The position numbers were made by a program, and so were the translations under genes. A stretch of DNA of 64,000 nucleotides from Mobula hypostoma (taxonomy: Eukaryota): positions 122,638,001 through 122,702,000 of the forward strand of contig NC_086097.1 in NCBI RefSeq assembly GCF_963921235.1, in the 5' to 3' direction. The notes beneath the pieces are model-generated. The model was not told where the DNA came from. It ran no database searches and saw only the letters and a program-made list of their open reading frames with translations. Of the stretch, positions 1 through 64,000 are shown in pieces. How positions within the stretch are numbered: position 1 is the first letter of the stretch; each line of letters begins with the position of its first letter.

Positions 1-175
1 TCCCATATCCTCTTATGCCTTGATCTTTCCAGATGCTTTTTAATGTTGTCACTGTTCCTGCCTCCATGGCCTCTGGCTGCTCATCCCAGATACCAGGGAA
101 AAAAATACTCATTTCATCCACACTCAACTTCCTCCATATCTCTTTCAACCAATGCCGCCTGGCTTTAGACATTGG
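1..175 (-). mobile_element. Highly decayed CR1 LINE ORF2 C-terminal remnant
   Basis: Weak resemblance to the reverse complement of the CR1 3' coding ends elsewhere in the window (e.g. 57540-57760). Confidence 0.4.
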
Positions 176-189
176 CTTTGCGGTGAACT

Positions 190-441
190 GAGGATGTGGC
201 CTGCACCAGATGCAGTGATGCTTGGGTCCGTGTCTTCTTAAAACTTCAGTTTTGAAGGTAACTGCTTGCTGTTACTCTTTGCACGATTTGCTTTTTTTCC
301 TGTGCATTGGCTGGATGACAGTCTTCTTTTTAATAGGTTCTTTTGAGGTTTCTTTGTTTTGTGGCTGCCTGTAAAGAGACGAATCTCAAGGTTGTATAAT
401 GTATGCACACTTTGATAATAAATGTACTTTGAATTTTGAAC
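190..441 (+). mobile_element. 3' tail of a Rex1/Babar-type LINE or derived short element
   Basis: Ends in GAATCTCAAGGTTGTATA...TTTGATAATAAATGTACTTTGAATTTTGAAC. The same tail recurs at ~25190, ~41690 and ~43110, and on the - strand at ~12370 (joined to Rex-type coding sequence) and ~43470. Confidence 0.45.
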
Positions 442-904
442 TTCCTTACCATAGGAAACAGACTTTGACACTCCACACTCCATTTGCTTCTCCTAACTTT
501 ATATTCCCCTGTTATATCACCCTTCTGCTTTATATTTATTTTCTTTGCAGAGCTTTGCCAGGAATATCTGCCCATTAGCAGCTCTCTACTCCTGAATCCT
601 GGACCCCACCTTTGCTCTAAACTGTGTGTTAAAGATACTTTCCTGCGTCCCCCCACCCCCCCCCCCAACCCCGCTCCATGCTTGCCTCCCTTCAGCTATT
701 GTGTTTTCTAAAAATTGAAAATTGGAAAGTCAGGCTGACTGGGCTTAAACCTTTGTAGGCCTGGATCTCATCCTACTTAAATAGTCATCTTACCTCATGA
801 AAGTAGCACTTGGTCCCACACCCTGGTTATATCATGTGGGTGGGCTGAAAGTGACATGGATTTGGATTTGAGACTATTTTTAATTTAACCATTGCCACCC
901 CAAT

Positions 905-1405
905 TTTTAAGGGTGAAAGAGACACAGCATATCCAATCTTCTTTTATAATTCAAGCCTTTCAATCTGGGCATCATCATTGGGATTCTCTTCTGAACCCTC
1001 GTGAGCTTAATCCGAAACCTTCCTAAGTATGACAACCAGAACTGCGCCCAATATTCCATATGCAGCCTGAACAATGTCCCACATTTTACATTTAATGCAT
1101 TACAAATAAAAGCAAGCATGTCATATGCCTTCTTCACCACCACTCTTCCCATGTTGCTGCTTTCAGGGAACTATGTACTCGTACGTCAAGGTGCATCAAA
1201 TTCCCCATGTCACTGCCATTTCTGGTCTAGGTCAACTTCCCAAAATGCATCTTCTCACACTTGTCTGAGTTAAATTCCACCTGCCATTCCCTTGCCAACT
1301 TTCCCAGTTGCTTTAGATCCATTTGTAAACTCAGACAACTATCTTGTTTTGTCTACTATACCATTAGTTTGGGTGTCATCTCCAAACTTACTAATCATAT
1401 TCTCA
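905..1405 (-). mobile_element. Decayed CR1 ORF2 fragment
   Basis: VVKKAYDMLAFI...LFRLHMEYWAQFW and KFGDDTQTNGIVD match the CR1 RT and C-terminal motifs of the young copies. Confidence 0.75.
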
Positions 1406-1417
1406 CATGTTCTCAGC

Positions 1418-1961
1418 CATAAGACCATCAGACCTAAGAGCAGAATTAGGCTGTTCGGCCCATTGAGTCTGCTCCGCCAATCCATCATGACTGATATCAG
1501 ATCCCACTCAACCCATACACCTGCCTTCTCGCCATAACTTTTGATGCCCTGACCAATCAGAAAACGATTAACTTCTGCCTTAAATATACGCACCGACTTG
1601 GCCTTCATCACAGTCTGTAGAAGGGCATTCCACAGATTTACTACTCCCTGGCTAAAAAAATTCCTCCTTACCTCTGTTCTAAATGGGTCGCCCCTCAATT
1701 TTGAGGCTATGCTCTCTAGTTCTGGATTCACCACCAAAGGAAATATCCACTCCACATCCACCCTGTCTATTCCTTTCAATATTTGGTCGGTTTCAATGAG
1801 ATCCCTCTGCATTATTCTAAATTCCAGTGAATACAGGCCCAAAGCTGCCAAATGTTAACCCCTTCATTCCCAGAACCATCCTTGTGAACCTCCTCTGGAC
1901 TCTCTCCAGTAACAACACATCCTTTCTGAGATATGGGGCCCAAGGCTGTTGACAATACTTC
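1418..1961 (-). mobile_element. CR1 3' fragment with 3' UTR
   Basis: LGLYSLEFR...PFRTEVRRNFFSQGVVNLWNAL, followed by a 3' UTR hairpin and a TCTTATGG-type tail. Confidence 0.85.
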
Positions 1962-2758
1962 AAGCAACACACACACAATGCTAGAGGAACTCAGCAGGGT
2001 AGGCAGCATCTGTGGAAAAAAGTGAAGTCAACGTTTCGGGCCTTTGGCAGGACTGGAGGAAAAAAGATGAGGAGTAGATTTAAAAGATGAGGGAGGGGAG
2101 AGAAGTACATGGTGTCAGGTGAAACCAGGTGGGGGAGGGAAGAAGTAAAGAGCTAGGAAGTTGATTGGTGAAAGAGATAATGGGCTGGAGAAGGGAGAGT
2201 CCAATAGAAGGGAACAGAAAGCCATGGAAGAAGGAAAAGGGGAGACAGGTACCAGAAGGAGGTGATGGGCAACAAGGAGATAAGGTGAGAGAGGGAAAAG
2301 GAGATGGGGAATGGTGAAGGGGGGCATTATTGGAGGTTTGGGAAATAAATGTTCATGCCATCAGGTTAGATGCCTGGATATCCTTCAACCTGAAGGCATG
2401 AACAGTGATTTCTCAAACATCCAGTAATGCCCTATCCCTTCTCCAGTCCCCATCCCCTTTTCCCTCTCTCACCTTATCTCATTGCCTGCTCATCACCTCT
2501 CTCTGGTGCTCCTTGCCTTTTTCTTTCTTCCATGGCTTTCACTTCCCTTCTATCGGACTCCCCCTTCTCCAGCCCTGTATATTTTTCACCAATCAACTTC
2601 CCATCCCTTTACTTCATCCCTCCCTCTCCCAGTTTCACCTATCACCTTGTGTTTCTCTCTCCCCCTCCCCCATCTTTTAAATCTACTCATCTTCTTTTTC
2701 TCTAGTCCTGCCAAAGGGTCTCAGCCCAAAATGTTAACTGTACTTTTTTCCATGGATG
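1962..2758. mobile_element. Inverted pair of Penelope-like 3'/pseudo-LTR segments
   Basis: GA-rich - strand arm (1962-2370) and CT-rich + strand arm (2385-2758). Centre GTTCATGCCATCAGGTT...AACCTGAAGGCATGAAC is inverted. The arms match the sequence after the GIY-YIG remnant at 62737-63136. Confidence 0.65.
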
Positions 2759-3302
2759 TTTGGTCAGACCCCACTTGGAGTACTGTGTTCAGTTCTAGTC
2801 ACCTCATGACAGGAAGGATGTGGATACTATAGACAGAGAGCAGAGGAAATTTACAAGGATGTTAACTGGATTGGAGAGTGTGCCTTATGAGAATAGATTG
2901 AGTGTACTTGGCCTTTTCTCCTTGGAGTGACGGAGGATGACAGGTGACCTGATAGAGGTGTATAAGATGATGAGGGGCATTGATCATGTGGACAGCCAGG
3001 GGCTTTTTCCCAGGGATGAAATGGCTAATACGAGGGGGCATAGTTTTAATATGCTTGTAAATAGGTACCAAGGGGATGTCAGGATGAGTTTTTCACACAG
3101 AGAGTTGTTGTGGGTGCATGGAATGCACTGCTGGTAGTGGTGTGAAGCCAAATACAATAGGGTCTTTTAAGAGCTTCTTAGATAGGTACATGGAGTTTAG
3201 AAAAATAGTGGGCTATGTGGTAGGGAAATTCTAGGTAGTTTCTAGAGTAGGTTTCATGGTCAGCACAACATTGTGGGCCGAAGGGCCTGTAATATGCTGT
3301 AC
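2759..3302 (+). mobile_element. CR1 3' fragment
   Basis: GDLIEVYKMMRGIDHVDSQGLFPR...TRGHS, then 3' UTR GGGCCGAAGGGCCTGT. Confidence 0.8.
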
Positions 3303-3386
3303 TGGCCTGCTGAGTTCCTCTAGCATTTTGTGTGTGTTAATTGGATTTACTGCATCTGCAGATTTTATCTTGTTTGTGACAACACA

Positions 3387-6300
3387 TGGCCTGACCAGTG
3401 TCTTATAAATTCTCAATAATATCTCCTTGTTTTTATATTCTATTACCCTTGAAATGAATGCCAGCATTTCATTTGCTTTCTTTACCACAGACTCAACACA
3501 TAAATTAATCTTGTGGGAATTTTGCATAAGGACTCCTAAGTCCCTTTGCACCTCTGATGCTTGAATTTTCTCCCCATTTAGATAATAGTCTGCAATATTG
3601 TTCTTTTTCCAAAACGCATTTCCCAATATTGTATTCTATCTGCCACTCTTTTTGTCCATTCTTCCAATTTGTCTAAGTCCTTCTGTATCACATTGCTTCC
3701 TGAGAACTAGCAACCCCTCTAGCTATCTTTGTATCATCTGCAAACTTTGCCACAAAGCCATCAATTCCATTATCTGCATCATTGACAAGCAATGTGATAA
3801 GCAGCGGTCCCAATACTGACACCTGAGGAACACCACTAGTCACTGGCAACCAACCAGAAAAGGCCCCTTTTATTCCCACTCGCTGCCTCCTGCCTGTCAG
3901 TCATTCATCTGTCCATGTCGATATCCTTCCTATAATGCCTTGGGATTTCATTTTGTTAAGCAGCCTCATGTGTGGACACCTTATCAAATGCCTTCTGAAA
4001 ATCCAAGTCAATGCATTCCACTGCCTCTCCTTTGTCCACCCTACTTGTTACTTCCTCAAACAAACTCTAACAAATTTGACAGGCAAGATTTCCTTTTACA
4101 GAAACCATGGTGACTTTGATTTATTTTATCATTAGTCTCCAAGTACCCCAAAACCTCGTAGTTAATAATAGACTCCAACACTTTCCCAACGACTGAGGTT
4201 AGGCTAACTGGCCTATAATGTACCTTCTTAAGGAGTGGAGTGACATTTACAATTTTCCAATCCCCTGGAACCATGCCACGATCAAGCAATTCCTGAAAGA
4301 TCATGACCAATTCATCCGTTATCTCTACAGCAACCTCTCTCAGGACTCTGGGATGTAATTCATCTGGTCCAGGTGACTTATCCACCTTAAGATTTTTGAG
4401 TTTGGCTAGCATTTTGACATTTGTAATAGCAATGGCACTCACTCCTGCTCCCTGACACCCACAGACCTCTGACACATTGCTGGTGTCTTCTACAGTGAAG
4501 ATTGATGCAAAGATCTTATTAAGTTCATTAGTCATTTCTTTGTTCCCCTTTATTAGCCTACCAGCATCATTTTCCAGTGGTCTGTTTTCAACTCTCACCT
4601 CCCTTTTACTCTTTATATACTGAAAAAAAAGCTTTAGTATCCTGCTTTATATTATCTGCTAGTTTGCCTTCATATTTCCTGTATTTTCTTCATATGGTTT
4701 TTTAGTTGCCTTATGTTGAATTTTAAAAACTTCCCAATCATCCAACTTCCTACTCCACATTCTATGCTCTTTCCTTGGCTTTTATGCAGTCCTTAACTTC
4801 CTTTGTCAGCCATGGTTGCTTACCTCTCTGTGAGACAAATCTATCCTGTGCCTTGTGAACTATTCCCAGAAACTTCAGCCACCTCTGCTCTGCTGTCATC
4901 CCCGCCAGTATCCCCCCTCTAATCCACCTGATCAAGCTCCTCTAGAATTCCCTTTATTCCATTGCGACATTGATACATTTGACTTTTGCTTCTCCCTTGA
5001 ATTCAATCATATTATGATCACTGTCTCCTAAGGGTTCCTTTACCTTCAGCTCCCTAATAAAACTTGGATTATTACACAACACCTAATCTAAAATGGCCTT
5101 TCCTCAAGTAGGCTCAAGCACAAGCTGCTCTAAAAAGCCATCTTGTAGGCATTCAACAAATTCCCTCTCTTGTAATCTAACACCAACCTGATTTTCCCAA
5201 TCCCCTTGCATATTGAAGTCTCCAATTACAATTGTGTCATTACTTTTGTTATGTGCCTTCTCCAGCTCCCTTTGCAATCTGAACCCCACATCATGGCTAC
5301 TATCTGGACACCAATATATGATTTCCATAACGATTCTTCTACCTTTCCAGTTTCTAAACTCACCCACAAAGATTCAACGTTGTCTGACTCTATGTCACCT
5401 CTTTCTAAAGCTGTAGTTCCATCTCTTACCAACAGAGCCACACCACCACCTATGCCTTCCTGCCTGTCCTTTCAATACAAAGTATATCCTTTGATGTTAA
5501 GCTCCCAACTATGGCCTTCTTTCAGCCATGACTCAGTGATACCCACAACATCATACCAACCAATCTTTAATTGCACCATGAATTCATCCACCTTATTCTG
5601 AATGCTACGCACATTTAAACACAGCATTTTCAGTCCTGCATTCTTTGCCTTTTAAATTCTGCCTCTGTGGTACAATTTAACTCTTTACTCTGTCTATATT
5701 TGTATCCAATCATTGACTTGTTCTTCTTTACATTCATTTTACACCCATCTTCTACTTCTGAACTTAAAGAAGGGTAACTTTGAAGGTATGAGACGTGAAT
5801 TAGCTAAGATAGACTCGCAAATGACACTTAAGTGGTTGACGGTGGATATGCAATGGCAAGCATTTAAAGATCGCATGGATGAACTACAACAATTGTTCAT
5901 CCCAGTTTGGCAAAAGAATAAATCAAGGAAGGTAGTGCACCCGTGGCTGACAAGGGAAATTAGGGATAGTATCAATTCCAAAGAAGAAGCATACAAATTA
6001 GCCAGAAAAAGTGGCTCACCTGAGGACTGGGAGAAATTCAGAGTTCAGCAGAGGAGGACAAAGGGCTTAATTAGGAAGGGGAAAAAAGATTATGAGAGAA
6101 AACTGGCAGGGAACATAAAAACTGACTGTAAAAGCTTTTATAGATATGTGAAAAGAAAAAATATTGGTTAAGACAAATGTAGGTCCCCTACAGACAGAAA
6201 CAGGTGAATTGATTACGGGGAGCAAGGACATGGCAGACCAATTGAATAATTACTTTGGTTCTGTCTTCACTAAGGAGGACATAAATAACTTTCCGGAAAT

Positions 6301-8808
6301 AGTAAGGGACAGAGGGTCCAGTAAGATGGAGGAACTGAGCGAAATACATGTTAGTAGGGAAGTGGTGTTAGGTAAATTGAAAGGATTAAAGGCAGATAAA
6401 TCCCCAGGGCCAGATGGTCTGCATCCCAGAGTGCTTAAGGAAGTAGCCCAAGAAATAGTGGATGCATTAGTGATAATATTTCAAAACTCTTTAGATTCTG
6501 GACTAGATCCTGAAGATTGGAGGGTGGCTAATGTAACCCCACTTTTTAAAAAAGGAGGGAGAGAGAAACCAGGGAACTACAGACCGGTTAGCCTAACATC
6601 AGTGGTGGGGAAACTGCTAGAGTCAGTTATCAAAGATGTGATAACAGCACATTTGGAAAGCAGTGAAATCATCAGCCAAAGTCAGCATGGATTTGTGAAA
6701 GGAAAATCATGTCTGACGAATCTCATAGAATTTTTTGAGGATGTAACTAGTAGAGTGGATAGGGGAGAACCAGTGGATGTGGTATATTTGGATTTTCAAA
6801 AGGCTTTTGACAAGGTCCCACACAGGAGATTAGTGTGCAAACTTAAAGCACACAGTATTGTGTGGATAAAGAATTGGTTGGCAGACAGGAAGCAAAGAGC
6901 GGGAATAAATGGGACCTTTTCAGAATGGCAGGCAGTGATTAGTGGGGTGCCGCAAGGCTCAGTGCTGGGACCCCAGTTGTTTACAATATATATTAATGAC
7001 TTGGATGAGGGAATTAAATGCAGCATCTCCAAGTTTGTGGATGACACGAAGCTGGGCGGCAGTGTTAGCTGTGAGGAGGATGCTAAGAGGATGCAGGGTG
7101 ACTTGGATAGGTTAGGTGGGTGGGCAATATTCATGGCAGATGCAATTTAATGTGGATAAATGTGAAGTTATCCACTTTGGTGGCAAAAACAGGAAAACAG
7201 ATTATTATCTGAATGGTGGCCGATTAGGAAAAGGGGAGGTGCAACGAGACCTGGGTGTCATTATACACCAGTCATTGAAAGTGGGCATGTAGGTACAGCA
7301 GGCGGTGAAAAAGACGAATGGTATGCTGGCATTTACAGCAAGAGGATTCGAGTACAGGAGCAGGGAGGTACCTCTGCAGTTGTACAAGGCCCTGGTGAGA
7401 CCACACCTGGAGTATTGTGCGCAGATTTGGTCCCCTAATCTGAGGAAAAACATCCTTGCCATAGAGGGAGTACAAAGAAGGTTCACCAGATTGATTCCTG
7501 GGATGGCAGGACTTTCATATGAAGAAAGACTGGATGAACTGGGCTTGTACTCGTTGGAATTTAGAAGATTGAGGGGGGATCTGATTGAAACCTATAAAAT
7601 CCTAAAGGGATTGGACAGGCTAGATGCAGGAAGATTGTTCCCAATGTTGGGGAAGTCCAGAACAAGGGGTCACAGTTTGAGGATAAAGGGGAAGCCTTTT
7701 AGGACCTAGATTAGGAAAAACTTCTTCACACAGAGAGTGGTGAATCTGTGGAATTCTTTGCCACAGGAAACAGTTGAGGCCAGTTCATTGGCTATATTTA
7801 AGAGAGAGTTAGATATGGCCCTTGTGGCTAAAGGGATCAGGGGGTATGGAGGGAAGGCTGGTACAGCGTTCTGAATTGGATGATCAGCCATGATTATACT
7901 GAATGGCAGTGCAGGCTCGAAGGGCCGAATGGCCTACTCCTGCACATATTTTCTATGTTTCTATGTTTCTATGTAAACCTGCCGGCTCATCCTTAGCTCT
8001 ATCATACTGGTTCCCATCCCCCTGCCATATTAGTTTAAACCACTCCCAGCAGCTCTAGCCATCCTGCCTCAAGGTGCCCCTTGGATTCAAGTGCAATGCG
8101 TCCCTTTTGTACAGGTCACACCTGCCCCAGAAGAGGTCCCAATTTTCCAGAAATCTGAGTCCCTCCTTCCTACTCCAATTCTTCAGCCACACATTTATCT
8201 GCCACTTCAATCTATTCCTATCCTCACTGTCGCATGGCACAGACAGCAATCCCCAGATTACTACCCTTGAGGTCCTTCTTCTCAACTTCCTGTATTCTGT
8301 TTTCAGGACCGCCTCACTTTCTCTACCTATGTCGCTCATGCCGATATATACCACAACTTCTCACAGCTTACCCTCCCTTTTCAGGATATTATGGACGCAT
8401 CCGGAAACATCACGGACCCTGACACCTGGGAGGCAAACTACCATCCGTGTTTCTTTTTCATGTCCATGGAGTCAACTATCTGTCTTCCTAACTAGAGTCC
8501 CCTATTACTTCTGCCGTTCTCTTCAGTTCCGTGCCTTCTGAGTCACGGGGCCAGACTCAGTGCCAGAGGCCTCGCCCAGTTAGGTCCCCCCAACCTCCAA
8601 CTGTACTCAAAATGGAGTACTTATTGTTGAGGGAGACAGCCACAAGTGTTCTCTCCACTATCTGACATTCCCCCTTCCCTCTCTTGACAGTCACCTATTT
8701 ATCTGTCTCGTAGACTTGGGATGTCTACCTCCCTGTAACTCCTGTCTATCACCTCCTCACTTTCCCTGACAAGCCGAAGGTCATCCAGCTGCAGCTCCAG
8801 TTCCCTAA
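3387..8808 (-). mobile_element. Older CR1 LINE (partial ORF1 with SGNH esterase-like domain; ORF2 APE endonuclease and RT), interrupted by the young CR1 at 5756-7974
   Basis: ORF1: VRELELQLDDLRLV coiled coil and WDLFWGRCDLYKRDALHLNPRG. ORF2: IGDFNMQGDW, DKSPGPDELHPRVLRE, SGVPQVSVLGPLL, KFADDTK. Many stops and frameshifts; the flanks rejoin across the insertion. Confidence 0.9.
5756..7974 (+). mobile_element. Young CR1 copy A, 5'-truncated, ORF2 disrupted
   Basis: RT motifs (YLDFQKAFDKVPH, GVPQGSVLGP, KFVDD); frameshifts near 6165 and 7130; stops near 7290 and 7707; 3' hairpin and (TTTCTATG)n tail. Confidence 0.97.
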
Positions 8809-8908
8809 CATTATTACACAGAACCAATCATTATTACACAGTACAAATCATTATTACACAGTACAAATCATTATTACACAGTACAAATCATTATTACATA
8901 GTACAAAC
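8809..8908. repeat. Tandem repeat, 20-bp unit CATTATTACACAGTACAAAT x5
   Basis: Five consecutive units visible; first and last are slightly variant. Confidence 0.95.
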
Positions 8909-9139
8909 AACAGAGGGCCCTGAACTGATCTACTTATTACACTACTGGTCACCAGATTCCAATCTGGAAAGCAACCCTCCACTACCACCCTCTGTTTCTT
9001 CCCATCAAGCTAATTTTGTACCCAACTGAGTAGCCTCATCTGGATTTCATGCATTTTAGCCTTCTCCACCAGCCTACTATGTCTTGCTAAAGTCAATACA
9101 CACTGTCTACATCCCTGCCCTATCAATCCTTGCTCTACC

Positions 9140-9485
9140 TCTCTATCTAGCTGTCTGTCTTCCATGTGTCTGATGCCTGTCTGCTTGTCTATCTATCTGT
9201 CTGTCCGTTTTCTGTGTGTCCGACTGTTCATCTGCTTCTCTATTTTTTGTATCGATCTATCCATCTTTGTCTATCTCTCTCTATTTGTTTTCTGTGTCTG
9301 TCCACCTGTCTGTCTCTCTCTAGCTGTTTTCTATGTTTCTGTCTATTTGTCTATTTATCTACCTATCTATTTATCTATCTGCTGTCTGTCTGCCTGTCTG
9401 CCTGATTATCTATCTGTCTGTCTATTTTCTGCGAGTATGCCTATCTACCCATATAATCTGTCTATATATCTATCTAACTATCAGT
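9140..9485. repeat. Degenerate (TCTA/TCTG)n microsatellite
   Basis: Low-complexity TCTA/TCTG tract. Confidence 0.9.
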
Positions 9486-9744
9486 CTTTCTTTTCCTTCC
9501 TCTGGTGTACACTATTCTCAGTCCCATCACTCTTCGAGATGAATATAAACTACAATACATGCCGCCAGCTGTTTGCACCTTTCCAAACACTGTGCTTACA
9601 ATGTGACATCGTGTCATGCCAATTTTAAATTTTACATTCTGTCAAATAGCAATCAGATTCAAATAAATGTAAGTAAAATATGCAGATTAGGGCATGGTGT
9701 ACATATTATGTAGAAATGTGACTATCGGTGGATGCTATATATAA

Positions 9745-10070
9745 AAGATTATCTTTATTTATTTCATGTATATCAAAACATACAGTGAAGTGCATAGTTT
9801 TACATCAAACCAAATCAGTAAGGATTGTGCTTGGCAGCCCGCAAGTGTTGCCATGCTTCCAGCGTCAATATAGTATGCCCTCAGCTCACTAACCCTAACC
9901 TAACCATACGTCTTTGGAATGTGGGAGGAAACTGGAGCACCTGGAAGAAACCCATGTAGTCATGGGGAGAACATGAAATTTCCTTACAGATAGTGGTAGG
10001 ATTTGAACCCTGATCTTACAGCTGGCACTGTAAAAGCATGGCATTAACAGCTACACTAGTGTGCTGCACC
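9745..10070 (-). mobile_element. tRNA-derived V-SINE-like SINE
   Basis: Central TGTGGGAGGAAACTGGAGCACCTGGAAGAAACCC (reverse V-domain core) and a decayed tRNA-like head with B box. Paralogues at ~19440, 25640, 34340, 50650 and 53085. Confidence 0.7.
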
Positions 10071-10244
10071 ATACAGTTATCTAACTTTGCATGTCAAAAT
10101 TTTCTGAGTTACTCTTGGGCTTCTATTCATCGTAAATGAATAAACATCAAATGCAAATTTCTATGCAGGGATATAAAGTCCTCTGATGACTTAACTACAC
10201 AAAATGGAAAACCACAATGTAACATAGACTGAAAAGGTCTTGTA

Positions 10245-10900
10245 TTCAGTCAATTTCAAGTTCCTGGGTGTCAAGATCTCTAAGGATCTAACCTGATCCC
10301 AACATATCAATGCAGCTATAAGGAAAGCAATGCAGTGGCTATATTTCATTAGGCATTTGAAGAGATTTGGTTTGTCACCAAAAAAACACTCAGAACTTCT
10401 ACAAATGTACCTTGGAGAGCATTGTAACAGGTTGCATCACTGTCCAGTATGGGGGGGGGGTGGGGGGCCGGCTACTGCACAAGATTGAAAGAAGCTACAG
10501 AAAGTTGTAAAACTAGTTAGCTCCATCTTGAGTACTAGACTCCATAATATCCAAAATACCTTCAGGGAGTGATGCCTCAGAAAGTCAACGTCCATCATCA
10601 AGGATGCCCATCGCCCAGGACATGCCCTCTTCTCACTGTCACCATCAGGAAGGAAGTACAGAAGCTTGAAGCCACACATTCATCAGCTTCTTCCTCCTGC
10701 CATACAATTCCTAAATGGACATTGAACCCATGAACTCTATTTTTAACTTACTATTTAATATACATACATATATAAAACTGTAATTGATTTACTTACTTAT
10801 TTTTTCTATATTATCACTTATTACATTGTACTGCTGCTGCTAAGTTAACAGATTTCATGACATGTGCTGGTGATATTAAACCTGATTCTGATTCTGATTC
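10245..10900 (+). mobile_element. Rex1/Babar-clade LINE 3' fragment
   Basis: FKFLGVKISKDL...SIIKDAHRPGHALFSLSPSGRKYRSL C-terminal motif; (CTGATT)n tail. Confidence 0.8.
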
Positions 10901-11384
10901 AAGTTACCTCAGGTAACACACACAAAAGGTGGAGTAACTCAGTAAGTCAGGCAGCATCTATGGAGAGGAATAAAGAATCAATATTTACAATTGAGACAAT
11001 CTCTTGTGTTTACCTTAGATACATGTGCTTAGCTAGGCAATTATGCAAACAATTGATAGCAGCTCCCCTGTGAAAGGAAGGAAGGACAATCAACTCCAGC
11101 TTTTAATCTTGATTACCATACACTAACCAGCTTTGACCAGTACTTCATTATTTGTACAGATTTAACTTGGCTTTTCTACAATCGATGTTTCTTTCTAATA
11201 ATTGGTATTCATCCCCATATATAAAAGAGGGGTCAATATATTGGAGTGCAGAGTTTGAATCTGAGAGCTATTTTGGGAAGAGTAGAAGAGAAGGTTGAAA
11301 AGTGACCATGAAACCATACCAAGCCACAGGCAGGAAATGATCTTCTGTAAAGAAAATACAGAACACTGCTATTTTGGAAGAATA

Positions 11385-11957
11385 CACGCAGTGATCACTT
11401 TATTAGGTGCACCTGGACACCTGCTCATTAATGCAAATATCAAATCAGCCAATCATGTGGCAGCGACCCAATGCATAAAGTATACAGATATGTTCAAGAA
11501 GTTTAGTTATTTGTTCAGACCAAACATCAGAATGAGGAAAAAATGTGATCAAAGTGACTTTGACTGTGGAACAATTGTTGGTGCCTGACGGGGTGGTTTG
11601 AGTATCTCAGAAACTGATGATCTCCTGGGATTTTCATGCACAATAGTTTCCAGAATTTACAGAGAATGGTATGAAAAATTAAAGGGAAACATCCAGTGAG
11701 TGGCAGTTTTGTGGGTGAAAACACCTTGTTAATGAGAGAGGTTAGAGGAGAATGACTAGACTGGTTCAAACTGACAGGAAGGCGACAGTAACTCAAATAA
11801 TAATGCATTACATCAGTAGAGTGCAGAAGAGCATCTATGAATGCACAACATGTTGAACCTTGAAGTGGATGGGTAACAGCAGCACAAGACCACTAACATA
11901 CAATCAGTGGGCACCTCATTGGGTTAAAGAGGTACCTAATAAAGTGGCCACTGAACG
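11385..11957 (+). mobile_element. Non-autonomous Tc1-like element keeping only the transposase N-terminal DNA-binding region
   Basis: TA-flanked TIRs of type CACTCAGTGGCCACTTTATTAGGTAC; decayed MRKKCDQSDFDCGTIVGA...KWMGNSSTRP. Confidence 0.85.
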
Positions 11958-12365
11958 TAAGAGGCTTCGGATGCGGCATTCTGGAGCTAAAACTGAGTTG
12001 CAGGAGCAATTCAGTGGGACAGGCAGCATCTGTGACCGATATTGCCACTACTTCTCCAAGGATCATTGACTTGTCGTGGTGGAGAGGCTTGTGAGTTCAG
12101 CCATCCTGAGGGTGAAGGGTCTGGAGTTTAGCACCTTGTTGGGTCACCCATGGTGGTAATGTCAAGGGGAAGGCTCGATATCAATGGTTCAGACACTGGG
12201 ATGAAATCCAGATCCATTGGAGTTGATCACTCTGGAAAAGCAACCTAGAAAATCTGTTACAGGGTTGAGGGGTGTGAGTAGATCTGTGATCCCCTATTAA
12301 GGAGCTATTGCCCAGAATTTAAAACCAAAAGACTAATAAGTTGCGCTTCATGCAATCAAAGGATT

Positions 12366-12950
12366 AAAGTCCAAAGTAAATTTTTATTGAAGTACATATA
12401 GGCCACTATATACTACACTGAGATTCATTTTCTTGCTATTTACTATAGAAAAGAGAAATATAGTAGAACCAATGAAAAACTGTACACCAACATAGATTTA
12501 CAAGCAATCAATGTGCAAAAGAAAACAAACTTAAAATATGAAAAAATAAGACTGAGAACATGAGTTCAGGTGTCCTTGAAAGTGAGTCCACAGGTTGTGG
12601 AATCAGTTCAGAGTTGAGGTGAGTGAAGTTATTCACGCTGGTTAGGAAGCCTGATGGCTGAAGGGTAAAAACTGTTGCTGAACCTGGTGTTGTGGGACCA
12701 AAGGCCCCTATACCTATTGCCCGATAGTGAAGAGAGCACAGCCTGGATGGTGGGGGGTTCCTGATGATGGATTCTGCTTTTCTGTGGCAGCACTCCTTGT
12801 AGATGTGCTCAGTGGTGGGAAAGGCTTTGTCTGTGATGGACTGGACTGCATCCACTACTTTATGCACTCTTTCCTTTCCCTGGGCGCTTGCATTTCCATA
12901 ACAGGCTCTGATGCAACTAGTCAGGATTCTTTGATAGAAGTCTGTCAAAG
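12366..12950 (-). mobile_element. Rex1/Babar-clade LINE 3' fragment
   Basis: ILTSCIRACYGN...KVVDAVQSITDKAFPTTEHIYKECCHRKAESII, plus the 3' tail. Confidence 0.8.
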
Positions 12951-13894
12951 ATCTGTGTGGATTGCTGAGACACTAAAGGTGCTATCATGCCTTCGTTATG
13001 ATGGACCTTACATACCGCTCCTAGGACAGGTCCTCATGATTTAGGAATCTTCCTAAGTACTCAATTATTGCTGGCTTAGTGCATGTTTAATTGCTAGCCA
13101 ATGAAATAGTTAGGTGTTCACAGGACATCACTTATAATACTTTCATCTCCCTGATGCACTAAAGCTATAGTTATAGTATGTGCTGAACAGCAGTTTCTTT
13201 TTAACCTATACCATTAAAAATATAATCTAAAAATTATGTGTATTAATTTTAGTATTAAGAGCAATTGAATTATTAAATTGAATGTATTGCACTTCTAAAT
13301 TAATTAAATATGTTTCTCAGTGGCTTGAACAGTTTGACAGCTAAAAACTGTATCACCATGACTCCTGATCCATTTTCTACTGTCTGTCTGGATTCTTCCA
13401 TCATTTTTTCCACATCAGTAGATTGTACATGTTCACCCATGCATGGATTAGAAGAGAAGAGCGGGTCAAAATAAGATCATAAGGCATAGGAGCACAATTA
13501 GGCTATTCAAACTGCTCTGCCATTCCATCATAGTTGATTTATTATCCTTCTCAACTTCCTTTTGCCTTCTTCCTGTAATCTTTGACGCTGTTACTAATCA
13601 AGAACCTATTAACCTCTGCTTTAAATATGCCAGATGATTTGGCCTTCACAGCCATCTGTGACAATGAATTCCACAGAATCACCACTCTTTGCCTAAAGAA
13701 ATTCCTCCTCATCTCTGTTCTAAAGGGGTGCCCTTCTATTCTGAGGCTATGCTCTCTGGTCCTAGATTCCCTCCACTGTACAAAACATCCTCTCCACATC
13801 TACTCTGTCTAGGCCTTTCAATATTCGATGAGATTCCCTCCACATTCTTCTAAACTCCAGTGAGTACAGGTCCAGGACCATCAAATGCTCCTTC

Positions 13895-14069
13895 AAATGC
13901 GTGGCTGAGGGATTGGAGCAGGGGGCAGGGATTCAAGTTTTTGGATCATTGGGACCTCTTTTGGCGCAGGCGTGACCTGTACAAAAAGGACGGGTTACAC
14001 TTGAATCCCAGGGGGACCAATATCCTGACAGGGAGATTAGCAGGGGCTACTGAGGTGACTTTAAACTAG
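13895..14069 (+). pseudogene. CR1 ORF1 C-terminus (SGNH/GDSL esterase-like), 5'-truncated
   Basis: NAWLRDWSRGQGFKFLDHWDLFWRRRDLYKKDGLHLNPRGTNIL, containing the DGLH motif. Confidence 0.9.
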
Positions 14070-17000
14070 AATGGTTGGGGGGTGGGAATCAAATTAAAGA
14101 GGCTAGGCGTGAGGAGGTTAGTTCACAACAGAGGGATGGGAACCAGTGCAGAGAGACAGAGGGGTGTAAAGTGAGCGTAGAAGCAAAAAGTACAAAGGAG
14201 AAAAGTAAAAGTGGCAGGCCGACAAATCCAGGGCAAGCATTACAAAGGGCCACTTTTCAACATAATTATACAAGGGCTAAGAGAGTTGTAAAAGAGCGCC
14301 TGAAGGCTTTATGTGTCAATGCAAGGAGCATTCATAATAAGGTGGATGAATTGAAAGTGCAGATTGTTATTAATGATTATGATATAGTTGGGATAACAGA
14401 GACATAGCTCCAGGGTGACCAGGGATGGGAGCTCAACGTTCAGGGATATTCAATATTCAGGAGGGATAGACATGAAGGAAGGGGAGGTGGGGTGGCGTTG
14501 CTGGTTAAAGAAGAGATTAACGCAATAGAAAGGAAGGACATAAGCCGGGAAGATGTGGAATCGATATGGGTAGAGCTGCGTAACACTAAGGGGCAGAAGA
14601 CGCTGGTAGGAGTTGTGTACAGGCCACCGAACAGTAGTAGTGAGGTCGGAGATGGTATTAAACAGGAAATTAGAAATGTGTGCAATAAAGGAACAGCAGT
14701 TATAATGGGTGACTTCAATCTACATGTAGACTGGGTGAACCAAATTGGTAAAGGTGCTGAGGACGAGGATTTCTTGGAATGTATGCGGGATGGTTTTTTG
14801 AACCAACATGTCGAGGAACCAACTAGAGAGCAGGCTATTCTGGACTGGGTTTTGAGCAATGAGGAAGGGTTAATTAGCGATCTTGTCGTGAGAGGCCCCT
14901 TGGGTAAGAGTGACCATAATATGGTGGAATTCTTCATTAATATGGAGAGTGACATAGTTAATTCAGAAACAAAGGTTCTGAACTTAAAGAGGGGTAACTT
15001 TGAAGGTATGAGACGTGAATTAGCTAAGATAGACTGGCAAATGACACTTAAAGGATTGACGGTGGATATGCAATGGCAAGCATTTAAAGGTTGCATGGAT
15101 GAACTACAACAATTGTTCATCCCAGTTTGGCAAAAGAATAAATCAAGGAAGGTAGTGCACCCGTGGCTGACAAGAGAAATTAGGGATAGTATCAATTCCA
15201 AAGAAGTAGCATACAACTTAGCCAGAGAAAGTGGTTCACCTGAGGACTGGGAGAAATTCAGAGTTCAGCAGAGGAGGACAAAGGGCTTAATTAGGAAGGG
15301 GAAAAAAGATTATGAGAGAAAACTGGCGGGGAACATAAAAATGGACTGTAAAAGCTTTTATAGATATGTAAAAAGGAAAAGACTGGTAAAGACAAATGTA
15401 GGTCCCCTGCAGACAGAAACAGGTGAATTGATTATGGGGAGCAAGGACATGGCAGACCAACTGAATAATTACTTTGGTTCTGTCTTCACTAAGGAGGACA
15501 TAAATAATCTTCCAGAAATAGTAAGGGACAGAGGGTCCAGTGAGATGGAGGAACTGAGTGAAATACATGTTAGTAGGGAAGTGGTGTTAGGTAAATTGAA
15601 GGGATTGAAGGCAGATAAATCCCCAGGGCCAGATGGTCTGCATCCCAGAGTGCTTAAGGAAGTAGCCCAAGAAATAGTGGATGCATTAGTGATAATTTTT
15701 CAAAACTCGTTAGATTCTGGACTAGTTCCTGAGGATTGGAGGGTGGCTAATGTAACCCCACTTTTTAAAAAAGGAGGGAGAGAGAAACCAGTGAATTATA
15801 GACCGGTTAGCTTAACGTCGGTGGTGGGGAAACTGCTGGAGTCAGTTATCAAGGATGTGATAACAGCACATTTGGAAAGCGGTGAAATGATCGGACAAAG
15901 TCAGCATGGATTTGTGAAAGGAAAATCATGTCTGACGAATCTCATAGAATTTTTTGAGGATGTAACTCGTAGAGTGGATAGGGGAGAACCAGTGGATGTG
16001 GTATATTTGGATTTTCAATAGGCTTTTGACAAGGTCCCACACAGGAGATTAGTGTGCAAACTTAAAGCACACGGTATTGGGGGTAAGGTATTGGTGTGGG
16101 TGGAGAATTGGTTAGCAGACAGGAAGCAAAGCGTGGGAATAAACGGGACCTTTTCAGAATGGCAGGCGGTGACTAGTGGGGTACCGCAAGGCTCAGTGCT
16201 GGGACCCCAGTTGTTTACAATATATATTAATGACTTGGATGAGGGAATTAAATGCAGCATCTCCAAGTTTGCGGATGACACGAAGCTGGGTGGCAGTGTT
16301 AGCAGTGAGGAGGATGCTAAGAGGATGCAGGGTGACTTGGATAGGTTGGGTGAGTGGGCAAACTCATGGCAGATGCAATTTAATGTGGATAAATGTGAAG
16401 TTATCCACTTTGGTGGCAAAAATAGGAAAACAGATTATTATCTGAATGGTGGCCGATTAGGAAAAGGGGAGGTGCAACGAGACCTGGGTGTCATTATACA
16501 CCAGTCATTGAAAGTGGGCATGCAGGTACAGCAGGCGGTGAAAAAGGCGAATGGTATGCTAGCATTTATAGCGAGAGGATTCGAGTACAGGAGCAGGGAG
16601 GTACTACTGCAGTTGTACAAGGCCTTGGTGAGACCACACCTGGAGTATTGTGTGCAGTTTTGGTCCCCTAATCTGAGGAAAGACATCTTTGCCATAGAGG
16701 GAGTACAAAGAAGGTTCACCAGATTGATTCCTGGGATGGCAGGACTTTCATATGAAGAAAGACTGGATGAACTGGGCTTGTACTCATTGGAATTTAGAAG
16801 ATTGAGGGGGGATCTGATTGAAACGTATAAGATCCTAAAGGGATTGGACAGGCTAGATGCAGGAAGATTGTTCCCGATGTTGGGGAAGTCCAGAACGAGG
16901 GGTCACAGTTTGAGGATAGAGGGGAAGCCTTTTAGGACCGAGCTTGGGAAAAACTTCTTCACACAGAGAGTGGTGAATCTGTGGAATTCTCTGCCACAGC

Positions 17001-17107
17001 AAACTGTTGAGGCCAGTTCATTGGCTATGTTTAAGAGGGAGTTAGATATGGCCCTTGTGGCTACAGCGGTCAGGGGGTATGGAGGGAAGGCTGGGGCGGG
17101 GTTCTGA
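14054..17107 (+). pseudogene. CR1 ORF2 (APE endonuclease + reverse transcriptase) with two nonsense substitutions and no frameshift
   Basis: Track ORFs 14075, 14492 and 16052 share one frame. Stops at 14405-14407 (GITET*) and 16019-16021 (LDFQ*). Motifs: NARS, GDFN, SDH, FADD. Confidence 0.95.
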
Positions 17108-19439
17108 GTTGGATGATCAGCCATGATCATAATAAATGGCGGTGCAGGCTCGAAGGGCCGAATGGCCTACTCCTTCACCTATTTTCTATGTTTCTATGTT
17201 TCTATGTTTCTATACGTTAACGTTTTCATTCCTCGGATCATTCTCGTGAAACTCCTCTGGACCGTCTCAAATGCCAACAACCTAGTTTCTTAGATAAGGG
17301 ACCCAAAACTGGTCACAGTGCTCAAAGTGTAGCCTGACCAATGCCTTAAAATGCCTCAGCCTTACGTCCTTGCTTTTATTTTTCCAGCCCTCTTGAAATA
17401 AGTACTAACAATGCATTTGCCTTGCTTATTACTCAATCAACCTCTCAAGTTAACCTTTAGGAAATCCTGGACTAGAACTCCTATGTATGTGTATGATATT
17501 TGTATAATGTATGATAAATGCATGATATTCACTATTTTGCATGATGTCTGACAGGCTCTGATTTAACATTCCTAGTAAGTTATTTGGCACTATAGACGAG
17601 TGATGATTTGCATGAGGCTAGTGTACACTACAGTTCGTTAAGGAAGTGTAAATGTACATTCCTAGTGGGCCTACATCTTCTTCTTAAGTGGATCACCCCT
17701 ACTGGGGCAAAGGCTGCAGACAGCACCTGGCCCGATTCCTCTGTCCTGGGCGGATAGATGGCTGATTGGCCCTGTGGCTTCCATTTTCACCACACGACTT
17801 CATATACCTTCCAGATAAAGATCCTTCCTCTCCCAGGAATGCGGTCTTTTGGCTTCTGTTGGTGTTTCTACAGGGTGTGCTCTGACAGGGTGGGGATGCT
17901 AGTTCCATGGCCAATGCTCCTCCTTTCACAGTCAGGCTTGGGACCATCCATAGCAGAGTTAAGAGACCTACGTGGTGTACACAATCTATCTAGGGCAAGG
18001 AACAAGACTTAACATTAAATTAGAGAGGAATAATCATATTGTGCATAATGACCATTATAAGTACATTAAGATAATGATAATTATGCCCTGTCGTGATTAG
18101 TCACTTTCACCAGTCTACTTAAATGCTTCAGCAACAGAATTGCCTCCATCTAACACGACTGTGATGCTCAGTTGGTTATTTCACCTCACGTAATTTTGGA
18201 ACTCATCAGCCCATCAAATTAACAACACGAGTTCCCCGAGGCTAACCCTACTCTGCTAAGTATAACTTACAAGAGAAGAATGGCAGGGAATGCAAATGTA
18301 AATCTAAAAAATGTGATCTCTTCCATTTTTTTCCTTACTGTACCTCTCAAATGGATTGCTACTCAACAGAAGAAATCATTCCAGGGTATATTTTCCAACG
18401 TGCTACTGTTTTTTCTATGATGCCTGTGCCTGCTCTTTGAAAGGACATTCCAATCAGTCCCATTCCCTTTTCATCCACAAAAGGAACAACCAGAAACCTG
18501 AAACTCACCATTATGTGAAGTACAGAGTCTAATCAAATGCAGTCTACCTTCACTGCAGAAGGAATTATTGACCTAAAGTCAACAATTCTTCCCCCCCCCA
18601 AACTCATGATTACATCAAGCATATAGTGTGTTGCTCCCCACAGAAAGTCACTATTTTGTCAACATCCACTGTCTTTACAGGGAGTGAATTAAAATCACAA
18701 CAGTTCAGGGAATAAAAGGGTTAATAGTATTTTCTTTGTTTCTTTATTTAATTTAAATTTACATCTTTTAATTATTCCCTCATCTGGCACCGGATAGCAT
18801 CTCTCTATCAAAGCTATTCATCATTTTGAATGCCTCTACTTAATCTCCCTACTATCTTATCTATATAAAAAATTTAAAAATCCACGCAATGCCTATTTTA
18901 TTAGGTATTGGAGGTACCTAATAAAGTGGCCACTGTATTTGTCTTTCACTAAAAGAAAATCTCTAAGAAGACTTGCCATTTCTCTGCAACTTTGTTTTTT
19001 TTCACCTTTTTAAATCTAGCTTCTCAATTAATTTTTCAGTGTTCCTGCTACATGATAAATCTACAGTGACTAAAGTAGTTAAATGCCAGAACTAGTATGG
19101 GGAGCGCTATAATATTGATTTGATTCAAGCTCTGTGACAACGGCTGGGGAATTTAAATTACACAAGTCAGCAGATGGAAATTGTAACTTTTATTGCTGAG
19201 AACCCTTGCAACAATGATGTCTTAAAGTCTGATAATAAAACTACTGGATTACCTTAAAATCTACTTGGTTCACTGTTATTTTTAAGCAAAAGCAATGTTG
19301 CCTTTGCCTAGTCTAGTTAATATGCCACACTTAATTACCCTCTCAAAAAAATCCACTCCATTAAAGGACAATGAATTTTAGCCTTGCTTGCAATATCCAC
19401 GGTTCATGGTCAAATACCACTTTGCTGCTAACATCTTGA

Positions 19440-19732
19440 GAAGATTAGCTGTTATTGTCACATATACTTCAAAACATAGAGTGAAGTGCTTTGCTTGCTT
19501 TGGGGATGGGCTGGGAAGTGGTGCCATGCTTCTGGTGGCAACAGAGCATGCCTGCAATTACTAATTCTAATTGTCATGGAAGGGAGGGAAAACCGGAGTA
19601 CCTGGAGGAAACGCATGCATTCAAGGGGAGAACTTGCAATCTCTTTACAGACAGCGGTGAGAATCGAAACCCAATTGGTGATCGCTGGTGCTGCAAAGTG
19701 ATTGTGCTAACCACTGCGTTACAGTGCCACCC
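19440..19732 (-). mobile_element. V-SINE-like SINE
   Basis: GGAAAACCGGAGTACCTGGAGGAAAC core plus tRNA-like head; paralogue of 9745-10070. Confidence 0.7.
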
Positions 19733-20314
19733 TAAATCTCTTAAAACTCTTAAATTGCATTAAAACTCTTGAATATAGCAATTCTGATGACATTGTTGCC
19801 TCTTCACTTGGTATGTTCTTCAAGGATTCTGTCCTTATTATTTCCATTCAGCAATAGAATCCTAAACCTAACTGAGTAAACGTGCATCTTTCATTGCTAT
19901 ACTTAGGCATCAAGAATATCAGCAATCAGCTCTATTACCTTCCAAAATTTGGTTATATTCACTGCACTGAAAATGAATGCCAGGAAATAATTATAACTGG
20001 TTGTGGATGTGTAGCACTAGCAACCAAATTCAGATTTCTCCTCAACTTGTTGTCTTTTGATTGTGTCTTATGTTATTTGTTGTGCTAAATTTGTTCCTGG
20101 TCCCCTGAATTATGGCCCAAAATCAATTCCCCTTAATTAAACAACCTGAGGAACTCATGCAGATACAGTAAACTGTACATACTCAGTATCTACTTTATTA
20201 GGTACTTGCTAAAAGTTGATTAGAGTAGGTACAAAACTACCATCTGGAACTCCTGATGCAGCCATTTTTAATTGCCCTCCTTATTCCCACACTTGCCTGC
20301 CTAATTTTCAGTCT

Positions 20315-20900
20315 GCCCCACTGCTAGAGTGAGGCGAAATGCAAACTGGTATGGCATCTCACATTGCTCCTGGTAGTCTACGACTTGACAGGATCCCTTC
20401 TGTCCCGTCTCTCTCTCCTCCTGATCTACCCAGTTCTTCCTACACAAACCCAATATTCCCTAAAAGTTCCAAATCACTGTTCCTTTCCCTTCTTCTGCCC
20501 ACTCCTCCCACAGTCCCCACCCATGCTCAGTGCTCCCATCTGTCCTGCCCACAACTCCCTTATTTGGTTCTAGGCTCCATCCTCCTTTCCTGTCAGGTTC
20601 CATCATCTGCAGCATTGGTTGCTCCATTTATCACTGACTTGCCAGTTGTTAGTTCCACTCTTCCCTCCTCCATCTGCCTTTCATCCTTCCTCAACTGTCT
20701 CCACATATTACCTGCCAGGTCTTGCTCCACTCCATCCCCTCACCTCATTACATTGGCTTTCTCCCCTCTTTCAGATCAAACATCTCAATCTGAAATGTTC
20801 ACTGCCCACCTCTCTCCATAAATGCTGCTCAACCCACTGAGTCCCTCCGGCAATTTGTCTTTTTCACTCCAGGTTCCCATATCCTCAGTTTCTTGTTTCT
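20315..20900 (+). mobile_element. Old Penelope-like 3' remnant
   Basis: Decayed GIY-YIG-end-like sequence, CT-rich tract and ATGCTGC...CTGAGTCCCTCC terminal motif, as at 61230-63136. Confidence 0.45.
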
Positions 20901-21061
20901 CCTAGTACACTGAACATTTTTAACAAGTAGTAATCTCTTTTTTAATTGTTTCATTCTGGAAGTTTAAATTCCTGGATTTTTATAACACAAATAGGATTTT
21001 TTGTCTTGTTCATGAATAGAATGTATTCTGTCACAGAGTTTGAGCAGCTGAAGTCATTTAG

Positions 21062-21188
21062 TATCCCTTACTCACTCTTCCTTCAGTTAGTCCTGACGAA
21101 GGGTCTCGGCCTGAAACGTCGACTGCACCTCTTCCTAGAGATGCTGCCTGGCCTGCTGCGTTCACCAGCAACTTTTATGTGTGTTGCT
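21062..21188 (+). mobile_element. Young 127-bp Penelope-derived insertion with a 13-bp TSD
   Basis: TGAAGTCATTTAG is repeated at 21049-21061 and 21189-21201. Confidence 0.85.
21089..21124 (+). ncRNA. Minimal type I hammerhead ribozyme motif
   Basis: AGTC-CTGACGA-A-GGGTCTCGGCCT-GAAA-CGTC-GACT: stem I AGTC/GACT, CUGANGA and GAAA core, palindromic ACGU stem III, GUC cleavage triplet. Confidence 0.75.
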
Positions 21189-21845
21189 TGAAGTCATTTA
21201 GAGCAGTTTCTAAATTTTATTAATAACACAAATTAGATTAGTTACCACTGGATAGTACAAATGAGGATATGAGCAATCATTGTTCCTTCAAAATGACAGA
21301 AGTTTGTAATTAATGTATGTTAAAAACAAGATAGTCATTTCCCTCAGTACACTTTTAAAAGAAATACTTGCCCTAGAATCAGAATCAGGTTTATTATCAT
21401 TGACATATACTGTATAGTGCTTTAAAACAGTATTCAGCCCACACAACTATTTTCATTTTACTGTCTCATTTTCTAAATTTAAAATATAGTGAAGTTTAGG
21501 ATTTTTTGAGCTAATCTACAAAATATTGTGCATCATGTCAAATAAAAGGAAAAATTCCAAAATCTGTAAACAATTTCCTAAAAATTAAAAATTGAATTTG
21601 TGAGGCTGAAAACATATTAATTCCCTTTGCTTACTCGCTAACTTTCCTTAGGTGCAATATATTACCTTACCAACTCACCCAGTTCGTTAATGTAGAAAAT
21701 TGGAGGATCACCTGTTTTCAATGAATTCATAAGAATAATTATCTGCTTTCTCTGTAAGATCCAACAGTATGATAGATTTTCAAAAGACCAAACCAAAATG
21801 AAGACAAAAGAGCATTCAAGATGAGTCAGGAAAATGACATAGAAG

Positions 21846-22003
21846 CAGAAATCTGGGGAAGGGTACAAGACCATCTCAAAGACACCGAATGTACCTCAGA
21901 AATCTGGGGAAGGGTACAAGACCATTTCAAAGACACCGAATGTACCTCAGAAATCTGGGGAAGGGTACAAGACCATTTCAAAGACACCGAATGTACCTCA
22001 GAA
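21846..22003. repeat. 51-bp tandem triplication inside the Tc1 transposase
   Basis: Units start at 21846, 21897 and 21948, followed by a terminal CAGAA. Confidence 0.97.
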
Positions 22004-22499
22004 GTCAATGCAGTCCATTGTGAAGAAGTTAGAAAGAATGTGAAACCACAACCACATTGCGTAAGTCAGGCTGCCCCTCTCAACTTAGTTGTCAAAGAAG
22101 ACGGCACTTGTAAGAGATTCTTCTGTGACGCCAACAGTCACTCTGAGTCAGCTGCAGATGTCAGTGGCTAAAACTGGAGATGAAGTTCATGGATCCACAA
22201 TCTCTCAGGCCTTACACAAAAAGGGTATTTTTTGGAAGGGAGGAAAGAAGGATCCTCGGCTAAAAATAAAATCATATCCTTGTTCATAAATACTTTGCAA
22301 GTCATCACTTAGAATATACTACAAAGTTGTAAAGAAGAAGGTCTTGTGGTCAGATGAGACTAAAGTGGAACATTTTGACCTCAACATTAAGCGTGGCATA
22401 AATCTAAAGCTGCGCATTAGCCAGGTAACACCATCCCTACTGTAAAGAATGACGGATGTAGCAAAACACGACGGGGATGCTTTTCAGCAGCAGGGACCA

Positions 22500-24090
22500 A
22501 ATGGGACTGAAGGCTGATAAATCCCCAGGGCCTGATGGTCTGCATCCGAGCGTACTTAAGGAGGTGGCTCTAGAAATCGTTATTGCATTGGTAATCATTT
22601 TCCAATGTTCTAAAGATTCAGGATCAGATCCTGTGGATTGGAAGGTAGCTAATGTTATCCCACTTTTTAAGAAAGGAGGGAGAGAGAAAATAAGCAATTA
22701 TAGACCAGTTAGTCTGACATCAGTGGTGGGGAAGATGCTGGAGTCAATTATAAAAGATGAAATAGCGGCATATTTGGATAGCAGTAGCAGGATAGGTCCA
22801 AGTCAGCATGGATTTATGAAGGGGAAATTATGCTTGACTAATCTTCTGGAATTTTTTGAGAATGTAACTATGAAAATGGGAATGGGAAAGCCAGTGGATG
22901 TAGTGTACCTGGACTTTCAGAAAGCCTTTGATAAGGTCCCACATAGGAGGTTAGTGGGCAAAATTGGATCACATGATATTGGGGTAGGGTACTGACATGG
23001 ATAGAAAATTGGTTGGCAGACAGGAAACAAACAGCAGGGATTAACAGGTCCTTTTCAGAATGGCAGGCAGTGATTAGTGGGGTACCGCAAGGCGTGGTGC
23101 TGGGACCGCAGCTATTTACAATATGCATTAATGATTTAGATGAAGGGATTAAAAGCAACATTAGCAAATTTGCAGATGACACAAATCTGGGTGACAGTGT
23201 GAAATGTGAGGAGGATGTTATGAGAATGCAGAGTGACTTGGACAGGCTGGGTGAATGGGCATATGCATGGCAGATGCAGTTTAATGTGGATAAATTGAGG
23301 TTATCCACTTTGGTGGCAAGAACAGGAAGGCAGATTACTATCTGAATGGTGTCAAGTTAGGAAAAGGGGAAGTACAACGAGATCTAGGTGTCCTTGTTCA
23401 TCAGTCACTGAAAGTAAGCATACAGGTACAGCAAGCAGTGAAGAAAGCAAATGGCATGTTGGCCTTCATAACAAGGGGAGTTGAGTATAAGAGCAAAGGG
23501 GTCCTTCTGCAGTTGTACAAGGCCCTGATGAGTCCCCACCTGGAGTATTGTGTGCAGTTTTGGTCTCCAAATTTGAGGAAGGACATTCTTGCTATGGAGG
23601 GAGTGCAGCGTACGTTCACTGGGTTAATTCCAGGAATGGTGGGAATGTCATATGTTGAAATATTGGAGTGACTGGGCTTGTATACACTGGAATTTAGAAG
23701 GATGAGAGAGGATCTGATTGAAACATATAAGATTATTAAGGGATTGGACACGCCAGAGGCAGGAAACATGTTCCCGATGTTGGGGGAGCCCAGAACCAGA
23801 GGCCACAGTTTAATAATAAGGGGTAGACGATTTAGAACAGAGTTGAGGAAATACTTTTTCACACAGAGGGTTGTGAATCTATGGAAGGCAGTGGAGGCTA
23901 ATTCTCTGGATTCTTTCAAGAAAGAGTTAGATAGAGCTTTTAAAGATAGTGGAGTCAAGGGATATGGGGAGAAGGCAGGAATGGGGTACTGATTATGGAT
24001 GATCAGCCATGATCACAGTGAATGGCGGTGCTGGCTCGAAGGGCCGCATGGCCTACTCCTGCACCTATTGTCTATTGTCTATTGTCTATT
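22500..24090 (+). mobile_element. CR1 of a third family, 5'-truncated, with (CTATTGT)n tail and 5-bp TSD GACCA
   Basis: RT motifs in ORFs 22477, 23013, 23438 and 23678; GACCA at 22495-22499 and 24091-24095. Confidence 0.95.
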
Positions 24091-24899
24091 GACCAGTAAT
24101 CTGGTCAGAATTGAAGGGAAGTTGAATGCTGTTAAATACAGAGAGATTCTGGATAAAAACCTGTTAGCTTCTGCCAGAAAGCTTAAACTGGGGAGGAAGT
24201 CTGTCTTTCAGCAGAAGAATGGTTCAAAGCACTTTGCTAGAGCAGCCACAGAGAGGCTTCAAATGAAGAAAATTGATGTCCTTGAGTGACCCAGTCACAG
24301 TCCTGATCTTAATCTGATCTAACGTCTCTGGCAAGACCTCTACTTGCTGTACACTGATGCTCCCCAACTAACCAGGCAGAGCTTCAGGATTTCTGTAAGG
24401 ACAAATGCACAAATCTTGCTCCATCACATTGTGCAAAGCTAATAGAGATGCATCCAAAAAGACTACTGGCTGTAGTAGTTGCAAGAGGAGGTTCAACTAA
24501 GTACTGAGCAAAGGGGGATGAATACTTTTGAACTGCTGACATTTCAGTTTTTTCGAACTTTTAGTTTTCCATGCTTTACAATATTCCCTGTTTTATAGGC
24601 TCTACTGTGAAAAAAGGAGCATGTGATTCACAAATAAAAATTCTCAGTTAAATTGTTCAGAATCCCTGGTTGCAATAGTCATTCTTGTGTACAAAAGGTT
24701 GGAGGCTGAAATCTCTTACAAGGTATTGTATCATGAGATTTGTTGTTTTGTAGCAGCAGTACAGTGAAATAAATGAAAATAAAATAGAAATTACAATTTG
24801 AAATATATGTGTATATATTCATTAATTTATTTAATTTAGATATATAATCGCTCTTGATGTCACTACTGTGGTAGTGCCATACTGCCAAAGGTTACCTAC

Positions 24900-25520
24900 A
24901 AACAGGTAGATGTTGTCTAAATTGACTTTAGCAAAAGGCCTTTGACAAGGTCCTGCATGGTAGTCTTGTCTGGACTGTCGGGTTCCAGGTGCAAAATTGC
25001 AAAGGTGGCAGAGGGTGGCATTGTAGGGTTATTCATCAGATTGGAGGCTGATGACCCATGGTGTGACTCAGCGATTGGTGCTGGATACCCTAATGTTTGT
25101 CATATATTTTAATAATTTGGACAAAAATGAGTAGCTTTTCATTGATTCTATTGTATTTCATTGTTCTACTGGGAACGCCTGCAAGAAAATGAATCTCGGA
25201 GTAGTATATGGTGACTTATATGTACCTCGTTTATACATTTACTTTGAATTTTGAGAATGTAGGTAGCATTATTAAAAGCCTGCAGATGACACCAAAATTG
25301 GTGGTATTGTGAAGAAGATTGCTTGAGGATCAACTGGTAGGGTGGGTGAGGAAATGAAAGATAGAGATGTGCAAAATAATGGATTCTGGGAGATTAAACT
25401 AGGGCAGGATGTGCAAAGAGAATGAGATGGCCACGAGATGTGTGTTGAACAGAAGGACCTAGGGGTGCAAGTTCATAGCTCTTTAAAAGTGGCAACATAG
25501 TTATACAGATGGTGAGTACA
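24900..25520 (+). mobile_element. Highly decayed CR1 RT fragment containing an inserted LINE tail
   Basis: GACTTTAGCAAAAGGCCTTTGACAAGGTCC and GCAGATGACACCAAAATTGGTGG remnants. Confidence 0.6.
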
Positions 25521-26124
25521 ATATCATAGAGGCTGATGCACAATAGACTGCAGATACTGGAATTTGGAGTAACACACAAAATACTGAACAAACTCAATGA
25601 GCCAGGAGCACCTTTGAAGAGAAATAGACAGATGATATTACAGCACCAGCGACTCACATTCAGTTCCACCAATGTCTGTAAGGTGGCGTACTTTCTCCCC
25701 ATGTCCGCATGGGTTTACCTGGGGGCTCCAGTTTCCTCTCTCCTTCCTAAGATGTACAGGATAGTGGGTTAATTGGTCACACGGGTTTTCCAGATACCAA
25801 CTACATTTTGTGTGAGCCACTTACTCCTTAGATCTCTTTTAAAACTCCTCCATCTTATTTTAAATCAATGACCCAGCATGAGAAACAGAATAGCGTGTTA
25901 CCGTACTGTATTGTGAGATAAAACAAATTAAAATTAAATTAACTTTGATTATAAAGGATGGAATTGATGGTCAGCATAGATGTGATGGGCTGATTGGCCT
26001 AATTCTATGTGTACAGTTCCAAAATGTATGGATTCAGGACGATTCTTTAGTTATGTATCCAGGCTGGAAAGAATCCTATTATTGGCAAAATGAAGCTTTT
26101 TCAAATAATATTCATAAGAGATTT

Positions 26125-26345
26125 TGTAAATGCTGGAAATCTAGAGCAACATACATAAAATGCTGGAGGAAGTCAGTAGGTCGGGCAGCATCTATGAAGA
26201 GGAATAAAGAGTCAAAACTTTTAGCCAGGACCCTTCATCATCCTTCCCGATGATCAGTCTTGGTTTGAAACCCCAACTCTTTGTTCCTCTCCATAGATGC
26301 TTCCTGACCTACTGAGTTCCTCCAGCCGTTTCGTGTGTGTTGCAA
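26125..26345. mobile_element. Fold-back (inverted) pair of Penelope-derived terminal segments
   Basis: GCTGGAGGAAGTCAGTAGGTC...GCATCTATG is mirrored by CATAGATGC...GACCTACTGAGTTCCTCCAGC. Confidence 0.7.
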
Positions 26346-27187
26346 ATAATATTCAGAAGGATTGAAATAAACTATTAGCAGTGTTGTAAGTGTTAGGTAA
26401 CGGTGACTCTGTCAAGAGTCCATATATGTGAAAGGAAGGTGTCGCACGGACAATAGGCAGTCCGGCTGGTATTTCTATAAATGTGATGGATACTAAGACA
26501 TGGACACAAAAGGAGATCAGTGGTGCCTATGTCAGCTGATAATATAGCCAAGGCCAGCATTACATCAACAACATTGCATATACAGTCTATGCTGCCACTC
26601 ACAAAACTGATGAGATCTAATTTAATCAATAATGGTAGAAGAACATCAGGAATTCTGGAAACAATTTTCCAGGTAGTTTGTAATTAACGTCGGGGTCGAT
26701 AATGCAATTTTCAGCAATCTTCATCGCTCCGCATGAGCCACAAATGAATCATATTAACAGGCTTCACAATAGAGTGTAATAAAGCTCTAATGGACCAGTA
26801 CATCACAAATGAGCTAATCTCATTAACACCACAGACACCATGCAAATAAAAACATGATCTTATAAAACAAAAGCATAAATGTATTTGTACTTGACCTTCA
26901 GTCATGTGCAGTCTTGCTTCTTGGATGGAAGATGCTCACTCTTTTCAGCATGTCCACAGTAGGATCTTTGTTTTCTGAAGCTGGTACTGTTCACAGCTCA
27001 TTAAAAGTTGTCATCCCTCTGTAGGTTTTGAAGCTATGCATGTTTGGACGCAAAATGTCAGACCGTCTGCCCGAGATTCACCTATATTTTGTAGGAAAAA
27101 TGTGCACCATTCCAGCAACAAGCCACCAAACTCTTGAATGAGGGGAGAAAAACTGCAGATACTGGAAATCTGAAATAAAAACAGGAA

Positions 27188-29870
27188 ATAGAACATAGAA
27201 CAGTACAGCACAAGAACAGGCCCTTCGGCCCACAAAGTTGTGCTGAACCAAATAAATCAGTAACCAAATGGCCAACTGAACTAATCACCTCTGCCTAGGC
27301 GATGTCCATATCCTTTCATTTCCCTCTCATTCATGTGTCTATCTAAACATCTCTTGAAAGTCTCCAATGTATCTACTTCTACCATCACCGCAGGCAGCAC
27401 ATTCCAGCTCTGTGTAAAGAACTTGCCCCTCACATCTCTTTGAAAATGGCCCCCTCTCACATTAAGTGTATGCGCTCTGGTATTAGACATTTCAACCCTG
27501 GGAAAAGATGCAGTCTGCTTACGCTACTATGCTTCTCAGAATCTTATAAACAATCTGATCTTCTCTCAGTCTCTGCCACTCCAGAGAAAACAACCCAAGT
27601 TTAACCAGCCTCTTGTTATAGCACATGCCCTCTACTCCGGGCAACATCTGGTCGACCTCTTCTGCGCCCTCTCCAAAGCCTTGACATCTTTCCTGTAGTG
27701 GGGTGACCAGAACTATGTGCCTAACTAGACTCAATGAGGGCTAACTAGACCAAATAAAGACGCAGCATAACTTCCTGACCTTTGAACTAAACGCCTCGAC
27801 TAATAAAGGCAAGCATGCTATTTGCCTTCTTAACCAACCTATCAACTTGTCTAGCCACTCCCATGGAGCTATGAATTTGGACCCCGAGACCCCTCTGCTC
27901 ATCAACACCATTAATAGTCCGGAACTTAACAGTGCACTGTCTCTACATTTGACCTACCAAGGCGCAATGATTCACATCTGGCCAGGTTAGACTCCACCTG
28001 CCATTTCTCCATCCATATCTGCAACTGATCTATATCCTATTGTATTCTTTGCCAATATTCTATGCCATCCACAACACCATTAAACATCATATCATCTGCA
28101 AATTTACCAACCCACGCATCTACATCTTCATCCAGGTCATTTATATACATCATAAACTGCAGAGGTCCCAGCGCAGATTTGTGTGGAATGCCACTAATCA
28201 CAGACCTCCAGCTAGAATAAGTCCCTTCAACCACCACCCTCTTGTCTTCTATGGGTAATCCAGTTCTGAATCTAAATGGCCAATTCACTATGGATCCCAT
28301 GCCTTTTTATCTTCTGGATGAGCCTCCCATGAAGGACCTTGTCAAATGCCTTAATAAAATCCATGTAGACAACATCCACAGCTCTACCTTCATCAATTAC
28401 ACTCATCACCCCATCAAAAAAAACTCAATCAAGTTAGTAAGACATGTAGAAAACCATGCTGGTTCTCCCTAATTAAGCAATAGTTTTTTTCAAAAGCTAT
28501 AAACCATATCCCTAAGAATTCTCTCTAGTAATTCCCTACCACTGACATGAGCTTACTGGTCTATTGCTTCCAGAATTATCCCTGATTCCCTTCTTTAATA
28601 ATCAAACAGCATTAGTTATTAGCACTCCTCCTGGACCTCGCATGTGGCTTGAGACATTGGTCACAATCCCAGCAATCTCATCACTTGTTTCCCTTAATAG
28701 TATGGAGTACATCTCATCGGGCCCTGGGGATTTATCCACCTTAATTCTCCTTAAGGGACCCAATACTACTTTCTCCTTTACCTTAGAATGCCCTAGCACA
28801 TCAATACACTCAGTACTGATCTCCCTATCCTCATATACTGATGTAAAGTACTCAGTTTGCACCTTGCCCACATCCTCGGCATCCAAGCAAATGTTCCCAC
28901 CTTTATCCTTGAGTGGCCCTACCCTTTCCCTAGTTATCCTCTTGTTCTTGATTGATGCATAAAATGTTTTTGCATTCTCTTTAATCCTACTTGCCAAGAA
29001 CTTTTCATTGCCCCTTCTGGCTTTCCTAATTCCCTTTTCGAGTTCCTTTCTGTCTTCTTAATAATCCTCAAAGTCTCTGTTTGATTCTAGCTTCCTAAAT
29101 GTCACCCACTTTTCCTTTTACTTATTGACTAAATTCAACGCTCACCTCATCATCCAAGGTTCTCTTGCCATCCTTGTCCTTCCTTCAAACTGGAACATAC
29201 CTGTCCTGTACTCTGTGCATTTGGTCTTTAAACAATCTCCACAGGTCGGCTGTGGACTTGCCGAAAAACAGCTGTCCCCAATTAACTCTCCCTAGTTCCT
29301 CCCTAATTTCCCTAATTTGCTCTGCTACAATTTAATATTCTGCAAGGACAATACGTATGCTTAGTTGTTATTAAAATTTAAGGAGTTGTGGCCACTGTTC
29401 CCTACCTGCTCATCCACTGAAAGGTCGATCGCCTGGCCAGGCTCATCAAGCAACACCATGTCTAGAACAGCCCCTCCTCTTGTTGGATTATCTACATATT
29501 GATTTAAGAAACCCTCCTGGATGCATGTAAACCACTCACACTTAGAAAATTGAAGTCTCCCATGACAACAATACTATTGCTTTACACCTTTTTCTTATCT
29601 GCCTGCATATATGTTCCTCAATGTTCCAGTAGCTACTGGGGAGGTGAGTAGTACAGTCCCATCAAAATGATTGCGCCTTTCCTATTTTTTATTTCTGTCC
29701 ATATAGACTCAGTGGGAGAACCCTCCATTATGACCCCTCTGAGAGCAGCTGTGATATTTCCCCTGATTAGTAGTGCAATCACTCCCCCCTCTATTGTCAC
29801 ACTACTTTTTTCCTAAAACATTAAAACCCTGGGACATTAAGCACCCATTCCTGCCCTTCTCGTATCCCTG
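27188..29870 (-). mobile_element. Older CR1 ORF2 (part of APE through RT) with 3' UTR
   Basis: KFADDMMFNGVVD, DKSPGPDEMY, RERVGPLKDKGG; tail ATAGAACATAGAAC. Confidence 0.85.
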
Positions 29871-30379
29871 TCTCAACCAAATTGCTGTATGGGCTACAAT
29901 ATCAACATATGGAGTCTTGTTTTGTGGATGGAATATGCTCACTCATTCATCATGCACACTGTAGGGTCTTTGATTTCTGCTGTTCATATTTTGTTGAAGT
30001 TGCACTCCGAGTGCAGGTCTTGAAGCAATGCATGTTTGCATGCAACATATCAGACAGTCTGCCTTGACTCACGGATACTCTGCAGCAAGTCACCATCTTC
30101 ACCTCGAATGAAGAGAAAAACTTCAGATGCTGGGAGTCTGAAATAAAAAGGGGAAATGCCAGAAATAACTCAATATGCCAAGAAGCATCGATGGGGAGAG
30201 GAAAGAGGTTAATACTTCAGATCAATGACTCTTCATGAACAATGCAAGTATGAGAAAGCAAGCAGGTATAAAGATGTAGAAAGGGGAGGGTTAAAGGAGA
30301 ACAGAGGAAACGTCTACGGCAGGTGCTGGCTCTAATTAACAGCCATCAGAGTCAGAATGGAAAGCACAAGGAAATAAAC

Positions 30380-30771
30380 TGAATTCAATTCCATTGAAGT
30401 TTAATTGTCATTTCACCATACCTGAATACAGCTGAACAAGATAGCATTACCACAGCGTAAAGGTGCAAAGACACATTACCAACAGTCACACACAGTAAGC
30501 ACACACAAGATCACAATCACGTAATAAGACTCCCGAAGCCCCTCCCTCCCACGACACCACAGCTTGATGCATGCAAGTCAACAAACCCATATAGAATATC
30601 AGTAAAAAAAATATATATACATATATATGTGTATAGTGCAGACCCCCAGCCCACCGATATCATCTGTCGACTGGTGCCCGACACCCACTAGACGACAACG
30701 TAGTTTCCGATATATCTGAGTCGTCACATATACAAGCACATATAGCATATTAGTAAAAGCACAACCAGAGA

Positions 30772-30805
<34 letters not shown>

Positions 30806-31478
30806 GTCCAGACCCTTCAGACTATCTTAAATCTTCAGTCACCACAACTGCGCTACGCCGCCCTGATGAACACAATGGGTCGGACGCCTCTCCTCTGGTG
30901 GTTGAAAAGTAATCGAACCCGCAGCTTGAGGCCCAAGTACATCTGCAAAAATCTGCACAACAGAGATTGTCTTCTACCGAGCAAAACCCTGGGAGGGCAG
31001 CTCTGACTCTATTCTAGACATTGTGCCACACCACCCCTGGTGAAGCTCAATGGCTTCGTCTCTCTCACTCTGGGTGGCTGCAAATAGGTGACACCGTACT
31101 TCAGGCCTAGTCCTCGCCTCAGCCAAGGACTAGGCCCTTCCATTTGCCCCTGCTCGCATCCAATGCATCAGTGAATCGAATTTGCAGCATACCAGATTAA
31201 CAATGTCCAAAGCAGTCTTGCAATCACAGGAAAAGCAACCATGACAGCCACTCACCATTTGACTGTGAGCCTCCATCGACTCATACAGCAGCATATTGTG
31301 CGGCTCCTTCATTATCTTCGCCAGCGAGTAATGCGCTGATGCTGCAGACCTGCAGTCCTTTGAGTTCTTAATGTATAGCAGGATCATTAGAAGTATGTTT
31401 AAGTAGAGTGGCACCACCTTTGTTGGCCCTGTAGAAGCGGCTGCGACAGGTAACGCTGCCATCTTGTCGGAAGTCATT
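30380..31478 (-). mobile_element. Putative non-autonomous, non-coding LINE-derived element
   Basis: The 5' end GACTTCCGACAAGATGGCAGCG carries a YY1-like motif typical of LINE 5' ends. CpG-richer body, internal (TA)n, and an ATTAAA/TTGAA-type tail. Confidence 0.4.
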
Positions 31479-32015
31479 GAAACTTGAATGTCCGTCAACG
31501 CCGGTGGAGAGAGAAGAGAAAAGAGATGAACACCTGGACCTTTTTTTTGATCCACGTTGTGTTTTAAGAGCTGTAGTTGCTTGTAAGGAAGTTAAAAAAA
31601 GTCCATCAGGCATCTTTAGGTAAAGAAATTGGATTTGGAGTGGGATAGAGTTAAAGAAATTTGGTGAGTGGAAATTCAAGATCATTCTTGCAGACTAAAT
31701 CAGAATCAGCTTTATTATCACTGACATACGTCGTAGCGTTACAAAATTTGTTGTTTTGCGGCTGCAGTACAGTGTGTAGGGTAACGTAATTGACGGAAAT
31801 GTACATAATTCACAACCACTGACATTGAACTGGAAGGCTAGTCTGACATGATCACAAAATATGTAAAGATTTTTTACCGCACTTTCTGCTCAGTGCTTGG
31901 AATACAAAATTGAGTTGTTGCCATTTCTCTTAAACATAAAACGCCTCTGTTTTTTTTTGTGAAACCTACAAGTGCAATGCATAAAATACACTATAAATTA
32001 CAATAAGTGTATATA

Positions 32016-32560
32016 CACTCAGTGTCTACTTTATTAGGTACCTCAGGTAGCTAATAAAGTGGCTCCTGAGTGTATGTTAGTGGTCGTGCTGCTGTAGCCC
32101 ATCCACTTCATGGTTTAGCGTGTTGTGTGCTCAGTAATACCTTTCTGCACATTACTGTTGTAATGCATGGTTCCTTGATTTACTGTGTTGCCTTCCTGTC
32201 AGCTTGAATGAGTGTGGCCATTCTCCTCTGACTTCTCTTATTATGAAAGCATTTTCACCCACCGAACTGCCACTCACTAGATGTTTTTTTTTGCTTTTTC
32301 CCCACCATTCTCTGCAAACTCTGGAGATTGCTATGCATGCAAATCCTCAGAGATTAGCAGTTTCAGAAATGCTCAGAGCAGCCCCGTTTGGCTCCAGCAA
32401 TCAATCCATGGTCAAAGTCACTTAGATCACATTTCTTCCCCAGTCTGTTGTTAGCTCTGAATAAAAACTGAACCTCTTGATCATGTCTGCATGCTATTTA
32501 TGGATGGAGTTGCTCCCACATGGTTGTCTGATTAGATATTTGCATTAACAAGCAGGTGTG
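32016..32560 (-). mobile_element. Non-autonomous Tc1 derivative with a terminal 57-bp TIR-TIR hairpin
   Basis: Homologous to 11385-11957; hairpin at 32016-32072 has TA on both sides. Confidence 0.8.
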
Positions 32561-32569
32561 CAAAACGAG

Positions 32570-33272
32570 AGCGAAAATAGTGAGGTAGCGTTCATCGGTT
32601 GGTTCATTGTCCATTTAAAAATCTGATGGCCAAGGGGAAGAAGTTGCTCCTAAAATGTTGAGTGTGTGTGTGTGTTCAGCATCCTGTACCCCCTCTTTGA
32701 CAGTATCATTAAGAAGGCATGTCCGAGTGGGCAGGGTCCTTCATAATTGATGCCACGTTTTTGAAGATGTCTTCGATGATGGGGAGCTCAATGCCCATGA
32801 TGGTGCTTGCAGAACTGATAATACTCTACACCAGATGGTGATGCAACCAATCAAAATGAACTCCATGGTAGATCTGTGGAAATTTACAATTTTCATTGAT
32901 GGCATTGCAAATCCCCTCATCTCCGAATGAAAAATAATTCATAATTTCATCAATATTTCTGGCCCAGGATAAATCTTCAGAGACGTAAACACCCAAGAAT
33001 TTGAAGCTGCTCACTCTTTCCACTGATGACTCCTCAAGGAGAACTGGTACATGTTCTCCCAACTTCCCCCTCTTGAAGTCAACAATCAATTCCTTGGAAA
33101 CAAGAGAAAATCTGCAGATGCTGCAAATCCAATATTACAGTCAGCCCGTAACATCGACTGTACTCTTTCCATAGATGTTGCCTGGCTTGCTGAATTTCTC
33201 TAGCGGTTTGCGTATGTTGCTTGCAATCAAATCCTTGGTCTTACTGACGTTGGGTGTAAGGCTGTTGTTGCA
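32570..33272 (-). mobile_element. Rex1/Babar RT fragment interrupted by a Penelope-derived segment (~33097-33225)
   Basis: IVDFKRGK...VERVSSFKFLGVYVSEDLSW. Confidence 0.8.
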
Positions 33273-33384
33273 ATTTCATATTTGCAAGGTATTCACTTGA
33301 ACTGTGTTTGGTTTCTCTGATGTGAGCACAGACAACTTAATGCCAAATTAGAATGTAACACACTGGTTAGCATTTTTCCTGCTA

Positions 33385-34002
33385 TGCTATAGGTATTTCA
33401 TTTGCAGTTCTGTTAGGGCAATCTGTTCTACTTTCAGTCTGTCTGGGTTATTGTTGAAGATAAGGGATGCTAAAGAATGTGTGTCATCCAATTAGGATGG
33501 TGGAACTGGGAGAAGGTTCAAGAGAATGTGGCGGGGGAGGTTTTGTAAGAGACCCTAAGGTTGGTCTTGGGATTTTTTGTTTGGCGGGAGAAGAAGGAAG
33601 AAGATGCTGGAGAGAACTGGTCGTAGGATTCGACCAGGTAGGGGACTGTGACTCAATGGAGCAAGGTGCCATGGTCTATTGAGGATCGGTGAATAGGACT
33701 TTTGGAAGAGTTGAGCTCCAACTTGTGCACATTTGACCATTTAATTATAATGGACCCTTTATATTTTTTTCTTTCTTTTCTTCATTAACCCTTTAGTTAA
33801 GATTCATAAATATAATTCCTTTAATCGTGTGCAATGTGCTGTCTGTTATTTGTTGGCACAGAGTTGTAACGGGGTAGCAAATTAAACAGCATTCACACAA
33901 ACCGGGGTTTGGGGTGAGAGAGCCATCTAAATCTCATGGGTTTAGCAGAATCAGAGTGTGTATTCCCTGGACTTATGCTGCCAAGGAAACAGCAGGGTTT
34001 CA
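33385..34002 (+). mobile_element. Possible solo LTR-like repeat
   Basis: TG start near 33385 or 33411 and ...GGGTTTCA end, with LTR-like composition. No TSD found. Confidence 0.25.
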
Positions 34003-34339
34003 AGAAGAAGTGCAAGGTAACTACTGCTTCACCTGGAAGAACAGTTTGAGTCACCAGATGGCGGGATGGGAAGAGATAAAAGGTTTAGTGTTGCACCTAT
34101 GCCAGGGGCATGGGAAACTGCTATAGCTAGTGGAGATGTTTGAGTAGACTAACGAGCAGTGGAAGGAATAGCTTCTTCACAGTACTGGGAGAGGAGGAGG
34201 AAGGGGAGATGTATCTGGCAGTGGGAGTCCCTTTATCATCACAGCAACTAGAGCAAATGATTGTTGAGTGTGGAGGCTGGTGGGCTGGAGAGTGAGGGCA
34301 AAGATAGAAGAGTGGATGAGAGCAGAGGAGAGATAAGGT

Positions 34340-34632
34340 AAGATTAGCGTTGTTTGTCATATGTACATCAAATCATACAGAGAAATGCATCCTTTGTGTG
34401 AAATCAACTCAGTGAGGATTGTGCTGGGGGAAACCTACAACTGTCATCTCACTTCTGGTGCCATCACAGCACGCTCAAAACACATCAACCGTAACCATAC
34501 GTGGGAGAAAACCAGAGCCCACACTATCATGGGGAGAATGTGCAAACTTTTTACTGACAGCAGCAGGAATCAAACCCTGATCTTACGGCTGGTGCAGTAA
34601 AGTGACGAGCTAACCGCTACGCTACAGTGCTC
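34340..34632 (-). mobile_element. V-SINE-like SINE
   Basis: tRNA-like head GTAGCGTAGCGGTTAGC on the - strand; paralogue of 9745-10070. Confidence 0.7.
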
Positions 34633-35019
34633 TCGCATGGTACAGCAAACGGAAGAGTCTGTCCGCCTCATTGCCTTTTTCTTTCTATTGCTTTTCATCT
34701 CAGAAGCACCTTGTGTTTTGGGTGGCGCCTCCTTCCTTTTCGCCATCTGCCATTCCCTTTCTTTTTCCTCTGCCCTCTCCTCTTCCACTGACTCCTCTTT
34801 GGGAGGGCTCTGGATGCTCATGGCCGGGGTTTGAGAGCTTGAGGTATGTGGCTTTTCCTCAGTCCTGGTCACAGTCTCTTCTAAGGCCTCTGCACTGATA
34901 AGCAGTTTCGGCATTCCCCTGGAGGAAATGTAGGAGCCAACTCCCACTCCCCCCCCACCCCTTACTCCTCCACTTGCAGTTCTTATAGATAACTGTGGGG
35001 CTTTGAGCCACCACAGGAT

Positions 35020-35829
35020 ATAGAAAATTACAGCTCAGTACATGCCCTTCAGCCCACAATGTTGTTTTGATTTTTTAACCTAGTCTATGATCAATCTAAC
35101 TTTTCATCCATGTGCCTATCTAAGAATGTCTTAATTGTCCCTAATGTACCTTCCTCTACCACCACACCTGTGAGGGTGTTCCATGCACCCACCACTCTCT
35201 GTGTATAAACTTACCTCTGAACCCCTCCCCTATATTTCCTCCAAACACCTTTATATTATGCCCCCTGTACTAGTCATTTCCACCCTGGAAAAATGTTTCT
35301 GGCTATCCACACTATTAGACCATAAGACCATAAAACTTTGGAGCAGAATTGGGCCATCTGGCCCATTGAGTCTGCTCCGCCATTCATTCATGGCTGATCC
35401 CTTTTTTTTTCCCTTTCCTCAGCAACCCCAGTTCCTGGTGTTCTCCCTGCAACCTTTGTTCGATCAAGAACCTATCAATCTCTGCCTTAAATACACCTTG
35501 TGACCTGGCCTCCACAGATGCACGTGGCAACAAATTCCACTGTTAATGCCTCTTATCATCTTGTATATCTTTATCCAGTTGGCTCCAATCCTCCTTCACT
35601 CCAAAGAGAAAAGCCCGAGCTTGCTCAGCCTATCCTCATAAGACATGCCATCTGATGTAGCAGCACCCTGGTAAGTCTCCAGTGCACCTCTCCGAAGCTT
35701 TTACATCCTTCCCATAATGAGGTGACCAGAAATGAACTCAATACTCCATGAGTAGTCTAACCAGCAATACCTTGCTGCTCATGAACTCAATCCCTTGACT
35801 AATGAAGGCCAATACACCACAGGCCTTCT
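35020..35829 (-). mobile_element. CR1 3' fragment(s) hosting the L1; continues at ~40905-41050
   Basis: CR1 3' UTR and C-terminal remnants, with a second CR1 tail (CATAAGACCATAA) at ~35320. Confidence 0.7.
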
Positions 35830-38800
35830 TTTCCTTTTCAATATTTTTATTGATTACTTACAAAAAATACAGAGTACAGGAGGCTATATATCATATATCA
35901 TATACAATATATGTGAATCACACTTATAGTTTCATTACCCTATATTCGTGTAAATTAAATTGAATCGTAATATTGAAACATAATAATTTTATTATTACAC
36001 AAAAATAATCTAAACCCACTATCGAGAAGGCTGTTTGGTAAAGAAAGAAAAAGGAAAAAAATCCTTATCATATAGTAAAGCATATTATTAGCCAACATCT
36101 GTACTTGATAGCAAATCAAAGATTTTGAAAGCAATTCAAAAAAGGTTCCCACAGTTAAAAAGTCTTGTCTTGATTCAGAAGTTGAACAACAAATCTTCTC
36201 TAAATTTAAGCATGGCATAAAATCGGTTAGCCATTGAGATGACTATGCAGAGCAACATCCTTCCACCTGAGCAACAATGCCCTCCTAGCTATAAGAGAAA
36301 TAAAAACCAAAGTGCGCAAATCAGGTGTTTCCAAGATAATATTTTTTTCTCCAACAATATCGAATAAGGCAGTCAAAGGGTTTGGTTTAAAATTTACTTT
36401 AAAAAGCACAGAAAAAGTTTGAAATACTTTCAGTATTTTTCAAGACTTCGGCATGTCCAGAGCATATGAATTAATGAAGTCTCTCCATTGTTACATTTGT
36501 CACAATAGGGAGATATATCCAAATAAAAACGAGACAGCTTATCTTTAGTCATGTGGGCCCTATGGACCACTTTAAATTGTAGGAGGGAGTGATGGGCACA
36601 CATCGATGATGTATTAACCAATTTAAAAATTTTATTTCAAGTTTCCTCAGAAATTGAAGTTGTAAAACTTGTTCCCAGAGATTTTTGATTTTGTCTAAAG
36701 GAACGTTTTTCATTCCCAACAACATACTATAAATATTAGATATTGATCCATTATGAAAGGGTTTCAAATTAAAAATTACACCTAATAAATTCTTATCAGG
36801 ATTTCTAGGAAATGTATGTAATTGAGACTGCAAAAAGTCTCTAATTTGTAAATATCGAGAAAAGTGGGTTTTTGGTAAACTACATATAGTTGACAACTGC
36901 TCAAATGAAAAGAGACTTCCCCCACAAATAGATACTGAAAGCATTTAATACCCAGTCTATCCTAATCTTTAAAAGTTATATCAGTCATAGAAGGTTTAAC
37001 TTGAAAGAGAAAATCTCAATAAACCAAAATATTTTCGAAATTGTACCCAAATCCTCAAAGTATGTTTAACTACAAAACTATCAGTTAGTTTACTTAAAAA
37101 TAAAGGAATTGAGGACCCGAGAAGAGAGATGATAGAAAATTTATTAACAGAGTTAGCTTCTAAAGAAACCCAAACCGGACAGTCCTTTCGGTTAATATAA
37201 TATAACCAAAACATAAGGTTCCGTGCATTAACTGCCCAGTAATAAAATCTAAAATTTGGTAAAGCTAAATCTCCGTTCTTTTTAGCTTTTTGAAGATGGA
37301 CTTTATTTAATCAAGAATGTTTATTTTTCCATATATATGAAGATATGATAGGATCAAGAGAATCAAAAAAAGATTTAGGAATAAAAGCAGGTGCCTGAAA
37401 AAGGTATAAAAATTTAGGCAAAATATTCATTTTAATAGAGTTAATTCAGCCAATCAACGATAATGAAATGGGGGCGACCATTTTGATAGTGCCCTTTTTA
37501 CATAACTCAGCAAGTTAAAAAAATTCTTTAAATAAGTATTTATAATTCCTAGTAATTGTTACACCCAAATAAGTAAATTGATTTCTCACAGTTTTAAAAG
37601 AAAGTATTAATTGATACCAAATTATTCAAACAGAACGTTCACTCTTATGAAAATTTAGTTTATATCCTGAAAACTGACTAAAACAGGAGAGTAAAGAAAG
37701 TACCAAAGGTAAGGAAGTCTCAACATTAGAAATATAAAGCAAAAGGTCATTAGCATAAAGCGAAACTTTGTGAGTAATACCTCTCCTTAAAATACCAGTG
37801 ATATCATTAGATTCCTGGAAAGCAATAGCTAAGGGTTCTAAAGCCAGATCAAAAAGCAAAGGGCTCAGGGAACAGCCTTGTCTAGTTCCACATTGAAGTT
37901 TCAATGGTTTGGAATTCTGAGAGTTGGTAAGAACCCGAGCAGAGAGAGATAAATAAAGTAATTTAATCCCTTGAATAAAATCGGGCCCAAAATTAAAATT
38001 TTCTAAGGTTTTAAATAAGTAATTCCATTCAACCTGAGCGAAGGCTTTTTCAACGTCTAAGGATATCACACATTCCAATATCTCTCTAGAAGGAGAATAA
38101 ATAACATTTAATAAATGACGAATATTAAAATGGGAATATCGATTTTTAATAAATCCAGTCTGATCGTCAGAAATAACAGATGGCAAAATATTTTCAATTC
38201 TACAAGCTAGAACTTTCGATAGGATTTTAATGTCAACATTAAGTAAGGAGATAGGTCTCTATGACGAACATTCAGTTGGGTTCTCATTCTTTTTAAGAAT
38301 AAGCAAATTAGAAGCTTCATAAAAAGATTGCGGCTAATCTTTCCACCTTAAAGGAGTCAGAAAGGACTAAATATAAATAAGGTATAAGCAATAAGGAAAA
38401 AGCCTTATAAAATTCTTCAGAAAAACTGTCGGGACCCGGAGCCTTCCCCAGGTGCAATGAACATACAGCCTTGGCAATTTCCTCATAAGAAGTAGGTTGA
38501 TCCAACTGTTTTCGGTTATCATCAGAAAGTGTAGGGATATTTAATTGATCTAAGAAATTATAAATTACAGTATTATCTTTAGGAGAATCAGAACTATAAA
38601 GTTTAAAGTAAAATTCTCTAAAGACATCATTTATTTCTAAATGGTCAGTTGTCATATCACCATTAGCTTTACAGATTTCTTTAATTTGCCATTTAACTAT
38701 AAAGGTTTTTAACTAGTTAGCTAATAATTTACCTGTTTTGTCTCCAGGAACATAAGATTGACTTTTATCTTTAAGGAGCTGAGTTTCAATTGGATATGTT

Positions 38801-40905
38801 AAAAGAAGATCATATTTAGTTTTAATTTCAACACGCCTTTATATAAAGCAGGTTCTGGAGACAAGGCATATTATTGGTCCAGTTGTTTCAACTGATTAGC
38901 TAGTTCAATTCTCTCTTTGTTAGCTTTTCTCTTAACATTTGCAGTATAAGAAATAATTTGACCTCTAACATAAGCCTTAAAGTTATCCCATATAATAAGA
39001 CTAGAAGTCTCTTCCCTCATATTCTCTTCAAAAAAAAAATGATTTGTCTCTCCAAAAATTTTAAGAAATCCTTATCTGATAGCAAAGTTGTGTTAAAATG
39101 CCAAAATCTGTTTATTTGAAAGAAACCAGGGAGCTTTAAAGATAAAACCACAGGAGCATGATCTGAAACAGCAATCTCTTTATATTCACAGGATCGAACT
39201 AATGGAATCAATTGGCTGTCAATAAAAAAAAATAGATCCTGGATGAACATGGGAAAAAAAACAAATACTCTGTATCTATTGGATGCAAGAAACGCCAGAC
39301 ATCAACAATATCACATTTCATTAGAAAAGGTTGAATAAACAAGGCTGATTTACTACGTTTGTAAGTTGCGTGGGCTTAGAAGATGATCGATCTAAAACTG
39401 GGTCTAGCCAACAATTAAAATCTCCACCCAAAACCGATGAGTAAAGATATATCAGGTAGGAGCAAAAAACATCGCTCAAATTAATAGTATGATCCATTCT
39501 GAATATGACTTAAAAGAAAGTTTAGAATAGTAACCACTGAAATGTATATTAAATCCAAACAATGAACTCTGAGGTAAAGTAACCAGGCAACAGATGTGGC
39601 TAAGGGCCCAAGACAGCTCCCAGAGAAGAAAACACCAACCCCTCCACCCACCTCCCAAAGTCAAAAAGTTGACTAATAGACAGTCAACAGCTAAACCTAC
39701 TGACATTACCCTCCCAAAAAAAGCCTACTAGTTATGCTCCAAATAAATTTTCAAGGTTAGCTGCATTCCAACTAAACTAAACAAAAGAAAATTATTGAAA
39801 GAAAAAAGCACCTTGAAAAAAATAAGTATAATATGAAATATTTAAAAAAAAACTATCAAAATTCAAAACATATTAACACACAAGGTATTAACTCATTAAA
39901 ATCTTATTTTCTAAGTAAAACATTAAAGAGTTCAAGAAGAGAGTTAGCTACAAAGGCATATCAAAAGTAAAAGAAGCAATTAAAGAAGAAATTAAACAGT
40001 CAAATTTCTACGTCCAAAAACTCTTGGGCTTCCTGTGTCGAATGAAACCATTTCTGAGAACCATCCCTCAAGATAATTCTGAGTCGGGCAGGATAATGGA
40101 GAGATGGTTTAAAACCTCTGTTATACAGTTCTGACATAACCTTTTTAAACTTGAAGCGCTCATTCATCACCTCAGGTGAATAATCTTTGATGACACTGAT
40201 CTTCTGACTGTTGCAATCAATACCTCTTTGATGGGATTCACAAATTAAAAGTTTGTTTGTTTGAAAATCTTGAAGACAGTTTATCACAGATCGGGGCTTC
40301 TCTCCTACAGCAGGTCTGGGCACGGGTAATCTATGCGCTCGGTCAATTTCAGGTGGAGCCCCTTTTAAAATTTTAGGGAATAATTTTGGCAAGAAGTTTG
40401 CAAAGAATTCCATAGGCTGGTTACCTTCCATTAACTCTACAAAACCCAGAATTCATAGATTATTTCTTCTATTTCTATTTTCCAAGTCAATAATCTTCTG
40501 TCGTAATTTTTCATTAGACTTTGACTGATTTTCACAAAGCGTTTGCAGATCTTCAATTTTCGCGTCCAAAATTGTCACAGTATCTTCAACCTCCTGTGGT
40601 CATTTATCATGTTCACTTAAGGCTTTTTGAATAGAATCAAATTTTACATCAGTTTGTTTAATTTCAGAGCTGAGTTGCTGAAATTCCTCAGAGAATTCCT
40701 TTTTATGTTTCCAAATCATCTCCATAATAGATTCCAAAGTTACAGGATGGTCCTCTTCTTTTTTTGTAGCTTTAGCACCCCTCATAATAACAATATTACG
40801 TTTAAAAGTAAGATTTCTACAAAGGTTGGAATCAGCAAACTAAGTAATATAGGAGCAGCTCCAAGAAGTTGTTACTCCATCAACAACCAGTAGGCATCTC
40901 AGCAT
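35830..40905 (-). mobile_element. Near full-length decayed LINE-1
   Basis: ORF1 40785-40000; ORF2 from ATG 39497 with GGDFNC, SDHAP, KAPGPD, DQTGFIKNR, GTRQGCSLSPLLF, SLYAND and a CxxC..H..C knuckle; AATAAA plus A-rich end at ~35850. Confidence 0.93.
40000..40785 (-). pseudogene. L1 ORF1 (coiled coil + RRM + CTD), disrupted
   Basis: DLENRNRRNNL, EIDRAHR, KDYSPEV, LHYPARLRI. Confidence 0.9.
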
Positions 40906-41199
40906 CTAAACCATCTAAACCATCTGTAAACTTTTGATGGTCTATGGACATGGGCCTCAAAGATCTCTCTGTTGCTCCATACTGCTAAGATTTCTACCAT
41001 TAACTCTATAGTCCGCTTTCAAACTTGATGTTCCAAAGTGAATCACTTCACCATATCTTAAATTTTGCTGTAGTTCGAGTTATTGACTGACTGGCAGGAG
41101 GTGAAGACTGGGAATAAAGAGGGCCTTTTCTGGATTCATGGGTTAGTGCAAATGTCAAAGTAAAGGAAGAAAGAAGACAACAGTGACTCATGAATCCAG

Positions 41200-41590
41200 C
41201 CAGGAAGTTGAGGACATGCACCGTGGACACTTGTAGATTAAACATGTGCATTGTTATCTCATGATTCTGGTTAGGGAAGGTGAAGAGAAGATGCACCTTC
41301 AACAGTGGCATCAGAGCCTTGTGCCCCTTCTCCCATTCTCCTAAGAGCCCTGTAACATCTTCTAAAATCCCACTGGGTACTTAAAGATACCATTACTCAG
41401 AAAGTTCTGGAGGCAGTAGATGTTCTTGCAGTACTTCAGTAGGACCTTCTTGATGAAGATCCTGGTGAAGGGGTTCCTTTCAATGTTGTCCTTCACTACC
41501 ACCCTGACAGTGCTTTGAATCTCCTGTCTTCCTCCTGAGATGCTTCTCAGTGCTGCCATCCTGAGAGAGTCGGCTAGTTATAGCAAGTTT
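41200..41590 (-). mobile_element. Decayed N-terminus of a Tx1-like LINE ORF1 (ZCCHC3-like)
   Basis: STVRVVVKD...FIKKVLL...IYCLQNF and LFTFPNQNHEITMHMFN...VLNFLA resemble Tx1 ORF1 N-termini (recognised from memory). Confidence 0.6.
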
Positions 41591-42189
41591 AATTGCTGGA
41601 AAGTGGTGGTTTCTCAGTCTGTGTTAGGATCAAGCCCTATGTCTCAAAGTTAAGCTCTGTTCTACTGTGAATGCCTGGAAGAAAATGAATCTCAGGGTGG
41701 TACATGGTGACATATACAGTACGTACTTTGATAATGAATCTATTTTGAACCTTTGAAGCAGCCTTGACCACCAAGTGTCACTGTTATCTTCTTTCTTCTT
41801 CATCTTTGACATTTGCGTTCACCCATTAATCTACTTCATAGATCAACATCTGTGACTACTATCCTGGGGCAATCAGCTTTTGGTTCATAGTCTCTCTCCC
41901 TGACAGGAGGCTCTGGTCTTGGTGCGATATGACTCAGACTTGGGTAGACAACCTTGAGAGGTAGGAACCCAGGACAGTGATGGTGACTATTGGGATTCCT
42001 CAAGGAACACAGAGAAAAATAAAATATGAACAAAACTAAAGGAAGCATAATCTATTTAGATTGGATCATTACTTCTATGCTTCTGGCTGTGGTCCAGGTA
42101 GCTTAAATATGTCAAGACCTACTCTTATTGTTGAGGTCTGTATCTCTCATATAAAGGTCACTTGCTAATTAGACTCATTGAGGATGAAA

Positions 42190-42645
42190 ATACAAAAGCA
42201 AGGATGTAATGCTGAAGTTTTATAAGGCATTGCTCAGACCACACTTGGAGTATTGTGAGCTGCTTTGGGTCCTTTATCTAGGAAAGGATGTGCTAGTATT
42301 AGAGAGTCCAGAGGAGGTTCACAAGAATGATCCCAGGAATGAACAAGTTAACATAGGTATCATCCCTATGACCAGATGGCACAGCCTCAAAATAGAGTAT
42401 TTCCAATTTGAACAGAGATGAGGAGGACTTTTTTTTTACCCAGAGGGTGGTGAATCTGTGGAATTCATTGCCACACACATTTGTGGAGGCCAAGTTACTG
42501 GATACATTTAAAGTAAAAACTGATAGGTTTTTAATTAAGAGCGACAAGGGTTGAAAGGGATAATAAGTCAGCTATGATGGAATGGTAGAGCAGACTCAGT
42601 GGGTCTGATCGTCTAATTCTACTCCTGTATCGTATAGTCTTATGT
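42190..42645 (+). mobile_element. CR1 3' fragment
   Basis: LKFYKALLRPHLEYC; FFTQRVVNLWNSLP-type segment; 3' UTR. Confidence 0.8.
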
Positions 42646-43699
42646 ACCCAGTGCCTTCCGTATCACTCGCACAGAGGGTCCAGAATGAATTTCACGTACC
42701 ACAAAAATGGACTGAAAGAGAAAATGATCATGTTTATGTCAAGATTTTAGGCAAAGTTCAATTCCATGAGGCTCAGAAAACTTGTTCCATGTGAATTTGT
42801 GATAATGTACTGGTGAACCTGCATTGGTTTACTGCTTGAGATCATCCTTATCAGTCACTCTCCCGTCTCTTTCATCCTCTAGAGTTTCCAAGCAGATTAA
42901 CTATCACTGCCTTTCTCCACAGTTTGCTGCGGGGTGTCTGAACATTGAAACATACAGTGAATTGTGTTGTTTGTGTCGATAACCATGACACAGTCTGAGA
43001 TGTGCTGAAGGTAGCCCGCAAGTGCCCCATGCTTCCTGCACCAAAATAGCAGTTATTACCCTTCAACATCAGCCCCTGAACCAGCGTTTACATGTGATGA
43101 CATGTATGTACTCTGATAATAAATTTAACTTTGAACCTTGAACCTACTCTAAGGTCAATTTAACCCTTCACTTCCACACAGCCCTCCATTTTTCTATCTT
43201 CCATGTGGCTATCTAAGAGTTTCTTAAATGCCCTTGATGTACCTGCCTCTGTGAGAGAGTCTGTAGATGCCATCTTGGTCTTATCAGCCACCTGAAAACA
43301 CACAAAATGGAAGTAAATCATCACCAAGGGACTGTCTAAGAATAAGACTTCGTTATTACTATAATCTAGCTTTCCTGAGGAGACATGTCAAGTGTTTATT
43401 AACATCTAGGACTAACTCTTTACCTCTGCTGGTGGATCTCCCCTTTTATCCTTGAGAAGCTTACTCCTCAAAGTTCAATGTAACTGTATTATCAAAGTAC
43501 ATATATGTCACCATAAACTACCTTGAGTTTCAATTTTTGCAGGCATTCATAGTAGAAGAGAGAAATAAAACAGAATACTTCGTTTACGGAATAAGGTCTT
43601 TGTTCAGGATCAGGAGAGATCGTTGTACTGATGACCTTCGTAGCCCGAAACATTGACTGTTTATTCCCTTCAATAGATGCTGCTTGACCGGCATTTTGT

Positions 43700-44090
43700 C
43701 TGGTCAGACTGTGACTAGGATTGACAGGGATACTGGGCTAAGACCAGGATCAGGATGGACAGTGGAGTCTTTGAGTAAGATCTGGCAAAGGTGGTGAGGA
43801 TTATGACCAGAATCAGGAGGGATGACAGGGACCATCACTGGAGTCACAAAGGATGTTAGGTCTGTGATCAGGATAGGGATGGGTGCTCTGGACTATGAAC
43901 AGATTTAGTGGGGGTGCTCAGGATTGTGATCAGCTTCAGGAGGGGATTTAGGACAATGATCAGGATCAGAATGGCTTGTAATGGACTAAGACCAGATTCA
44001 AGAGGAATGCCGGCGAATGTGACCGGGAGTGGGTCAGATAGTAGGATCATGACCAGGATCTGAAGGGTTGGATTCTGGTCCAGGATCTCC
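43700..44090. repeat. Degenerate GACCAGGATCAGG-type tandem tract
   Basis: Recurrent CAGGAT/GATCAG motifs. Confidence 0.5.
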
Positions 44091-44212
44091 TGGCCACAGC
44101 CCAGTCATCCCAGGGTATAATCTGGCTGTTTTCAATGTGAATCAATGCTCCTCCTCCCCCTTCCTTGCTCTTTCTTATCATTATTGTTTGATTCTGTATG
44201 TACATTAAAAAC

Positions 44213-44400
44213 ACACTCAGCAGCTACTTTATTAGGTACACCTGTACACACACTCACTAATACAAATATCTGATCAGCCAATTATTTGGAATCAACTCAT
44301 AGCATAAAGGCATGCAGGCATGGTCAAGAGGTTCCATTCTTGCTCAATCAAATAGCAGAACGAGGAGGAAATATGACCTAAGTGACTTTGACCGTGGATG
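44213..44400 (+). mobile_element. Left end of a non-autonomous Tc1 derivative
   Basis: CACTCAGCAGCTACTTTATTAGGTACACCTG TIR followed by internal sequence homologous to 11385. Confidence 0.75.
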
Positions 44401-45461
44401 TCTGACATGGTCTGACACGGAAGTTTGACCAAACATGAGGGTTGGTCGGTTTGTAAGCCTGGAGTTTGGGGTCCCATCATTGGCTAGTCGATGGGTCAAT
44501 ACTGAAGATTGAAACCCAGAAATCAATTGGTAGTCCAGGAGTCAAAGCCCAATGGTCAAAATCTCGAGCCTAGAGGCTAGAAACTGAAGGCCCAAAAGCT
44601 TGTTCTGGAGTTGGAGGACTGTTTGTGTGTGTTGATGTGAGGGAGGGAAGAAAGGGCTTGTTTTGCTGTTGTTTTGATCCTTGTGTTTCATTTTGTTGTG
44701 TTCTGGGTTGTTTTGCGAAGCATTGTAGGATTGTAAGCATGCTATTTTGGTGTAGAAATGTACGGCAGTGCTTGCGAGCTGCCCCAGCACATCCTTAGGC
44801 GTGCTGGGTGCTAATGCAAATGATGCATTTCACTGTTAGCTGAATCAGAATTTGAATCTGAAAACTGTGCTTGGCCAAAACAATCCAAAGACTTTGTGGG
44901 GTGTTCTCCAGATTCATTAATACTGCACAATAAATGTATTCTGTACTACTCTAGACTTCTTGATTTTATTTCACCTCTACAAATTTCACCTCTCATTCTG
45001 GCTGAAAGAAGAAGGGGTAAAAGCAGAACTGCAGGCGAAGGAGGACCAAAGGTAGAGATTCCTGTCAAAGCAGAGGTCAAGCCATGGTTAAGGAAGATGG
45101 AAGATGTCCCATGAGTATTGCTATGAAAAATCTCATCAGTGGAACTGAAATTAAGCTATTAGAGAAACTGAAAGAATGGGGTCAATTAAATTAGGAACAG
45201 AAATTCAGAAATGTTTTCCTATAGCTTGGCATATAATTTGCATCCCATCTCCCAAGCATAAAATAGTTCCTACTCCCAGGCATAATTGGCCTTGAGGAGT
45301 AGCAGATTTTATCATTTCTCTGCGATATTTTCTTTTTTCTCTTCTTCCCAGAATTTTATTCCTACAAGAAGTACCTCAAGCATCATCAATAGTGCAAATG
45401 TCTGGGACAAAGAGTCGTGCCTGTCTGAACAAACCAATAATTCCTCAAATCTGCCTACTCT

Positions 45462-45995
45462 GCCTAATAAAGTGGTCACTGAGTATGTTCGCGCTATTCT
45501 GCTGCAATAGCCCATCCACTTCAATATTCAGTGTGTTGTGCATTCAGAGATGCTGTTCTGCACATCACTGTTGTAACGCTTGGTTATTACCGTTGCCTTC
45601 CTGTTGACTTAAACCAGTCCAGACATCCTCTTCTGTACTCTCTCATTAACAAGGCATCTTCATAAACAGAAAGGGCACTCACTGAATGATTTTTTGTTTG
45701 TTTTTCACACCATTCTCTATAAACTCTAGAGAATATTGTGTGTGAAAATCCCAGGAGATCACCAGTTTTTGAGATACTCAAACCACCCCATCTGGCACCA
45801 ACAGTCATTCCATAATTGAAAGTCACTTCGAACACATTCCTTCACCATTCTGATGTTTATTCTGAACATAAACTGAACCTCTTGGCCAGTCTGCATGCTT
45901 TTATGCATGGAGCTGCTGCCACATGATTAGCTGATTAGATATTTGCATTAACCAGCAGATGTACAGGTGTACCTAATAAAGTGGTCACTGGATGT
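45462..45995 (-). mobile_element. Non-autonomous Tc1 derivative
   Basis: VGARWGGLSISKTGDLLGFSHTIFSRVYREW; CCTAATAAAGTGGTCACTG at both ends. Confidence 0.85.
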
Positions 45996-47435
45996 TTACA
46001 TAACTGCAGCTGTTCTTATACTCATATTTTACTTTCTTTCCCTCTGATGTAATAAATATTCATTACGGTGTAAATGTCATCCTGTGCACAATTACAATTG
46101 TGCTTTAAACATCAATGTATTCAAGACTATCTTAACAATAAAGGTTTAGATGTTGTGAGTCAGCAGAATTAAACTCAACTATATTTTTATATAGAAAATC
46201 AAAACACTAAACAAGCCGGGATTACTAAATCAGGTATAAGCATTATGTAGTGAATCTTGTTTATAAATAATAAAATTAATCTATTATGTGAATGCAGACA
46301 ATGGTAAATCTGCAAATGTGTGGTCGGATTTTAGGCAGACAGACCAGCGAAGTGAGGATTGGTGACCTCTCTCCGCCCTGGGGTCAATGAGTAGTCAGCA
46401 GGTTCTGGGATTGGAGTTCTGTTCAGACAGGAGGCTTGAGGGCCAGCGACTTCCTAGGTCTGCAAGTTGGTAAGACCAGAGTTCAAGGCCTCTTATCTTT
46501 GGCCAGTCCAGAGTTTGAGGCCTGGAGTTCAGCATCCTCATCCAGGGTCATCATTCATCTAAATCGCAAGTCCTGCGTTTAATAGGATCAAAGCCCAAAG
46601 ATCAATGAGGAGTCTGGAAATCCAGGCCTGATGGACAGATGCCTGATTCTGTGCATCGAATAGGGAAGTTGAAAGCCCAGTGTCTGCGATTCCATGAGTC
46701 CGCTGGAGGTTGGATGCTGGAAACAGCCTGTCCTGGTGTTGTTGGTGGGAAAGAGGGAGCAATATGGTTTGTTTTGCTGTTGTCATTTTAATGTTTATTG
46801 TGTTCTGCTTTGTTGTGTTCTATGTTATTCTGCCATGCTATGTTGGTGCCAGATTGTGACTCTTGCAGGCTGCCCCCAGCACACCCTTAGGTTTTGTTGG
46901 TTGTTAACACTAACGATGCATTTCATTGTGTGTTTTGAAGTACATGTGATAAATAAATGAATCTGAATCTGAATTTAAATTATATATAATTCAAAAAGAA
47001 AAACAACTTTAGAGAAACTCTAAAGTTTAAAGAAATTAAAAACACCTCACCTTTTTGTAAAGACTGAGTCTTCCAACATATGAAATATAATTAAGAAATT
47101 CTTGAAACCAGTAATAATGACGTAATTTAATCAGAGAGTGAAGAAAATGAATATTGAGTGAAATAAAAGGATTATTCACATTAATATAATCCAACACTTC
47201 AGTGTGTAGAATTGCACTTTGCAGTTACCACCCATTTTTTCTTAATGCAAACACAACCTAGCTCCTTCATCTAAGATTCTTGCATTTAACACTGCAGAAG
47301 GATTCAAAAAATAAGTAAGCCATATAACAAAATTTAACTATTTCAGATGTTAACTGAATCCTTTCAAGAGCTAACAGCCTTGAGAAGGATTGGGGGCTAC
47401 TGAAGAAGATGGTGAATGCAACTTCTTAAAACATC

Positions 47436-50075
47436 AAAATCAGAATCGGATTTAATATCATTGCAATACAGTGCCACAGTCAAGGGTGTGGAGAGAGCAC
47501 AGCAGTGGGCCAAGCATGCATCCTTGAGGTGCGCCGGTGTTAATTGTCAGCAAGTAGATGTTATTTGTGATATGCACTAAGTGTGGTCTCCCGATGAGTA
47601 AGTCCAGTTGCAGAGTGAGGTAAAAAGGCCCAGATTTTGGAGCTTGTTTATTAGCACTGATAGAAACATAGAAACATAGAAAATAGGTGCAGGAGTAGGC
47701 CATTCGGCCCTTCGAGCCTGCACCGCCATTCAGTATGATCATGGCTGATCATCCAACTCAGAACCCTGTACCAGCCTTCCCTCCATACCCCCTGATCCCT
47801 TTAGCCACAAGGGCCATATCTAACTCCCTCTTAAATATAGCCAAAGAACCGGCCTCAATTGTTTCCTGTGGCAGAGAATTCCACAGATTCACCACTCTCT
47901 GTGTGAAGAAGTTTTTCCTAATCTCGGTCCTAAAAGGCTTCCCCTTTATCCTCAAACTGTGATCCCTCGTTCTGGACCTCCCCAACATCAGGAACAATCG
48001 TCCTGCATCTAGCCTGTCCAATCCCTTTAGGATTTTATACATTTCAATCAGATCCCCCCTCAATCTTCTAAATTCCAATGAGTATAAGCCTAGTTCATCC
48101 AGTCTTTCATCATATGATATTCCTGCCATCCCAGGAATCAATCTGGTGAACCTTCTTTGTACTCCTTCTATGGCAAGGATGTCTTTCCTCAGATTAGGGG
48201 ACCAAATCTGCACACAATACTCCAGGTGTGGTCTCACCAAGGCCTTGTACAACTGCAGTAGTACCTCCCTGCTCCTGTACTCGAATCCTCTTGCTATAAA
48301 TGCCAGCATACCATTCGCCTTTTTCACCACCTGCTGTACCTGCATGCCCACTTTCAATGACTGGTGTATAATGACACCCAGGTCTCGTTGCACCTCCCCT
48401 TTTCCTAATCGGCCACCATTCAGATAATAATCTGTTTTCCTGTTTTTGCCACCACAGTGGATAATTTCACATTTATCCACATTAAATTGCATCTGCCATG
48501 AATTTGCCCACTCACCTAACCTATCCAAGTCACCCTGCACCCTCTTAGCATCCTCCTCACAGCTAACACTGCCGCCCAGCTTCATGTCATCCGCAAACTT
48601 GGAGATGCTGCATTTAATTCCCTCATCCAAGTCATTAATATATATTGTAAACAACTGGGGTCCCAGCACTGAGCCTTGCAGTACCCCACTAGTCACTGCC
48701 TGCCATTTTGAAAAGGTCCCGTTTATTCCCACTCTTTGCTTCCTGTCTGCCAACCAATTCTCTATCCACATCAATACCTTACCCCCAATACAGTGTGCTT
48801 TAAGTTTGCACACTAATCTCCTGTGTGGGACCTTGTCAAAAGCCTTTTGAAAATCCAAATATACCACATCCACTGGTTCTCCCCTATCCACTCTACTAGT
48901 TACACTAGTTACATTCTCAAAAATTTCTATGAGATTCGTCAGACATGATTTTCCTTTCGCAAATCCATGCTGACTTTGGCCGATGATTTCACCGCTTTCC
49001 AAATGTGCTGTTATCACATCTTCGATAACTGACTCTAGCAGTTTCCCCACCACCGATGTTAGGCTAACCAGTCTATAATTCACTGGTTTCTCTCTCCCTC
49101 CTTTTTTAAAAAGTGGGGTTACATTAGCCACCCTCCAATCCTCAGGAACTAGTCCAGAATCTAAAGAGTTTTGAAAAATTATCACTAATGCATCCACTAT
49201 TTCTTGGGCTACTTCCTTAAGCACTCTGGGATGCAGACCATCTGGCCCTGGGGATTTATCTGCCTTTAATACCTTCAATTTACCTAATACCACTTCCCTA
49301 CTAACATGTATTTCCCTCAGTTCCTCCATCTCACTGGACCCTCTGTACCCTACTATTTCCGGAAGATTATTTATGTCCTCCTTAGTGAAGACAGAACCAA
49401 AGTAATTATTCAATTGGTCTGCCATGTCCTTGCTCCCCATAATCAATTCACCTGTTTCTGTCTGTAGGGGACCTACATTTGTCTTAACTAATCTTTTTCT
49501 TTTCACATATCTATAAAAGCTTTTACAGTCAGTTTTTATGTTCCCTGCCAGTTTTCTCGCATAATCTATTTTCCCCTTCCTAATTAAACCCTTTGTCCTC
49601 TTCTGCTGAACTCTGAATTTCTCCCAGTCCTCAGGTGAGCCACTTGCTCTGTCTAATTTGTATGCTTCTTCTTTGGAATTGATACTATCCCTAATTTCCC
49701 TTGTCAGCCACGGGTGTACTACCTTCCTTGATTTATTCTTTTGCCAAACTGGGATGAACAATTGTTGTAGTTCATCCATGCGATCTTTAAATGCTTGCCG
49801 TTGCATATCCACCGTCAACCCTTTAAGTGTCATTTGCCAGTTTACCTTAGCTAATTCACATCTCATACCTTCAAAGTTACCCTTCTTTAAGTTCAGAACC
49901 TTTGTTTGATGGTATGATGGTGTTGAACGCTGAGCAATCAGCAGTAGCCCAACACATAGGTAGTACTGTTGTCCAGGTGATCCAAGCCCGAGTGGAGAGA
50001 CAGTGTGATTGTATCTACTGTAGACCTACTGTGGTGATAGGCAAATCCCAGTGGGCCTAGGTCCTTCATTAGGAC
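47436..50075 (-). mobile_element. Rex1/Babar RT fragment split by CR1 copy C
   Basis: TINTGAPQGCMLGPLL on the left; FAYHHSRSTVDTITLSLHSGLDHLDN on the right. Confidence 0.8.
47662..49907 (-). mobile_element. Young CR1 copy C, 5'-truncated; uninterrupted RT-containing frame (47758-49866)
   Basis: 702-aa ORF with FADD and a 9-bp duplication (VTSVTS); (CATAGAAA)n tail; possible 3-bp TSD GAT at 47659-47661 and 49908-49910. Confidence 0.98.
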
Positions 50076-50649
50076 CTGAAATGTGGGGCAAACATTGCTA
50101 AGACCAAATGTATAACATATGCTGATTACTATTGCAGTGTAATGCCTTGTGGATGACATCTTTGACAGACTATTAATTAATTATTATTTAATATAAAATA
50201 ATATTAATTAATCAATAGAATTTAAATATATTGTCATCAGTCCAAATATCTTCAATGTGTTGTATTGATCTCAAAGAGATTGTGTACATATCTCATATCT
50301 GCTGGACGGAATATGAAGAAAAATGGCAACAAATGGACTGGTTTGAAATAATTCCTTATGTAATTTCAAGGATCAAGAATTAGCTTTACTCATCGCATAT
50401 TTTTACACGTATTAGGAATTTGCTGTGCTGCGTTGGCATAACATGCAACAAAAAACAACATCATTCAACCATTATAACAATAAAGAATTTTATCAAAAAT
50501 AAACTTGGAGGTTAAAGCACAGATGTGGAATAAACTGTGCATAAATACATAAACACCAGCTTGTCCTTACAATATGAACCACATTATAAAAAGTGGTTTA
50601 AAGTGCTTTCTGTGCAATGCAGTGACTGAGGGTGGGGTGGTTAACTAAT

Positions 50650-50935
50650 TTTTATTTATTTAGAGAAACAGAGAGGAACAGCCCATTCCAGCCCAAAAAG
50701 CCACACCTCCCAGCAACCCCTGATTTAACCCTGGCCTAATCACCGAAGAATTTACAATGACTAATTAACCAACTATCCGGTACACCTTTGGACTGCAAGA
50801 GGAAACTAGACCACCCAGAGGAATCCCACGTGCTCAGAGGAAGGACGTACAAACTCCTAACAGAGGGCACTGGAATTAAACCCCGAACTCTGATGAAGCG
50901 AGCTACAATAGTGTCGCAATAACCGCTACGTTACG
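50650..50935 (-). mobile_element. V-SINE-like SINE
   Basis: GAGGAAACTAGACCACCCAGAGGAATCCCAC core; head GTAACGTAGCGGTTATT on the - strand. Confidence 0.65.
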
Positions 50936-51019
50936 GCTGCAGTAACGGTTAACAATGACGTAAGAAAATCAAATTTAACTGAAGATTGATAACTGTTTGG
51001 AAACTTAACATCACTTGCA

Positions 51020-51371
51020 TAGACTCAGTTGTCTCTTTTTTAGGTACACCTGCTCATTAATGCAAGTCTGTAAGTAACGGTGCAAAAAATGAAAATAAAG
51101 ACATAGAGTGAGCAGCAGTTCTGTGGGTGAAAACAACTTGCTAATGAGGCAGGTCAGAGGAGAATGGGCAGACTGGTTCAAGCTGTCAGGAAGGTGACAC
51201 TAACTTAAATAATCATGTGTTACAACAGTGGTGTGCAGAAGAGCATCTCTGCATGAACAACATGTCAAACCTTGAAGTTGATGGGCTACAGCAGCAGAAG
51301 ACGGTGGATGTGTGCTCAGTACAGCCACTCTATGAGGTTCGTGAAGTACCTAATAAAGTGGCCACGGAGTG
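51020..51371 (+). mobile_element. Non-autonomous Tc1 derivative with a further internal deletion
   Basis: Decayed left TIR; LVQAVRKVTLT...GYSSRR; right-end TIR pair. Confidence 0.75.
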
Positions 51372-52126
51372 GGTGGCTAATGCTTTTTAGGTTTGTATCT
51401 TATTAAGACTTGCAGCATGTTAATGTATTGCAGCAATGTTCATGGAGAAGGTTCCCGAAAGTTTGTCCTAGGAGATGCTGTCCACTTGTACATATGCAGC
51501 AATGCATGCAGTAGAGAGATGATGCTTGCCTCCTAGACTGTTCTCTTGCTTAATAAAACACTTGCTTGATTTAACCCTATTTGAGTGATAGTGGTATGAT
51601 ACCCATAAGCTTTTGTTGGAAAAAATATTGCGTTTTAGCAATCCAATTTAGCAGTCATCCCACTCATTAACCAGGTCGCGTATTAGGACGAGCAAATCAC
51701 ATGTAAATCGCAAAGAGGGGCATTAACCCATGCAGTTTTTGCCCAGTAGACTGTCAGCGTGTGATTCATGTCGGCTACGGCCTGAGTGATTGCGCCTCTA
51801 TCTCTATTTGGTTACACTCCATCGAATCTACGGCTCTGAGAAATCATGTAACAGCCTGAAACATTTACCTTATTGCCATTTGATTCCCTTGAGGTCCTTC
51901 AAATAAATAGATGACTTGCCAGCTTTCAAGAGCAGTGCATCAGTCATCAGCTGAATGGATGTGGACATGGCACTGTGACTAATGGCGCTTTCACTGCTTG
52001 CAACAGATACTTATGATTGCTGCTGTCAATTTCACAACCACAGGAAGGGCTGTCAGAGACAGCAACATCCCCTCAAAAAAAAAAGCGGGTGCAATCAATT
52101 CTGCAGCCAGACCATTATTTCCACAG

Positions 52127-52169
52127 AAACCCGAAGTTGTCATAATGTCTGTGCTTTATGCAATTTCAG
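52127..52169 (+). other. Candidate small exon (unidentified)
   Basis: TTATTTCCACAG acceptor and CAG|GTAATT donor in non-repetitive sequence; one reading is KPEVVIMSVLYAIS. Confidence 0.2.
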
Positions 52170-52364
52170 GTAATTGATTCAACATCTGTGGACCATTCTC
52201 TGCAGCTAATGCTGGACTGTGACCTTCCCTCTGCTCTTACATATCATTCTTTGACAAGCCCACTTCTGCATGAACGAAAATGGCACTCTGAAATGCAGGA
52301 TCCAATTATCACTCTCTTGGTGATGTTAAACTTTGATAAAACAAAGTCTTATTTTGAACACGAG

Positions 52365-52760
52365 ATTCTGCAGATGTTGAAAATCCAGAGTAACACTGCA
52401 GGTCAGGCAGCATCTATGGAAAGGAATAAAAAGTCCAAAAAAAGTCGTTTTGGGCTGAGACCCTTCATCAGGACCGGAAAAGAAGACAGGAGGAAGCCAG
52501 AATAAAAAGGCAAGGGTGGAGGGGAAGGAGTACAACTAGAAGGTGATAGGTGAAGCCAGGTGAGGAGGAAAGTGGGTGGATGGGGGAGAGGGAAAGCAGT
52601 GAGAAGGTGGGAGGTGATTGGTGGAAAAGGCAAAGGGCTGAAGAAGCAGGAATCTGATAGGAGAGGAGAGTTGACAGTGGGAGAAGTGGGAGAAGTGGAA
52701 GAAGGAAGGGCATCAGGGGAAGGGAAGTGATAGGCAGCTGAGGAGAAAGGAAGAGATACT
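52365..52760 (-). mobile_element. Penelope-like 3'/pseudo-LTR segment with decayed hammerhead
   Basis: Reverse strand reads GTCCTGATGAAGGGTCTCAGCCCAAAACGAC; GA-rich tract. Confidence 0.7.
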
Positions 52761-53084
52761 TTGAACATGGAATTTCTCTTTACAATAACACAAAATAACA
52801 AACATCATTCAAGCTGTTTAAATGTTCCCTATCATAAGTGATATCATTTGCTTTTTACATGACAGGTGGGAGAAATAAAGTTAGTTGTGAAGAATATTTC
52901 AAGACAAATATGACAAGAAAGAAAGAAGGGAACTTTTCAATTTTTTAATGTGGTGATTTTCCTGTCTAGGGCACATTGTTTGCTTTATAGTCAGTGCAAT
53001 ACATCTGAAGTATAGTCATTGTAGGAATTTTACAATAGTGAATGCATACATAAATTTATATTACTTTTATTGTAGATTACTGTG

Positions 53085-53345
53085 TTGGCTTCCACAATGG
53101 TTTACAGTACCAAGCAACGTGGATTCAATTCTCGCCACCGTCAGTAAGGAATTTGTACGTTCACCCCATGACTGTGTGGGTTTCTTCCCGGTGCTCTGGT
53201 TTCCTCCACAGCCCAAAGTCGTATCGGCTGGTAGGTCAATTGGTCATTGTAAATTGTTCTGTGATTAAGCTATGGTTAAATTCTGGGCTGCTGGGCAGCG
53301 AGGCTCAAGGGGTCGGAAGAGCCTGTCCTGTGTTGTATCTCAATA
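53085..53345 (+). mobile_element. V-SINE-like SINE
   Basis: GTGGGTTTCTTCCCGGTGCTCTGGTTTCCTCCACA core. Confidence 0.7.
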
Positions 53346-53479
53346 AATAAACACAAGAAGCTCTGCAGATGCTGAAAATCCAACAAACGCAAATGCTTGA
53401 AGAACCCAGCAGTCCAGGCAGCATCCATAGAGAGTAATAAACAGTCGACATTTCACGCCAAGAACTTTCATCAGGACTT

Positions 53480-53765
53480 CACACCGGTTCAGAAGCCTGA
53501 TGTTTGAAGGGTAATAACTGTTCCTGAACCTGGTGGTGTGGGTCATAAGGCTCTTGCACCTTCTTCAAGATGGCAGCAACAAGAAGAGAGCATGGCCTGG
53601 CTGGTAGGGGTCCTTGATGACAGATGCTGCTTTCTTGTGTCAGCGCTCCTTGTAGATGTGCTCAATGGTGGGGAGGGTTTTGCCTGTGACAGACTGATCT
53701 GTATCCACCACTTTCATAGGCTTTTCCTTTCTTAAGCAGTGGTACTTCCACACCAGGTCGTAAGG
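53480..53765 (-). mobile_element. Rex1/Babar C-terminal fragment
   Basis: KVVDTDQSVTGKTLPTIEHIYKER; THTTRFRNSYYPSNIRLLN. Confidence 0.8.
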
Positions 53766-55780
53766 CAACCAGATGTATACTGGCAGCATTATCTTTTCCA
53801 ATTCTTGTTTATGCAGGACCAAGATATGGATTCCTCCAAACAAAGAAGGTAATTGTTGGTGGCAGAATAGAAAGAAATAAAAATGCAAAAAAAGGTGTGA
53901 TTACTTTGTATTTGTTTTGAGAGGGAAATATGAAGTCCTTTTGATATTGCATTACAATATGTCTTGAAGAAAAAGTTCTCAACACCCTTCATCACCCCTA
54001 TGCACTGCTACTTTACCCTTACACTCCACAGCTCAAACCTACACAGACACAGTCACTGTCCTCCTGTGGTTTCATAGCCTTGCTGCTACCCAGACAAGAG
54101 TTAGGTTGGGAAGAACATTGGGAATAAATTGATGGTGAACCTCTGCATTCGAGTTGACTGGACTCCTATCAATGATGAAGACAATTGTTAAATGAGGGAA
54201 ATAAAAACAGAAAGTCCTGAAATATTCAGAAAGTTAATCAGCATCCATGGGGAGAGAAGCAGAATGAACATTTCAAGTCAATCTCCTCTCTCTGGTTCTG
54301 CTTGCCAAGAAACACCTTGCCACTTTATCATTTCCTGTCAGAGTCACCTTAAGTTCAGGTACTCCTGTGCCTAGTGTCACTTTATGTACATGTAACCAGC
54401 CTATGAATATAAGGTAATCTTATGTATATATGACCACACTCAACAGTTCCTTGTACATTGTGTTCTATAAAATTACTCTTATGTTTATATTTATCGTATT
54501 TTATGCTTATTGTGTTTTTTTCCTTGGATCCGAAGTATCAATCATTTTTCTCCTTTACACTCGTGTACTCGTGTACAATAAATAATCTTGAATCTTGAAT
54601 CTTGACTTTGCAACCTTATCCAGCAGCTACCGAGTCTTCATTGTCAGGTATCTGATATATGGAAATCCATCTAAGACTTCAAGCTGGAGGTTGTGGTAGA
54701 AAGATAAAAATTGATGATATTAATGAGTATTGGGTGAAAGGAGAGGGTATAGATGGAAGTAAACAGTATTAGGTGAAAGAAGAGGGTGTAAAAGGAAGAC
54801 ATTTTCTCCTTGTTGTAATCTGTTGTAGATAGCTCTAACTACAGGAGATGAAAAAGACAGCAGGTGTTGAAATCTGGAGCAAAAAAAAACTGCTGGAGAA
54901 ATTCAGCATCTGTGAAGCCAAAAGGGTAGTTGACATTTAGGGTTAAGACCCTGCATCAGGAGTCTCTGCGTCTTTGGGCTGTTACACTGATTTATTAAAG
55001 AACCCGAATGTAAGCTTGAGGAAGATATCTCATCTTCCATCTAAGCATGCTCCAGCTCTTGGAGCTCTGCATTGTTCTCAACAATTTTAGATGTCCAGCC
55101 TTATTTATATCAGTATGTGCAGATTCTGGTGTAGAAGGAGAGAACATAGAAGGGATGCTATATAGTCAGATGATGACCTTGCAAGGTGCGAACAAAGCTG
55201 GGAATGAATCAACAATGAAGCTTTGCTTTCTAGCCAACAGGGCTCCATAATCATCAATCTTGTAGACAGTTGTTCAGATGAGGGGGAACAAAAAAATCGA
55301 AGTTTCTGAAATACTCAAAAGGCCAGTCGGCATCCATGGAGAGAGAGGCAGAATGAAAATTTCAAGTCAATTTTCTCTTTACAGAAATGTGAAGTACTGA
55401 ATTAGAAGGTGAGCAACTTTTCAAAGTGGGGGGAGGGGGAAGGAACAAACGGAATGTTTGTGATAGAATGGAATCCAGGGGGATATGAACAGCATCAATT
55501 AGGATGTTCTTGGGAACAATATTTACTTTTTAATGGCAAAAATATTGAAGAATTCTAACCTGCTTGTATTCGTGCTGGAGAGAGAAGGAGAGAAAACTAG
55601 ATCAATCCCTCATGAGTGATTTCTCTAATCATACTTAAAATGAAAAGACACCAGCAAATGAAATAAATACATTTTGGATGTGATAAGTTTGTAATATTTC
55701 TTCCCATATATTGAACTAGTGAACTGAGAACAAGTAGTACCATATTTTAGAGAAAAATAAATCAACTGCCATTTGTTCAG

Positions 55781-55903
55781 ACTGGATGGAGATAATTTAC
55801 ACTTATTCTCCACTTGACCAAAAACTTGTCATAACCACCGACTATGCTGTAAAGTCAATGCACCCATGCAGACAGACTGTGCAACAAGTTTGGCAACTGG
55901 CTT
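55781..55903 (+). CDS. Candidate internal exon (123 nt, phase 1-1), product unidentified
   Basis: ATTTGTTCAG acceptor and CTT|GTAAGT donor; only one frame is open (xWMEIIYTYSPLDQKLVITTDYAVKSMHPCRQTVQQVWQLA); non-repetitive context. Confidence 0.25.
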
Positions 55904-56744
55904 GTAAGTACGCATGTTCCAGCTAATTACTGTTTCATTATGGTGGTAGCTAACTCCTTTCTTTTCATCCTTGTCTTGTCGAGACTTGACTAAACACACT
56001 GCAATGTTGACTCTCCCTGTTTACCCTTGACTTTGTCTGGGAAAGTGCACTACTGTTTTGACTGACACTGTAATGGAGTGGTATTTATTTAGTATTTAGT
56101 TATTGCTTCCAGCTACAGTATTGTCAATCAGCTTACAGTCTGAGAGTTTAATTAATAGCTCTGTTGGCCTAGTACTATTGTTTTTTTTTCCCCTTTTCCT
56201 TTAAGTTCAGCAACAGTTCTAAATTAAAGTTGGTGAACTGTTGACTTGCTTCAGTGTCCCCACACTTGGGCCATATCCCAACATTCTGAAAAAAGTATTG
56301 ATGAACCTAATTCATAAATGCAGATAAAATCATTGCAATTAATTGCAAGTAAATAAATGGTCATAATCAATTGCTCCATTGAAAAGGAAATCATATATAA
56401 TCAGTGTTTTGCTTAATTCCTTTCTTGGTATGGTATCATGGAAGGAGGAGCAAACCTACATTTGATAATGTACATTTGGTGTCCACAATCTCTAGATAAG
56501 ATATTACAAAACTTTGCCTGGAGAACTGAATCCTTGATAGGTTTGTGGGTTTGGAACTTCAAAAAACCAGTGTATAGTAACTGTACCTTGTGGCATTAGG
56601 ACACACTGAGGAGCAGAGGGATCTCAAAATATAAGATTTTGTCAGTATTCATAATGATATTGTTAGATTGGGGGACTTTCATTATGGGGAGAGATTGGAT
56701 AGGCTGGTCTTAATTTCCTTGGAGTGAAGGACGCTGAGTGAAGG

Positions 56745-59700
56745 ACAAAGGCTTCTGACAGTCGCCAGGATGTGGGCTACAAATTTCAACAGGAGATAGA
56801 AAAGGCATGTGAAAAGGGCAAAGTTGTGATAGTCAATGAGGATTTCAATATGCAGGTAGATTGGGAAAATGAGGCTGGTGATGGATCCCAAGCCAGGACA
56901 TTTGCAGAATGCTTATGAGATGGCTTTTTAGAGCATGCTTGTGGTTGAACCCTCCAGGGAATGGCAGTTCTGGTTTGGGTGTTGTGTAATGACTCAGATT
57001 TGATTAGGGAGCCAAAGGTAAATGAATCCTTAGGAGGCAGTGATTATAACATGATAGAATTCACCCTGCAATTTGTGAAGGGGAAGCTAGAATCCAATGT
57101 ATCAGTATTACAGTGGAGTAGTGGGAATTACAGAAGCATGAGAGAGGAGCTGACCACAGTTGATTGGAAGGGGACACTAGCAGGGATGACGATAGAACAG
57201 CAATGGCTGGTGCTTCTGGGAGCAAATTGGAAGGCACAGGGTAGATGCATCCCAAAGATGAAGAAGAATTCTATAGGGAGAATGAGGCAACCACGGCTAA
57301 CAAGAGAAGCCAAAGATAACACAAAAGCAAAAGAGAGAGCATATAGTATAGCAAAACTTAATGAGAAGGTAAAGAATTAGGAAGCTTATAAAAAACCAAC
57401 ATAAGGCAACTAAATAAGACATAAAGAGAGAATATATAGAAACATAGAAACATAGAAAATAGGTGCAGGAGTAGGCCATTCGGCCCTTCGAGCCTGCACC
57501 GCCATTTATTATGATCATGGCTGTTCATCCAACTCAGAACCCCGCCCCAGCCTTCCCTCCATACCCCCTGACCCCTGTAGCCACAAGTGCCATATCTAAC
57601 TTCCTCTTAAACATAGCCAATGAACTGGCCTCAACAGTTTGCTGTGGCAGAGAATTCCACAGATTCACCACTCTCTGTGTGAAGAAGTTTTTCCCAAGCT
57701 CGGTCCTAAAAGGCTTCCCCTCTATCCTCAAACTGTGACCCCTCGTTCTGGACTTCCCCAACATCGGGAACAATCTTCCTACATCTAGCCTGTCCAATCC
57801 CTTTAGGATCTTATACGTTTCAATCAGATCCCCCCTCAATCTTCTAAATTCCAACGAGTACAAGCCCAGTTCATCCAGTCTTTCTTCATATGAAAGTCCT
57901 GCCATCCCAGGAATCAATCTGGTGAACCTTCTTTGTACTCCCTCTATGGCAAAGATGTCTTTCCTCAGATTAGGGGACCAAAACTGCACACAATACTCCA
58001 GGTGTGGTCTCACCAAGGCCTTGTACAACTGCAGTAGTACCTCCCTGCTCCTGTACTCGAATCCTCTCGCTATAAATGCCAGCATACCATTCGCCTTTTT
58101 CACCGCCTGCTGTACCTGCATGCCCACTTTCAATGACTGGTGTATAATGACACCCAGGTCTCGTTGCACCTCCCCTTTTCCTAATCGGCCACCATTCAGA
58201 TAATAATCTGTTTTCCTATTTTTGCCACCAAAGTGGATAACTTCACATTTATCCACATTAAATTGCATCTGCCATGAGTTTGCCCACTCACCCAACCTAT
58301 CCAAGTCACCCTGCATCCTCTTAGCATCCTCCTCACTGCTAACACTGCCACCCAGCTTCGTGTCATCCGCAAACTTGGAGATGCTGCATTTAATTCCCTC
58401 ATCCAAGTCATTAATATATATTGTAAACAACCTGGGTCCCAGCACTGAGCCTTGCGGTACCCCACTAGTCACCGCCTGCCATTCTGAAAAGGTCCCGTTT
58501 ATTCCCACTCTTTGCTTCCTGTCTGCTAACCAATTCTCCACCCACACCAATACCTTACCCCCAATACCGTGTGCTTTAAGTTTCCACACTAATCTCCTGT
58601 GTGGGACCTTGTCAAAAGCCTTTTGAAAATCCAAATATACCACATCCACTGGTTCTCCCCTATCCACTCTACTAGTTACATCCTCAAAAAATTCTATCAG
58701 ATTCGTCAGACATGATTTTCCTTTCACACATCCATGCTGACTTTGTCCGATCATTTCACCGCTTTCCAAATGTGCTGTTATCACATCCTTGATAACTGAC
58801 TCCAGCAGTTTCCCCACCACCGACGTTAGGCTAACCGGTCTATAATTCCCCGGTTTCTCTCTCCCTCCATTTTTAAAAAGTGGGGTTACATTAGCCACCC
58901 TCCAATCCTCAGGAACTAGTCCAGAATCTAACGAGTTTTGAAAAATTATCACTAATGCATCCACTATTTCTTGGGCTTCTTCCTTAAGCACTCTAGGATG
59001 CAGACCATCTGGCCCTGGGGATTTATCTGCCTTCAATCCCTTCAATTTACCTAACACCACTTCCCTACTAACATGTATTTCACTCAGTTCCTCCATCTCA
59101 CTGGACCCTCTGTCCCTTACTATTTCTGGAAGATTATTTATGTCCTCCTTAGTGAAGACAGAACCAAAGTAATTACTCAATTGGTCTGCCATGTCCTTGC
59201 TCCCCATAATCAATTCACCTGTTTCTGTCTGCAGGGGACCTACATTTGTCTTTACCAGTCTTTTCCTTTTTACATATCTATAAAAGCTTTTACAGTCCGT
59301 TTTTATGTTCCCCGCCAGTTTTCTCTCATAATCTTTTTTCCCCTTCCTAATTAAGCCCTTTGTCCTCCTCTGCTGAACTCTGAATTTCTCCCAGTCCTCA
59401 GGTGAGCCACTTTCTCTGGCTAATTTGTATGCTACTTCTTTGGAATTGATACTATCCCTAATTTCTCTTGTCAGCCACGGGTGTACTACCTTCCTTGATT
59501 TATTCTTTTGCCAAACTGGGATGAACAATTGTTGTAGTTCATCCATGCAACCTTTAAATGCTTGCCATTGCATATCCACCGTCATAAATATTAAGTTAAA
59601 CTAGCCATTAATATAAAAAAGGATACCATATGTTTTTTCTTAGATAGACAAAGAGTAAAAGTGAGACAAGAGTGTACATTGGATCACTAGAAAATGATGG

Positions 59701-60630
59701 TGGAGAGGTAGTAAGAGGGGACCAAGAAATGATGGATAAACTTAATAAGTACTGTATTTTGCATCAGTTTTCACTGGGGAAGACACCAGCAGAATGATAG
59801 AAATGTGAGAGTCTCAGGGAGCAGAAATAAGTGTTTTTGCTATTACTAAGGAGAAGGTGCTTGGCAAGCTGAAAAATTTGAAAGTTCCTAAGTCACCTGG
59901 AATGGTTCTGGAGTACAGGAAAATGGAATATGTCACTCCACACCTTAAGAAGGGAGGGAGGCAGAGGAAAAGAAATTTTAGGCCAGTTAGCCTGGCTTCA
60001 GTAGTTGCAAAGATGTTGGAGTCTATTATTAAGGATGAGGTTTCAGGATACTTGGATGCACATGACAAAATAGGCCAAAATCAGTGTGGTTTCCTTAAGG
60101 AGGTACTAGATACTAGCCTGGATAGAAGATTGGCTGACTGGCTGGAGGCAACGAATAGGAATAGAAGAGGCCTTTTCTGGTTGGCTGCCGGTAAGTAGAG
60201 GTGTGCTGCAGGGATTGGTGCAGGGACCACTTCTTTTCATGTTATATGTAAACAATTTGGATGAACAATTTGATGGCTTTGTGGCCAAGTTTTCAGATGA
60301 TTCAAAGATAGGTGAAGGGGCAGGTAGTGTCAAGGAAGTAAGATGTCTGAGAGAAGGACTTAGACAGATTGGGAGAATGAGCAAGGAAGTGGCAGTTGGA
60401 ATTTAGTGTAGTGAAGTGCATTGTCATGCACTTTGGTAGAAGGAATAAAATTCCAAAATCAGAGTGCAAAGGGACTTAGGACTCCTCATGCAGGAATCCC
60501 TGAAGTTTAACTTGCAGTGTGAATCAATGGTAAGGAAAATAAATGCTCTGTTAGCATTCATTTTGAGAGGACTAGAATACAAAAGCAAAAATGTAATGGT
60601 GAAGCTTTATAAGGCATCGGTCAGAACGCA
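56745..60630 (+). mobile_element. Older CR1 ORF2 (APE to RT) split by young copy D
   Basis: LGGSDYNMIEF, NFRPVSLASVVAKMLESIIKD, KFSDDSKIG; many lesions. Confidence 0.85.
57436..59584 (-). mobile_element. Young CR1 copy D, 5'-truncated; RT-containing frame open throughout
   Basis: 683-aa ORF nearly identical to copy B, with KFADDTK; (CATAGAAA)n tail. The ATG at 59585 is created by the junction. Confidence 0.98.
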
Positions 60631-61305
60631 CTTAGAAGCTAGGTAAGCTGTGTTTGCTTTCCTTGGAGTGGAGGAAGTTGTGGCAGGAACTAACAGAGGC
60701 ATACAAAATTATGTGGGGTACAGATAGGGTAAATAGTAGGAAACTTCTCCCCATAGCAGAGATATCTAAAAATACAGGAGCTAGGCTTAGGGAAGGGATA
60801 GGTGATTTCAAAGGAATTTGAGGAAGAACATTGTCAATCAAAAAGCAGTTGGAATCTTGCTGAATGGCAGTGAAGGCAGGTTTTCTCATAAACCTCAAAA
60901 ATTATCTGAATGAGCACTTACAGCAACAACACATAAAAATGATGCATCAAATACTGGTAAGTAAGATTAGTATAGTTAGATATGTCATAGTCAGCATGGA
61001 CATTGTTGGCCAAAAGGCCTGTTTCTGTGCAGTCTCTGTGTCTGTGGTAATGTCAAAAGAAGTATAAGATCATACATTTATACATCAGTGAGACCCAATG
61101 TAGATTGGGGAACTGTTTTTTTGCACACACTCCATCCACAACAAGCAGAATCTCCCAGTGGCTAACCATTTTAAGTCCAATCCCTATTCCCATTCTGACA
61201 TGTCAATCCGTGGCCTTCTCTACTGACAAGGTGAGACCACTCTCAGGTTGGAGGAGCAACATCTCACATTCCAACTCCATCCTGACAGCATGAACATTGA
61301 TTTCT

Positions 61306-62736
61306 TGTCATGGTCTGGTCCGTGAAGTCTGCGGTCCAGTTCACGGTCCGGTCCGTGGACTCAGGACTCCGGATCTTCCAGCTGTCCCTTGTTTTGGTTG
61401 AGTTAATCATAGGCACCTGATTCCCATCTGGGGCTTGGATTATAAATAGCCTTGGGGTTGAGTGTGAGCTGCTAGTTTGTCTTGTCAAGATCCCCTGGGA
61501 GCAACCTGCTGGTGGAAGGCTAGAGCGGCCTCTTGTCACCTTTAGGCCGCATTAGAGAACCATCGCTTCATGGAGCCTTGCTGTTGGTAGTTGGAGCCGT
61601 CTTTGTGGTATGGATTCGGCTGTCTCCCGGGCCAGCTGAGTGGCTGCCAGCCACTCCGAGCTAGGTAGGGATCTGGTTGCTTCTGTAGTCAGCTGAGGTT
61701 GCTGGCCAAACTGAGACTCGGAGCTACCCCAATGCAGAGATGGAACTGTCTGTCATTCTTCGGTGTTTGTCTCTTCTTGTCCTTGCCTCTGTGGGGTAAG
61801 CTAGGCCATTTTTCTGTTGCCCTGCAGGGGGATCTGTCTTGTCTTGTCCTCGCCTCTGTGGGGTAAGTCCAGCCGTTCTGCCTTTACCTGACAGAGGGAC
61901 CTGTCCCACCTTGGTGTGGAGATAAGTTGAGTCCCAGCTTCTCTAAAGATAAGTCCCGGCTCTATGTCTATATACTGTCCAGTCTCATGTTATTGTCGTG
62001 TTAAAGATGAGTCCTGGCTTTTCGAAGGATAAGTCCTGGCTGTCTGTTGATGTACAGTTCCCAGTCTGTCTCCGAGCTCCAGCCTCCGAGTTATCAGCCT
62101 CCGCATTCCAAGATCCCAGCTCCCAGCCTGTCTCCAAGTTCAAGAGCCAAGACCCCAGCCTGTCTCCAAGTTCAAGAGCCAAGACCCCAGCCTGTCTCCA
62201 AGTTCAAGAGCCAAGACCCCAGCCTGTCTCCAGGTTCAAGAGCCAAGACCCCAGCCTGTCTTCAGGTTCAAGAGCCAAGACCCCAGCCTGTCTCCAGGTT
62301 CAAGAGCCAAGACCCCAGCCTGTCTCCAGGTTCAAGAGCCAAGACCCCAGCCTGTCTCGAAGTTCAAGAGCCAAGGTCCCAGCCTGTCTCCAAGTTCAAG
62401 CCTCTAGACCCCAGCCACGTCCTATCCTTGCCTGATTCTAGGGTCCAAGCCCGAGGTAAGACTCAGGTTCTAGGTCCTTGTCCAGTCTCTGGCTCGGAGT
62501 CCAAGCCTTGTCTCCTAGTCCATGGTTTCTAGTCCTGGTCCCACTCTCCCTTGCCCAGGCTCCTAGTTCTTAGTTCCTTGTCCAAGTTCCCTGTCTTGTT
62601 CCTGTCCTAGCCCTAGTGTGCGTTCTTGTCCCTGCTCCTTGTCTGTATCCTGTCACGTCCCTACTCTAGTCAAGTCCTGTTCCTTGTACTTCAGTGTCTG
62701 TGTCTTGCATTTGGGTCCATTCCCAACATTGTGACA
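61306..62736 (+). mobile_element. Solo LTR (1431 bp) with 5-bp TSD
   Basis: TGTCA...TGACA termini; TTTCT at 61301-61305 and 62737-62741; TATAAATA at 61441. Confidence 0.88.
62122..62416. repeat. 32-bp minisatellite (CCCAGCCTGTCTCCAAGTTCAAGAGCCAAGAC) x ~9 inside the LTR
   Basis: Period 32 (CAAGAG at 62141, 62173, 62205...); no spacers. Confidence 0.97.
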
Positions 62737-63136
62737 TTTCTCTAACTTCTGATAATTTCTTCCCATCCAGTTCCACTTCTCTCACCTTCCTTTCCCCATT
62801 CTGGCTCCCGTTTCACCTCCTCCCTTCTCCTTACCAGCCTATCACTTCCATCTGGTGCCCCTACTCTTTCCCTTTCTCCCACAGCCCATTCTCGTCCCCT
62901 ATCAGATTCCATTTTCAGCCCTTTACCTTTTTCACCCATCACCTCCCAGCTTTGTATTTCTTCCCCGTTCTCCACCCAACCACCTTCCCCCTTGTTCGGC
63001 TTCACCTTCTAGCTCATACTCCTGCTCTTCTTCCCATCTTCTTATTCTGGCTTCCTCCCCTTTTCTTTCTAGTCCTGATGAAGGGTCTCAGCCTGAAATG
63101 TTGACACTTCATTCCTCTTCAGAGATGCTGCCTGAC

Positions 63137-63620
63137 TTCATAATAATAATAATAAGTACTTTATTGATCTCAAATAGGAAATTATTTTGTTACAGCAGCA
63201 ACATTTAAAATAATAATAATAAATTCAAAAATCAGTAAATAATAAAGAATAGTAATAATTACAATATTAGCTAACAAAGTACAGCATAATAATATATGCA
63301 ATAATAATTTACCAATGTGCAATAATGTACCATAATAATGTATGAAATAATAAAACAGAGATGATTGTACCATGCTATGTGTTCTCTTGTCGCACAGTGA
63401 TGAACTGTTGTATATGCTTATTGCATTTGGTAGGAAAGATGTTCTGTAATGATCCTTGTGTTAGCAGAGCTGTATGATACTTTTCTAAAAGGTGCTCCGC
63501 TACTTATTCAGTTTGTCATGGAGAGGATGTGCTTGATGGTCCATAATGGATAATAGTTTGTTTAGTGACCTCCTCTCCACCAGTAACTCAAAAGAGTCTG
63601 GGTTGTAGCCAATGATGGAT
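63137..63620 (-). mobile_element. Rex1-type LINE 3' fragment inserted in the Penelope terminal segment
   Basis: ERRSLNKLLSIMDHQAHPLH...YRTSFLPNAISIYN; (TAA)n tail. Host ATGCTGCCTGAC resumes as TGCTGAGTTCCTCCAGC at ~63622. Confidence 0.75.
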
Positions 63621-64000
63621 TTGCTGAGTTCCTCCAGCATTTTATTTATATAAGTTTATATACCCTTGTTATGAACCCTACAATTACACTCCCAAAGCAG
63701 CCTGAATGAGCTGGGATAGACCTAATTTCATTTGAGGATGTGTAACATTGAATCAGGTTTGCAAGTCTGGCAAATGATGATCCAACCGTCACACCAGTTT
63801 GACTCTCGTGAATTCCCTGTTACGTATAAAACATAGAAGTACCATACCCAGTACTGTAAACCTGAATAGACACCTCCCAGTGTACCACAGTAATCCACCA
63901 GCCCCACCCTGGAGTGTAATAGCTAAAGAGCTGGTCCCGCTCTTTACTTCATACACTGTGTCTTGGGTATGAAGAACCAGGTGAGTGATGTTCTCCAACC

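Follow-up and report, generated by a model that had tools for sequence, protein, structure and literature searches.

CR1 is the main repeat of the chicken, and the CR1 LINEs are dominant in vertebrates. How these elements make their copying enzyme, which is encoded in the second of their two reading frames, is the question raised by the locus described here. A 2013 review treated the translation of ORF2 in two-ORF LINEs as an open question, and the searchable part of that review does not name frameshifting as a route (PMC3894237). We analyzed a window of 64,000 nt from Mobula hypostoma, in which an original prediction, made from the sequence letters, had placed a candidate −1 programmed ribosomal frameshift between ORF1 and ORF2 of a CR1 copy. 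Frameshifting at this junction would answer the question for the CR1 LINEs.

The CR1 copies of the window and their junctions

The first copy is a 5′-truncated CR1-type LINE on the plus strand, extending from about 13895 to 17213. It shows the features of the CR1 group, i.e. an ORF1 with an SGNH esterase, an ORF2 with APE endonuclease and reverse transcriptase (RT), and a 3′ end of 8-nt repeats (Table 1), whose unit we take to match the CR1 consensus. Assignment to the CR1 group was based on these features. In an ORF1 tree (FastTree, 170 rows, junction columns excluded), the element was set beside turtle and lizard elements; the numerous open branches of this tree and its long-branch joins speak against reading an order of events from it. 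The closest named ORF1 proteins belong to skates, rays, and sharks. A full-length relative (P0001) matched the structure of the ORF1 esterase of ZfL2-1 from zebrafish (4C1B, E = 4.9 × 10−29). The first copy itself is dead and makes neither protein, as its ORF1 is truncated and its ORF2 is interrupted by in-frame stops at 14405-14407 and 16019-16021, a state that the original prediction had not pointed out. The case for frameshifting therefore rests on its relatives.

ORF1 of this copy ends with ACT TTA AAC TAG (14058-14069), as seen in both sequence and translation. A heptamer of the X_XXY_YYZ type (YYY being AAA or UUU, as defined in PMC3542737) is thus present in zero-frame phase. ORF2 lies in the −1 frame relative to ORF1; it is open from 14054 and hence across the heptamer, and overlaps ORF1 by 16 nt. 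In this copy the first in-frame ATG of ORF2 is found only at 14705, deep within the endonuclease, and the ATG at 14071 is out of the ORF2 frame and yields 8 codons. This layout agrees in every coordinate with the original prediction, which had described the phased T_TTA_AAC (14060-14066) before the ORF1 stop, the −1 frame opening after the TGA at 14051-14053, the 16-nt overlap with the heptamer inside it, and the short out-of-frame product from 14071. Translation bore out the last of these, and the G-rich tract announced shortly downstream of the junction is present at 14073-14086. The junction 10-mer is by itself not enriched in the window, with 7 matches (at most one mismatch) against 7.1 expected; what lends it weight is where it lies, its phase, and the fact that distant lineages have kept it.

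A second, older CR1 copy, likewise absent from the original prediction, was found on the minus strand. Its ORF1 runs from about 8830 to 8030, and its −1 frame is open up to the place where a younger CR1 was later inserted (5756-7967), 60 nt past the junction; ORF2 picks up again at about 5755. A similar peptide follows the junctions of both copies. CR1 sequence occupies much of the window as a whole.

Table 1. Features of the two CR1 copies in the window
Feature	Position	Strand	Remarks
CR1 ORF1 3′ remnant, C-terminal part of SGNH esterase, 57 codons and TAG	13896..14069	+	Pfam Lipase_GDSL_2, E = 2.9 × 10−4, below the curated cut-off
TGA closing the ORF2 (−1) frame upstream	14051..14053	+	Caps the ORF1/ORF2 overlap at 16 nt
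Open −1-frame linker into the endonuclease	14054..14299	+	No stop or AUG in the first copy; stops: 0 in the −1 frame, 3 and 8 in the others
Slippery heptamer U_UUA_AAC in ORF1 phase	14060..14066	+	Last six bases kept in 11/11 junctions, first base in 10/11
ORF1 stop, directly 3′ of the heptamer	14067..14069	+	TAG in 10/11 junctions, TAA in 1/11; candidate pause signal with a putative stimulatory role
G-rich motif, conserved, unstructured	about 14073/14074..14086	+	Encodes Gly-x-Gly of the −1 frame; candidate protein-binding stimulator
ORF2 endonuclease and reverse transcriptase	14300..17107	+	Exo_endo_phos_2, E = 7 × 10−10; RVT_1, E = 2 × 10−19
3′ tail of 8-nt repeats	17179..17213	+	CTATGTTT × 4.5; CR1-type end rather than poly(A)
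Second, older CR1 junction, GGT TTA AAC TAA, −1 frame open	8039-8030	−	75% DNA identity to the first copy over 198 nt

Conservation of the heptamer at the DNA level

Relatives were retrieved from metagenomes with an ORF1 protein profile, which holds no codon information. Among the 80 loci obtained, nine were of the Leu-Asn type, one carried A_AAA_AAC, and 29 were of the UGA type (chosen by eye). The rest comprised 18 loci running off their contig before the ORF1 stop, one without an ORF1 match, and 22 that were broken or non-LINE and left unclassed. Eight loci from genome contigs were excluded, as they represented bacterial SGNH genes, and no relative was detected among viral contigs (three scans) or plasmids.

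For comparison, the two window copies were combined with the nine metagenome loci ending in Leu-Asn-stop, giving 11 junctions. These are not independent, as eight of the nine outside loci are related loci of an amniote type and three come from one data set. One locus (L003) was anchored by motif search because its ORF1 frame is broken. In all 11 junctions, TTA AAC is followed directly by the stop. Thus leucine is encoded by TTA and asparagine by AAC in 11/11 cases, compared with 12 of 102 leucine and 10 of 33 asparagine codons in the local background. A T precedes TTA AAC in 10 of the 11 junctions, where it is contributed by five different codons (ACT, GGT, TGT, TCT, and GCT). Agreement at third codon positions reached 10, 11, and 11 of 11 inside the heptamer, versus 4-8 of 11 upstream. 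The sole junction without a leading U (L001) reads G_UUA_AAC; the GUU form is tolerated in equine arteritis virus (PMC3542737).

Downstream of the heptamer, the −1 frame is free of stops as far as the endonuclease in all eight testable loci, and both other frames contain stops. The ORF2s of L001, L002, L003, and L012 are 41-44% identical to that of the window. On a distant branch, L005 carries A_AAA_AAC in ORF1 phase, located 40 nt before the stop, and its −1 frame then reaches the endonuclease. Among these related samples, the heptamer has been kept beyond the need of the protein and has changed between shift-prone forms.

Conservation among ORF1 proteins

The same pattern was followed in ORF1 proteins reaching the C-terminal region. 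Leu-Asn forms the end of 91 of these 163 proteins, and nine end with Gln-Gly-Asn. Leu-Asn ends were seen in elements of rays and sharks, of a frog, and of turtles and a lizard. In 12 proteins, Lys-Asn occurs in the tail, always after a residue able to have an A-ending codon. The Lys-Asn tails would fit A_AAA_AAC, which is confirmed at the DNA level in L005 alone, and the Gln-Gly-Asn ends are probably compatible with G_GGA_AAC, judging from the protein. U_UUA_AAC, A_AAA_AAC, and G_GGA_AAC are named among the most shift-prone heptamers in mammalian ribosomes (PMC5009743). A few ORF1 proteins end with Ser-Asn or Glu-Asn, which does not fit a strict XXX.

Residues lacking a U-ending codon stand just before Leu-Asn in only 1 of 33 protein clusters, versus 11 and 13 of 33 at the two preceding positions. 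The same residue class is found in 2, 3, and 8 of 33 clusters at positions −6 to −8, and these low counts make the protein test of a U before Leu-Asn a modest one. No natural protein joining esterase, endonuclease, and RT in frame was present among three long matches obtained in a weak search. Two proteins containing both esterase and RT (P0244 and P0245) were considered as natural fusions and rejected: their RT comes first, and they look like gene-model chimeras.

Sister lineages with a readthrough layout

In 29 loci of other esterase LINEs, the ORF1 stop is TGA, in the context TGACTA in 17 and TGACCA in eight of them. Where these UGA-type loci are unbroken, they continue in frame 0 into the endonuclease, and in many cases no AUG is present. 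In the ORF1 tree, four long branches carry TGACTA, namely L014, L019, L074, and a cluster formed by numerous close relatives. Among readthrough motifs, UGA-CUA represents type II (PMC3542737). When the sequence following the UGA was folded for 11 loci of the readthrough type, z-scores ranged from −1.2 to +0.75, none of them significant.

Retroviruses likewise reach pol either by frameshifting or by readthrough (PMC5009743). Switching between the two in the manner of retroviruses points to selection for the fusion, and by this analogy suggests that the selected trait may be a fusion made at a low ratio.

Alternative explanations for the junction

Termination followed by reinitiation has accepted precedents, having been proposed for L1 and shown for SART1, with non-AUG restarts tolerated (PMC5972666, PMC3894237). 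At the CR1 junction, ribosomes would stop at the UAG and a fraction of them would begin anew on ORF2, using an AUG or a near-cognate codon close by; a separate ORF2p would result, and the conserved bases would serve termination or restart. Suitable start codons do exist. Four of the 11 junctions (L002, L003, L006, and L012) have an in-frame AUG at +5, counted from the first base of the stop, and seven of eight loci contain one somewhere in the linker (4.7 ± 1.3 expected by chance). In the family of the window element, a G>A change at 14171 turns an in-frame GTG into ATG at 25%, 95%, 0, and 3% of depth in four sequencing runs. The claim of the original prediction that no in-frame AUG precedes the endonuclease is thus correct for the first copy, with its ATG at 14705, and does not hold for the family, given 14171 and the AUG at +5 in 4/11 junctions. 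However, the place of the AUG wanders (+5, +59, +77, +260, or none), no AUG stands beside the stop in either window copy, and in 7 of 11 junctions the AUG met first past the stop does not lie in the ORF2 frame. The AUG at 14171, where present, would be the third after the stop, behind two that are out of frame. The four loci with an AUG at +5 also retain the heptamer. A UGGGA shortly 3′ of the stop in both window copies might be seen as a reinitiation signal, but the TURBS motif, as described in the literature searched, works upstream of the stop. Moreover, reinitiation leaves unexplained why TTA and AAC are fixed, why a U precedes them, why they give way to A_AAA_AAC and G_UUA_AAC, and why sister lineages carry UGA-CUA. 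We consider it unlikely; it may run alongside frameshifting in some subfamilies.

Conservation of the heptamer might also reflect protein constraint alone, if both the Leu-Asn end of the esterase and a Phe-Lys-Leu in the ORF2 frame were needed and ORF2 were entered otherwise, a few codons upstream. Such dual coding would fix TTT AAA CTA exactly, and a −1-frame motif, FKLxxxGxG, is indeed common to the window and the amniote-type loci. In six of eight loci, however, the −1 frame is open for only 13-19 nt ahead of the ORF1 stop and contains no AUG there, so that any entry would again be a shift in the last few codons. Besides, lineages ending with Lys-Asn or Gly-Asn, or being of the readthrough type, retain the esterase without Leu-Asn, and constraint of this kind appears very improbable as the explanation. 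We give slightly less credit still to the synthesis of ORF2 from a separate or spliced RNA, for instance by splicing to the AG in the stop codon, in which case the heptamer would be incidental. Beyond the stop ending in AG, nothing supportive of splicing was found; no pyrimidine tract lies ahead of this AG, and the stop of the second window copy is TAA. Contigs of one run guessed to be RNA contained no recurrent joint across the junction, which is a weak test. The original prediction had named an in-frame AUG and a spliced ORF2 RNA as observations that would speak against frameshifting; the former occurs in part of the family, and the latter found no support in these contigs.

A probable programmed −1 frameshift as the best explanation

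The interpretation we favor, with a probability of about 0.78, is that the junction is a programmed −1 ribosomal frameshift signal giving an ORF1-ORF2 fusion. Conservation of the heptamer at synonymous sites, its exchange for another heptamer in L005, and the readthrough layout of the sister lineages all support what the original prediction had proposed, and it is from these patterns that we infer a frameshift. Most ribosomes would terminate at the UAG, releasing ORF1p. A minority would slip one base back on the Leu and Asn codons, with UUA AAC re-pairing to UUU AAA, read 14066-14068 next, and then translate a linker of 80 codons followed by endonuclease and RT. The product would be a fusion of esterase, endonuclease, and RT made at a fixed low ratio, in the fashion of Gag-Pol. 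The least certain part is the stimulator: the pause would most likely come from the abutting stop codon, perhaps aided by a factor that binds the G-run situated 10 nt downstream.

If this is true, the CR1 ORF2p is born fused to the lipid-binding esterase ORF1p, and cis assembly and stoichiometry would be explained in one step. The annotation of CR1 ORF2 starts would change, and a very widespread natural frameshift site, apparently independent of a pseudoknot, would be added to those in vertebrate genomes.

The search for a stimulator

No conserved RNA structure was detected at the junctions: z-scores ranged from −2.5 to +1.5, there were 0 consensus pairs, and no Rfam match was obtained. For the first copy, the z-score of local folding was +0.55. 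A classical stem-loop 5-9 nt downstream was likewise not found by pseudoknot-free folding, consensus pairs, or Rfam. Because a conserved structure is lacking, the pause would most likely come from the adjacent stop codon; a bare heptamer without structure may also shift weakly.

The region 3′ of the stop is conserved in its G content. Counted from the first base of the stop, the pattern consists of a G at +7 and runs at +10 to +14 and +17 to +20, with G present at +10 to +14 in 9-10 of 10 junctions and at +17 and +18 in 9 of 10. A G-quadruplex, which the original prediction had suggested as a possible stimulator, was rejected in this general role, as it was predicted in 4 of 10 junctions only (ViennaRNA G4 mode, 60-nt windows) and is not kept across relatives. 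Natural stimulation of frameshifting by a G-quadruplex was not known as of a 2016 review, according to its searchable part (PMC5009743). The search for a long-range partner of the G-run remained at the null level in most loci. Amniote-type loci have a C-rich site some 670 nt upstream, which was discarded as such a partner: it belongs to a part of ORF1 that encodes a proline-rich segment, and neither the second window copy nor L001 has it.

Relation to known systems

The CR1 junction resembles viral and retroviral −1 sites, such as those of the U_UUA_AAC class, gag-pol of Rous sarcoma virus, and the G_UU form of equine arteritis virus, in that a phased heptamer ends a first ORF whose product is abundant and the polymerase lies in the −1 frame (PMC5009743, PMC3542737). 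Unlike these, CR1 junctions have no conserved downstream structure, the stop abuts the heptamer in 11/11 cases, and the host of this putative site is a non-LTR retrotransposon. Among APE-type LINEs, TRE5-A and TRE3-A of Dictyostelium have two ORFs, and a −1 frameshift is stated to be needed for ORF2 (PMC5911963). They differ from CR1 in being amoebal, in belonging to another group, and in having a different ORF1, and the passage in question gives neither a heptamer nor an experiment. In two-ORF Penelope-like elements, a frameshift that comes with a pseudoknot can set ORF1 apart (PMC8557442), and some of these elements carry the same esterase (PMC3905857). They represent a different class of retroelements, and the pseudoknot reported for them has no conserved counterpart at CR1 junctions. 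Given TRE5-A, TRE3-A, and the Penelope-like elements, the use of frameshifting by non-LTR elements as such is not a novelty.

In arteriviruses, the shift site is spaced by 10 nt from a short unstructured motif. Their nsp1beta/PCBP system sets a precedent, in that a protein stimulates the shift and RNA structure is not required (PMC5009743). The motif of arteriviruses is rich in C, and their shift is mostly by −2, whereas the CR1 motif is G-rich and its binding factor hypothetical. Mammalian L1 and SART1 of the silkworm face the same problem of producing ORF2 at a low level from a bicistronic LINE RNA (PMC5972666, PMC3894237). They solve it differently, L1 with a 63-nt spacer and an AUG, and SART1 with a UAAUG stop-start and a downstream structure; both yield a free ORF2p by reinitiation.

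A literature check bears on novelty, which the original prediction had been unable to confirm. No report of frameshifting at a CR1 junction was found in the open literature searched, and the searchable part of the 2016 review of frameshifting does not mention CR1 (PMC5009743). The founding CR1 papers (Haas 1997; Kajikawa 1997; Kapitonov and Jurka 2003) and the Repbase entries lie outside that literature, so a prior mention is possible.

A wider generalization is tentative, and we rate it at somewhat below even odds. Animal LINEs with an esterase ORF1, including vertebrate CR1, might make a Gag-Pol-like fusion by recoding, alternating between a −1 frameshift (on U_UUA_AAC, A_AAA_AAC, and probably G_GGA_AAC) and UGA-CUA readthrough. 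For vertebrate CR1, this would mean a shift that is free of structure and driven by the abutting stop together with a protein-bound G-run 10 nt downstream, a type of stimulator not yet described.

Variation in the family of the window element

Contigs of four sequencing runs were aligned to 13890-14430; three of the runs were deep (15,575, 14,837, and 808 contigs). In these three, the stretch 14044-14109 was free of variants among 40 of the 69 variant rows. No indel present at 5% or more was found over the junction region in the contigs. None of 13 listed variants in the linker creates a stop in the ORF2 frame, as judged by reading the codons by eye. Loose contig ends also revealed a further subfamily, the junction of which reads GAG AGT TTA AA.

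ORF1 ends in related elements

A slippery heptamer of another sequence, A_AAA_AAC, was found in L005, a distantly related metagenome locus, where the -1 frame is open from the heptamer into the endonuclease. Proteins related to the L005 ORF1 end in Lys-Asn plus a short variable tail. Nine further esterase ORF1 proteins (P0127, P0128, P0129, P0138, P0144, P0158, P0169, P0221, and P0228) terminate in Gln-Gly-Asn, an end compatible, as judged from protein alone, with a G_GGA_AAC heptamer. Their sister proteins end in Glu-Asn or Phe-Phe-x.

Among the metagenome loci, a set of esterase-ORF1 LINEs carries TGA as the ORF1 stop, mostly as TGA-CTA or TGA-CCA (L004, L014, L015, L019, L024-L031, L035, L036, L040, L044, L046, L047, L050, L052-L054, L059, L060, L064, L066, L067, L074, and L079). 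The endonuclease follows directly 3′ of the TGA in the frame of ORF1, a layout that would correspond to stop-codon readthrough, on several deep branches. Folding of 11 of these loci revealed no significant RNA structure downstream of the TGA.

In amniote-type junctions (L006, L012, L013, and L016), a small hairpin of the CCAGGC...GCCTGG type recurs about 27-50 nt 3′ of the ORF1 stop, a distance too great for a classical stimulator. It was not seen in the window's CR1 copies.

We also noted a CR1 ORF1 with a Leu-Asn end (P0020; 61% identical to the full-length relative P0001) whose entry labels it an SGNH hydrolase of Pseudomonas aeruginosa. Its contig is 4 kb long, and this bacterial entry is probably contaminated with host sequence.

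CR1 copies within the window

Coordinates of CR1 copies and of the L005 heptamer
Feature	Location	Strand	Remarks
Young copy, reference family	window 57441-59584	-	99% identical
Young copy, reference family	window 47665-49907	-	95% identical
Young copy, reference family, 5′-truncated	window 5756-7967	+	94% identical; inside older CR1
Older CR1, nearly full-length	window 8830-3387	-	hosts 5756-7967
Older CR1, 3′ end	window 13551-13893 and 17212-17389	-	split by reference copy
A_AAA_AAC heptamer	L005:1810-1816		in ORF1 phase, 40 nt upstream of stop

CR1 insertions in the window are nested. The 94% copy entered its host about 60 nt downstream of the latter's junction, and the reference copy (~13895-17213) is itself an insertion, with no target-site duplication around it evident by eye. 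The 5′ truncation points of the three young copies all fall in a stretch of about 90 nt (reference positions 14967-15057). A stop at 16019-16021 of the reference copy is shared with the 99% copy, which suggests that the two derive from a recent common source.
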